NCBI GenBank assembly: GCA_013239625.1
Contig: MU053588.1
Span: 3,934,799 to 3,998,798 of the forward strand
Length of the DNA: 64,000 nt
Source of the DNA: Lama guanicoe
Lineage: Eukaryota
Direction: 5' to 3'
The translations under genes were made by a program, and so were the position numbers. The notes below the pieces were generated by a model that had not been told where the DNA came from, ran no database searches, and was given only the letters and a program-made list of their open reading frames with translations. Shown piece after piece: positions 1 through 64,000 of this stretch (position 1 is its first letter; every line of letters begins with the position of its first letter).

Positions 1-1171
1 TCTGAGTACCTTATATAAGTGAAATCATACAATATTTGATATTTTGTGTCTGGCTTATTTCATTTAGCATAATATTTTCAGGGTTTCCATGTGGTAGCAT
101 GTATTAAAATTGTACTCCTTTTTAAAGCTGAATAATATTTCATAATATGTGTAAACTACATTTTGTTTATGCACTCATCTATTGTGTACATGTGTTTTTT
201 TCCACCACCTTTGGCTACTGTAATGTTGCTATGAACACTGGTGTACAAATATCCATTTAAATTCTTGCCTTCAGTTCTTTTGGGTATATACCTTAAAGTG
301 GGATTGTTGGATTACAGGGTAATTCTATGTCAGAATTTTCGAGGAACCACCATATTGTTTTCCACAGCAGCTGCACCGTTTTACATTCCTACCAGCAATG
401 CACAAGAGTTCTAATTTCTCCACATCCTCACCAACACTTGTCATTATCTTTTTTCTTTTATAATAGTAGCCATCATAATGCATGTGAAGTGGTATCTAAT
501 TGTGGTTTTGATTTGCATTTCCCCAATAATGAATGATATTGATCATCTTTTCATGTTCTTTTTGGCCATTTGTATATTTTCATGGAAGAAATATCTATTC
601 ATTTGCTCACTTAAGAATGGGGTTGTTTGTTTTCTATTGTTGAGTTGTAGAAATTCTTTATATATTTTGGATATTAATTTCCTGTCAGATAAATAATTTG
701 AAAATCTTTTTCCCTTTCTGAGGGTTGCCTTTTTACTACATTTATATTTACCTTTGATGCACAAAAGTATTTAATTTTGATGAAGTCCAATTGATTTATT
801 TTTTCTGTGCTTGCAGTATCATGTCCAAGAAATTGTTGCCAAATCCAGTGTCATGAAGATTCCCCTATATGTTTTATTTTAAGAGTTTTATAGTATTAAC
901 TCTTACTTTTAAATCTTTGATCCATTTTGAGTTAATTTTTGATTATGGTGTGAGGTACGTGTCCAAATTCATTCTTCTGCATGTAGGTGTCTCGTTTTCC
1001 CAGCACCATTTGTTGAAGAGACTGTTCTTTCCCCCATTGAATGGTCTTAGCCCCCTTGTCAAAATCAATTGACGGTCCATGTGTGAGTTTTTATGGACTC
1101 TGAATTCTGTTCCATTGATCTGTATGCCTGTCTTTATGTCAGCAACACAGTTTTTTATTATGATACCTTTG
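1..1171 (-). mobile_element. L1 fragment (ORF2 C-terminal region and 3' UTR), interrupted by an ERV
   Basis: Minus-strand translations match L1 ORF2 (SDRKLISKIYKEFLQLN, KNSLFNKWCWEN, CRRMNLDTYLTP). Confidence 0.9.
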
Positions 1172-1586
1172 TGTAGGCCCCCGCCTGAAGGCTCTAGAGA
1201 ATAAGCTGTGGGCTGAACTGATAAACAAGCTGTGAGGAATGTCATCATGTATCCAGTATAGATGGCTGGATAGTCAATGACGGGTAAGATCCTCAGAGGA
1301 GGACAACCTAAGACAGGCACAGCCGGCTGGATGAGAGATGGCCTACTTAATGAAGTTTCGTGACGAACTTTAAAACAGTCTGTCCTTGATCATGTAACAT
1401 CCTGTGCTTACTGCAGGAACTTGGGGACCTAAATAGATTAAGATTATTAACATTGTCATAACTTAGATGATATGTGAGGCATCGTGCATGTCCTATATAA
1501 ACCTTTTTCCAAGAGTCAATAAACAGAGAACTGCTTCGCTTCTCTCCACATGGTGTTCGTGTGTACATGATATCGCGCCACCGACA
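1172..1586 (+). mobile_element. 5' LTR of a class II (betaretrovirus-like) ERV
   Basis: TGTAGG...CCGACA imperfect terminal inverted repeat; TATATAA 1494-1500; AATAAA 1518-1523; followed after 2 nt by a primer-binding site. Confidence 0.85.
1264..1324 (+). promoter_or_regulatory. CTE-like RNA export element (single NXF1/TAP-binding loop) in LTR U3
   Basis: CAATGACGGGTAAGA (1275-1289) and AACCTAAGACAGG (1305-1317) are the two MPMV/SRV CTE core strands. They are joined by a TCCTC-AGAG-GAGGA hairpin and closed by GGCTG/CAGCC. Confidence 0.8.
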
Positions 1587-1588
1587 TT

Positions 1589-1606
1589 TGGTGACCCCGA
1601 CGTGAT
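1589..1606 (+). promoter_or_regulatory. Retroviral primer-binding site, tRNA-Trp
   Basis: TGGTGACCCCGACGTGAT is the reverse complement of the 3' 18 nt of vertebrate tRNA-Trp (ATCACGTCGGGGTCACCA). Confidence 0.85.
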
Positions 1607-1688
1607 ATCAGCGTGGTGACTACATGTAAGTAAGGGGAAAAATTTATATCGGGGACTTTCAGCCTATCAGGTGCGCCGCAATGTAACT

Positions 1689-2930
1689 ATGGGACAGCAG
1701 CTGACAGTACAGCAGAGGATTTATTTCCGTATTCGGCAGCAATTGTTAAAGGCTATTTCAAAGCAGGGCACCCTCCCAGGGGCCCCTCAAAAACAAATAT
1801 AGGAAATCACTGTCAGCCAAAGTCCCATCTCACCATTTCTGACCTCATCACATCTTCCCCCGGGAGTGCAAGTTTAGATCTAATGACTATTGATAATGAG
1901 TTGATACATGACAGTAATAAAACCTACTTAATCTCTACTGGAGTTCTGGGTATTTTGGATTGCTATTAGGGAGATTATCTGTGGGCTTAAACGGGTTAAC
2001 AGTTTTACCTTGTGTTATTGATAATGATTATACTGGAAAAATTAAAATTATGGTTCATGCCTCTTCTTATTACATTATTCCTAAGCAATCTCGAATTGCT
2101 CAAATTATTTTGATACCTTATTTACCTGCTCAAAAATTTGCTGATAATAACAGAGGAGATAAGGGCTTTGGACATGCAGGACAGAAAGCTTTTTGGACAC
2201 ATCCATTAACCGATAAAGAGACCTGTTTTAACAGTTTCAATACAAGGAAAGCAATTTACAGGGTTATTAGACACAGGAGTGGACAAAACTATTATTTCCA
2301 GTTTTAATTGGCCTTCTGATTGGCAAAAACACAAATCTGATGTTACTATTAAGGAGTTAATGGAATGATGGCACCTAAAATAAGTTCTCACCCACTAAAG
2401 GTCCAAGGGCCTAAAAATAAAACGGCCTTTGTAACTGCTTTTATATTACCAATACCCTGTACTCTATGCGGCAGGGACTTTCTTGCTCAGTGAAACCTGA
2501 CCTTAAAGATTGATCCTTTTTAATAGGGGCTGCTGCTACTATCCCAAATATTATTCCCATTGCTCTAACATGGACCCAACAGCAACCTGTTTGGGTGGAG
2601 CAATGGCCCCTTCCTAAAGAAAAATTACAAACATTACAAAAATTGGTTGCAAAACAACTAAAGTTGGGTCATTTAAAACATCTACTAGTCCTTAAAACAC
2701 ACCTGTTTTTGTAATCAAAAAAGAAATGGAGGTTATTGCAAGATTTGCATGCAAAAAATGCTGTAATGCAACCTATGGGACCCTTACAGAAGGGGCTGCC
2801 CAATCCTTCACTTATTCCTGACTCTTGGCCCTTACTTGTTATTAATATAAAGGATTGTTTTTCTCATTACCTTTGCACAAAGCTAATAAGAAAAATTTGC
2901 CTTTACTGTTCCTACCTGTAACAATCAGGA
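1689..2930 (+). pseudogene. Degenerate ERV internal region: truncated gag, dUTPase-protease, N-terminal reverse transcriptase
   Basis: MGQQLTVQQRIY gag start at 1689; dUTPase motifs (VIDNDYTGKIKIM, RIAQIILIPY, RGDKGFG); protease LLDTGVD at about 2264-2284; RT motifs ([47 protein letters not shown]). Multiple stops and frameshifts. Confidence 0.9.
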
Positions 2931-4199
2931 GTTTTCATACTACTTCATGAAGTCCTGCTAGACTCTATTTTTGGTGCCTACCTGCCTCAGCCCCCTTTCA
3001 TAGCTCTTAGTTGCAATACACATGAGTATCTTTTTATTGATCTGCCTTTCTAAATTAACAGGCAGATCTTTGTAGGCAGATACATTTCAGATCTGTCTGT
3101 ATGTCCCCTTAGAAAGGCTATCTTAGGCTAGAAGAAGGTCCTTGGTCCCAGCATCCTGATAGGAAATGAAATCACAGAGACAGAGTGTCAGAGGTTGTGA
3201 TTAGAACTTATGCAAATTTAGTAGATGGTAGGCTGGTGGAGGAAGGAGTTGAAATATTTGTTTCTGGGCTGAGTGGGGTAAGGGTCAATCACATGTCTAC
3301 AGGGGTTAATTTGGGCATGGGAGTTCACGGGAGTATTTATTCCCAGCCTTAGGACAGAAACCTCCATCCTTACAGTGTGAAGGACATACATCTTATATCT
3401 GGTTCTTTATGTCAGGAATTTACCTCAAAACAGGTCAAGGATGGACATCATAGCCTCAATCCCCAGACTTTTCTGTGGGTCTAGTTTCAGTTCTGCCTTT
3501 TTAAAGAAAAGCTGTAAGCACCCTCTGCAAACTCTGAATGAATCAGAATATGGCATCCGTTTGGCTAGAGTTCTGTCTTCACTCTTGAAAGAAACTAGGA
3601 TTCCCACAGTTGGAGTTAGGAGTCAAGAGTTAATAAGTCCAAGTGTCAGAATGGTATTATTGTAAATTGGTGATTTAGGAGATGGCAAGACAAGACTGTT
3701 CCCTCCTGGATTGTAACCCCCCTTTCTCTACCTGCCTCAAAGCATTGCTCTGTTTCAGTTTCCCAAAGACAGACATGGGGGAACAATCAGTTACTCTAAT
3801 CGTAAAAGCCAAAGATAGCAGGGTTTGATAATTCCACTTACTTCTGCCAATGCCCACTACTTGTGTTTCTCAAGCTTAGGAGCCTTTCTTTCCATAAATC
3901 AACATGGCTGCTCTTCTTCCCTCAGGGATAATCTCAAATAGCATCCCCTAATGCCTTTACTTCTAAAAGTCATGCAACTTTCAAAAATGTCATTTAGCAC
4001 TTCCCTCATCCTGCCAGAAAAACATGTCCTAGAAGGAAAATATAAGTGCTTCCCTCTTGCAGGTACTTGAGTTTTTGATGAGGTGGGGATGAGTACCTAC
4101 AAGGGAACATTCACGGGAAATCTTTACTCTGCTTTTGATGGAGATGAGATAGGAGGGTTTGATGACTGTTCTTAGTGTACAGCAACCTGGGTGCACTGA

Positions 4200-4480
4200 T
4201 AAAGATTATGTTTGGCTGTGAGTAAGACAGATAGACCCAGAAGGACAGTGGTTCAACCAAGAAACATTTTCTGTCACATAAAATTCTGGAGGTGGGCAAT
4301 TTAAGTCTGGCATTGTGGCTCTGCTCCAAAGCCCTCCAAATCATCGTATTCAAATCTGGGCAGCAGAATGGAGGCATAGAGGAAGAGAGAGAGAAAAGGG
4401 GATGAGCCAGGTACATTTAAGGAAGGTTCCCCCAAACTGCCACACAATTCTAATTATCTCCAATTGGCCATAACTGAAGA
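4200..4480. mobile_element. Old MaLR (MLT1-type) LTR fragment
   Basis: Resembles MLT1 consensus phrases (tttctgtcacataaaattctggaggtgggc; ttctaattatctccaattggcca). Confidence 0.5.
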
Positions 4481-4989
4481 TCCACGGACCAATAAAGTGG
4501 GGAAAGAACCATGAACCTAAGTGGCTTACATGAGCAAAATTAAAAAAAAAATTAATTATTGGAAGAAAGGGAGATAAATACTGGGAGTAATTAGCAGACG
4601 TGGCCCCTAATTCAGATACCAGTGACAAACACAACTTCCTGGACACTAGTACTGGTATAGAGGATCTAGTGAATTGGAATAAATTAACTGAGATGGAGGC
4701 TTACAGGTGTACTTTACAGTGTTTGAAAATCTTTCCGAAATTTTTGGCTTCTTACATCCCATTAGTCACCATGTCTTGCTGATTCTACTTGATATATGAA
4801 AAATATTTGACATTTTTCTATCACAGCTGTAGTGGAGCTTCCTTATGTCCAATCTGGATTATTGTGATAATCCTAGTGATAATGTGCAGATACCTTGCAT
4901 TTAGTTTTTTCTGATACTCCTCTTGTTCCCACACTACATCTAATATATTATATATTTCCACTAGGTTGAACTTTCTAAGACACAAGGTT

Positions 4990-7480
4990 AGTATGACTAA
5001 AGAACTAACTTTTTAATTTTATCTAATTTTAATTAATTTAAATCTAAATTTAAAAACTGAAGCAGCATCAAATAATTTCCCATTATTGACAACATTGGTG
5101 TTTTGCTAAGACTACATTTCACTGTAGTCACTGCTTTGCATAGATATTATTTTTGTACAACAGTGTTCATGTTATATGTATATGTTGTGTCTAGCATTAC
5201 ACAAATACAGCACTGATCTAGTTGATGTCATGAAATTGATGTGTTTATCTGAATATTTTATGAAGACAACATGAGTTCTGCTGATATGAAGGAAATAATA
5301 ATTGGTAACTAAATTAATTATGATTAAATTAGTATTCTAGGTCAAAAAATAAGTATGTACATATTTTTAAACTTTAAAGACAAATGTCCTACTGATGCAG
5401 AATCAAATGGAGGTCAGTGCTGTGGCCAGAACAGTATAAAACAAGAAACTGGAAGTAGATATACTGTGAATTTCATGACGAATGCCAACTACAATTTGCT
5501 GTGACAGAGCAAAACAAAAAAGCTGTTTAATTATGTAAAAAAAAAAAGGTTAAGTTAATAAAGTAGAAAACATTGTGAGACATTTTCAGCAGATACATAG
5601 TAAACTTGATGAGAAATTTCCTCTTGATAAGCAAATAAGAATAAATGAAATTAGTTGCCTGGAAATCAGAATTAAATGTGCAATGAAAAATTTAAATAAA
5701 TTTTAAACAAATAAAATTTAAATACATTTAAAACATAATCCAAGCCTATAACTTTGTCTAGCTATAAAATGGCTTTGGTCTTGCACAAAAGAATAAATCA
5801 AATTTTAGATGGAGATATAGCAAAATAAATGATTAGTTTTAATTGTAGAAATTTTATTATGATTTTATAAGAGACTAAAAATTATATAAAAAGTGAAAAA
5901 GTCTTCAATTACCATCTAACAATTGCTCATAGAATACAAGATCTTTCTAACAATGTAAAAAATCAGCTATCTCAACATTAGAAAAGCTACACGTACTCTT
6001 CTTTAGCTTCAGATGAGTTGTACAGTATAAGATACTGCTCAGTTATTACTCTGGGTACATTTTATCTCAAAAGATTTCCAGATCAAAAAGAAATGTTGTC
6101 CGTTTGCAGCCTACAAAATCAGATTCATAGCATAGATATTTTCAAATTTTTTTATATATGTCAAAAAACAATTTCCACTAGGTATGAAAAAATTCATTTC
6201 TAAAACAATGCTGTAGCTATGTTAGGTTAAAAATGTGGATTCCACAAATGACAAATGCTGGAGAGGCTGTGGAGAAAGGGGAACCCTCCTACACTGCTGG
6301 TGGGAATGCAGTTTGGTGCAGCCATTATGGAAAACAGTGTGGAGATTCCTCAAAAGACTAGGAATAGACTTACCATATGACCCAGGAATCCCACTCCTGG
6401 GCTTGTACCCAGAAGGAAACCTACTTCAGGATGACACCTGCACCCCAATGTTCATAGCAGCACTATTTACAATAGCCAAAACATGGAAACAACCTAAATG
6501 TCCATCAACAGGTGACTGGATAAAGAAGATGTGGTATATTTATACAATGGAATACTACTCAGCCATAAAAACCGACAACATAATGCCATTTGCAGCAACA
6601 TGGATGATCAGGGAAGGGATAGACTGGGATTTCAAAATTGTAGAATAGATAAACAAGATTACACTGTATAGCACAGGGAAATATACACAAAATGTTATGA
6701 TAAATCACAGAAGAAAAAAATGTGACAATGAGTGTGTATATGTCCATGAATGAGTGAAAAATTGTGCTGAACACTGGAATTTGACACAACACTGTAAAAT
6801 GATTATGAATCAATAAAAAATGTAAAAAAAAATAAATAAATTGGTGATTAAATTTTGTAACTGTTCGTAGGACCATTCAGGTTTTCTGTTTCTTCTATAC
6901 TTGCTTTTGACAATTATTATTTTTCTAGATGTTTATCTATTTCAATTAAATTCTCAAACTGTTGGCCAAAAAAAAAAAATGTGGATTCCTTAGAATTTTA
7001 AGGCAAAAGTCTAATGTCTCCCTAATTGCTTTGCTCCATAGTGTGAAAAGTATCATGGTTTAGTATATACACATAGATATTATGAATCATTATTACTTTA
7101 TGGAACTGTTGAAACAGGAAACAATGAATTAATTTATCTTATGTTCTTTGCCAACGTGCACTGGTTGAATGATTGAGTTTTACAAAGATTTACCATACTT
7201 TGAACTTTGAGACTTAAAAAAAATTTGCCAAATATTTCATAATCAAAACCCCCAAAATGACAATGTGATGTATGTTTTCTCACATACCACACTGCATATA
7301 AACAAACAAAATCTGAAACTCCAAGAAAAGGAAAACTTTTTTGTGGCCTAGATAAAAAAGTAGGAACATTTGTTGAAACTGAAATTTTTCATACATTAAT
7401 AAAAATAATTTTACGTATTTTCTAGATGAATCAATATAGAAAATATTTTCACTGTAATCAAAAGCATTGTGAAAATATTG
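4990..7480 (+). mobile_element. hAT-Charlie (Charlie1-like) DNA transposon remnant with decayed transposase, interrupted by an L1
   Basis: MER3-like AT-rich end at about 4990-5060. Decayed transposase motifs: FHDE.QLQFAVTEQNKKAV and KVENIVRHFQQIH (about 5480-5600), YSSLASDE (about 5994-6017, catalytic-Asp region), FFANVHWL (about 7143-7168). Confidence 0.7.
6244..6974 (+). mobile_element. 5'-truncated young L1 with 3' transduction
   Basis: ORF2 C-terminus ([19 protein letters not shown]...MEYYSAIK), 3' UTR and A-rich tail at about 6812-6840, an extra segment and a second A tail. 15-bp TSD AAAAATGTGGATTCC at 6229-6243 and 6975-6989. Confidence 0.9.
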
Positions 7481-7489
7481 CTTGCAATG

Positions 7490-8200
7490 AAGAAATAGGA
7501 AATCTTAGTGAAGAAATAGGAAATCTTAGTTAAGAAATAGAAACTATAACAAAGTACTAAATAAAAAGTCTAGAATTGAAAAGTGCAATATCTCAAAATT
7601 TGATAAAACATTTGATAAAAAAGCTTAACAGCAGAATTGAGAGGACAGAAAAAAATCAGTGAATCTGAAGACACAGCAATAGAAATTATCCAACCTGAAA
7701 AACTGAAAAAAAAATGTTGATAAATAACAGAGCCAATGACCTATGAGACAGTATCAAAAGATTTAACATATGACTAGCTACTTGGAATCCCAGAAGGAGA
7801 AGTAAGGGCAGAAAAAAAATCTGACACATTACACACAGAGGAAAAATAGTTCAAATGACTTCTTATAACCTATGGAGACCAGAAGTCAGTGATATAATAT
7901 CTTTAAATATATCTATATCTGTATCTATATATGTATAACAAACCTCAGAATTCCATAGCAAGAAAAAACATCCTTTAAGAACAAAGGCAATCCAGAAAAA
8001 AAAACTATGAAAATTCATTAGCAGACATGTACTCCAAGAAATGATAAATTAAATTCCTCAAGCTGAAGGGAAATGATACCAGATGGAAATTTAGATCATG
8101 TGAAAGGAATGAAGAGCATGTGAAAAAGTAAATATATGGGTAAATATTTAAGATGAGGGGGTTTTTTGGTCTTAATTTTTAAAAATACATAAAGCTGTTT
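7490..8200 (+). mobile_element. Old L1 fragment (ORF1 region)
   Basis: A-rich sequence with L1 ORF1-like phrases (ggaatcccagaaggaga, ggagaccagaagtcagtg, aaacctcagaattccatag). Confidence 0.65.
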
Positions 8201-9589
8201 CAATTTCCAAGTGGAGTGCTGATGTGATTTTCCATGGATTACTTCTTAATTGCAAAGAAAAAAATGTACCAATACAATGGAGAGAGCTGGTGGTCAGTAC
8301 ATGAACCAAGAGATCAAACATAGCTTCACTTTATGTCACCTGTTATTGTACAAATATTGAATACACAGTATTATCTATGAAATTATCTTGCCAAAAATTT
8401 AAAATCTGAAACATAATGAAGCCTCTAGACGTAACAATCCAGTTCACAATAAATAGGAGGGATAGAGAAACCAGTTAAGCCTGCCTGGAGAAAAATTAGG
8501 ACAAATACAGAATGTGGAACATTATATGCGTTACTTCTCCTGAGTCTTCAAAAAGTTTAAGTTACAAAGCAGGTGGAGGATAAGTTCTGGACCAAAAGAG
8601 ACTCAAGAGCCATAATCATGTAAAATATATGGGCTTAGCTTGGTTTTTGGCTTTTAAAAAAAGTCAGCACTTTTAAAAGACATTCTCTAAACTGGAGAAA
8701 TTTGTAAATGGACTGATTACAGAATGGTATAGGTCTACTGTTAATGTTTTTAAGGTGACAGTGGCTCAGTGGTCATATAGATTATCTTTAAATCCAGGAG
8801 TTGAATGTTGATTTTTTTAGAGGTGAAGTGATACCTAAATCATTCACTCCAAAAGCACAGAAAAATGATTATGCAGTATATATATTCAATATGTGGTAAG
8901 TGTGATATATGTGAATCTGTATATATACATTTTTATATGAGAGAGAGAGAGAGATACTGAATGTAGAGGGAGAATAAACAAACCTAAACCTTCATTGGAC
9001 CGCTGTTGTATCTTTTCTGTAAATTTGAAAATTTTCAGAAACTTGAGGGAAACTTTTCCATGTCAACATCTGTTTTCTGTCAACCTGTCACTGTTAATGT
9101 CTTAAGTTCCCTGAATTGTAGAGAATGTAGATTCTGTTACCTGTATTATAGAACTTATCATAAGAAAATTTCTTCAAATCACTTTCCAATTTTTCATTAG
9201 CTATACTCTCACTCTTCAACAGAAGCATAGAGTTTCTTCCCATTATTAATCTTCAGGGGGATAAGCTTTGAATAAAACAGTTTCTTGTTTAATATGTTCT
9301 ATGGGAATTTGTCCAAAATGAATTATCTAAAGTAAAATATGGGTAAGTGATGATAGAAGGATTTAAAAAATATACTCATAGGGTCTTCCTTCCACATGAA
9401 TTTGTTTATAGTAATGCTAGTAATTATCATTTTAAATGATAACAATATCTAGTAAGCAAATACTGTGTTAGATTCCCTACCAAGCATTTATAATTTACGT
9501 TAAATAATTTAACCTTTACCATAATATCATTATGTGGTGGAAGAATGATAATGTTAAAGGATGTGCCATGGCTAACAGCTTTCTGACTC

Positions 9590-11037
9590 TCATTCCATTA
9601 AGAGTTTCTCACCTGTGTGAAGTCTTTGATGTTGAGTAAGTTGATAGCAACGAGGAAAGGCCTTCCCGCATTCCTTACATTTGTGTGATTTCACACCAGT
9701 ATGAATTCTCTGATGTTGAGAAAGACCTGAGATAGAACGAAAGGCCTTCCTACATTCTTTACATACATATGGTTTCAAACCAGTATGGATTGTCTGATGA
9801 TAAATTAGTTGAGAATTAAGCCTAAAGGTTTTTCCACATTCCTTACATTCATAAGGTTTCTCCCCGGCATGGATTGACTGATGTGTTTTAAGGTCTCCTA
9901 CACGACTGAAGGCTTTCCCACATTGTTTACATTCATACGGTTTCAAATCACTATGAATTATCTGATGTTGAAGAAGGTATGAATGGAGCTTAAACGTCTT
10001 CCCACATTCTTTGCATTCATGTGGCTTCTCACCAGTATGAATTCTCTGATGTTGTGTAAGTTGAGATCCTCTACAGAAGGCCTTCCCACATTCCTTACAG
10101 TCATAGAATTTCTCACTACTATGAATTCTCTTATGTTTAATTAGGCTTGAGCCCCTACTAAAGGCCTTTCCGCATTCCTTACATTCATGAGGCTTCTCAC
10201 CAGTATGACTTCTCTGATGTTCAATAAGCAGATAGCTGCGAACAAACGCCTTTCCACATTGTTTACATTTATATGGTTTCTCACCAGAATGAATTTTCTT
10301 ATGTTGACAGAGACTTGAACGATGACCAAAGGACTTTCCACATTCCTTACAGATATAGGGTTTCACACCATGATGAATTTTCTGATGTAGACACATATGT
10401 CGATACAACCTAAAAGTTTCCCCACATTCGTTACATTCATAGGGTTTCAAGCCAATATGAATTTTCTGATGTTCAGTAAGGTGAGAATGACGTCTGAAGG
10501 CCTTCCCACATTGCTTACATTCATAAGGTTTCACACCAGTGTGAATTATCTGATGTTGAATAAGCTGTGAATAAAACCTAAAGGCCTTCTCACATCCATT
10601 ACATTCATAGGGCTTCGAATCAGTGTGACTTTTTCTATGCCTAATAAAATGCTGGAGAACTATAAAAGCCTTTCCACATTCCTTACATTCATAGGATCTC
10701 ACACCACTGTGGTCTCTCAGATGTTCAGTAAGGTGTGAATATTTCCTAAAGCCCTTCCTACATTCCTTACATACATATGACTTCTCTCTAGTGTGAATTT
10801 TCTGCTGTAGGGGAAGGGATGTATGTTTTCTGAATATCATTTGACTAAAGTATCCTACTTTAGGTGCCTGTTGTCTCTCAAATTCAGTTCTGATCCATGA
10901 GTCATTCCTGAAAATAAACCCCATAAGGTTGAAGGTTGAAGGTTTACTTCTTTTCATTGGCTCACAATGGTATGAATTTACTTCATAGCTGCTTTTTTCT
11001 GAAGATAATCCTTTGCTCTCAGTTGTGAAGTCAATGT
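9590..11037 (-). CDS. ZNF404: ZNF404 zinc-finger exon (14 C2H2 fingers), last coding exon
   Basis: Acceptor ttttctttcag before 11037, phase 1 (D-I-D-F-T-T-E-S); open to TGA at 9590-9592. Fingers [43 protein letters not shown] and the KLLM C-terminus match ZNF404 as recalled. Spliced CDS is 9+127+1448 = 1584 nt (527 aa). Confidence 0.93.
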
Positions 11038-12639
11038 CTGAAAGAAAATGAGAAAACATTAAACAAATGCTATTTTCCTATACTGGGGGTCAGAAAAGGC
11101 CTTCCATAGTAAGAACAGTGATAAATTGACAAGTATATCCATTAGAAATGAAAGGGTCGTCAAATCCTAAAATACAGTGATGAAGTTGTTTAAAGGCAAG
11201 AAGAGCTCAGAAAATTATGAAAGTTCACACAAAACTATAAAGTTTGTGAGGAGGCAAAGAGAAAAAGTCAGCAGTTCTCATATTTAGTGTGGATCAGAAT
11301 TACCAAGGGAATTTATTACACATACTACCCTTCCGATACCCACTGAGACTAAGCAAATCAGAATGTATGAGTGGGTCCTGTTCGTCTGCATTTCTAATAT
11401 TCTCTACCAGATGGCTCTCTGTGATTTTTTTCAATGGTCTGTCTTCACCTTAGAATGAAACCCAAGCACATAACCATGAATAAGAAGACTCTTATCTTAT
11501 TTCTACAAATTTTCATTTCAAGCCCCTGACATCTTTGTTCCCTAAATCCGACAACACTGCATCTTTTCAGCTACCAGAACATACCACAACCTTTCCCACT
11601 GCCTGGGGCTTCATGCAAGACGCTCTGCCTTTCAGGAATCCTCTTAGATGGCTTCTCTCCATTACTGTCTCCAGGTGTTGCAAGTTAGAAACCACTTCCT
11701 CAGAAAGGCTGGCTCTGCTAACTCTGTAAATTCATATCCTTTATTCTACCTCCAATAGCTAAGTCTGTGTCTTCATGGTACTCTTCTCTATTACATATTT
11801 ATTGTCTCATTTGTTTTTCTACTTATTTTCTTACTCTAAAACTCACTTATGGACTTGAAATTTCTTTCAACTACCACTGAAAAACAAGTTCTACCACAAG
11901 GTAAGTATTAAATAATTATCTGTAGAATAAAATACTGAATTAAAAAAGTAATGGGTGAAAATCAAGGTAAGGATGAAAATCAAGGTCACTGGAGAAGGCA
12001 GCTGAGTAAAATAAACATCTAGTTTGTGAAAATTATGCAACAGTTACCAGCTATCTCTCTTTGACTCTAGTCTCCCACCTCTTATTATTGTAAAATGTGC
12101 TTTCCTCTCTCATTTACCTTATAGATGAGAAAAGTGCACATCCAAACCAACTCAGTCAAAAACATAAATGGAAAAGTTGATACCTGACTGTTCTCCAGCT
12201 GCCTGTCCCCTTAAAACTATACACATCTTTACCATTGTTGTTTAATCCTTCTGTGCATGGCCATGATTGGTTTTGTTTAAGTAATCAGATGTTATACTAC
12301 CTTCATCAGGATACTTTCAATATTATCCATCCACCCTACAGATGCTCAATGTTTTGTCCCCAAGGTCTTTCCCCAGTTCTCCCTTTTATTCCTTTATAGC
12401 CAAGGCCAATTGTTTTTGAATTTTACAGAAATGTGTATCCATAATTTATCAGGAGTTGTATCAGTTGATATATTTTTAAAGACTTACAAAAGTCTAAGCA
12501 AATGAACTTGGGGATGTTGAGGGAAAAACAGAGTAACTGAATGGGAGAAACTCGAGTGGCTAGGACTCTGCAACAAGGGATATGCTGAATGTAGGCTGAA
12601 GACTGGTAATCCAGATGGTGGAGCAGCCTGAGGAAATCT

Positions 12640-13960
12640 GATGTGCTTAGTGGATCAAGTATGAACTGAAGACAAGTGGAATTCTTCTTTGAATAAAGTA
12701 TGATATGTTTAAAATGTCAAAATAATACAAGCAATATTCTCTGAACCAATGAGAAATGAGTAACAATCTCAAAAAGCCAAAACATTTTCTATTTATAAAT
12801 GAAAAGCTCTCAACAACTGCTGTTAGGTCAATGAGAAAATACAAACTGAAACCACAGAACTTCTTGAAAACAATGATGATGAAAACACCACACTTCAGAA
12901 TCTATGGATTTCAACCACAGTGCAGCAAACTCAGAGACTAAAGACTAATGTCTAATGAAAAATAAAAGAATTAAAATGAATAAATTAAGCATTCCATTTA
13001 AAAATTAGGAAAAGAAAACAGAGAAAGAATGATAAATTACACTGAAAGAAGACAGAAAAGGGAAATTAATACAAGAAAAGCAAAATGTAAATAAAATAGT
13101 ATAATTAACATACAAACCACTAGCCTTATTCAAGGAGGCTAGTGGTTTGGATTTTATAGGAGGAAAATCCAAACATAACGGCAACAGAGAAATAGTCATC
13201 AATCAAGAAAGAGAAAATTTAGGAAAAAAATCATACAACTATGCAAGTAAATTTGAGATGTACATGAAATGATGGCTCTTTCTGAAAATATAATTCATCA
13301 AAACTGAGACCAGCTAAATTTACTGACTTGCTTCTAACAAATAAGAATATAGAAAGGGTAAAATAACTTTACAGTGAAGAAAACTGACAGGAACCACCTT
13401 CAACAAGTTTTTAAGGCTAATACCCCAGTATAAATCATGTTGCTATGTACCCCCAAAATCAGAAGGGTACTTCTCTGGTATTCTTCCCACAAATCTATAA
13501 TCTCAGCTTAATCATAAGAAAGCATCAAACAAACCCAAAATGTGGGGCAATCTACAAAATATCTGACCAGTACTCTTGCAAAGTACCAAGGTTATGAAAT
13601 ACAAGGAAAGACTGAGAAATTGTCACAGATTGGAGGAGACTAAGGTCACGTGTTGACTAAATACAATATAGTATCCTGGATTGGATCCTAGAATAGAAAA
13701 AAAGAATTAGTGCAGAAACTGGTGAAACCTGAATAAAATAGGTAGTTAATAGTATGGTAAAACATTAATTTGATAGGTTTATAGATGTACCATAGTTGTG
13801 TAAGGGACCAGTACATTGGAACTCTCTGTACTGCATTTGTAACTCTTCTATAAATCTAAAATAATTTCAAAATAAAAAGTAAAACAACAACTACAGACTC
13901 CAGAACAGATGAAAAATCTAAACAAACCAATTTCCACAGAAGAAATAGGGGGAAAAATGT
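12640..13960 (+). mobile_element. Old L1 fragments (ORF2 and 3' UTR)
   Basis: Degenerate L1-like A-rich sequence, including a mammalian-wide L1ME/MC-type 3' end at about 13300-13880. Confidence 0.55.
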
Positions 13961-14271
13961 GAATTTATCCCCACCAAAAGGCAATCTCAATGAGCTTCCC
14001 CTGTTGGCCAGGTTTCAGTCTCTATAAATTATTTCCACTAATATGAACTAGGGTGCCTAAAAGAAGCAACTGCAGGATGGATCAGAGGGAAGTAGGAAGG
14101 TAAATGAAGGAGGGAAAATTTAGGTGCTGAATGCAGATGCCCATTTCAACCTAACAAAGCTCAAACTAGTCCTTTGAGACCATGGAGCAAAAACTTAACT
14201 GGTTTCTTGGCACAGAGCATAAAATATAAAGTAGAGAAAAGTGGATATTTCAGATAACAGATTCTACATTA

Positions 14272-14439
<168 letters not shown>

Positions 14440-14829
14440 TTATTTGTAAAAGTAAAAAAAAAATTTCAAGATGGAATACTGAGTTGTAATAGGAGCAATA
14501 TATAAAAACAATAGGCTTAAGTTAAAGATCATGACATGATTATATGACAATAAATAAATTAGCATATCTGAAGTAGGGTGCCTACACGATCTTTAAGAAT
14601 ACTGTTAGAGTACACAAACTTTCTCTTAAAATATAGAAAAACTGATATATCCAAATGTATGAAAATGAAGAAAGTAATCAGACTTTCCCAATTAAATGAA
14701 GTCGTATATGTAAGCATATACTTATATACATACCTGCTATGTGCCCTAGTCACAAGCTATTAATAAATGCAAGTTCTTACATGTTTTCTCTTCAAGGAAT
14801 ATGTAAAAAGAATTGATTCTTCCCTAAAA

Positions 14830-15720
14830 GTGAATTATAAAATCCCAGCCAAAATGAGATAACAGGGCTTGGATTGACCCTCCCAAAAATGAAAAAATTA
14901 CCAAAAACCTGGACAAAATGTATGAAACAATGGTTTTCAAGACATTGGGCAATGAAAAACTGATCCCCAAGAGACAAGTAACAAATGAAGTGAACCCTAT
15001 AATTGCCCTCACTTACTACCAGGAGAAAGGACTTCTCTACAACTATCAGAATGGCTAAACGTTTAAACACTGACCATTTTAAGCACTGGTGAGGATGTGA
15101 AAAAAATGGAACACTCATACACTGCTGGTGGGAATATAAAATGGTACAATCACTTTAAGAATAGTTTGTTGGTTTCCTAAAAGGTTAAACATCCATATGA
15201 CCCAGCTGTTCTACTTCCAGTGCTTACCCAAGAGACATGAAAGCGTATGTCCATGCAAAGATCTATGCATGAAGGTTCACAGTAGCTTTATTTGTAGAAA
15301 GTAGAAAGAACCCAAATGTCCATCAACAGAGAGAACAGACAAATTGCAGTACATCCTGAGAAGACTAGTCAGCAATTAATATGGAATGCACAACATGGAT
15401 GAATCTCAAACTAAATATGCCAAGTGAAATAAGACAGACAAAAAAGAGCACATAATGTATGGTTCTATTTGCATAAAATTCTAGAAAAACCAACTAACCT
15501 ATAGTGATATAAAGCAGAACAGTGGTTGCCTGGGCATGTAGGGCAGGATGAGGAAGGGACACATAAAAGGAGGAATGAGAAAAATGTTGGAGCGATGGAT
15601 ATATTCATTATCTTAACTGTGGTGATGGTTTCATGGTTGCATACATCTGTCAAAACTTATCACATTCCACATGTCAAAGATGAGCAGTTTATTGTCAGTT
15701 ACATTTAAGTAAATATGCCT
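14830..15720 (+). mobile_element. Old L1 fragments (ORF2 end and 3' UTR)
   Basis: actcatacactgctggtgggaatataaaatggtacaa, cccaaatgtccatcaacag and caacatggatgaatctcaa are L1 signatures. Confidence 0.75.
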
Positions 15721-16699
15721 TAAAAAGATAAAATACATACAATTAATTTTATGTCAAATATCCCCCAAAAGCTGATGAAGTTTCCTTCTTAGAAATAGGG
15801 TTGTATAAAATTAAGTAATTTTACCAAGACACAAGTTTATTATATGTCAGATTATATCATAAGTATTTCCTTTATTCTGACAAATTAACATTTTCATTTA
15901 GTCTCTCTTAAAGACATCAGATTTAATCTTAAAGTACTAAGGTATTATTAATAATATTAATATAGAGAGTATTATACCATAATAGCATTTAGGTGGGCAT
16001 AAATCCTAGCCTCTTCCCCGCTGTTCAGTATTATCCACCAGACATGGTTCTAGATGATCTTCCTCTCTACAATCCTTTACTGAACTTCTGGTTCATGAGT
16101 TAGAACACACTAACGTTGGATGACTCAGAACAACGCTGAATCACTCAAGACCAGCAATTTCTCTTCCACCACAAAGTGGACCTCAGAACCCTACTCATTT
16201 CTCAGAGACTCCTTAGCCAAAACCATTCCCCTCACCTCTAGGCAGGCACCAAGTCCATTTCTATCCCAACCCAAAAGATTTTCAAAGCTGAGATGAGACC
16301 ATTCATTATCAAATTCTCCCTTATCTACCTGAAAAGTTGTAGAGGAAGTTCTCCCTCCTCTGGTCAGACAGGACCACCATTTCTATATAACAAAACTATA
16401 AATCTGACAAGGGAAGCTCAAATATTTCCTTCAAGGTACTTCAACCTTTCACTGCTCCAATACTGCTCTCAAGAGAAGACTGAACACAGAAGATGAATAA
16501 ATTATTTGATGGATAAGTGAAAAATCAGTTTGAAAAACAGGGGCAAATAAGAAGGGCACCATCCTTCTCCTTAAGGAGAGGAAATTTGAAATAGGTTCAG
16601 AGATACAGCTTTCCTAGGAGGGAGGTTTGGGGATAAAGAATGAAAATATTACCTGAATTAAAAATCCTAATATTTCAGGAAGGAGAGACAGCTACTTAC

Positions 16700-16708
16700 C
16701 TGGGACAT
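16700..16708 (-). CDS. ZNF404: ZNF404 start-codon exon (MSQ); whole exon about 16700-16759
   Basis: Minus strand reads aaaaccATGTCCCAG|gtaagt, with a pyrimidine-rich acceptor cctccctcag before 16759. Phase 0 fits the KRAB-A exon. Confidence 0.8.
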
Positions 16709-18355
16709 GGTTTTTGAACTGCCAGTCCTCCTCAGAAACTCAGTCCAGAGAAGCCAGAGCTGAGGGAGGAAGAAGAAGCCTTGAGACGCAACATACCTCA
16801 GAACTCCAAAAATTATTTAAGGTAAGAGAGCCTTTCTTTTTTCTTATTTATTCCTGCTTCCCACCATCCTCACCAACTCCCTGCCCTCCCAAACACATAA
16901 ACACACTTCAGGGGATATGAAAAGGAGTCCAGACAAATCCAAGCCCCTTCCATGCCTGGGGAAACAAGCCACACAAGCATGCATACAGGGCAGAGGCCCT
17001 CATGCACCAAAGCCAGATCCAGACACCCAGCTCTGGTCTGTTTCTCATTCTGATCACGCCTAATGTACCCAGTCTGGGTTGCCCGGTCATACTGAGTAGA
17101 TCCCAATCCAGCCCTACCTTCCAGGGTTGAGAGTGCGCCGTACAACCCAAGCTTCAACAACCTTATTGGCCCCAAGGTGGACCTGGACTCTGCCAGACAA
17201 AAGGCAGACAACAGTAGAGACCAACCTGGAAGCCTTGACCACTATAAATGAAACTGCCTGTCCATGTGAAGCCTGAACTTGACTCCCACGATCCTCTGGG
17301 CTGACCAACCTGGACTTCCCCATCAGGGTCCACTGTGCTTGCTGATACGAATCATTGCCTGTGACCCCTCTCCCCTGCTCCCAACCCACCCACTACCCAC
17401 AAGGGTGGAGTGGATTCATGCTCACTGAAGCTGTATGGCAACACATAGATTTTTGTAACCTTCTGTGTGATAGATGCTCTATGCACATTAACATGTAATC
17501 CTGAAATGTACTGATAATCAGTTCAATAGATAAGGAAATAGAAGCTCAAAGAAGTAAAGATATTTTTCCATGTCACAAACAAGTAGAAGTGATGTGTTTT
17601 TCATCACATTTTTTTCTGTTTTTAATTTTTAATATTTTTGGGTTTTTTTCTTCATTTGTATTGAATCACATTTCTGTAATTATAAAGCCAACTTTTTTTT
17701 CCAAATGTTGCCCCTGATGGCCAGACTTTGTTCCATTGTATGAAACCTGAGCGTAGGTATTCAAGACATCACCTATCAAAAGATTTACTAAAGAGATGTT
17801 TTAAAGCAATAAAATATTATCATTTTACAGGTATTCAGCTGTCAGATTTTAAAAGTTGATGACACACTACATATTAGTAAGGTTGTAGGGAGAAGCACAT
17901 CCTCATTGCTGTCCTGTAGACCTGTGAAAGCCTAGTGCAACTGAGACACGTAAGTAGAATTCTGCATAAGAATTTAACAATGAAGGGCCATTTCTGAGAT
18001 TCCATCCAAAGAAGATAAACCATAAAATGTGCCTAGAGATGTATAAAGGAATATGATGATGGACACTTACTAAAATGAAAAAAAAAGCTGCAGGAAAATC
18101 TAAAGGTAGTTAGATGAGCAGTTAATTAAATAATTGAAAGTGTATTCATAATTGCACCTCTTGGGAAGTGATGGAAATGTTAGCTATCTTTATTGTGGTG
18201 GCGGTTTCATGGGTGTATACATCTATCAACATTCATCAAATTGTACATCTGAAATATGTGTAGTTTACCGTACAGGAACCACGCCACAAGGGTGTTAAAA
18301 AAAAGTATATTCATATAATGGAAAATGAAGTAGATACTGAATATATTTATGCAGA

Positions 18356-18570
18356 TCACTGGTTCTCAGTAGGGGGTGATTCTTCTCCCCAGGACGCATT
18401 CACAATGTCTGGCGACAATTTGGTTGCCAAGATGTGTGGAGGGGTGCTCCTGTCTCTAGTGGGTAGAGATCAGGGATGCTGCTGGCCATCCTACAATGCA
18501 CAGGAAAGCCCCCCACCACAAAGAATTACCTATCCAAAAATAGCAACAGTGCTAAGGTTGAGAAACCCCG
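18356..18570. mobile_element. MER20 hAT MITE
   Basis: cactggttctcagtagggggtgatt...gctaaggttgagaaaccc ends and internal gggtagagatcagggatgctgct match MER20. Confidence 0.75.
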
Positions 18571-18599
18571 ACCTAGACTCACTGAAGGAACATAACATA

Positions 18600-21500
18600 A
18601 TCTAGAGTCTCAATAATATATTATCCACAATGCCAGCATATGATAAAACTTACAAGAAATGAAAAGAAACAAGAAAGAGTTACTGATACTCAAGAGAGAA
18701 AAATCTCAAGAGAAACAATCTCAGAGATGATCCAGATAGTGGAGCTAGTTTACAAGGACTTGAAGATACTATGATTAACGTGCTAAAGAAAACAGAGGAA
18801 AAGACAGGCGAGATGGAATGCAAATGGAGTATATCAATAAAGATTTAGAATCTTTAAAGGGAAAATCACATGAACATTTTATGGTTGTAAAAACATCATA
18901 TCAAAAATTAAAAATGTATTGGATAGATTTAACAGCAGAAAATTCTATTAATTAACATAAAGTCAAATTAACAATAATCAAACAAACAATAAGAGAATTA
19001 TATGAAACAGTCAAAATGTGAAATTGGACACCTAAAAGAAAATAGAACAGAAAATTTATTTGAGGAAATAATGGACAAAACATTCCAAATATCATGAAAT
19101 ACCCTGATACATAAATCAAAAAACTCAGCAAAATACCTAACCAAATGAAATAAAGAAATCCACACCTAGGCACGTCATGGCCAGATTGTTGAAAAACAAA
19201 GTTGAAAATATATCTTAATGTACATTTTTAAATTTTTGTTTTGTTTTGTTTTTACAAATGCTGCAGAAATGCCATTTATTACTTAATCACCATTGGTAGT
19301 TACTAGGTGCACTGAAAACATACAGACATAGCAAATCAATTAGTAGTGAAGTCATTATGAAAACACTTTGTCAAATTACTTCAGTGCCAAATAAATCCAT
19401 AATTTATTTTCTACAAATAGATAGCATGAGCATTTGTAATGATTGTCCATTTATCTTTTTTTCCTTTTTCCCTTTTGAACCCCTTCATCCAAACATAAAT
19501 GTATGTTTGGTAATAGCAGAATAGTTAAAAATCAATGATCTACCTTTGGAAGCTAGGAAAGGAAAAGCAAATTATAGAAAGTAAAACACTAAAAGAAACC
19601 AATGACATAAAAAACTCAAGTACACAACAGAGAAAAATCAATAAAGCCAAAAGCTATTTCATTGAAGAGATACAATTCATAAATCTCTAGCTGTACTGAT
19701 CAAGAAAAAATCGCCAATATCAGGAATATAAAAGGAGATATCACTACATATATTACAGGCATTAAATTGATAACAGAATTTTATGAACAACTGTAGGACA
19801 ATAAACTTGAAAATGTAGGTGAAATTTTAAAATTTCTGGAAAACACAATTTAATGAAACTGATCTAAGAAGTAGAAAATCTGAATATTATTGTATTTATT
19901 AAAGAAGTTAAATCTATTTTAAGGACCTTCCCACAAAATGTCAGGCCCAGAGGCTTCAGTGGCAAATTCTCCAAACATTAATTAAAAATTGAAAATGCCA
20001 ATCAAATTCAGTCTCTTCTAGACAAACCAAAAAATGGACCATATCATGAGGCCAGCATAACTGTGACATCAAAACTTGACAAGGATATTACAAGAAAGGA
20101 AAATTATGGTGTATCTTTCTCATGAACAAAGGTATATGCATATTAAACAAAATCTTAGCAAGGAGAAACCAGTGATACATCTGACCAAGACATTTATTAG
20201 AGAAATTCAAAAGTCACTTAATTTTCAGAAAGCAGTCAATGTAACCTTCCAATTTTAAATAATAAAGGAGAAATATCCGTTCATTAGATGTAGAAAAACC
20301 ATTTGATAATATGAACATCAGTTTGTGATAAAAATTCTCAGCAAACTAGGAACAGAAGAGAACTTCTTTAATCTGATAAAGGGGATCTTACAGAATAAAA
20401 CTGAGAGGTGACAATATGGACCGCTGTCTTTCTGAGTTCAGGAATAAGGCAAGGTTGTCCACTTTTATCACTTTTGTTCAACTTTGTGCAGAAGACCTAT
20501 CCGATACCGTAAGAGAAAAAAGTGAAATGAATGGTATGAAGATTGGAAAGAAAGAAGTAAATCCATCTTTATTTGCAGATAACATCATTTTGTACATAGA
20601 ATACTTCAGTTCTACAAACAACTGGAATTAACATGAATTTATTAGCAAACTTGTGAAATAAAAGGTCACAGTATAAAACACAATTGTATGAAAGCAAAGC
20701 TACTGAAAAATGAAATTTTAAAGATCCCAACAGTTTATAAAAAGCATGAAAAATGTAAAACACTTTGGAATAAATCTAACAAAAGAGGTGCAAGACTTTT
20801 AGGCTGAAAGCAAACATTAAGGAAAGAAATTAAAGAAAAATTAAATAAATGGAAACATTTCATGTTCATGAATTGGAAGAATCACTTTTAAGATTATCAG
20901 TTCTCTCTAAATTGACCTATTGATTCAATGCATCTCCAAACAATGTCAGCAGATTTTTTTAGAACATTAACAAATTCATTTTAAAATTATATGGAAATTC
21001 TAAGAATCCAGAAAAGTCAGGACAATTTTGAAGAACAAAGTTGTCAAGTGCACATTACCAGATATCAAGACATAATGTAAAACTATTGTAATTAAAACAG
21101 GAGGACTGACACTGGATTGATAAACAGCCCAACAGAATAGAGTCCAGAAAGAGACCTGCATATATATAGTCATATTTTTCAACAATAAAAGTCTGACTGC
21201 AATTTAGAGAAGAAAGGATAGTCTTTTCAGAAAAAAAAATGGTGCCTGAACAATTGCCTACCTGCATGAAGAAAATGATTATGACCCTGATCCCACCACA
21301 TACACAGATATAAATTCAAGATAGATCACAGGCGTAAACGTGAAAACTGAAACAATAAAGTTTCTGCAAGAAGAAACAGGATAATACCTTCATGATCTTA
21401 GGGTAGGCAAAATTTTCCTTTTTTTAAAATTTTTATTTCCACTTACTTTAGACTTAGAGAAAAGTTGCAAGAATATTACAGAGAGTCCCTGTATGCGCCT

Positions 21501-23210
21501 CAACCTGATGTTAACATCTTACATAGAACAGTGATCAAAAACAGGAAATTCAGTGCCAAATAAATCCATAATTTATTTTCTACAAATAGATAGCATGAGC
21601 ATTTGTAATGATTGTCCATTTATCTTTTTTTCCTTTTTCCCTTTTGAACCCCTTCATCCAAACATAAATGTATGTTTGGTAATAGCAGAATAGTTAAAAA
21701 TCAATGATCTACCTTTGGAAGCTAGGAAAGGAAAAGCAAATTATAGAAAGTAAAACACTAAAAGAAACCAATGACATAAAAAACTCAAGTACACAGCAGA
21801 GAAAAATCAATAAAGCCAAAAGCTATTTCATTGAAGAGATACAATTAATAAATCTCTAGCTGTACTGATCAAGAAAAAATCGCCAATATCAGGAATATAA
21901 AAGGAGATATCACTACATATATTACAGGCATTAAATTGATAACAGAATTTTATGAACAACTGTAGGACAATAAACTTGAAAATGTAGGTGAAATTTTAAA
22001 ATTTCTGGAAAACACAATTTAATGAAACTGATCTAAGAAGTAGAAAATCTGAATATTATTGTATTTATTAAAGAAGTTAAATCTATTTTAAGGACCTTCC
22101 CACAAAATGTCAGGCCCAGAGGCTTCAGTGGCAAATTCTCCAAACATTAATTAAAAATTGAAAATGCCAATCAAATTCAGTCTCTTCTAGACAAACCAAA
22201 AAATGGACCATATCATGAGGCCAGCATAACTGTGACATCAAAACTTGACAAGGATATTACAAGAAAGGAAAATTATGGTGTATCTTTCTCATGAACAAAG
22301 GTATATGCATATTAAACAAAATCTTAGCAAGGAGAAACCAGTGATACATCTGACCAAGACATTTATTAGAGAAATTCAAAAGTCACTTAATTTTCAGAAA
22401 GCAGTCAATGTAACCTTCCAATTTTAAATAATAAAGGAGAAATATCCGTTCATTAGATGTAGAAAAACCATTTGATAATATGAACATCAGTTTGTGATAA
22501 AAATTCTCAGCAAACTAGGAACAGAAGAGAACTTCTTTAATCTGATAAAGGGGATCTTACAGAATAAAACTGAGAGGTGACAATATGGACCGCTGTCTTT
22601 CTGAGTTCAGGAATAAGGCAAGGTTGTCCACTTTTATCACTTTTGTTCAACTTTGTGCAGAAGACCTATCCGATACCGTAAGAGAAAAAAGTGAAATGAA
22701 TGGTATGAAGATTGGAAAGAAAGAAGTAAATCCATCTTTATTTGCAGATAACATCATTTTGTACATAGAATACTTCAGTTCTACAAACAACTGGAATTAA
22801 CATGAATTTATTAGCAAACTTGTGAAATAAAAGGTCACAGTATAAAACACAATTGTATGAAAGCAAAGCTACTGAAAAATGAAATTTATAAAACAGGAAC
22901 TGACACTGGATTGATAAACAGCCCAACAGAATAGAGTCCAGAAAGAGACCTGCATATATATAGTCATATTTTTCAACAATAAAAGTCTGACTGCAATTTA
23001 GAGAAGAAAGGATAGTCTTTTCAGAAAAAAAATGGTGCCTGAACAATTGCCTACCTGCATGAAGAAAATGATTATGACCCTGATCCCACCACATACACAG
23101 ATATAAATTCAAGATAGATCACAGGCGTAAACGTGAAAACTGAAACAATAAAGTTTCTGCAAGAAGAAACAGGATAATACCTTCATGATCTTAGGGTAGG
23201 CAAAATTTTC
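18600..23210 (+). mobile_element. Old L1 (ORF1/ORF2 remnants), partly tandem-duplicated
   Basis: ORF2 RT motif remnant SLFADNIILYIE occurs twice (ORFs at 20416 and 22585). Confidence 0.8.
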
Positions 23211-23343
23211 CTTTTTTTAAAATTTTTATTTCCACTTACTTTAGACTTAGAGAAAAGTTGCAAGAATATTACAGAGAGTCCCTGTATGCGCCTCAACCTG
23301 ATGTTAACATCTTACATAGAACAGTGATCAAAAACAGGAAATT
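19382..23343 (+). repeat. Near-identical tandem duplication, 2169-bp unit; copy 2 has an internal deletion of about 375 bp
   Basis: Copy 1 spans 19382-21550 and copy 2 spans 21551-23343. Identical ORFs at 20076/22245 and 20416/22585 are offset by 2169; the offset drops to about 1794 after 22888. Confidence 0.95.
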
Positions 23344-23509
23344 AACATTGGTACAGTACTACAGACGGCATATCTTATTCAGATATCACCAGTTTTCCCC
23401 ATTAATGTCCTTTCTCTTTCCCAGGATCCTATGTGTGATCCCACATTGCATTTAGCTGTTATTTCTCCTTAGTCCCTTCCAGTCTCCACAGTCTTTCTTG
23501 TGGTAATAG

Positions 23510-24135
23510 TTGTCAGTGGCTGCCATAACAAATTACCACAAATTTAGCTTAAAACAACACACATTTATTATCTCACAGTTTCTGTGGACCCGGAGTCTGG
23601 ACACAGTTTCACTAGGTGCCCTCCTCACGCTGGTCTCATAAGCTGAAAACAAGTTGTCAGCTGGGCTGTGTTCTCATTCAGAGGCTCAGCTGGGGAAGAG
23701 TCCATTTCCAAGTTCATTCAGATTAGTGGCAGGATTCACTTCCTTGCGGCTGGATGACTGAGGGCCCCAACTTTTTGCTGGCTGTCAGCTGGGGGATGCT
23801 TTCAGGTCCTAGAGGCTGCCTGCAGTTTCTTGCAATACGGGCTCCTCCAAAACTGCCACTTAGTTCAAGTCCACAAGAAGAGTCTCTTGTTCCAGTCTGC
23901 TGTGATGGAGTCTTTTATGACATAATATAACCACAGCAGGGACATCCTGTTACTTTTGCCATATAAACTAACCTAATCACATCACAGGAGTGGCATCCCT
24001 TCACCTTTGCCATTTCCTATTGGTTAGAAGCAAGTCACAGGTCCCGCTTGCACTCCAAAGGAGGGGGTCATACAATGGCATAGACACCGGCAGGCAGGAA
24101 CCATGGGGTCACCCTAACGTCTGTCCACCACACCT
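23510..24135. mobile_element. MLT1-family MaLR solo LTR
   Basis: gctgccataacaaattaccacaaatttagcttaaaacaacacacatttattatctcacagtttctgtgg at the start and ctattggttagaagcaagtcacagg near the end. Confidence 0.85.
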
Positions 24136-24619
24136 ATCTTCATGACCTTTTCACTTTGGAAGAATACCAATCGTTTATATCATCAAATGTTCCCTCCACT
24201 TGGTTTGTCTGATGTTTTCCTAATTGGAATGAGGCTCTGCATTTTCGGCAGTACCACCACAATTCTGTGTCCTTCTCACTGCATCATATGAAAGGGCTCA
24301 CGATCACGATGTCAGTGCTTTACCACTGATGACATTAACCTTGATCACTTGGTGAAACTACTTTCTGATGGGTTTCCCCACTAGAAAGTTACTCCCTTTC
24401 CCTCCGTAGTTAGTATCTTGAGTGGTGGAAGATACTTTAACACTATGCAAATCCTTTCTCACTTCAAACTTTCACCCACTAATTTCAGCATCTATCCATG
24501 GATCTGGTCTGAACCAACTGTTACTGTGGTGTTTGCCTAATGGCTGGTTTCTATGTCCCTCTTTCCCCCTATATTCAACAACTGGAAGTCTACTGTAAGG
24601 AAGAGCTGTCCCTTCTTCC

Positions 24620-25700
24620 TCAGGAAAAGATGTTTTAAAGAGAACAAAAATGCAATAACCATAAAAAAATTGGTAAATGAACTCTGTTAAAACGAAGAAC
24701 ATCTCTTCATTATAGGACATCATTAAGAAATTGAATAAGAAGCTTCAGGCTAATAGAAGATACTTCCTTTGTCTCTGACTCTACACACACACATACACAC
24801 ACACATACACACAGAGGTTTATATACACACAAAGAGGACTTGTATTCAAAATATATCTAAAATCCCTACAAATCAATAGGAAAATGAACAAAAGCCAGGC
24901 TAAAGAAATGGACGAAAGAGCTGAATAGACACTTAAGAGTATGTCAGAATGGGCAGAATCATATGAAAAGATGCTCATATCATTATCAGAAAAATGCAAA
25001 TTAAAATCACAATGAGATACAGCTACACATGCATCAGAATGGCTAAATTTAAAATGACTGACACTATCAAGTGTTGGCCAGTTTGAAAAGGAACTAGACC
25101 CTGCACACATTGCACTGGAGTGTAAATTAAGTCAACCACTTCCACCCCCAGGTATAGTCTCCGGAAAAACAAGACCATATGTCCACAAAAAAGACGTGTA
25201 CAAGAATTTTCATAAAAGGTTTATTCATATTAGGCAAATACTGGAAACAATTCATCATCATAAGAATGGTGTGATAAAGGCATTCAGTGGACTACTACAC
25301 AACACCTAGGTGGCGGGGGGACCTACTGATTGACAACACAACATGCATAAATCTCAAAAGTACGATTTTGGACAAAAGGCAGCAGATGCAGGAGATTCCA
25401 TTCACGTGAAGTTCAAGAAGCAGCAAATCTCATTATGAGTGACAGAAGTCAGAATAACATTTACTTCTTGTGGGGGAGGGGTGGTCTAACTGGGATGGGA
25501 CACAGGTAAATCCTCCAAGTGGGGATAGAAACACTCAATGTCTTGATCTGAGTGGTGTTTTCAGATGTAAAGACACTCAATGTCTTGATCTGAGTGGTGT
25601 TTTCAGATGTAAAGATTAAGCTAAGTACACAGCTAAGATTTGTGTACTTAAAAAAAAAGATGTGTACTTTATTATATATATTAAATAAAAAATATATGTA
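24620..25700 (+). mobile_element. Old L1 fragment (ORF2 end and 3' UTR) containing a (CA)n tract
   Basis: aaaatgcaaattaaaatcacaatgagatac L1 signature; (CA)n at about 24783-24830. Confidence 0.7.
25531..25614 (+). repeat. Perfect 42-bp tandem duplication
   Basis: acactcaatgtcttgatctgagtggtgttttcagatgtaaag occurs twice in tandem. Confidence 0.9.
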
Positions 25701-26053
25701 TTTCAATGAAAAATGATACAGACCTTTATTTGATGATAATCAGTAAAAACATTATATTTCTAATGTTATCCTGTTATGGCAAATAAAATAACACGTGTGA
25801 ATAAATGCATGTGCATTGGGGGATGGATTCAAAAAATTTGGAGTAAAATGTTTACAGAGGTTGCCTCTTCAGTTTGGTCTTTTCTGTATTTTCTGAATTA
25901 CTGTATGAGAATGGATTGCTTTTCTAATAAAAATTATAATAGAGCTAATCACTCTTTTTTGAGATTGGAGGGTGAAATAAAAGAGATATGAATATGGTGA
26001 TATTTCAGGTATTATGATAAGGCTTTTTTTTCTCCAAGGGCTTAAAGTCTTTT

Positions 26054-26670
26054 TTTGTTTTAATTGAAGTATAGTCAGTTTACAATGTTGTGTTAGTTTC
26101 TGGTGTACAGCACAGTGATTCACTTACACATAATATATATATATATTCATTTCATATTATTTATCATTATAGGCTATTACAAGGTATTGAATATAGTTCC
26201 CTATACTATACAGTAGGACCTTGTTGTTTACCTATTTTATGTACAGTAGTGTGTATCTGAATGTCCCGGACTCCAATTCATTCCTTCCCACCCGCTTTAC
26301 CCTCCTGATAATCATAAGTTTGTTCTCTATGTCTGTGAGTCTGTTTCTGTTTTGTAAATAAGTTCATTTGTGTCCTTTTTTTTAGATTCCACATATAAGT
26401 GATATCATATGATATTTGTCTTTCTCTGTCTGACTTACTTCACCTAGTACGACAATCTCCAGGTCCATCCACATTGCTGCAAATAGCATTATTTTATTAT
26501 TTTTGGTCGCTGAGTAGTATTCCATTGTGTATATACACCACAACTTCTTTATCCAATCATCTGTCAACAGACATTTAGATTGCTTCCATGTCTCGGTGAT
26601 TGTAAATAGTGCTGCTTTGAACACGGGGGTGCATGTACCTTTTCACATTAGAGTTTCCTCTGGATATATG
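26054..26670 (-). mobile_element. 5'-truncated young L1 with TSD
   Basis: ORF2 end (MFKAALFTITETWKQ...HMISLICGI); 19-bp TSD caagggcttaaagtctttt at 26035-26053 and 26671-26689. Confidence 0.9.
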
Positions 26671-26786
26671 CAAGGGCTTAAAGTCTTTTAGTTGATTGTC
26701 TCCCATTGGAATATCAAGGTTCTGTGTCTTGAGTCATGAGCTTTGATATGCAATAGTTCTCCCTTTACTGGTTTCCCTTGACTCAC

Positions 26787-26881
26787 CTGGACAAATCTGC
26801 TTGTCACTACACTCTCCACCTACTAGGCCTGGAACCCTTGTTCCAACTCAGGAATTACACCTGGCTTGGAAACAGAAAAAC
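26787..26881 (-). pseudogene. Fossil KRAB-B exon with intact splice sites
   Basis: tttatgtgcag|...|gtgagt; 95 nt; reads GFSVSKPGVIPELEQGFQA**VESVVT, similar to the KRAB-B consensus KPDVISxLEQGxEPWxVE. Confidence 0.7.
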
Positions 26882-27157
26882 CTGCACATAAAAGAAACGG
26901 TGCTTAGGCCTGCTGTGGCTGTCAGTGAATTCAGATACAGTCCTATGGTGAAGGGGCAGGGAAGTCCAGTACAAGAAGGGCCAAAGGAAAGCCATTCAAG
27001 GAACCAGGATGGTGATGCTTCAAGGAAGACAGAGTAGAACATCACTGAATCTCAGACCCCTCATAAACTCAAACACTTCAGCTTCCCTAGAGGGTCACAT
27101 TAAGGGACTAAAAAAGCTCCAGAGATCAGATTTTAAATTTAAAGATTTGATCATAAA

Positions 27158-27258
27158 ATAAGAAGAGAAGGTATAGCTCAGTGGTAGAGCACATGCTTAG
27201 CATGCACAAGGTCCTGGGTTCAATCCCTAGTACCTTCATTTAAAAAAATTTTTTTAAA
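27158..27258 (+). mobile_element. tRNA-derived SINE (camelid Vic-1-like)
   Basis: ggtatagctcagtggtagagc A box, gggttcaatccc B box, A-rich tail; 18-bp TSD taaagatttgatcataaa at 27140-27157 and 27259-27276. Confidence 0.85.
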
Positions 27259-27278
27259 TAAAGATTTGATCATAAATG

Positions 27279-27389
27279 CTCTGCTTCTGTGATGTTTCAG
27301 CGTCTCATCCCTATACAAGTTCTGAGAGGGTATGGTCATCAGTACTGCACCCAGCAGAGGCTGTTGCCACATTCCCAAATGTCACTACC
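27279..27389 (-). pseudogene. Fossil KRAB-A exon
   Basis: ttgtaatttcag acceptor, then VVTFGNVA and, after a frameshift, PSQNLYRDETLKHHRS, similar to VTFxDVA...[16 protein letters not shown]. Confidence 0.65.
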
Positions 27390-27639
27390 CTGAAATTACA
27401 AGGACCTAAGTTCCCATATGGCCCTGAGAAACTGGAAGAAGTGAAGTTGATTAAGATATGGAAGTGGAACAGCATGGAGAGCAGGTGTGTTTAGCATTCT
27501 GAATTCAGCAGCAGCTGATTGGTTAAATGTGTAACAGAACATCTATGTAATGAAATATTAAGCAGTCATTATATGCTAAGTCTGAGAATCTGTTAAGGGA
27601 ATGAAAATATTCAAAAATATCACGTCAGTTGAAAAAACC

Positions 27640-28820
27640 AGGTTACAAAGACAAAAAACTCAATTAAAAAGTGGACAAAAATGGGAATAGACATTTCTCC
27701 AAAGAAGATACACAAATGGCCAATAAGCACATGGAAAGATGCTCAACCTCACTAATCATCAGAAAAAATGCAAATCATAAACCGCAAGACCTACTTCATA
27801 CTCACTAGGATAACAACAGGCACTGGTGAAAATGTGGAGAAACTGGAACCCTCACACATGGCTGGTAGGAATGTAAAAAGGTATAGACATTTTGGAAAAG
27901 AATCTGACAGGTCCTCAAAAGAGTTACCATATGACACAGCAATTCCACTCCTAAGTATATACTTAAGAAAAATAAAAATAATATATGTCTACACAAAAAC
28001 TTGTACACCAGTGTTCACGGCAGCGTTATTCACCATAGCTAAGTAGAAACAACTCAGACGTCCATCAGCTGATGAATGGGTAAGTAAAATGTGGTATATC
28101 CATACAATGGAGTATTATTCAGCCTTAAAAAGGAAGGAAATTCTGAAGCATACTACAACATGGATGAATCGATGTGAATCATATTGGAAACACCATGCTA
28201 AGTAAAAGAAGCCAGTCACATTCAGGATAATTCACAATAAAAAGATATATTTATTCAAATTATACATTGAAGGGCTGGGCTGTTAGCTAGAGACATTTAT
28301 ATGTGAAGCAGCTCTTTAAAGAAGTAAGATACACAAATAGGTCTGTAATACACATATTTGGTATAATATACATAATTGAAATTAATAAAACCTGGAAGAC
28401 CAACTATTATTATGCTACATTCTGTTAGGATCTTTTAAAAAGCACACATTTAGTAGTCCATTTGTGCTTAAAATATTCCTATGTGTGAGAAGCTTAAAGA
28501 AAAAAAAAGCTCTGTACATGATGATGAAAAGAAAGTAATAAATTTTTTGAAATTGCACTGTTGAAAAAAAAAAAGCCAGTCACAAAAGACGACAGATTAT
28601 GTAATTCTAGTTCTACAAAATGTCCAAAAGGGGAAAATTAATAGAGACAGAAAGAAGATAAGTGGTTGTGGGATACAGGCAGTGACTGCTAATGGGTTAG
28701 GGTCTCCTTTTAGGGTGATGAAAATGTTCTGAAGTTGATTGTGGTGATGGATGCACAAAAATTGTGTACTTCAAATGGTTGAATGGTGTGGTGTGTGAAT
28801 TTCATCTCAATAAAGCTGCT
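27640..28820 (+). mobile_element. Old L1 3' portion with a nested polyadenylated insertion
   Basis: gacatttctccaaagaagatacacaaatggccaataagcacatgg; ORF2 end ([20 protein letters not shown]); aataaa at about 28809. Confidence 0.85.
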
Positions 28821-29204
28821 GAAATATCAGGTTATGAATGCACAAAATTATACACATAGAAAATATGATTATGAAATATATGTACTTATCAATATAGAGA
28901 GAAAAGTGACAGACATCAATAAACAGATAAACGTATATAAAAGCATATACCCATTTATTAATATTTCTTATTTGTGTGTCATAGCCCTGGTTTTCTTCCT
29001 TTTCCTAAAAGTATATTTCAGAAAATTTTAAACAATAGCCATTCCTTAATTTGATACTCACATACAGAGACACACAGACACAGACACACACGTTTTTTAT
29101 TTTCTAAAGGAGAAACCTCTTCTCCAAACAGGTGGGAAAAAAGGTCTCATCTCTCTCTCCTTTTAATATCCCTGAACCTGAAGATTAAGCCTGGTACACT
29201 CTAG

Positions 29205-29372
29205 AACAAAGGTCCTCAAAATTTTGTCTCTGGGAACTTACCAGAAATGTAGGTTCTCAGCTCCATCCCAGACCTGCTGAGTTGGAAACTCTGAGGCTGG
29301 GGCTCAGCAAACTGTATCTGAACAAGCCCTGCAGGTGACTCTGATGCACCTGACATTTGAGAACCAACACTG
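29205..29372. mobile_element. MER5A-like hAT MITE
   Basis: cccagacctgctgagttggaaactctg...aacaagccctgcaggtgactctgatgca...tttgagaacca. Confidence 0.75.
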
Positions 29373-30236
29373 TTCTAAAAACAGTTGCTGTGTTTTTACT
29401 GAAAGATTTTACTTCATTACTGTCAGATCCCAGGACCTGAACCAACCCTAATTTGTTTGCCTATAGAAATGTACATCCGTGTAAACTGGAGGCTGTGATG
29501 GTTTGTATATATTAACAGGAGTCTCAATGCTGCTTCCTGGAATTCTATGTTCCTGAGTGATAGGTTTATTTTGATTCTGCACCTGTCCCCTAGCCACAAT
29601 GTCCTACAAACAGCTGATAAGACATCTTGTCACATTTAATGTCACTAGAATAAAAAGTCTAAGGTAGAAAATCCATTTTCCTTCACAGATTTCTCATAGT
29701 TTGACCATATTCTGGCAGCGCTGCTATAGAGAGAGTGATGTCTCTTTCTATCAACTCCAAGGCAGGTCACCTGAATTTCTCTAGTGGCATTTCACATCCT
29801 CTATCTTACTTATTCCTATTCTGATTTCATTTCTTTACTGGATAACAAGTCATTTAAGGATAGAAGCTATATCTTTTTGTCATTGCATTCCAACAAGTAC
29901 AAGCCTAAATATCTGGTATTTGACTCAAATTCCAAACTAGAAATTTATCCTTAGGAAATGACTATAAAAGCACATAAAGATCTATGCATAATGATGTTCG
30001 TTGTAGACAAATTTTGTTTTTAATTAAAAATTAGAAATATAATCGCTAACAGTAGGCCACAAAGTTAAATAAATTACGATGAGAAGGGTTTGGGGTTCTG
30101 ACAAGGGTGATTCATCTGTGTGGCCCTACAATTTACAGATATGTCACTATCAGGCAGGACATTTCAGCAGAAGGAAAAGAAGGATCTCATGCTTTTAAGA
30201 TTAAAGTGTTTTATGAATGAGGAAACACAAACTCAC

Positions 30237-30315
30237 CTGAACTCAAACTTTTTGAAGTGTAACAAAAAATTCTTTCCTCTCTCAGGATCCTTTTTTGTGT
30301 AAGAGACAAGTAGCA
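30237..30315 (-). other. Candidate ZNF404 5' UTR exon
   Basis: Strong acceptor ttctcttttcccag and donor cag|gtgagt; inferred from sequence only. Confidence 0.45.
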
Positions 30316-31019
30316 CTGGGAAAAGAGAAGGCAAACATGAGACACCAGGATGTTCTTGGATAGCACATTCACTTACAAAACACCCTCCTTCCATGACCAC
30401 ACCTCACCCAGTCCACCGCAACCAGATGGGAGGAGGGAGACTGAAACAGCATTGACTTTTCCCAGTATGAGAGAGGCCAGGGTCACTGATGTCGAGGGTG
30501 AAATCTGTCTAATTCACATTAGGTTCCTGTGGCAAGAGTTGTGGAAATGTTGAGGTTCTGAAATGTACAGCTGACCTCTCGGTGCTTCCAATGGGGACCC
30601 TCCCAGGAGGGAATCCTACTTCTGGGACCTCATCAGGTCTTCCCAGAAGCCTGTCTTGGGGCCACATCCCGCTTCAGAAAAGTCTCATCTCATGATCAAG
30701 TCTGTGTCTTCTTGCTGGGATCCTCCACTCTTACATTCGAAAGCTCAGAATCTGGTTTATCGCCTTGATCTGCGGCAGACACCAAGTGGCTGTGAGGGGA
30801 GAGGGCTGAGGACTCAGTACAGCCTACAGCCAAGAGTTCCAGCGACAACCCACACGGACACACAACCTTTGCTCATCCAAAAGCCACGCAGTTAAACACA
30901 ATCACCCAGTTAAATACGGACACAAACAGACACATCATCATGGAGACACGCCTACACACACACGCACACAAACACACACATACGCACATGAGAGTCTCAA
31001 TAGGCACACAAATCTCTGC

Positions 31020-31460
31020 TGCTCACGCAGACACGGGCCTGCGACTCGAGGCCCGACACGCCCTTTCCGCGCCCGGAGAGTCCTCGCCTTGAGCGCCTGT
31101 CACTCCACCATGGGTTCCAGTCCGGCTGTAGTCAGGGACTATGAAAGCCTCCTCCGATTTTTTTTCTTTGGATACAATCTACTCACCACGTAGGGACCAC
31201 AGCTGCTGGGCCACCGGAAGAGGACCCAGGACAGAGGCCGAAGCGAGCCCGGTGGCTTCTGGGAAATGCAGTCCATCCGGAATAGCCCCGGCGGCAGGGA
31301 ACCCGCGGTGCTCCGTGTGCGCAGGCGCAGCCTTGTGTCGGCGGGCGGCCGAGGTAGACCCCAATCCCGGAGGACAGTGGTTTCAGGTGGTCCTGCGAAA
31401 GTGGAAAAGGCGAGTGGAATCGGAGTTTAGGATGTAGAGGGCAGAGCGGGCGGTTGATGA
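31020..31460 (-). promoter_or_regulatory. CpG-island promoter and likely first exon of ZNF404
   Basis: CpG-rich; ZNF143/ACTACA-type motif TGGGAAATGCAGTCC at 31260-31274; minus-strand donor gtg|gtgagt at 31186. Confidence 0.7.
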
Positions 31461-32309
31461 CTTCAGAGCCTCAGACCTGCGTGCAGAAGTGGTGGGCTCC
31501 TGGGTAGGATGGTCCCCTGGGTGTGAGCTCCGTGAGGACAAGGTCTTTATAGTCTTTCACGCCCCCACCATCAGCACCTGGAGTAGCACCGGGAGCACAG
31601 CGGGCGTTAAGTGTGCATTTGTTTTAAAGAAGGAATGCCTGGGCATGGGTGGGTGTGTTCGCGTTTTCATTCTTTGTGACATTGTGGGACCCACTGTGTG
31701 TCTGTAACCGCGTATGTGGTTGTGTTTCTGTTTGTGGTTTGTTTCGTAGAGTGTGGATGTGAAAATAGTTTATGTTTCAGATTTTGATATACGATTTGTT
31801 AAGCACACTTCCTCCCCGCTTCTCCATCCCACCACGAAATTCCTCATGCCCATTAATTTGCCTTTCTCTCCATTGAAGGCTCAGTCTGGCTGACTTGCCA
31901 AAGACACATCCTTGCAGGGCAGACTCATCCATTAGGCACAGTGGGCAAAGTGCCTAGGGCCCACAAATAAAGGTCTTTAAATGTCGGAAATAAACATTAA
32001 ATTTTAGGTCAAAGAAATGTTTAATTGGAAGAAATTATTTATCTACTATTAATTTATTATTATTACTATACCTAAACAGTTGTAAAATACTGTTATTTTT
32101 ATTTTATGTTTCATGGAAGAAGAGGCCCACGAAAGTCATAATGCAGCCATGCATCTTAGCCAAATCAAATCAGATTTCAATCTAGCCTTAATCTTCTCCC
32201 AGCTCCCCACTGGGACTTGTGAAAACAGCACAGTACCTGCTGACCTTAGGTGAACTGCGGTGAACTCTGAGCTTCCCTCCGATACCAAAGCCAAATAAGG
32301 ACACTACGT

Positions 32310-33130
32310 CAAGAAGACAAGAGAAAACAAGTGTTGGTGAAGATGTGGAGATAAGGGAACTCTTGTACACCATTGATGGGGATGTAAATTGGTGTATCCA
32401 TTATGGAAAACAGTATAGAGGAAAAATTCAAAAATAGAATTACCATATGACACTAATTCTACTTCTGGGTATATATTGAAAGTAAATGAAAACAGGAAAT
32501 TGAAGAGATATGCACTCTCATGTTTATTTCAGCATCATTCACAATATGGAAACAACCTACCATATAGAAACAACCTAAGTGTCAACAGATGAATGGATAA
32601 GGAAGTTGTGGCATATATACAATGGAATATTATTCCAGCTGTGAGAAAGAAGGAAATGCTGCCATTTGCAACAGTATGGGTGGACTTTGGGGGCATTATA
32701 CTAGGCTAGATAAATCAGACAAAGACAAATACTGTATGATATCACTTATATGTGGAATCTAAAAAAAGCAAACTCATAAATATAGAGAGTAGAATGATGG
32801 TTGTCACAGGTTGGGGGAGGGGTGGGGAAATAGGATATATTGTTTAAGGGTACAAATTTGGAACTAGTAGATAAATAAGTCCTGGAAAGTTAATGCATTG
32901 CATAGTGATTATAGACAAAATATTGTATTTTAAACTTCAAAGTTGTTAAGGAAGTAGATCCTAATTGTTCTTACCACAAAAAAGACATGAAAATTTGGTG
33001 AGGCGATAGAAGTGTTAGCTAACACTAAGGTGGTAATTATCTTGCCATATATAGATGTATCAAATCAACATGTTGTATACCTTAAATTTATACAACGTTA
33101 TATGTCAGTTACATTTCAGTTAAAAAGGAG
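32310..33130 (+). mobile_element. L1 3' fragment
   Basis: caagtgttggtgaagatgtggag, atcacttatatgtggaatctaaaaaa and L1MA-type 3' UTR sequence. Confidence 0.85.
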
Positions 33131-33409
33131 CAAGAATTACCTGATGTGATTTCTTAATTGGAACTCAAAGAATAACTTTTTCAAGATATTACATAGGGTG
33201 GACTCCATTCTATACTATAATATTTTCTCCAATTACCTAACAATGCATAAAAAACAAAGCAAAGGAAAAGCATAATATTTTGCTGTTTCTGCTTCACATC
33301 ACACTAGACAGTTGCATGTTCTTTTTTTTATGAGCTTTTGGAAAAGGGTGAATCCAGGTCCATGTAATAAAGTCTTGCTCAGTATAGCTCAGCCCATCTC
33401 TTTTGTTTT

Positions 33410-34445
33410 TTAATTTATTTTTTTATTGACGTATAGTCAGTGATAATGTGTCAATTTCTGGTGTACAGCACAATGCTTCAGACATACATGAATATACATA
33501 TATTCGTTTTCATATTCTTTTTCAATGTAAGCTACTACAATATATCAAATATAGTTCCCTGTGCTAAACAGTATGTACCAGTCATTATCTGCAAATCTCA
33601 AACTCCCAATTTATCCCTTCCTACTCCTACCCCCTTTCCCCCTGGTAACAGCTTACTTCATTTAGTATGATATTCTCCAGGGCCATCCATGTTGATGCAA
33701 ATGGCATAATTTCATTTTTAATGGCTGAGTAGTATTCCATTGTATAAATATACCACAACTTCTTTATCCATGCATCTGTTGATGGACATTTAGGTTGTCT
33801 TCATGTCTTGGCTATTGTAAATAGTGCTGCTATGAGCATTGGGGTGCAGGTATCTTTTCAAATTAAGGTTCCCTCTGGCTATATGCCCAGGAGTTGGATT
33901 GCTGGATCATATGGCAAGTCTATTTTTAGTCTTTTGAGGAATCGCCATACTCTCTTCCACAATGGCTGCACCAAGCTGCATTCCTACCAACAGTGTAGGA
34001 GGGTTCCCTTTTCTCCACACCCTCTCCAGCATTTATCGTTTGTGGACTTTTGAATGATGGGCATTCTGACTGGTGTGAGGTGATATCTCATCATAGTTTT
34101 TATTTGCATTTCTCTGATAATTAGCGATATTGAGCATTTTCTCAGGTGCCTATTGGCCATTTGTATGTCTTCATTAGAGAATTGCTTGTTTAGGTCTTCT
34201 GCCCATTTTTGGATTGGGTTGTTTGCTTTTTTCTTATTACGTTTTATGAGCTGTTTATATATTCTGGAAATCAAGCCCTTGTCAGTCTCAACTTTTGCAA
34301 ATATTTTCCCCCATTCCATAGCTTGTCATTTTGTTTTGTTTATGATTTCCTTTGTTATATTCTTTTTCATTAAAAGTTATTACAAGATATTAACTATAGT
34401 TCCCTGTGCTATATGGAAGAAATGTTTTTTTATCTATTTTTATAT
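33410..34445 (-). mobile_element. Young L1 3' fragment
   Basis: ORF2 translation [20 protein letters not shown]...[17 protein letters not shown]-rich tail at about 33400-33426. Confidence 0.9.
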
Positions 34446-34639
34446 TCAGCCCATCCCTTTCATGATCTCTATTTTTACCTCACACATAGCACGCCGTTAT
34501 CATTATTTTCCATTTATTTTTTCATTTATATTTCCAAGGTCTGTCAGGGAAACAATAAGAAAACGAAAACGCAAGCCAAGCCCTGCAAACACCCTGTGGC
34601 TTATTCAGACTCCACCTGCTAATTCAAAAGTAAAATTGC

Positions 34640-35300
34640 AGGCAGGCGGGAAGCTCAGCCCCACAGAGAATTCTGGGACGTGTAGTCTCCACGCTTCCTG
34701 TGATTGGAGCACTTCCGCTGCGAGAAAGTTCGGTTCTGTTATTTGCTCCGCTGGGGACATAGGAGCGTTTAATCCAATGCTATGCGTGTTTGGAGGCATT
34801 TCGGCTACTGTAGGGCCAGAATAAGAAGCTCGCTCCTTTCCTGGACTCTGGGAACTTCGATTCAGGCCGTGGCTGTTGGAGCCCGCACTTCCGCCTCAGG
34901 GGGCGGGGCAGCGGATCTTATTCCTCTCGAGGAAGCTGGGAAATGTAGTCCAGGAGCTCCGCGTAATCGAAAGTATTTCCGCTTCAGGAGGTTGAGTTTG
35001 CGGCCTTCGGTTCTCTCCGGGAGGTGAGTGATCTCCGGGACCGTCCGGTCTCTTTTAACGTTTCTGACCTGGTGGTGGGATCAGCCAGTCAGGGTCCTCA
35101 GTCACAGGGCAGAAGAGCCTCGGCCAGCAGCAGAGGGCAGGGTGGAGGGGCGGGGCGGCCGCTTGCCTTCCTCTCATCGGATTCTTTGCGTTTGAGGCGG
35201 TTCGCGAGTCCCCTGGCTGTAGGTGGACGGGAATCGGCAGTTTGACTGTCTCCTGTGCTCTGCGCTGTGCAGCCCGCCTCCCCTCGCACCTTCCACACGC
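34640..35300 (+). promoter_or_regulatory. CpG-island promoter and likely first exon of ZNF45
   Basis: ZNF143/ACTACA-type motifs at 34674-34687 and 34937-34951, CCAAT boxes, ACTTCCG (ETS), GC boxes, and donor gag|gtgagt at 35023/35024. Confidence 0.75.
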
Positions 35301-36570
35301 TCTGTCACTTCCTAGCGAGGATGAGAATTTAATCTTTCTGTGCCTTGGTTTCCTTTTCTGTAAAACGGGATATTTCGCCTTATACAAGTGAAATGTCTGG
35401 AACAGATCAGGCATGTGGCAAGGCGTTAACTGTTAAGATTAATGCTGTTACAATAATTAGAAAAGCAGCCCTTCCTCTGAAAGCTGTTTTAAGTGCCCTC
35501 TGGCTTCTTTCTTATCCCTACGGAAAGGAGGCTGTGCCTGGACTACTTCGGACCCATTTTTAAAGAAAGAGCGCGTCACGCATGCATATCCTCACTGGTT
35601 TTTCCAGGACCACAGAGTCGTGGTTATCTCCCAGCCTCCTTTCCTTCCCAGGCCCTGACTTCTGAAAGAGGGGCTGTAGGAAGAGGGGAGTGTGCGCAGG
35701 GCTCCTGGCAGCAGAGCCCCACCGTGACAGGACTTAGCATCTTCCTTTTCTGTCCTGAGTGGTAAAAGGTATTTTATTCATTAGTAAATGTTTCTGCTAC
35801 AGAAGTATTCGATTACTGTTAAATACTTGTGAAAGTATGTAGATCATGTACAGGGCAAAAGTGATGGTCATGATAGTTAAACAGTGAGTGCATAAGTATC
35901 CTTCTAAGGGCTTCATAAAAGTTAGCACATTTAACCTTCACAAGGCGCTGTGAAGTGAATATTGTTATTACTTATCTTTAACAGATGAAGAAATGGAGAC
36001 AGAGAGTTTAAGTTACTTAAGAGCAGTGGGATTTGAGTCCAGGTCCTGTATTCCTTATATCTTAGGATATCCTTGGTTCCTTAGTTTAAAATCCCCAAAT
36101 TGGAATTAGGAAACAAAATAGAAAAACAGTCTATCAAAATATGCAACCATAGGAACTGGCTGCAGATGTGGCATTTGGGATCAAGTTGTGGAGGTAGGAC
36201 TGGAATTATATTGTAGAGGATTTGAAAGCAGGGTTAGTGAGTTTGGGCATTTTTCTAAATTTTTGAAAACAATCTCATTTAATCTTGCTTAAATAATATT
36301 TATAGTTCTTATTTTGATTATAGAATATATGTACATTCATTGTAAAGAATTCAGAAAACGTAGAGATATGACATAATAAAAAACATTAAGAATTAACCAT
36401 ATAGACGTATATGTTATAACGTGTAGGATATGTGTGACATATACAAAATATAGACATATAGTTTATAGATACTGTTAACATTTCAATGCACTTCATTTTA
36501 GCAGCTTTTCAGTGTGTATTTACCTATGTTTCATAGAATTGTTATCAGATTATTCATATCCTTAACTCTT

Positions 36571-36706
36571 TTTTCTTTCTTTTTTTTAAACATTTTTATT
36601 GAGTTATAGTCATTTTACAATGTGTCAAATTCCAGTGTAGAGCACAATTTCTCAGTTATACATGAACATATATATATATTCATTGTCACTTTTTTTTCGC
36701 TGTGAG
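36571..36706 (-). mobile_element. Very short L1 3'-end insertion with TSD
   Basis: 18-bp TSD ttcatatccttaactctt at 36553-36570 and 36707-36724; same 3' end as the L1 at about 6700-6840. Confidence 0.85.
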
Positions 36707-36944
36707 TTCATATCCTTAACTCTTAATTCTGGAAATTTCTAGATATACCCAAAGTATAATATTAATGAACTACTCTGTAACCATCACCCCACGTCAATCC
36801 TTGCTAATCTGTTGCTTCTCCCTCTCACCATGCATGTATTTTTTCCCATTGAGTATTTGAAAGCAAAGCCAGATGTTGACTCAGGAGGACTTAAAAATTA
36901 ATTATTATAAGTTGCTTGCATATAGAGACCTAGAGAAGGGAGGT

Positions 36945-37330
36945 TGTATTAGTTTGCTAGAGCTGCTGTAACAAAATATCACAAACTGGTGGCTTAAACA
37001 ACAGAAGTTAATTTTTCTCACAGTTCTGGAGCTAGGAATACAAGATTGAGGTGCAGCAGGTTTGGTTTCTTCTGAGGCTTCTCTCCATTGGCTTGCAGGT
37101 GGCTGCCTTCTTGCTGTGTCCTCATGGGCTCTCTCCTTTGTGTGTGTGCATGTCCCTTTTTTTGTCCACATTTCCTCTTAGAAGGACACTAGTCAGATTG
37201 ATTTAGGGCCCACCTTAATGGCCTCATTTTAACTTAATCAATCACCTCTTTAAATGCCCTATCTCCAAATAAAATCACATTCTGAGGTCCTGGAGATTAG
37301 GACTTTAACATATGCATTTGGAGGTGGTGG
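36945..37330. mobile_element. MLT1B/C-type MaLR solo LTR
   Basis: tgtattagtttgctagagctgctgtaacaaa...cacaattcatcccataaca. Confidence 0.85.
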
Positions 37331-38835
37331 TCACAATTCATCCCATAACAGGTATTAACCGCAACTCTGAGGTTTTTCACACTTGGCGACTAGGAGAATG
37401 TTATTTATATGAGAAAGTTAGGAAGAGTTGCAGTTAGGGAAGGAAGATGATGGATTTTTTTGCTCCTTTGGCGTTGCACTAGCCACTAGTGTATAACTCT
37501 CAGTTTCATTTCTCTCTGCTATTAAGTTACAAGGACCTCTGTTTCATGGATCTGGTCATGTTCTTTACAGAGTGCCCAGCACAGGCCTGATGGAGAGGAG
37601 TTATTCAGTGAGTAAGTGTGACTCACGTAGCCATCCAAAACGGTGCTACAGCCTGGGACTAGAGAACAAAATAGAAACACAGTCTATAACCATATGCCTT
37701 GTCTTGTACCTCACCTACTTTAGGTGAGCTGCCTAATACCGTCTTGCTCTAAACAACTTTCCTTAGAAACAAATTGATGTTAATGTTTAATTTTTTGTTT
37801 ATTCCTTTGGGATCATAATGAGAATGATGAGGATAGCTAACATTTTGGGGGCACCTCTTATGACTCATCGAATTTCCAATGCTGTCTGTGCACAGATGTG
37901 TTTATCTTTCATACTAATGCTATTACTATTCTCATTTTTAAAATGAAGAAACACTCATGGACAATTGAAGAAATGACAGCGAGGTATAGTCAGCGAGGGG
38001 CAGAGCCAGGATCAAACCTCAGAAGCTGGGTTTAAAACCTCACTCCAGCACTGGGAGACTGGATAACCTTGGGCAAGTTACTTAACTTCTCTGTGCCTCT
38101 CTTAAGGTTTTTCAGTGATTCTGCATCTCTTTGGCTAACTCAGTCATCCTCCAGGGCCCAGATCAAGCCACATTGATGTAGAACCTGATCCAATCACATG
38201 TGGACCTCAAGACCCATAATTTGTGCTTCCCAAGTACCCTGTCCACTACCCTGGTACTTAGCATTGTGTAGCATAATTGCTGGTTTCCCAATCAGTAGAC
38301 TATGAACAGCTTGACACTGAATAATTGTATCTCTTTGAGCCTGATTTCCTTAAGTGTTCATTGAATTAATAGACTCATTTATTTAATAAAGAATTAGTAA
38401 GTTAGCCTACCTAGTGCTAATCGTGCAGGCAGTGAAATTGTTATTCTCAATCTTTTGATGGACACATTCTGTGGATTTTGTAACAGGAATTTCTTCAGGC
38501 ACTGACTTTGAAGAGTAGAAAGCACCTTCCTAAGATGGTATTAAAAATCCAGAGGCCCTTTTCCTTCCACAGATGACCTTGCAAATATCTTGCAAATATT
38601 GTGGAAGACCTAGAGGGAAAACTTGGAAATAAAACTTCCACTGTCCAAATCTCCCAGGTGGGACCAGCTTCACAATTTCACATCTCAAAGAGACCTTGGA
38701 CTGACTAGTCTAGTCTTTCCATGTGCCTCTGCTGGAATGTTCCTGGATGGTGGGCTTGACACGTGTCAAAACTCCAAGATTGACACCGACACTGACTGTC
38801 GAGTGTCTGCTGAGCGATTACTGTATTACAGGCAT

Positions 38836-38905
38836 TTTTTTTTAATGGAGGTACTGGAGATTGAAGCTGAGCATGCGCTCTACCACTGTGCTATACCCAC
38901 CCCCC
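38836..38905 (-). mobile_element. Partial tRNA-derived SINE
   Basis: Reverse complement contains gtatagcacagtggtagagcgcatgct and a poly-A tail. Confidence 0.65.
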
Positions 38906-40429
38906 AGGCACTGTTCTAGGTGCTTGAAATATAAGGCTGAGTAAGTATCAATCACAAGACACATAGTTGATTTACTGATTATCCCCTTTCCCCAGAGGTG
39001 GTGGAAAGATCTCCCTGTAAAACATTTTTTTAGTGAGCAGAAGTCACTGTGCAAACACAGAGTGAGAGCAAAGTGAGTTCCAGATTCTGAAAGGGTCCTT
39101 CCTCTAAGATGGGAAAGTTTTACACGGCCTTTTTCCATACAGGGTTCTGTCTGGAGTAGGACTAACTAATCGTAATTAACTAATAAATCATAGATTAACC
39201 AATAATTAACTAATAATAATCTTTTGACCTGGATATTTTACTCTCAATTTCTACCTTCCCCAGAATCAGAATCATACCCCTAGAGCTACATGGACTTGTA
39301 TTAGGGCCACCACGTGTGGTGGGGTGGGCTGCTCACCACACAAGGGCTCTTGGCTGAAGGCGGGGTTGGTGTCTGGAATCCAGCCCACGTCTGCTCATCA
39401 AGCCGTGTGCGGCTGCAGCCGCCCTAAGGGAGGGCTTCCTTGACTGTTTCCTGTAAAACAGCCAGAGTGAGTGGTTAAGCTGCCAGACTCTGATCCACAT
39501 GTTTTATATAGTCACTTAGATTGACTAACCCTCCTGTGAGATTGGTTGTTTTATATTATTATTATCCCCAATTTATAGATCAGTCATTCAGACACGTTGA
39601 GACTAAATGGGAGCACGTTGCAGATGCCAGCATTCAGATACTGGTGGTCTGATTCCAGAGCCCGCACCGTGAGCAACTCTGTTCTTTTCTCCTTCAGGCA
39701 CATCCTCTGGCTTCAGGGTCCTGTCCCTGCTTATATCTGTCTTTCATCCCTCACTCTCAAAACTCTCATTTCTCTTTCCATGAGACCTTAGACTCCCGTC
39801 TGCTTTTTGTTTTGTTTTGTTTTTCTCTTTAGACGCCACAGAGAGACAAGATCTAGCAGGCTGGCTCCGGTGTGAGAGCCGGCTTTGTTTTCCGCCCCTG
39901 CCCCTTGACATCACCAAGCCTCTGCTTCCTCTTTTGTTCCATGGGAGTAACAGCCATCCCCGCCATCATTTCTTGAGAACTTTGTAAGACGCCAGGTACA
40001 GCGCCAATGGCATCGCATAAATTAGCTCTTTTATTCCCTGCCTTAATCCTATGACTGATGTTCTTTTTTCCCTCCTTGTTACAGCTGTGGAGCAGCACAA
40101 AGGTGCAGGTGATTGGACTGGAGTCAGGCGACTGTCAGTAGGCAGTAGCTTCCTCACAGGTGTGTGGGAGGCACCTTAATGAAACAATGCATGTCAAGTG
40201 CTCCTCAAGGCCCCGAACATGTACTTAGCGGTCATTTAGTGTTAGATACTGCCATTTTGTTGTTTTATCATTAGTATGATTACTATAGCTTGGTGATTTA
40301 AATGACATATTGATCACCTAACTGATGGGTAGATGTATCTTGCAGAGTCACATGGGTTCATTGATTTTTCTTTATCTCTACAGTAGAGTCTTTTTGAGGC
40401 CCTACTGTTAACCAAGTACATTTAAAGAA

Positions 40430-40575
40430 TTTTTTTTTATTAAAAAAATATTTTGTGGGGGGGTGGGGGGTAAAGTTTACTTATTTATTTATTTTTAGAG
40501 GAGGCATTGGGGATTGAACCCAGGACCTTGTGTATACTAAGCTTGCACTCTACCACTTGAGCTACACCCTCCACT
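40430..40575 (-). mobile_element. tRNA-derived SINE (camelid Vic-1-like)
   Basis: Reverse complement: ggagggtgtagctcaagtggtagagtgc...ctgggttcaatcccca...aaataaataaataa. Confidence 0.8.
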
Positions 40576-41572
40576 CCAGCCAAGTGAATTTGACAAGGTC
40601 TTATATCATTTAAAAAACAGTCGTCCATCATGTCAAATTCATAGAGAAGGTAGAATAGTGGTTTCCAGGGGCCAAGAGGAGAGAGAATGGACCGTTATTG
40701 TTTGATGGGTACAGAGTTTCAGTTTGGGCTGGTGAAAAATTTCCAGAGGTGGATAGTGGTGATGATTACACAACCACATGAAGGCACTGAATGAACTCTA
40801 CACCTAAAAAATGGTTAAAAGGGAACATTTTACGTTATATATATTTTACACAGAAAAAAATCAATGAAATCTTAAATATTACTGCAAAGACACCAAATTC
40901 AGTATGACAAACCGAGAGAAAATAACATATTTCAGAGGTTAAAGGTGATTTTCATATGACAAAGCAGCAGCCTCTTAAGGCTCCATTGATGGAAACTATT
41001 TATGAGGACAGGTTTTATGTCACTGAATGTTACCTGCTTTTCCCCTGCTACTGAGAAATAAGGTACCCTGAAGGTGTTCTTTGAACTTTCTGCCTACTCA
41101 TTTAATTCTTAAAACAGTCCTATGAGGTAGGCATTGTTAATACCTCCATTTTACAGATGGAAGAATTGAGGCACAGAGATATTAATAATTTGAGATTTCA
41201 CAGCTAATATGTAGCAGGTCCATGAACCTAGACAGGTTACTCTCCTAACCCGGGTACTTTATTCTCAATTTCCACCCTCCCTAGAATCAGAGTCATACCC
41301 CGAGAGCCACACGAATTGTTATTGGCGCCACCGTGTATGGTTGCACAGATTGTTCACTGCACAGGGGCTCCTGGCTAAAGGGGTGAGTGGTGTCTGGAAT
41401 CCAGCTCACGTCTGCTCATGAAGGGGCCCCAAGGAAGGGGCACCATTGCTCTTTCACATGAAGCGGCCACATGGGTTAGTGACATCCTTTGGCCAGAATC
41501 TGACGGCTTTCTTCTCCTTCCCCCATTGTGCCTTTCCAAGACTCAGCGCTTCCCCAGAAGGAGAAGGACAAA

Positions 41573-41587
41573 ATGACCAAGTTCAAG
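41573..41587 (+). CDS. ZNF45: ZNF45 start-codon exon (MTKFK); exon begins about 41541
   Basis: aaaATGACCAAGTTCAAG|gtaagt; phase 0 fits the KRAB-A exon. Confidence 0.88.
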
Positions 41588-42859
41588 GTAAGTTGGGCTC
41601 GCCTTTCCAGGTTTTAAATTCTCAGCTCGTTTCTCAGTGATTAGACACATCCTGTTTCTCCTTCTTGGAAAAGATTAAAGAGAACAGCAGGCATTTAGAA
41701 ACCTCTTATGTACCAGATACATTGTCACTACTTTTTGTTTTAGTGTAGTTTCATTTTGTTGTTTTATCCCCTTTTCTAATTTCACAAAGGAGAGTAGACT
41801 AGACAAAGTTAACAGCAGTGAAAAACATCTCCCGCTTTACCACTATTTTCCTTACAAAACAACTGTCTTCATTTTCCCATCTTCTTTTCCTCATACGCGT
41901 TTATAACGTATATTTGTAATCCCTGTAGTATAGTTACAAATCTCAAAGTATACCTTTTATAATTAATATTTTATACCCCACATCTTTAATGGCACTATCA
42001 TATCCCCTTGAATTTGTGTACGCTGTGTGTGCGGCGTGTGTGTGTTACGAATGTCTTGTAACTTTTCCCCACTCATGGACATCAGGTAGTTTAGAATTTT
42101 TTCCATTTTAAAGAACGTTATGGTAACAATTTTCCTAATACAACTATTTTCCTCAAAAGGGAATTTGAAAAAATTTACCATTTTTTGGTCTTAATGTTCT
42201 AGGAACTTTAAATTGAAAAGGTACATTTGATATGCAGTACCTCGCGTATTTTGTATGTAGAATATTCAGATATGGCTTAGTGCACAGGATCTAAGTGATG
42301 CTTCGCACAGAGAAATATTATTAGATATTTTCACATAAGCAAGCTAGGTAGTTTCTTATATCTGGGTCATATTGTGTGCATGTTTTATTTACTGATTTTT
42401 ATTTTTTATTCATGCATTAATTTTATCAAAGTAATATACTCAATTTTAAAAGTACAAGATGACTTGCCAGATAATTCTCATTTCTTAGTACATTTAGTCT
42501 CAAACCAACCTTTTGAGGCAGAACTTGGTCTCATCTGCATTTTAATTACAAAGAAACAGGATTGTAGAGTTTGAGAGAACTGCTTAAGTTCACATAGGAA
42601 ACCAAAGATCCAGCTGATCCAAATATACTCCTGGGTTTTTTACTTGGATGAAGAAAGCGAGGCCAGGGAAAAGATTTCACCAATCAGACTTAGCCCTTTC
42701 TGTGTCCTGGTGGGTGAATGGTAGCAGAGATAACAGCCCCCCCTCCGTACCATAGGTCACTCTCGGTAGCCCCTTCTCCATGATCTCTGTTTCCCATTTA
42801 GGGCAACCAGATGTGCTGCGTTTCAGCGATGAACACAGTCAAGACAACACTGTGTACAA

Positions 42860-43060
42860 GTGATTCTTAATCACGGGCGATTCTGCCCATAGGCAACGTC
42901 TGGAAACATTTTTGGTGTCACAGCTTAGGGGATGCTACTGACATCTAGTACAAAGAAGCCAGGTGGGCTGCACCCATCCTACAGTGCACCCAGCAGCCCC
43001 CCTGCAACAAAGAATTATCTCTCCCCAAATGTCAGTAGTGCCAAGGATGAGAAACTATAC
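42860..43060. mobile_element. MER20 hAT MITE
   Basis: gtctggaaacatttttggtgtcaca...aaagaattatct...gccaaggatgagaaac. Confidence 0.7.
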
Positions 43061-43752
43061 TGTACCCAAAGCTGTACAAGAACAATAGCAAAATGTGGGT
43101 AAAGAGTTTATAATATACATGCTTTTAAAAAAGCTTTAAATCTCTAATAGAAATTTTATATAATCATAAGATAAAACCCCAATTGGAGTATGAGCAGAGA
43201 ACATGAGCAGGCAAGGTTCTGAGGGAAGAAATTAAGATGGCTAGTAAATAGGTGAAAATATGATGAGTTTATTCATGAACAAATAAGTACAAAAATCAAA
43301 ATAAGTTGTTTTTTACTGGTAGGATTGCCTAGGATTTAAAAATGTGGTTATATTCAATGTGTATTGTAGGAAGAATCAGGGACACATATTCTCTTGGGGG
43401 AAGGATGAAATAGGGGAAAAGTTGAAAAGAAAATCTGTTGTCCGTCATAGTTTTGAAGCTGCATATTTGACATTGCAGTTTTCACTTTTTGGAACTTACC
43501 CTAAGGAAATAATTAGATGGGAAGCTGATACCTATGTAAAAAATTGTTCCTTTCAGCACATGTTATGAAAAGAAAAAAACCTAAAACGTAGATGCATTAT
43601 TGGAAATATTTAACTACATGACAGTGAAATTCACTCTGGTCTCTCAGAATCTAGAACCACTTCGTACACATCCTCTTCCCTGTTCTCAGTGCTACCCTTC
43701 CTCCAGGGAATCTCTATTGCAAGATTCACTTGGGGTGTGTTTGGTGTTGTAG

Positions 43753-43965
<213 letters not shown>

Positions 43966-44438
43966 TGAGATAGAGAGATGGCATTTTTCTAATCTTTCTC
44001 CCCTGGCCAAAATGTGTCTTGTAAATTAACTGTACATTGACAGCACGACTGCTATACATTTTTGGCTTTTCAAATTGGGCTCATCTCCAGTTAGTGGGTC
44101 CTGACACTCATTAGGGAATTGAAATACAATAGGGTAGAGAATATCAGTGGCCTTGGCAGTAACTGCTTGCTGCAGTAAAAACTGCCCATTACCAAGAATA
44201 GCATGAGAAACTGTGAAAAGGGTGCAACGAAAACAGATAATTTTCTTCCAGTAATTTATATTTATGTCTGCCTGTCTTGGGTTTTTGCATAAGATGCATT
44301 TCTTCCCGTGGGTCTTACTTAAAAGTTGGGAAAACACTGGTTTGGGTGTCCCAAAGATGATGCAGTGAGAACCACAAGTTTTAAAAATTTTGGCCTCTAA
44401 TGCATTAATTCAAAATGTTTGTCCTTGCCTTGTCACAG

Positions 44439-44534
44439 GGCACCAATGCTTCATACCAGATGTAATATCCCAGTTGGAGAGAGAAGAAAAGCTTTGGATG
44501 TTACGGACAGCAGCCCAGAGCCGTTGCTCCTCAG
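44439..44534 (+). CDS. ZNF45: ZNF45 KRAB-B exon
   Basis: 96 nt, tcacag|...|gtgaga; encodes GHQCFIPDVISQLEREEKLWMLRTAAQSRCSSG. Confidence 0.9.
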
Positions 44535-46586
44535 GTGAGAACCATGTGACTCTGAGTCTGTCCTGTTTTGTGTCACCTCCACAGCCATGGCTCTGGTCCA
44601 CATCAGTGCCTGGACTGTGGACCACCGCAGCAGTCTTCGTATTGCTCTCTCTCCTGATCTGCTCATTTATAATCGATTCTCCACTCAGAGTGTTTCTTCT
44701 AAATTCAGATCTTGTCATGTCTCTGCTCAAAACCACTCGGAGTTTCTCACCTGATTTACAGCACAGTTCAAGTACTTAACGGGAGTCAGGATGTCCCATG
44801 TGTCCACCAGTTCCGTAGTCTGCTTTCAGATACAACATTTCACCTGAGGCTCTAAATACCGACTCCCCCTTGAAAAAGGAGAAAGTTTACACACACAGGA
44901 AGACAGTACAAAAATTTCAGAAGCACTCTATCCGTGGCCACTTTTACGCTTTATGCTTTTTTTAAAAAATTTTTTTATTGATTCACAGTGCTAGTTTCAG
45001 ATGTATAGCAAAGTGATTCAGTTATACATGTACATACATATATATTTTTTCTTTCCATATTCTTTTCCATTATACGGTATTATAAGAAATTGAACATAGT
45101 TCCCTGTGCTGTGCAGCAGGGCCTTGTTTAAAGTGATTCTTGCCATGATTTTGTGATCATCATGATGTTCTCATCCCCTTAGTTTAGCCCTGCATCTAGG
45201 GAAGCCTTTCAGCTTCCCAGCAAGAGTGCTGTTTCCAGTTCCTTTCCTGTTGTGGGTAACTCGCTGGAAAAAGCTCTTTTATTTTTCTAACATGGCTCAG
45301 ACTCTCACGAAGAAGTCAGACTGGGATTCACTTATCCTTTCAACGTGTATTTGTTGAACGCCGTGTCAGACAGTGCCCTGGGAGTGGTGACAAAGATACA
45401 GAATGCTTGTCCTCATGGATATTGCATTCAAGGGGGAGAAGACATAAAAGGAAAAAGATCAAGGACATTGGCAGTGTGTCGGACGGGAGCATGTGCTGGG
45501 TCAAAACAAAGCAGGGTAAGGCGAGATTGCCTGGACTGTGGAATGGATAGGGAGAATTTACTCTTATGATATTGGATGGTAAAAGCGGCCTCCCTGATAA
45601 GGTGCTATTTGAAGAGAGAGCTGAGAAGAAGTAAGTAGCCAGCTATATGGCTAATTGGTGGAACAGAGTTCCAAGGACAACATAACTCTTCCTGTCCTGT
45701 AATGACTTTAAGTATCTGTTCTATGCTCTGTTTATTTCCTCCTGACAGGTTCTTGCTCTGTGGTAAAAGATTACCTTCTGTGACATTGTGCCTACACCAG
45801 AAATTGGCACATTGTAACTGACTGTACTTCAATTTGAAAAAAAAATTTTTTTAATTAAAAAAAAAAGATTACCTTCTAATTTTTCACTTATTTTCTCCCC
45901 TGGAGGTTGTTATTATTACCACGAGGCTTTAGAATAATGTATGTCATTGACAGTAAACCTCTTCCCCCATTTGTCTTCCTGAAGGATATTTCTTAGCAAG
46001 AGATGGTGGGATCACTCTCTGCTTATACTGTGAACTTTAGGCACTTAGGTATAAGGTATTTTCTCCCAAACATGTATCTTGCCAGCCTATCCAATATCTC
46101 CCACCATTGGAATAAATTTCCAATAAAATAAAGCAAGGATTTTTCAACATTGCCTGGGGACATCTTCTGATAATCTGTCTGTAAGGGCCTTGCTAGAGAT
46201 TTGGAGCATTTTGATTGGACGTGCATGCAATAGGCAGAATTATGTGAAAGCTGTATATCAGATACCAACTGCAGCAAAAAAGAGATAAGGCTTAACATAA
46301 GGTGCAGCTTCATCTTTGTAAACATTGCCTAGGAGGTATTTTTCTTGCTCTGTAGCCACCAGATTTCTAGCTTGTATCTCACTTATGAAACTTACTGTGA
46401 TTCAAAATGGACCCCATTAGTGTGTAGTGAACCCCCAAGAGATTTATGGAGGTGTGCAAATCAGAGAACATGATACATGATGTTAAAAAATGGAAATTTT
46501 TGATGGTTCAGTAAAGCCTGGGGGTGTAGGCCTAAGTTTATAACATTGACATCTCTGGACGAGGCTTTCACATGCCCCATCTCTAA

Positions 46587-48434
<1,848 letters not shown>

Positions 48435-49059
48435 AGCTACATGTTTTAATACCTCAAATGGGTGTTGAACTAGTCCACTTATCAGACCTGTCATAGAAGA
48501 CCAAACATTTGTTTCATAAAAGAGTATTTCAGCCAGAGCTTGACATGTCATAGTAGTTGGGTGACCACACAGCAGAGAAGCCTCATGAAGGTGGAGACAA
48601 AAGGACTTTATTCAGAAACTTGACATCTAGCAGATGTCACACAGAACGGAAGAGAGCCTTAGGAAGGATGAGTCTGATCTGGAGTGAACCCAAAGTACTA
48701 AGACAGAAATGCCAAAAATCTCTTCCACTAGAATATAAGCTCCCAGAGGGCAGGGACTTTGTTTACTGCCAAGTTGCTTCTGCCTCTTCAGTGCCTAACA
48801 CACTGCAGGTGTTAAGTAAGGTTAAATGAGTAAAGGGGAGGACAGTCACATTCGAAATTTTTACTCAGTTCCTCTCTAAAAATTTCTATAAAGTTCTACT
48901 TAGAAGAATTCTCCAAGCCTTGGAGGACATGAATTGAGACTCACGGGCTCATTTTCCCAACCCTGCAGGTCCTGTAAACTAGTGCTTATCAAACTGAAGG
49001 TGGTAACCCATTAGTGGGTCCAGAAGTCCATTCAGCGTGTTGTGACCAGCACTTTTGTA

Positions 49060-51270
49060 TGCTAACAGTACTTTATTGAAGTGTAATTTGCATGCAGTAA
49101 CCTGCATAAATCTCAAGTTTACAACTTCATGAATTTTGACAAATGCTATCTACTTGTGTAATCATCACCAAGATCAATATCTACAATATTTCTATTAAAC
49201 CAGAATGTTTCCTTGTGTACATGTCTAGTTGTTCCTAACTCCAGTGGCCACAAGTGTTGTGATTTCAATATCGTATATTAATTTGATCTGTCTGTTCTTG
49301 AGGTTCATACGTGTTCAGTACATACTCTTTTATGTCTGGATCCTTTTCATCAAATATATGATTGTCTTGGAGTCACAGAAAGCAATTGATAAAATTCAGT
49401 ATCCATTCATGATAAAAATTCTTCAGTGAGATAAAAGGCATCTATGAAGATCTTACAAGCTAATGCTTTTTTTTAAATTAGGAAATAATTTATAGACAGT
49501 AAAATCAACTCTTTGGTGGATTATTCTGTGTTTTGGCAAATGCTTGCTATCTTATTACCACCACCACAATCAAGACATTTAACAATTCCAGCACGCCCTG
49601 CCCTGAAATTCCTTTCTACTCTTGTAGTCATCCCCTTCCCCCCATGCTCTGCCCCCTCCCCATCTTTAGCAACCACTGACTTGTTTTTTTGTCACTATAG
49701 TTTATCTTTTCCAGAATGGCCTATAAATAGAATCATACAGTATGTAAACTTTGGAGTGTGGCTTCTTTCAGTTAATGTTTCTGAGATTCATCAATCTTAA
49801 TGTATGTATGGATAGTCATTCCTTTTCTTGCTGAAGGATATTTTATTGTATGGATGTACCATATTTTCTTTATCCATTTACAACTTGAAGGATATATTTG
49901 GGTTTCCAGTCTTTAGCACTTAAGAAAGCAACTGTAAGTATTTGCATACAGATTGGTGTGTCAGCACAAGTTTTCTTTGCCTTAGTAAATACTTAGGAGT
50001 GGGATTTTGTTGGGTTGTACAGTAAAAAAATGTTTCACTTTATGGAAAACTAACAGATGTTTCTAAAATAGGTATACCATTTTGATTTCCCAGCATCAGT
50101 GCATATCAGGTCTTTGTTTTGTTTTTAGCATTTCAGTAGGTTTGTAGTTGTATCTTATTTTGGTTTTAATTTATATTTCCCTCATGGTTAAGTTGAGCAT
50201 CTTTATATATGAATGTTTGCTAGCCATATAAATATTTTCTTTGGTGATGTGTTTTCTTTTTCTCAATTTATGAGAGTTTTTAATATGTTCTGGACATGTG
50301 TCCTTTGTCAGTTATGTGTTTGCAAATATTTTATCCCTGTGTGTGGTTTGTGTTTTTATTCCATAGATGGCATTTTTTTTTAAGAGAGTGAAAGTGGGTT
50401 TTTTTTTTGGATGAAGTTCAATTTTTGTCTTCTGTGGGTTGTGTTTTTGGTTTCACATATAAGAACTCCACCTAATCTAAAGTCACAAAGATTTTTCTCC
50501 TCTTTTTTTTTTCATCTAAAAGTCTTGTGCTTTCAGGTTTTACATTTAGGTCTGTGATCCATGTGAATTAATCTTTATAAAAGTATGAGATCAAGGTCCA
50601 TTTTTTTTTTGGCATAGGAACATCCAATTAATCGTCCTTTCAACATCAAATTGCTGTTGCACCGTTGTGAAAAATCCATTGATTGTACATGTGTGGGTCT
50701 ATTTGTGGTCTCTCTTTGAGTCCATTGATCTATGTGTCTATCATTTTGCCAATATATATGCAGCTTTATACACTAAATCTGGAAATCAGATAGTATGAGT
50801 CTTCCAACTCCATTCTTCTTTTTCAAAACAACTTTGGATATTCTGATTTGTTTTCTTTTCCATAACTTTTAGAGTCAACTTTGTGATTTGAAAAATAAAC
50901 TCTAGCTGGGAGTTTTATTGGGGATTGCATTGACTATATACAGATGAGTCTGGGGAGAATTGACATATTAGCAATATTCTAAATGATTGACAGTTTATCT
51001 GCCTATTTTTAAAGGACTCCTTTGATTCTTTCATCAGTAATTTGTAGTTTTCAGCATATAGATCCTGCACAAATTTTGTTAGATTTCTACCTAAAACCTC
51101 CTTTTTGGTGCTAAATTAATTGGTACTATTTTTCAAATTTTAATTTCCAGTTGTTCATTACTGGTATATAGAAATATAATTGATTGGTTTATGTTAATTT
51201 TGCATCCTACAGTCTTGCGAAACTTGCATACTGTTCTGTAGGTTCCTTGAGATTTTCTGTGTAGGCATGT
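49060..51270 (-). mobile_element. Old L1 fragments
   Basis: T-rich antisense L1 3' UTR/ORF2 signatures (gtccattgatctatgtgtct, ggggagaattgacat). Confidence 0.75.
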
Positions 51271-51540
51271 CATGTTATGTCTTTGACTTCTAACTTTTAC
51301 CTCACTCTGTGAGACTTGGTGTGGTTCTAAATTGGTTTCATTGATGTTTAGTGGATAAGCACCTACTGGACTACTTCTTGGTGGCTGTAACCATGCAAAT
51401 CAGAGACCATATTATGCATCCAAAGGATATGGTGGATATTTCATGGATTCATTAGAGTCTCATGCTCGTTCCTAACTAAAATCTTGAAGACACTGGACAC
51501 AGTATTCACTTGTCCAGATCTCTGCATTCCTTGTCCTTAG

Positions 51541-52342
<802 letters not shown>

Positions 52343-52559
52343 TGATTGTCACAGTATTTAAGATACAAGATAGCAAAGAGGAAGAGTGAACATCACCCAG
52401 AACTTTGCATCCTGTTCTAGAAAAAAGACATAATGTGTTTTTTATTGTATGCAAGATACTTGTATCAAAGTAGATTGAGTATGATTTTGTTACGGTATTT
52501 ATTTGGAGATTAAGTATGGCTTAAGGAGATGTGTATAGGTGCCAATTTAACAGAGTGGA

Positions 52560-52730
52560 CTATGATGATCAGCATCATGTGTCAACTTGGCTAGACCACA
52601 GCAACTAGTTATTCAGTCAGACACTAAAGTATTTTGTAGATGTGATTAACATCTACAGTTGACTTTGAGTAAGGGAGATTATCATAAATAATCTGGATGA
52701 GCCCAACTCCATCAGTTGAATGGCCTACTC
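52560..52730. mobile_element. MLT2 (ERVL) LTR fragment
   Basis: atgtgtcaacttggctagaccacag...ttttgtagatgtgattaacatctaca...ccatcagttgaa. Confidence 0.7.
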
Positions 52731-52739
52731 AAGGTCCCT

Positions 52740-54120
52740 TGAGATGGTATATAAATTTTAGGGTGGATTTCTCTATTTCTGCAAAAAAGGTCATTGGAAT
52801 TTTGATGGAGATTGCGTTGAACCTGTAGATCACTTTGTGTATTTGTGACATTTTAACAATATTAAGTCTTTCAATCCATGAACATGGGATATGTTTTCAT
52901 CTACTTATGTCTTCTTTAATTTTTTCATCACTGTTTTCTGATTTTCATCATACAAGTTTTCTTCCTTGATTAACTTTATTGGTAAGTATTTTACTCTTTT
53001 TGCTACTATTATAAATGGAATTGCTTTTATAATTTCCTTTTTAGTTTGTCCACTATTTGTATATAGCAATGCAACTGATTTTTATGTGTTGACTTTGTAT
53101 CCTGCTACATTGCTGAGTTCATGTATTCTAACAGTTTTGTAGTGGACTCTTTAGGGTTTTCTACATATAAGATCATGTCACCTACAAACAGAGATAACTT
53201 TACTTCTTCATTTCCAACTTAGATACTTTTTAGTCCTTTTTCTTGCCTAATTGCTATGATTAGAACTTCCACTGCTGTGTTAAATAGAAATGGTAAAAGT
53301 GGACATCCCTGTTCCTGATCTTAGAGAAAAAGCTCTCAGTTTTTCATCATTGAGTGTGATATTCACTGTGGGTTTTTAATATATGGCTTTTTTATGTTAA
53401 AGTAATTTCCTTCTATTCTTAGTTTGTTGGTCATCTTTATCATAAAAAGGTGATAGATTTTGTCAAAGGCTTTTTCTGTATTAATTGAGGTAATCATGCG
53501 TTTTTCCCTTCATTCTGTTGATGTGGCATATTATATTGATCCATAATCATATGTTGAACAATCCTTGCATTCCAGGAATAAATCCCTCTTGATCATGGTA
53601 TATAATCCTTTTCATATGCTACTGAATTTGGTTTGCTAGTATTTTGTTGAGGATTTTTGCATCAATGTTCAAAAGGGATATTGGCCCTTCCTTTTCTTGT
53701 AATGTCTTTGTCTGGCTATGGTAACAGGATAATGCTTGCTTCATAGAATAAGTTAGAAAGTATTTCTTTCTCTTCAATTTTTTGAAAAAGTTTGAGAAAG
53801 ACTGATGTTAGTTTTTCTTTAAATGTTTGGTAGAATTCACCAGTGATACCATTAGATCCAAGGCTTTTCTTTGTTAAGAGATTTTTTATTACTGATTCAA
53901 TCTCCTTACTAGTTATAGGTCTGTTCAAATTTTCTCTTTCTCTTTGATTTTAGCTTGATAGATTTTGTGTTTCTAAGAATTTGTCCATTTCACCTAGTAT
54001 ATCCAATTTGTTGGTGTACAGTTGTTCATAGTACACTTATAATTCTTTTTATTTTTGTAAAATCAGTTATGTCCCTACTTTCATTTCTGGTTTTAATAAT
54101 TTGAGTCTTCTCTCCTTTTT
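52740..54120 (-). mobile_element. L1 ORF2 fragment
   Basis: [37 protein letters not shown] on the minus strand. Confidence 0.9.
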
Positions 54121-54334
54121 TCTTGCATGTATGTGTAGTGAGAACATTTAATACCTACTCTTTTAATGAATTTCAAGTATTTAATGCAGAATTATTAACT
54201 ATAGTCACAATGCTGTACATTAGATCCCCAGAATTTATTCATCTTATGCTGATGTGTCCTTTGACCAACATCTCATTTCCCTCACCCTCCAGCCTATTGC
54301 AATGACTATCCTATTCTTCTTTCTGTCCCACCCA

Positions 54335-55950
54335 CTGGTGGCATTTTGCAGGGGAACTGAGATATCACTGTAGAACCACAGTAAAAGTGTACTGCTCCAG
54401 GCCATTCCATGTGACAATCTCAGGACAGTTGCCACCGTCCTGATGATGGGGATGATACTGGGTGCTGCAGGGCCAAAAGGCAGAGCCTTGGCATTCAGCC
54501 TGCAGTAGTTCACTGTCGGTTTCCATGCCCCAGGGTCCTTTTTGACGCCAAATCAGGCTGTTAAATTGTGACAAAGTGGCATGAAGCACTCTGGCTTGCA
54601 CCAAGTCCTGAATTAAAGTAATGTTCTTTTTTCCCACCTGGTATGTAGTACTGATTTTGTTGGAAAACCCATTTGTGCTTGGGTAACTTAGATGGCAGGC
54701 AGGAGTCACACCCCCAGCTATGGCTCAAGTTCTTTGCTGTGAGTGGGCATACCCACTCAGGAGGTGGTGACATTCTGTACCACAAGCAGCAAAAATGACA
54801 GTGTCCATATTGCACTCAGCTATGGAAACCACAGTGATCAGCACCTGAAATGTCCCAGAGGATCCCACCCACAAGCACATCAGGCACATAAGTAGATAAG
54901 CACCATGCATGGGTCACCATATTCACCCCCAAGCCCCCCAGTGTCACCAGTTTAATCTTCAGACCTACAGGGGCCTGGAAAAACTGTCATATGGGCCTCA
55001 GTATCTAAGAGCTTCAGAAAAGTCTGAATTCCTCTCTTCTCCCCTTTCATTGTGACAGGAGAATAGGGCTACTGATCTCCAGTGGGGAAATGGAGACCTT
55101 GACCCCATGCCTAACTGCCATTTGGCCAGAGACATTTGGATCTGCAGTGTTCCCTTATCAAACAGACGGACCATACAGGTAGCATGAGATTTTCTTGGCT
55201 TCTGCCTGTGTCTGTCCTTCAACTTTTAAAATTCCCCCTCAGAGAAGACCTTATTTCAACAGTCTCATTTTCAGCAAAGCCATCAGTTATATGATGTTGC
55301 ATGAAAACGGGTCTTACTTGAGGTTGTCAAGCAACACAGACCAGGAAGAGCTTCTATTTCCCCCACACATTGTTGGCAACCTCTGGGATACTATGGGAGT
55401 TGGCAAATGGTGTTCAAGTTTAAGGCTGGCCAAAAGTCTGGATATAGTTTCCCTGCTCTTCTTAGGACTCACCTCTCATACTTCTGCCCACATGCATTGC
55501 ACCAGCTCATCCCTCTTAACAGGGAGATTATCTCCATTCCATTTGTCCCCATGTGGTCAAAGAGTGGCCAGAACCTCGGTTAGCTCATCACCCCCTTGGG
55601 ATCTGGCACCACTGTGGGGCCATTGGGGCTAACAAGGCATTGCATTTCCATCATGCCATACTGTGTTTCCTTGGTGACTGCTTGCTGCACCAAACTGTCA
55701 AGCAGATACCAGTGCATGGTAACCTATTCCCTTGGGGTTGATAATCAGTGTATAGTAATCTGCTCCAACAATATGTCATTGGCCAGTTTTATTTATGGAC
55801 ACACATATGGCCAGCTTCAAGGAAGGTGGGAAGGTAAGCATTTAGCTTTTCTATTCTCTACAGTGGAGGTAAGTAAAACAAAAGGGATTATGACTGGCAT
55901 TTGGTTCACTAGCCAACAGTGTCTGTCCCAGAAGAACATAAAACAATGTT
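54335..55950 (-). mobile_element. Highly degenerate ERVL/MaLR-class internal region
   Basis: Short pol-like remnants on the minus strand (ALPFGP, SLIWRQKGPWG); adjoins an LTR-like segment at about 55980-56560. The family call is tentative. Confidence 0.4.
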
Positions 55951-57449
55951 CATTGCAGCTTCATACAGAATAGCAAATGTAGTACTCGTGAAGGGATGTT
56001 CCAAAATGCTTATTTAATTCATCCAGAAACACCAGTAGTTTGATAAATTGAGTTTATTATTTGTTTCAGTGAGAGACTACAACCACCACAGGAAACCATG
56101 AGGTGTCACAAGGGTAAGAGGGTGTCAGCAAGGATCTATTATAGGATTTCGGCTTTGGTTGGGTGTTTTGGGAGACAGCCTAGGGAAGCAGGATTCACTC
56201 TAGACTGGGTGCTGTCAGAAAGCAGGAGTGATTTTAAGATTTAGTACCTCAATAAACTTTATATTTTGGGAGTGCATACTAGAACAAGGATAAAGCTCTA
56301 AGTGGTAAAGAAGTAGCAGTCACTCATTTAGCCAAGAAGGAGATGTTTGGCATTGTGTGGGTGGCACAGTGACCTTGTTTTTGTCTGTCTAAACAAAATT
56401 ATGAAAGGGCCTTGTGTGTCCTTTTACCATGGTTTCAAAGAAACCTCATTTGAGGATGATATTCTGTTATTTATGTCCCAAAGAAGAGTAACATTGGTCT
56501 AGTTGTGAGTGCCATGCCAGCTTCCAGATGTCAGGGGCTGTTTTGTTTTCAGTTCTCACTTCATTCCATGAAACATTATATAGCCATCATTTGGATGGAG
56601 TTAGATTTTCAGTGGCTCATATTAGAAAATGTCTAGCTCATACTGAGTTGAGAAAAACAGATACAGAACATGAGACTTCATTTAAAAATATGTATGTTGA
56701 TAGGTACATGTATATTTACTGGGAGAAAAAAGTCTGGTTATCTTCAAGGGAAAGGAGTCAGAGTGTGTCCCCTCCCGTCTTTATTTTGCTTTATACTGTT
56801 TTTAATTAGTGTAATTTAATTTCAGTAACATGTTTTCAAATTGCTAACTATAATAAAGATATTTTAACCAGAAAATATAAAGGAAAAAACAATATAAAGC
56901 GTGCTCCCTAACCTACAGAATACTCCTGTGTTCGGGCAGTAAATCATAGGCTTTGGGAGTCAGAATGACTCCAACGCCAAGCTCTTCAGGCATTATACTT
57001 GCTTTGAAATAGAGGACAATTTCTTAACTTCTCTGAATTGTGGTGTTTTTCCCTCCAAAGTAGGGATAATAATAACTTAAATGAAACGTTTAAATTAGGG
57101 AAGAGCGCTTTTCCTTCAGGACAAGCTTCCATTTTGGCCCTCTCAAGTTGCTTTTCCTGCGAAACCGGTGATAGGTACCACAGGGTCTGGAGTAATGGCT
57201 GGTACCAGCTTTGCTCCTCATTGCCCCTCCCAAATCATTCTACCTCATCTATTCGTTAACCTCTCAGTTTTAGCCTCACATCGTGGGAGTATACTAAAAT
57301 CATCCTCCTTTCAATCACCTAGTTTTCCCCTAAACAGCCATTCCCCATTAATTTCTCGAAGATTGTATCTCCTCACTTGTTCACTTTCCAAAAATACTCC
57401 TGCCATAATTGGAGGCATTTCGACTTCAGAAAGTCGTGTCTATAGAATA

Positions 57450-58050
57450 TTTTCGCTGGACGACTAGGGGAAAGGTAACACCGCCTACTAGCTCAGGCAT
57501 CAACGTGACCGCCCCGGAAGTCGGGAGTGTGGGATTTCCCTACTCTTCTTCCCGGAAAGTGAAACTCTGGACTTTTTTTCTCTTTTTCCCCAGCTCTGGC
57601 ATTCAGGGAGGTGTAGTCCAGGCGCTCTGTGTAGTCGCTTGCACTTCCGCTCAGGAAGGCGGCTCTGGTGGATTCTGGGAAGTGTAGTCCAGAAGCAACG
57701 TAGACTCTTCGGCACTTCCGTTCCTGAAGTGAGAGGTTGATGGTGTATTTTCCGTGAGGTGCGTCAGTTCCGTGTCTCACTGGCTCCTCCGAACTTCCTG
57801 GATCTATGCTTGGGACCCGCGACGACCCGGCAGTTGGTTTAGGGGAAGAGAATCCACGGCAGAGAGCGCAGGTATGGGGGCTCCTAGGGCGGCGGTGTCC
57901 GTTCCCCTCGGCGGAGCCTCGGGGCGTTTGAGGCATTCTCACGACCCAGAGAGAGGGCGGGCTCTGGTCGCGTATCCGCTGAGTTGAGAGTTTCCGCGGC
58001 TCTCCGCTCGCCCAGTCCGCCTCCCTGCATCTTCCACGCGTGCTCCTATT
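57450..58050 (+). promoter_or_regulatory. CpG-island promoter and likely first exon of the third KRAB-ZNF gene
   Basis: ZNF143/ACTACA-type motifs at 57605-57619 and 57676-57690; ETS sites CCGGAAGT 57514-57521 and ACTTCCG at 57643 and 57714; donor cag|gtatgg at about 57871. Confidence 0.75.
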
Positions 58051-60751
58051 TTCCTCGCATTGGGAGTTAATCTCCTTGTACCTCCTGTTGCTTTTCTTTA
58101 CAATATTAGGCTGTTACCTTCCTAATAGAATTCTTTTTGGAATTGAGAGGTGGTACACCTAGAAGTCTAAACCAGTTCCTGGCTCGTAGTGAATGGTGAT
58201 CTCTTCTTAGTGTTGTTTTGCCCACGAGCGGTCAGGTCCCCGGGTTAGGGTCAGAGATACAGCTTCAGTGAGTGACCTTATTCTTTTCTCTATCCCTGCG
58301 TGACACTGGATCTGACTGCTTCTGACTTTTTTGAGGGGGAAGGTGAGGGTTGCTTTCAGATTGCTCGGGGGGAGTGGGGAGACTTTTAACTTTCATCCGG
58401 GACCGCGACTCGATGGTGGCATTTCATAGCATTCGTTCTTTCCCCAGCGTGACTTCTCCAAAAGGACTACACGGAGGTAGAGGCAGTGACTCCAGGGCTA
58501 CTGACAGCAAAGATCCGCCTAAGTGGGACTTGACACTTCTTTTACAATGATATTCACGTCAGTCAGAGGATGTGTAGGATGTGTAATTGGACACGGGTAT
58601 TGATAATAGTTGATTCTTAACTACTAACTTCAACGATGACAGCTTTATACAAATAAATACATTAAGCCACACCATGACTGTGAAGAAATAGTGCTTTTTT
58701 CCTTTTCTGTAAAATGATACTGAGACCCAGGGAGCTGGAAGTTAGTTGCCAATAGTCAGCGATCTAGTAAGAGACTGAGCTGGGGTTGGAATTCAGGCAG
58801 TCTGATTCCAGAGCTTGAGTTCATAATCTCTTGGATGTAGTCTCGTTAAGTCGTAGGAACCAAGTGGAATCAGGCCCTGTAGCTAGGACTTGATTATGAG
58901 GGACCTTAAAAGCAAAGCAAATGGGCTTGGACTTTTCTATAAGTTTTTAAAAACGTTGTCAACTCTTTTGCTTCACTTGTTACAAATAATATTCCATATT
59001 CTTAAAGAACCATGCCATTGTGGATCATTCACCAATTGCAGAAATATGTTAGGAAAAAAATTATTTTAAATACTTATCAATCCAGGATGTAAAGATAGCA
59101 ACTGTTAAGCTTCTAATGCATTTCTGTTTAGTGGTTCTTTTGATATATTTCTTTATAAACATTTTACAATTTGTTTTATCATCCTTTTCTGAATGGTTTT
59201 TTACCTCATGTGTTTTAACTATGGAAATTTCCAAACACTGACAAGAAAGAATAAACAAATGGACTTCCATATAATTTCACCATCATCCTTACTATTCTCA
59301 TTATTATTGTTATTCCTGTGACTGTTTTTGATTTTTAAAAACTTTTTATATAATTTTAAACCTATAGAATAGTTGCAGAAATAGAATAAGGAACTCTCAT
59401 ATACTTGTTACCCAAATTCACCAACTGTTTACATTCTGCCTGTCTGCTCTGTGCTCCATCAGCCAGATGACACCAAGAATGTACCTGTATTCAGGGGCAA
59501 CTGGTCTTAGCTTTCTGCATGAAGGATGCCGACATGTCCTGGGTGGTCAGGAGGTGTCTTGTTACGAGGGATTTAGAGAAGGCTGATTAGAGGATTTCAG
59601 CATCATATGCTTGGTAATATTAGACACTATACTAGAGAATAGTGTGTATCTGCTAGGTTTCTATTGAGTTATTGGTAATTGTAGCTAACAGGTAACAGTA
59701 GATAATGCTGGATGGTACATTAGATGATGTACTGATATATAATCCAGGGTCCTATATTTATTTTGTTCTGTTTTTCATTGGAAGTCTTCATAATTGAGTT
59801 TCCTTCAATTCAAAGTCCAGGTTTGTGCCTTTCCTTAAGTTGTAGATTTGTTTATAAACATTTCGCAGAACTTTTGTCATACTTTCTTCATATTCTTCTT
59901 TAACACAGAATGATTCCACAGCCTTTGTCTTTTTCGTTCTTGAAACCCCTAATTTATCCCCTCCTTTTCCCCTTTGGTAACCATAAGTTTGTTTTGTATG
60001 TCTGTGAGTCTATTCCTGTTTTGTAAGTAAGTTCATTTGTATCATTTTTTAGATTCCACATATAAGTGATATCATATGGTATTTGTCTTTCTAGTTTTGC
60101 TAATTTAAATGATTTGTAGATTAACACTTATTTTTACCAACTTGAGATACGGGGTACATATTTTAGAATTCCCCCATTTCAGGTGTACAAATCAATGATT
60201 TTTTGTAACTTTGCTGGGTAGGGCCATCATCGCCATGATACAGTTTAGAACATTTTCATTTCGCTAGTTGGATTCCTCAGTTAATCCTCTTTCTCTCCAC
60301 TGGTACCCGGGCTACCACTCACCTACTTTCTGTCTCCATAGATTTGCCTATTATGGATGTTTCATATAAATGGAATTGTACAGTATGACGTCTTTTGTGT
60401 CTGTCTTCTTTTGCTGTCCACAGTGTTTGCAAGATTCATCCGTGTTGTAGTGTAATCAGTACTTCATTCCTTGCAGTTGGCACGTGAACACTCCATTGTA
60501 TGGATCTTGCCACAGTTTGTTCATTCACGCCTGGGCTGACATTTCGGTTGTTTCTGGTTTTACGTTATGAGTCATGAGCTGTGATCACGCATATGCTTGT
60601 TCACAGTCCAGGTCAGGGCAGGTGAGCAGCATCCCAGGCCACTCTTTGATGTCTTTTTCCTGCCTTCCCAGGCACCCTGCTGTGCACAGTTTTGAATTCC
60701 CCGGATCTGTGTCCCTCGGGACTCTGCTTGTCCCCAGAAGTGGGAGGAACA

Positions 60752-60766
60752 ATGACTGCCTTCAAG
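60752..60766 (+). CDS. Third KRAB-ZNF gene, start-codon exon (MTAFK); exon begins about 60672
   Basis: acaATGACTGCCTTCAAG|gtgagt, homologous to the ZNF45 start exon (ccccagaag...ATG). Confidence 0.85.
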
Positions 60767-61134
60767 GTGAGTAGGGCCAGCCTTTCTCACTTTCAAAGTT
60801 CCATCCCATTCCTCAGATTGTCGCACGCTTTTCTTGGGACGACTCAAGCAGAACAACAGGCATTGGAAGGCCTGTTCTGCCCCCAGCTCTTACTTTGCCC
60901 TTTGAGTTCTCTTTGCATTTGTTTTTATTTTTTACTTTATTTTATTATTTATTTTATGGAGAAGAAGAAATTCTAGAAATACATGACTCTCCCACTTTGC
61001 TACTTCTCTTTGGACAGACTAGCTGTTTTTATTTTCTTGTGCTCTTCCTCAGAGACATTCATAACTGTATTTGTATTCATGGTATACATCTAATTTCATC
61101 TACTTGTTTGTGTATTTTTCACTAGAGAATTTTT

Positions 61135-61940
61135 TAATCTTTTTTTAATTGAACTATTGTTAATTTACAGTGTTGTATTAGTTTCAGATGTACAGCAAAG
61201 TGATTCAGTTATGTGTATATATGCGTATATATGTGTATATACATATATACGTGTATATATATCTCCTTTTTCAGATTCTTTCCCATTATAGGTTATTACA
61301 GGATATTAAGTACAGTTCCCTGTGCTATGTATAGTTTTATATATAGTAGTTTTATATATTTTTATATATAGTGTGTGTGTGTGTATATATATCTTTTTAC
61401 ATATAGTAGTATGTATATGTTAATCCCAAACTCCTAATTTATCCCTTCCTCACCCCTGCTTTTGCCCTCTGGTAACCATAAATTTGTTTTCTATGTCTGT
61501 GAGTCTGTTTCTGTTTTGTAAATAAGTTCATTTGTATCATTTTTAAAGATTACACATATAAGTGGTATCATATGGTATTTTTCTTTCTTTGATTTACCTC
61601 ACTTAATGTGATAATCTCTAGGTCCATCCATGTTGCTGCAAATGGCAATATTTCATTCTTTTTTATGGCTGAGTAATAGTCCATTGTGTACATACACCAC
61701 ACCTTCTTTATCCAGTCATCTGTTGATGGACATTCAGGTTGCTTCCATGTCTTGGCTGTTGTGAAAAGTGCTGCTGTGAGCATTGGGGTGCATGCAGCTT
61801 TTTGAATTAGAGATTTCTACAGATAGATGCCCAGGAGTGGGATTGCAGGATCATAGGGTAACTCAATTTTTAGTTTTTTAAGGAACGTCCATACTGTTCT
61901 CCTGAGTGGCTGCAGCAGTTTACATTCCCACCAGCAGTAG
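61135..61940 (-). mobile_element. Young L1 3' fragment with expanded (TA/TG)n tracts
   Basis: ORF2 end [26 protein letters not shown] on the minus strand. Confidence 0.9.
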
Positions 61941-63397
61941 TATATATACATCTAATTTTAAATTGTGACTTCTTTCTTTTAATATTATATAACGTTCATT
62001 TTTTAATGGATACCCCGCAGTCCCATTGAATCGATGTACCTTTTCATTTTTAACTACTTCCCACCTGTAGACATTTAGGTGGCTTAAGAATTTGATGGTT
62101 TTAAGCAATACTGAGTGATTGCTTTCCTGCATAAAACCTTTGCCCCTAAAAGCAGCTCTGAAAGCAATCTGCCAATTTTTTGTCCTCATGGGCTGTGAGC
62201 TCAGCATAGACAGAGTACATTCGGTATGTGTCATGTTGGCTGTGTTCTAGGTAGAATATCTGAATATGAGCTCCAACTGCTGCATCACACAAACACGTTT
62301 TATTCATTAGGCACTTATACTGTGCCACTTACTCTTCCAAATGCTGTAGATATTCCCTCATTTAATCCTTGAAAGAAGTCTGTTATGTAAGGACCACTCT
62401 ACAGAGAGAAAACTCAGGCACGCAGGCACACTTGTCCAAGGTCACACAGCTAGTAAGGGTTAGGGCCGCCCAGACCTTTGGGAATCGTGCCGAGGCATGC
62501 TGGTCCCAGAGTGGGACACTGAATGCTCCAATTAGGTGTATTGTGTGCAAGATGGGAACCCTCGTCTCCAGGAAGACCCCAGAACCAGGGAGGGATCTGC
62601 AACCTGTGGAACTCAGAGAATAGAAATGTTGTCACGAAAGCCCTTTATGGGGCAAGAAGTCCTTTAAGAAGGAAAATCTGACTTCCAACCTCATGAGTAG
62701 TTTATATGGACCAATTCAAGGCAGCCAGTCAGCTTCCAAGTTTGAAATGCCCTCAACCCCTTAAATTTTGCCGCAAACCGTGGATCGAGTAGATTGATTT
62801 GAGAGCCTTGCCTCCTGCATCCTTGTCAGTGGACTTTACAATAAAGCTTTTTCACAAAAAAAAAAAGAGAGAGAGAGATGTGGTGTGTGCCTTGAAGATA
62901 CATAGGACGAACTACATAGCTCTCCCACACAGGTTCCTAAAAACATGTTAGTTTGGCAGACACTAATGAAAAGGGCTAGCTTTTCTGTTACAGGAGGGTT
63001 TGTGTGTCTAAGAGGAAGAAGGCAGGTGCTATCAAATATGTCTGGATTAAATCGCTCAACTCTTCTGGGGACAAATAGCAATATTCACAAAAAAGTAAAA
63101 TGCATGTAGCCCAGGATACATGTTTAGGGTTTCAGAGGGTTACTTGTAAGTAGACTCAATGAGGTTACAAAATATATACAAAGACTGTTATCACTGCTGC
63201 ATTTGGGATGTGGCTGAGGAAAATCAGCGTGTGGCATTGGCAGGAGAGAAAGAGAAGGGTCAGGGAGTCTACAGATTGACTTATGTGCCTCAGAATCTGG
63301 ACTCACTTCTCACCCATCCTCACCACCACATCAGTGCTGTCTGTTTTCAAGTGGCCATTGATTGTAACATTGAGGTTGCGTGTGTTTGGTGTTGTAG

Positions 63398-63550
<153 letters not shown>

Positions 63551-63674
63551 TAAATGTCAGCTCCCTGGTCTGGCCTGGCTTTGTGTCCTCAGGTGTTGAC
63601 AGGGTCTTGAAATGGTCCCCTTGCGTTGGTGGACCTGACTTTTATGCCAACGATTTTTCTTTATTGTACATCTT

Positions 63675-64000
63675 TTTTATTTTATTTTTTATTGACGTAT
63701 AGTCAGTTTACAGTGTTTCATCAATTTCTGGTGTACAACATAATGTTTTAGTCATACATATATATATATTCATTTTCATATTCTTTTTGATTACATATAC
63801 ATGTGATCATTTTCATATTCTTTTTCATTATAGATTACTACAAGATATTGAATATAGTTCTCTGTCCTATACAGTATAAACTTGTTGTCTATTTTATATA
63901 TGGTAGTTAGTATCTGCAAATCTCGAACTCCCAATTTATCCCTTCCCACCCCCTGCCCCCACTGGTAACCATAAGTGTGTTTTCTGTGTCTGTGAGTCTG
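63675..64000 (-). mobile_element. Young L1 3' end
   Basis: tttttattgacgtatagtcagtttaca...ggtaaccataag, the same 3' end as the copies at about 26060 and 33420. Confidence 0.85.

Follow-up and report, generated by a model that had tools for sequence, protein, structure and literature searches.

The Locus and Its Truncated Provirus

The window, by which we mean the whole 64-kb stretch of Lama guanicoe DNA analysed here, carries near its start the remains of a betaretrovirus-like (class II) endogenous retrovirus (ERV), an assignment that follows the order of dUTPase before protease and the beta-type RT. L1-like DNA lies upstream of its 5′ long terminal repeat (LTR), the element breaks off near 2940, and neither a second LTR nor a 3′ LTR was found in the 64-kb window. 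The U3 region of the LTR contains a hairpin that resembles one loop of MPMV's constitutive transport element (CTE). The proviral features are the following:

1172..1586 (+), LTR of 415 bp, TGTAGG...CCGACA, the 5′ LTR of the truncated provirus (sequence and contig edges)
1494..1500 (+), TATA box (sequence)
1518..1523 (+), AATAAA polyadenylation signal (sequence)
1589..1606 (+), primer binding site, 18/18 letters as in the RSV model (Rfam RSV_PBS alignment, with a weak overall score of 19.1 bits)
1689..1765 (+), likely gag start, shortened by a large internal deletion (open reading frame 1620-1802)
1921..2365 (+), dUTPase and protease pieces, frameshifted (PF00692, E 2.6e-14; PF00077, E 5.3e-14)
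2514..2918 (+), broken RT N-terminal pieces (2715-2918 matches the PDB 7SR6 polymerase, E 1e-17; lentiviral RTs, E 0.015 or worse)

Seventeen contigs of sequencing run X1 depart from the stretch at 1172 into unrelated flanks (agreement 0.44), and the 5′ edge of the LTR is therefore fixed there; several contigs end at 1586-1587. Transcription would start about 25-30 nt downstream of the TATA box, which places the hairpin in U3, about 200 nt upstream of the start. The initial annotation had put the hairpin inside the LTR and its U3, and this position holds: the hairpin begins 92 nt inside the 1172 edge and lies upstream of the TATA box at 1494. A location upstream of the true LTR was considered and rejected, as the flanks break at 1172 and no polypurine tract follows the hairpin. 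The junction between the L1-like DNA and the LTR was spanned by no contig in four runs, which has no bearing on fixation.

The gag start had no Pfam match, and we assume that it resembles a beta-type matrix start; PDB 7SR6 is taken by us to be the HERV-K enzyme. The RSV-type primer site presumably corresponds to tRNA-Trp, and in this the element differs from betaretroviruses, which have a lysine primer site, despite its dUTPase and beta-type RT. A lysine tRNA primer site is stated for all betaretroviruses in PMC3621094 (apart from PMC3531059, the papers cited in this article are represented by excerpts, and statements resting on them hold for those excerpts). PMC8605555 counts camelid ERV2 elements, and term searches in its excerpts gave nothing on primer sites or solo LTRs. 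A protein search with the element returned nothing at near length and, at longer length, one Logan protein (P0001), which had no match among viral contigs. P0001 is 92% identical to 1634-2365 over 70% of the query and likewise has its gag start joined to dUTPase; the deleted form thus occurs either in a further copy or at the same locus in a related species.

Elsewhere, the window contains a cluster of KRAB zinc-finger genes (9590-14412, minus strand; 43759-48434, plus strand; 63404, plus strand) and near-identical direct repeats at 19380-23324 (99-100%, spacing 1793 and 2169), which arose either through very recent duplication or as an artefact of assembly. A tRNA-Ala-like short SINE with an A-tail at 27167-27238 is, we assume, of the camelid Vic-1 type and is the main feature of the sequence that points to a camelid host. 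Vic-1 has been described as a simple camel SINE (PMC3531059).

Homology of the Hairpin to One Loop of the MPMV CTE

The hairpin and the U3 unit that holds it comprise the following features:

1247..1349 (+), U3 unit of about 100 nt holding the hairpin, present once here and head to tail in some relatives (joints in 4/4 runs)
1264..1324 (+), one-loop CTE-type hairpin, 61 bases (arm letters as in the outer arms of the L001 CTE; 5/5 apical and 4/4 upper pairs; fold)
1276..1281 (+), AAUGAC on the 5′ side of the internal loop (identical in 5/5 aligned elements)
1282..1289 (+), 5′ splice-site-like word beside the loop (sequence; the same feature is in the NXF1 and MPMV CTEs according to the Discussion of PMC4338338)
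1310..1315 (+), AAGACA on the 3′ side of the internal loop, the motif to which NXF1 binds in PMC4330393 (identical in 5/5 aligned elements)

A pattern built from both core strands (24 letters, gap of 8-38) matched the 64-kb window once, at 1275-1316, and matched none of 100 shuffled windows. Among viral contigs, it matched two records: L001, of MPMV size (8,557 nt, match at 7413-7532), and its close relative L002 (8,126 nt), which we take to be an SRV. The L001 match falls within the coordinates given for the MPMV CTE, 7388-7549 (PMC6478720). When anchored on the core strands without gaps, the 5′ arm of the window hairpin agreed with L001 at 23 of 26 letters and the 3′ arm at 20 of 21; the corresponding values for L002 were 21/26 and 17/21, or 38/47 in all. 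These matches therefore identify the window element as the MPMV CTE's outer loop with a short hairpin for a cap. The hairpin letters were found at 1264..1324, as annotated initially, and the homology to the MPMV CTE strands that had been claimed for them was borne out by the alignment, in which 43/47 arm letters are as in L001 and both loop strands are kept.

The folding energy alone is modest and would leave room for a chance likeness to the CTE. Such a likeness is nevertheless vanishingly improbable: the number of matches expected in the window is 1.4e-8, the likeness extends past the search pattern into both arms, and 596 billion prokaryote bases gave one match to the same pattern against 0.13 expected, a chance match that forms 0/5 apical pairs. 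The shuffled windows, the prokaryote scan and the arm comparison together rule chance out. A looser pattern found 94 loci in viral contigs; the 80 listed were mostly long environmental contigs and were taken as chance. Rfam reported nothing over the hairpin at E values up to 10. Judged by its letters, the hairpin is genuinely homologous to one loop of the CTE.

RNA Fold and Pairing

The closed hairpin described initially was reproduced by folding, at -17.4 kcal/mol, with 5 of 200 shuffles as good on the chosen ends. The opposite strand behaved alike (6/200 shuffles), and with 10 extra flanking bases on each side 24 of 200 shuffles folded as well. The best predicted fold shuts the loop in a shifted register, taking three letters of the AAGACA strand, and the MPMV-type loop is predicted to be 0.7 kcal/mol costlier. 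That loop, AAGACA opposite AAUGAC between paired stems, is present, with a closing stem that is predicted to be weak here.

The pairing was examined in the comparators as well. Four of the five pairs of the apical helix are changed on both sides relative to L001, yet all five pair. Fourteen CTE-like loci were collected; in the 10 with both ends readable, apical pairing is 5/5 in nine and 4/5 in one, while in L003, L009, L011 and L012, where the second half is cut or decayed, it is 2/5. In a five-row alignment, two rows of which are MPMV repeats whose working pairs run across repeats, 87.5% of cells are paired for the named structure (4/500 shuffles as high) and eight cells are changed on both sides (1/500 shuffles as high).

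Pair probabilities for this copy depended on the context folded. Those of the upper helix were 0.88-0.96 for the hairpin alone and 0.67-0.97 in windows of 70-150 nt, falling to 0.34-0.64 in folds of 200-370 nt; the apical helix gave 0.81-0.99 in the 70-150 nt windows. The lower pairs that close the loop reached 0.17 alone and 0.04-0.45 in context, compared with 0.99-1.00 in L008 and L013. This weakness of the closing stem looks private to this copy, because its letter at position 1274, within the stem, differs from nearly all aligned relatives.

The LTR Family and Its Tandem Units

The stretch or a part of it was contained in 20 of 24 listed sequencing runs, the best 14 of which carry six organism labels. 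Four runs (X1, X5, X12 and X15) were aligned on 1145-1800 and gave 823, 466, 640 and 91 contigs, in keeping with the multi-copy LTR family that had been supposed. In the four runs, 40-46% of the contigs are 90-95% alike to the window, and related copies have diverged by 5-10% from the window copy. The LTR was 20-205 times as deep as the internal sequence in the four runs; depth is not copy number, and the excess is as expected of many solo LTRs.

Some related contigs carry the U3 unit in tandem. In all four runs, joints jump back by 97-103 nt, from about 1345-1349 to 1247-1249, although the contigs that span a joint are few (2, 1, 1 and 2 in the respective runs) and a complete LTR context was not seen for them. 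X15 record 16 has two full units head to tail, X12 record 9 has one and two thirds, and X1 record 2 and X5 record 23 each have one unit running on into downstream U3. The number of units therefore varies. The description as a minimal one-loop CTE fits this copy, with one strand pair in the window, but does not extend to the family, whose contigs include tandems in 4/4 runs.

Preferential conservation of the hairpin within the family was hinted at. The variants compared were the best 40 of 148, of which 25 lie in the LTR; one of these 25 falls in 1264-1324 against 3.7 expected, which points in the direction foreseen but at P 0.10 is a hint only. None falls in 1275-1324, where 3.0 were expected (P 0.04, for an interval picked after looking).

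The depth over the hairpin, relative to the median of 15 other LTR bins, was 4-fold in X1, 2-fold in X5, 35-fold in X12 and 96-fold in X15; in X5, another LTR bin was deeper than the hairpin. The peaks of X12 and X15 lie at 1277-1320, and one host lineage may have amplified the unit to a much greater extent. No satellite of about 100 nt appears among the alpaca families of Table 2 in the excerpted PMC13751797 (motifs of 2.3-8.6 kb). At 1244-1247, many relatives are longer than the window copy by about 30-40 letters, which look like the unit's tail. In X15, three contigs diverge from the stretch ahead of 1260 and three past 1329, in each case into unrelated sequence, which leaves a match of about 70 nt outside the LTR that is possibly the host NXF1 intron-10 element.

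Comparison with Known Export Elements

The MPMV/SRV CTE shares with the window hairpin both loop strands, the upper helix, the bulges and the outer stem. It differs in being a two-fold symmetric rod with two loops, whereas the window hairpin has one loop and a short cap, and in lying outside the LTR, in the interval from env to the polypurine tract, whereas the window hairpin is inside U3. Its two loops come from degenerate direct repeats; the window has one strand pair, and the family has a unit of about 100 nt in variable number.

The cellular CTE of NXF1 intron 10 (94-96 nt; PMC4338338 and PMC6478720) has in common with the window hairpin one loop, a short apical hairpin and a donor-like word. 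The loop strands are spaced by 34 nt in the window and by 36 in the human NXF1 intron-10 CTE (figure legend). The cellular element resides in an NXF gene, in contrast to the window hairpin, which is in a retroviral LTR flanked by L1-like DNA and retroviral genes. The divergent NXF1-like gene L013 has the same one-loop architecture, with 34/47 arm letters. Leucine-rich repeat exons were seen in L013 at 1515-2097 (Pfam E 5e-6 and 9e-7; PDB NXF1 E 6e-6), and its well-folding one-loop CTE, at 3001-3045, lies about 900 nt past the last of these exons seen. The L013 protein is far from human NXF1, and the cellular CTE may therefore reach beyond the vertebrates listed in the excerpts of PMC4338338. 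Another well-folding one-loop CTE, at 570-616 (minus strand) of the 2.4-kb contig L008, is in a non-LTR context; tblastx against L013 found no NXF1 exon in that contig.

Two-loop CTEs of ERVs that we take, from their LTR starts, to be rodent-type made up 10 of 12 metagenome hits. These elements have their endogenous class II context and loop strands in common with the window hairpin; unlike it, those on contigs of sufficient reach carry two loops and are located upstream of both the polypurine tract and the LTR. The RcRE of HERV-K resembles the window hairpin in being located in U3, in being active from the 3′ LTR and in being spread by more than 900 solo LTRs, but differs from a CTE-type hairpin in needing a viral protein and CRM1 (PMC6916052). 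The MER11 CTE of SERV-K is likewise LTR-derived sequence that works as a CTE; unlike the window hairpin, it is without homology to the MPMV/NXF1-binding loops and lies upstream of the LTR (PMC11379458).

Proposed Role in Viral RNA Export

We consider it likely that the hairpin, a one-loop homolog of the MPMV/NXF1-type CTE in the U3 of a beta-like ERV, brought NXF1:NXT1 onto viral RNA by way of the 3′ LTR copy during replication of the virus. The hairpin unit would bind NXF1:NXT1. Viral RNA contains U3 at its 3′ end and nowhere else, so the unit would sit directly ahead of the poly(A) signal in each transcript of the virus. The HERV-K RcRE provides a precedent for an export element in U3 that acts only from the 3′ LTR (PMC6916052). 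Each symmetric unit of the CTE with AAGACA takes one NXF1:NXT1 (PMC4330393), half a CTE binds NXF1 (PMC4330393 and PMC4330390), and a dimer was modelled on two-loop RNA (PMC4330390). The present copy is most likely inert: the provirus whose 5′ LTR it forms is deleted, and the closing stem of its hairpin is weakened. Since it is a 5′ LTR copy, its U3 would lie outside its own transcript.

One loop would be expected to give weak export. In reporters with extra NXF1/NXT1, one NXF1 loop gave 3-fold and two loops gave 33-fold over background (PMC6478720; PMC4338338 is alike), and this difference is the reason why the tandem units matter. Viral lineages likely raised export by duplicating the unit in tandem, and would in this way have reached the two-loop state of MPMV by a second route. 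How much is gained from CTE multimers varies with context (PMC1363727).

The same weakness of single loops in reporters would suit an auxiliary U3 loop, with export carried mainly by another element, either a Rev-like protein or a further half-CTE located upstream of the 3′ LTR. Betaretroviruses can have more than one export route (PMC3621094), and the 3′ part of the provirus is missing, so that the window holds neither a 3′ LTR nor a 3′ untranslated region of the virus. The tandem gain of exactly this unit, which suggests that its number mattered, argues against an auxiliary loop, and we regard this explanation as rather unlikely. It is less probable still that the unit was kept for some other task in U3, as a U1 snRNP or splice-donor site or as enhancer repeats, the tandems being ordinary enhancer duplications and export having been lost early. 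The donor-like word at 1282-1289 is a possible U1 site of the kind discussed in PMC4338338, and direct repeats are generally common in U3; neither an enhancer in DNA nor a donor site, however, would need both loop strands and an apical helix that keeps its pairing with letters of its own. Recruitment of NXF1:NXT1 through the 3′ LTR therefore remains our preferred explanation.

Solo LTRs and Host RNA

The initial annotation further held that every solo LTR of the family would be an export signal for host RNA, which is the weakest part of its interpretation. In this scheme, sense-oriented solo LTRs would act today as NXF1-binding export signals and let intron-retaining host RNAs leave the nucleus. 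The excess of LTR over internal depth in the four runs (20-205-fold, depth not being copy number) is consistent with this, as is the RNA run X15, in which the hairpin is 96 times as deep as the rest of the LTR. The contigs, however, are strandless and may be DNA, the DNA-type run X12 also peaks 35-fold, and repeats of the unit explain the peak. Single loops are weak even with extra NXF1/NXT1, only copies transcribed on the sense strand could act, copies have drifted by 5-10%, and the closing stem here is predicted to be unstable. Within the window, no sense-strand host gene runs over this copy; the nearest gene is a minus-strand KRAB zinc-finger gene whose end is at 9590, about 8 kb from the provirus, and it would read the element antisense. 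A plus-strand gene beginning ahead of the window is conceivable. Present-day export of host RNA by these solo LTRs is accordingly the least probable of the functional readings considered here, and we think it very doubtful.

Origin and Significance

Capture from intron 10 of a host NXF1 gene and transfer from a type D-like virus are both possible origins. The arms are closer to MPMV (43/47) than to L013 (34/47), in a comparison whose NXF1-like reference was L013. PMC4338338 proposed that a retrovirus captured the one-loop NXF1 CTE and then duplicated it; in its excerpts, no homologs of the CTE turned up beyond the NXF genes in its mammalian searches. In betaretroviral ERVs of bats, a search extending as far as the poly(A) signal of the 3′ LTR found TAP-binding motifs within env and behind it (PMC3621094). 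Among the literature matches listed, which covered sources other than subscription journals, Dfam and Repbase, none dealt with camelid CTEs or with a CTE located in an LTR, and the excerpts of PMC7551171, PMC2674570, PMC13568524 and PMC13751797 contain no report of this element.

Taken together, the hairpin is a real CTE homolog in a new place, U3, with a unit number that varies in the family and a putative function in RNA export. More speculatively, the LTR family may be a fossil record of CTE evolution, in which a one-loop NXF1 intron-10 element was taken into U3 and amplified in tandem to differing numbers by lineage, leaving a mammalian genome with numerous loops that bind NXF1, a part of which would still export host RNA. 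We hold this as a possible but unlikely account; if true, it would supply the step that PMC4338338, as excerpted, proposed for MPMV but could not show. The one-unit and tandem-unit versions of the LTR are natural variants for studying how loop number sets the strength of export, and a genome with many dispersed loops would allow one to ask whether hosts purge or use sense-oriented intronic export signals.
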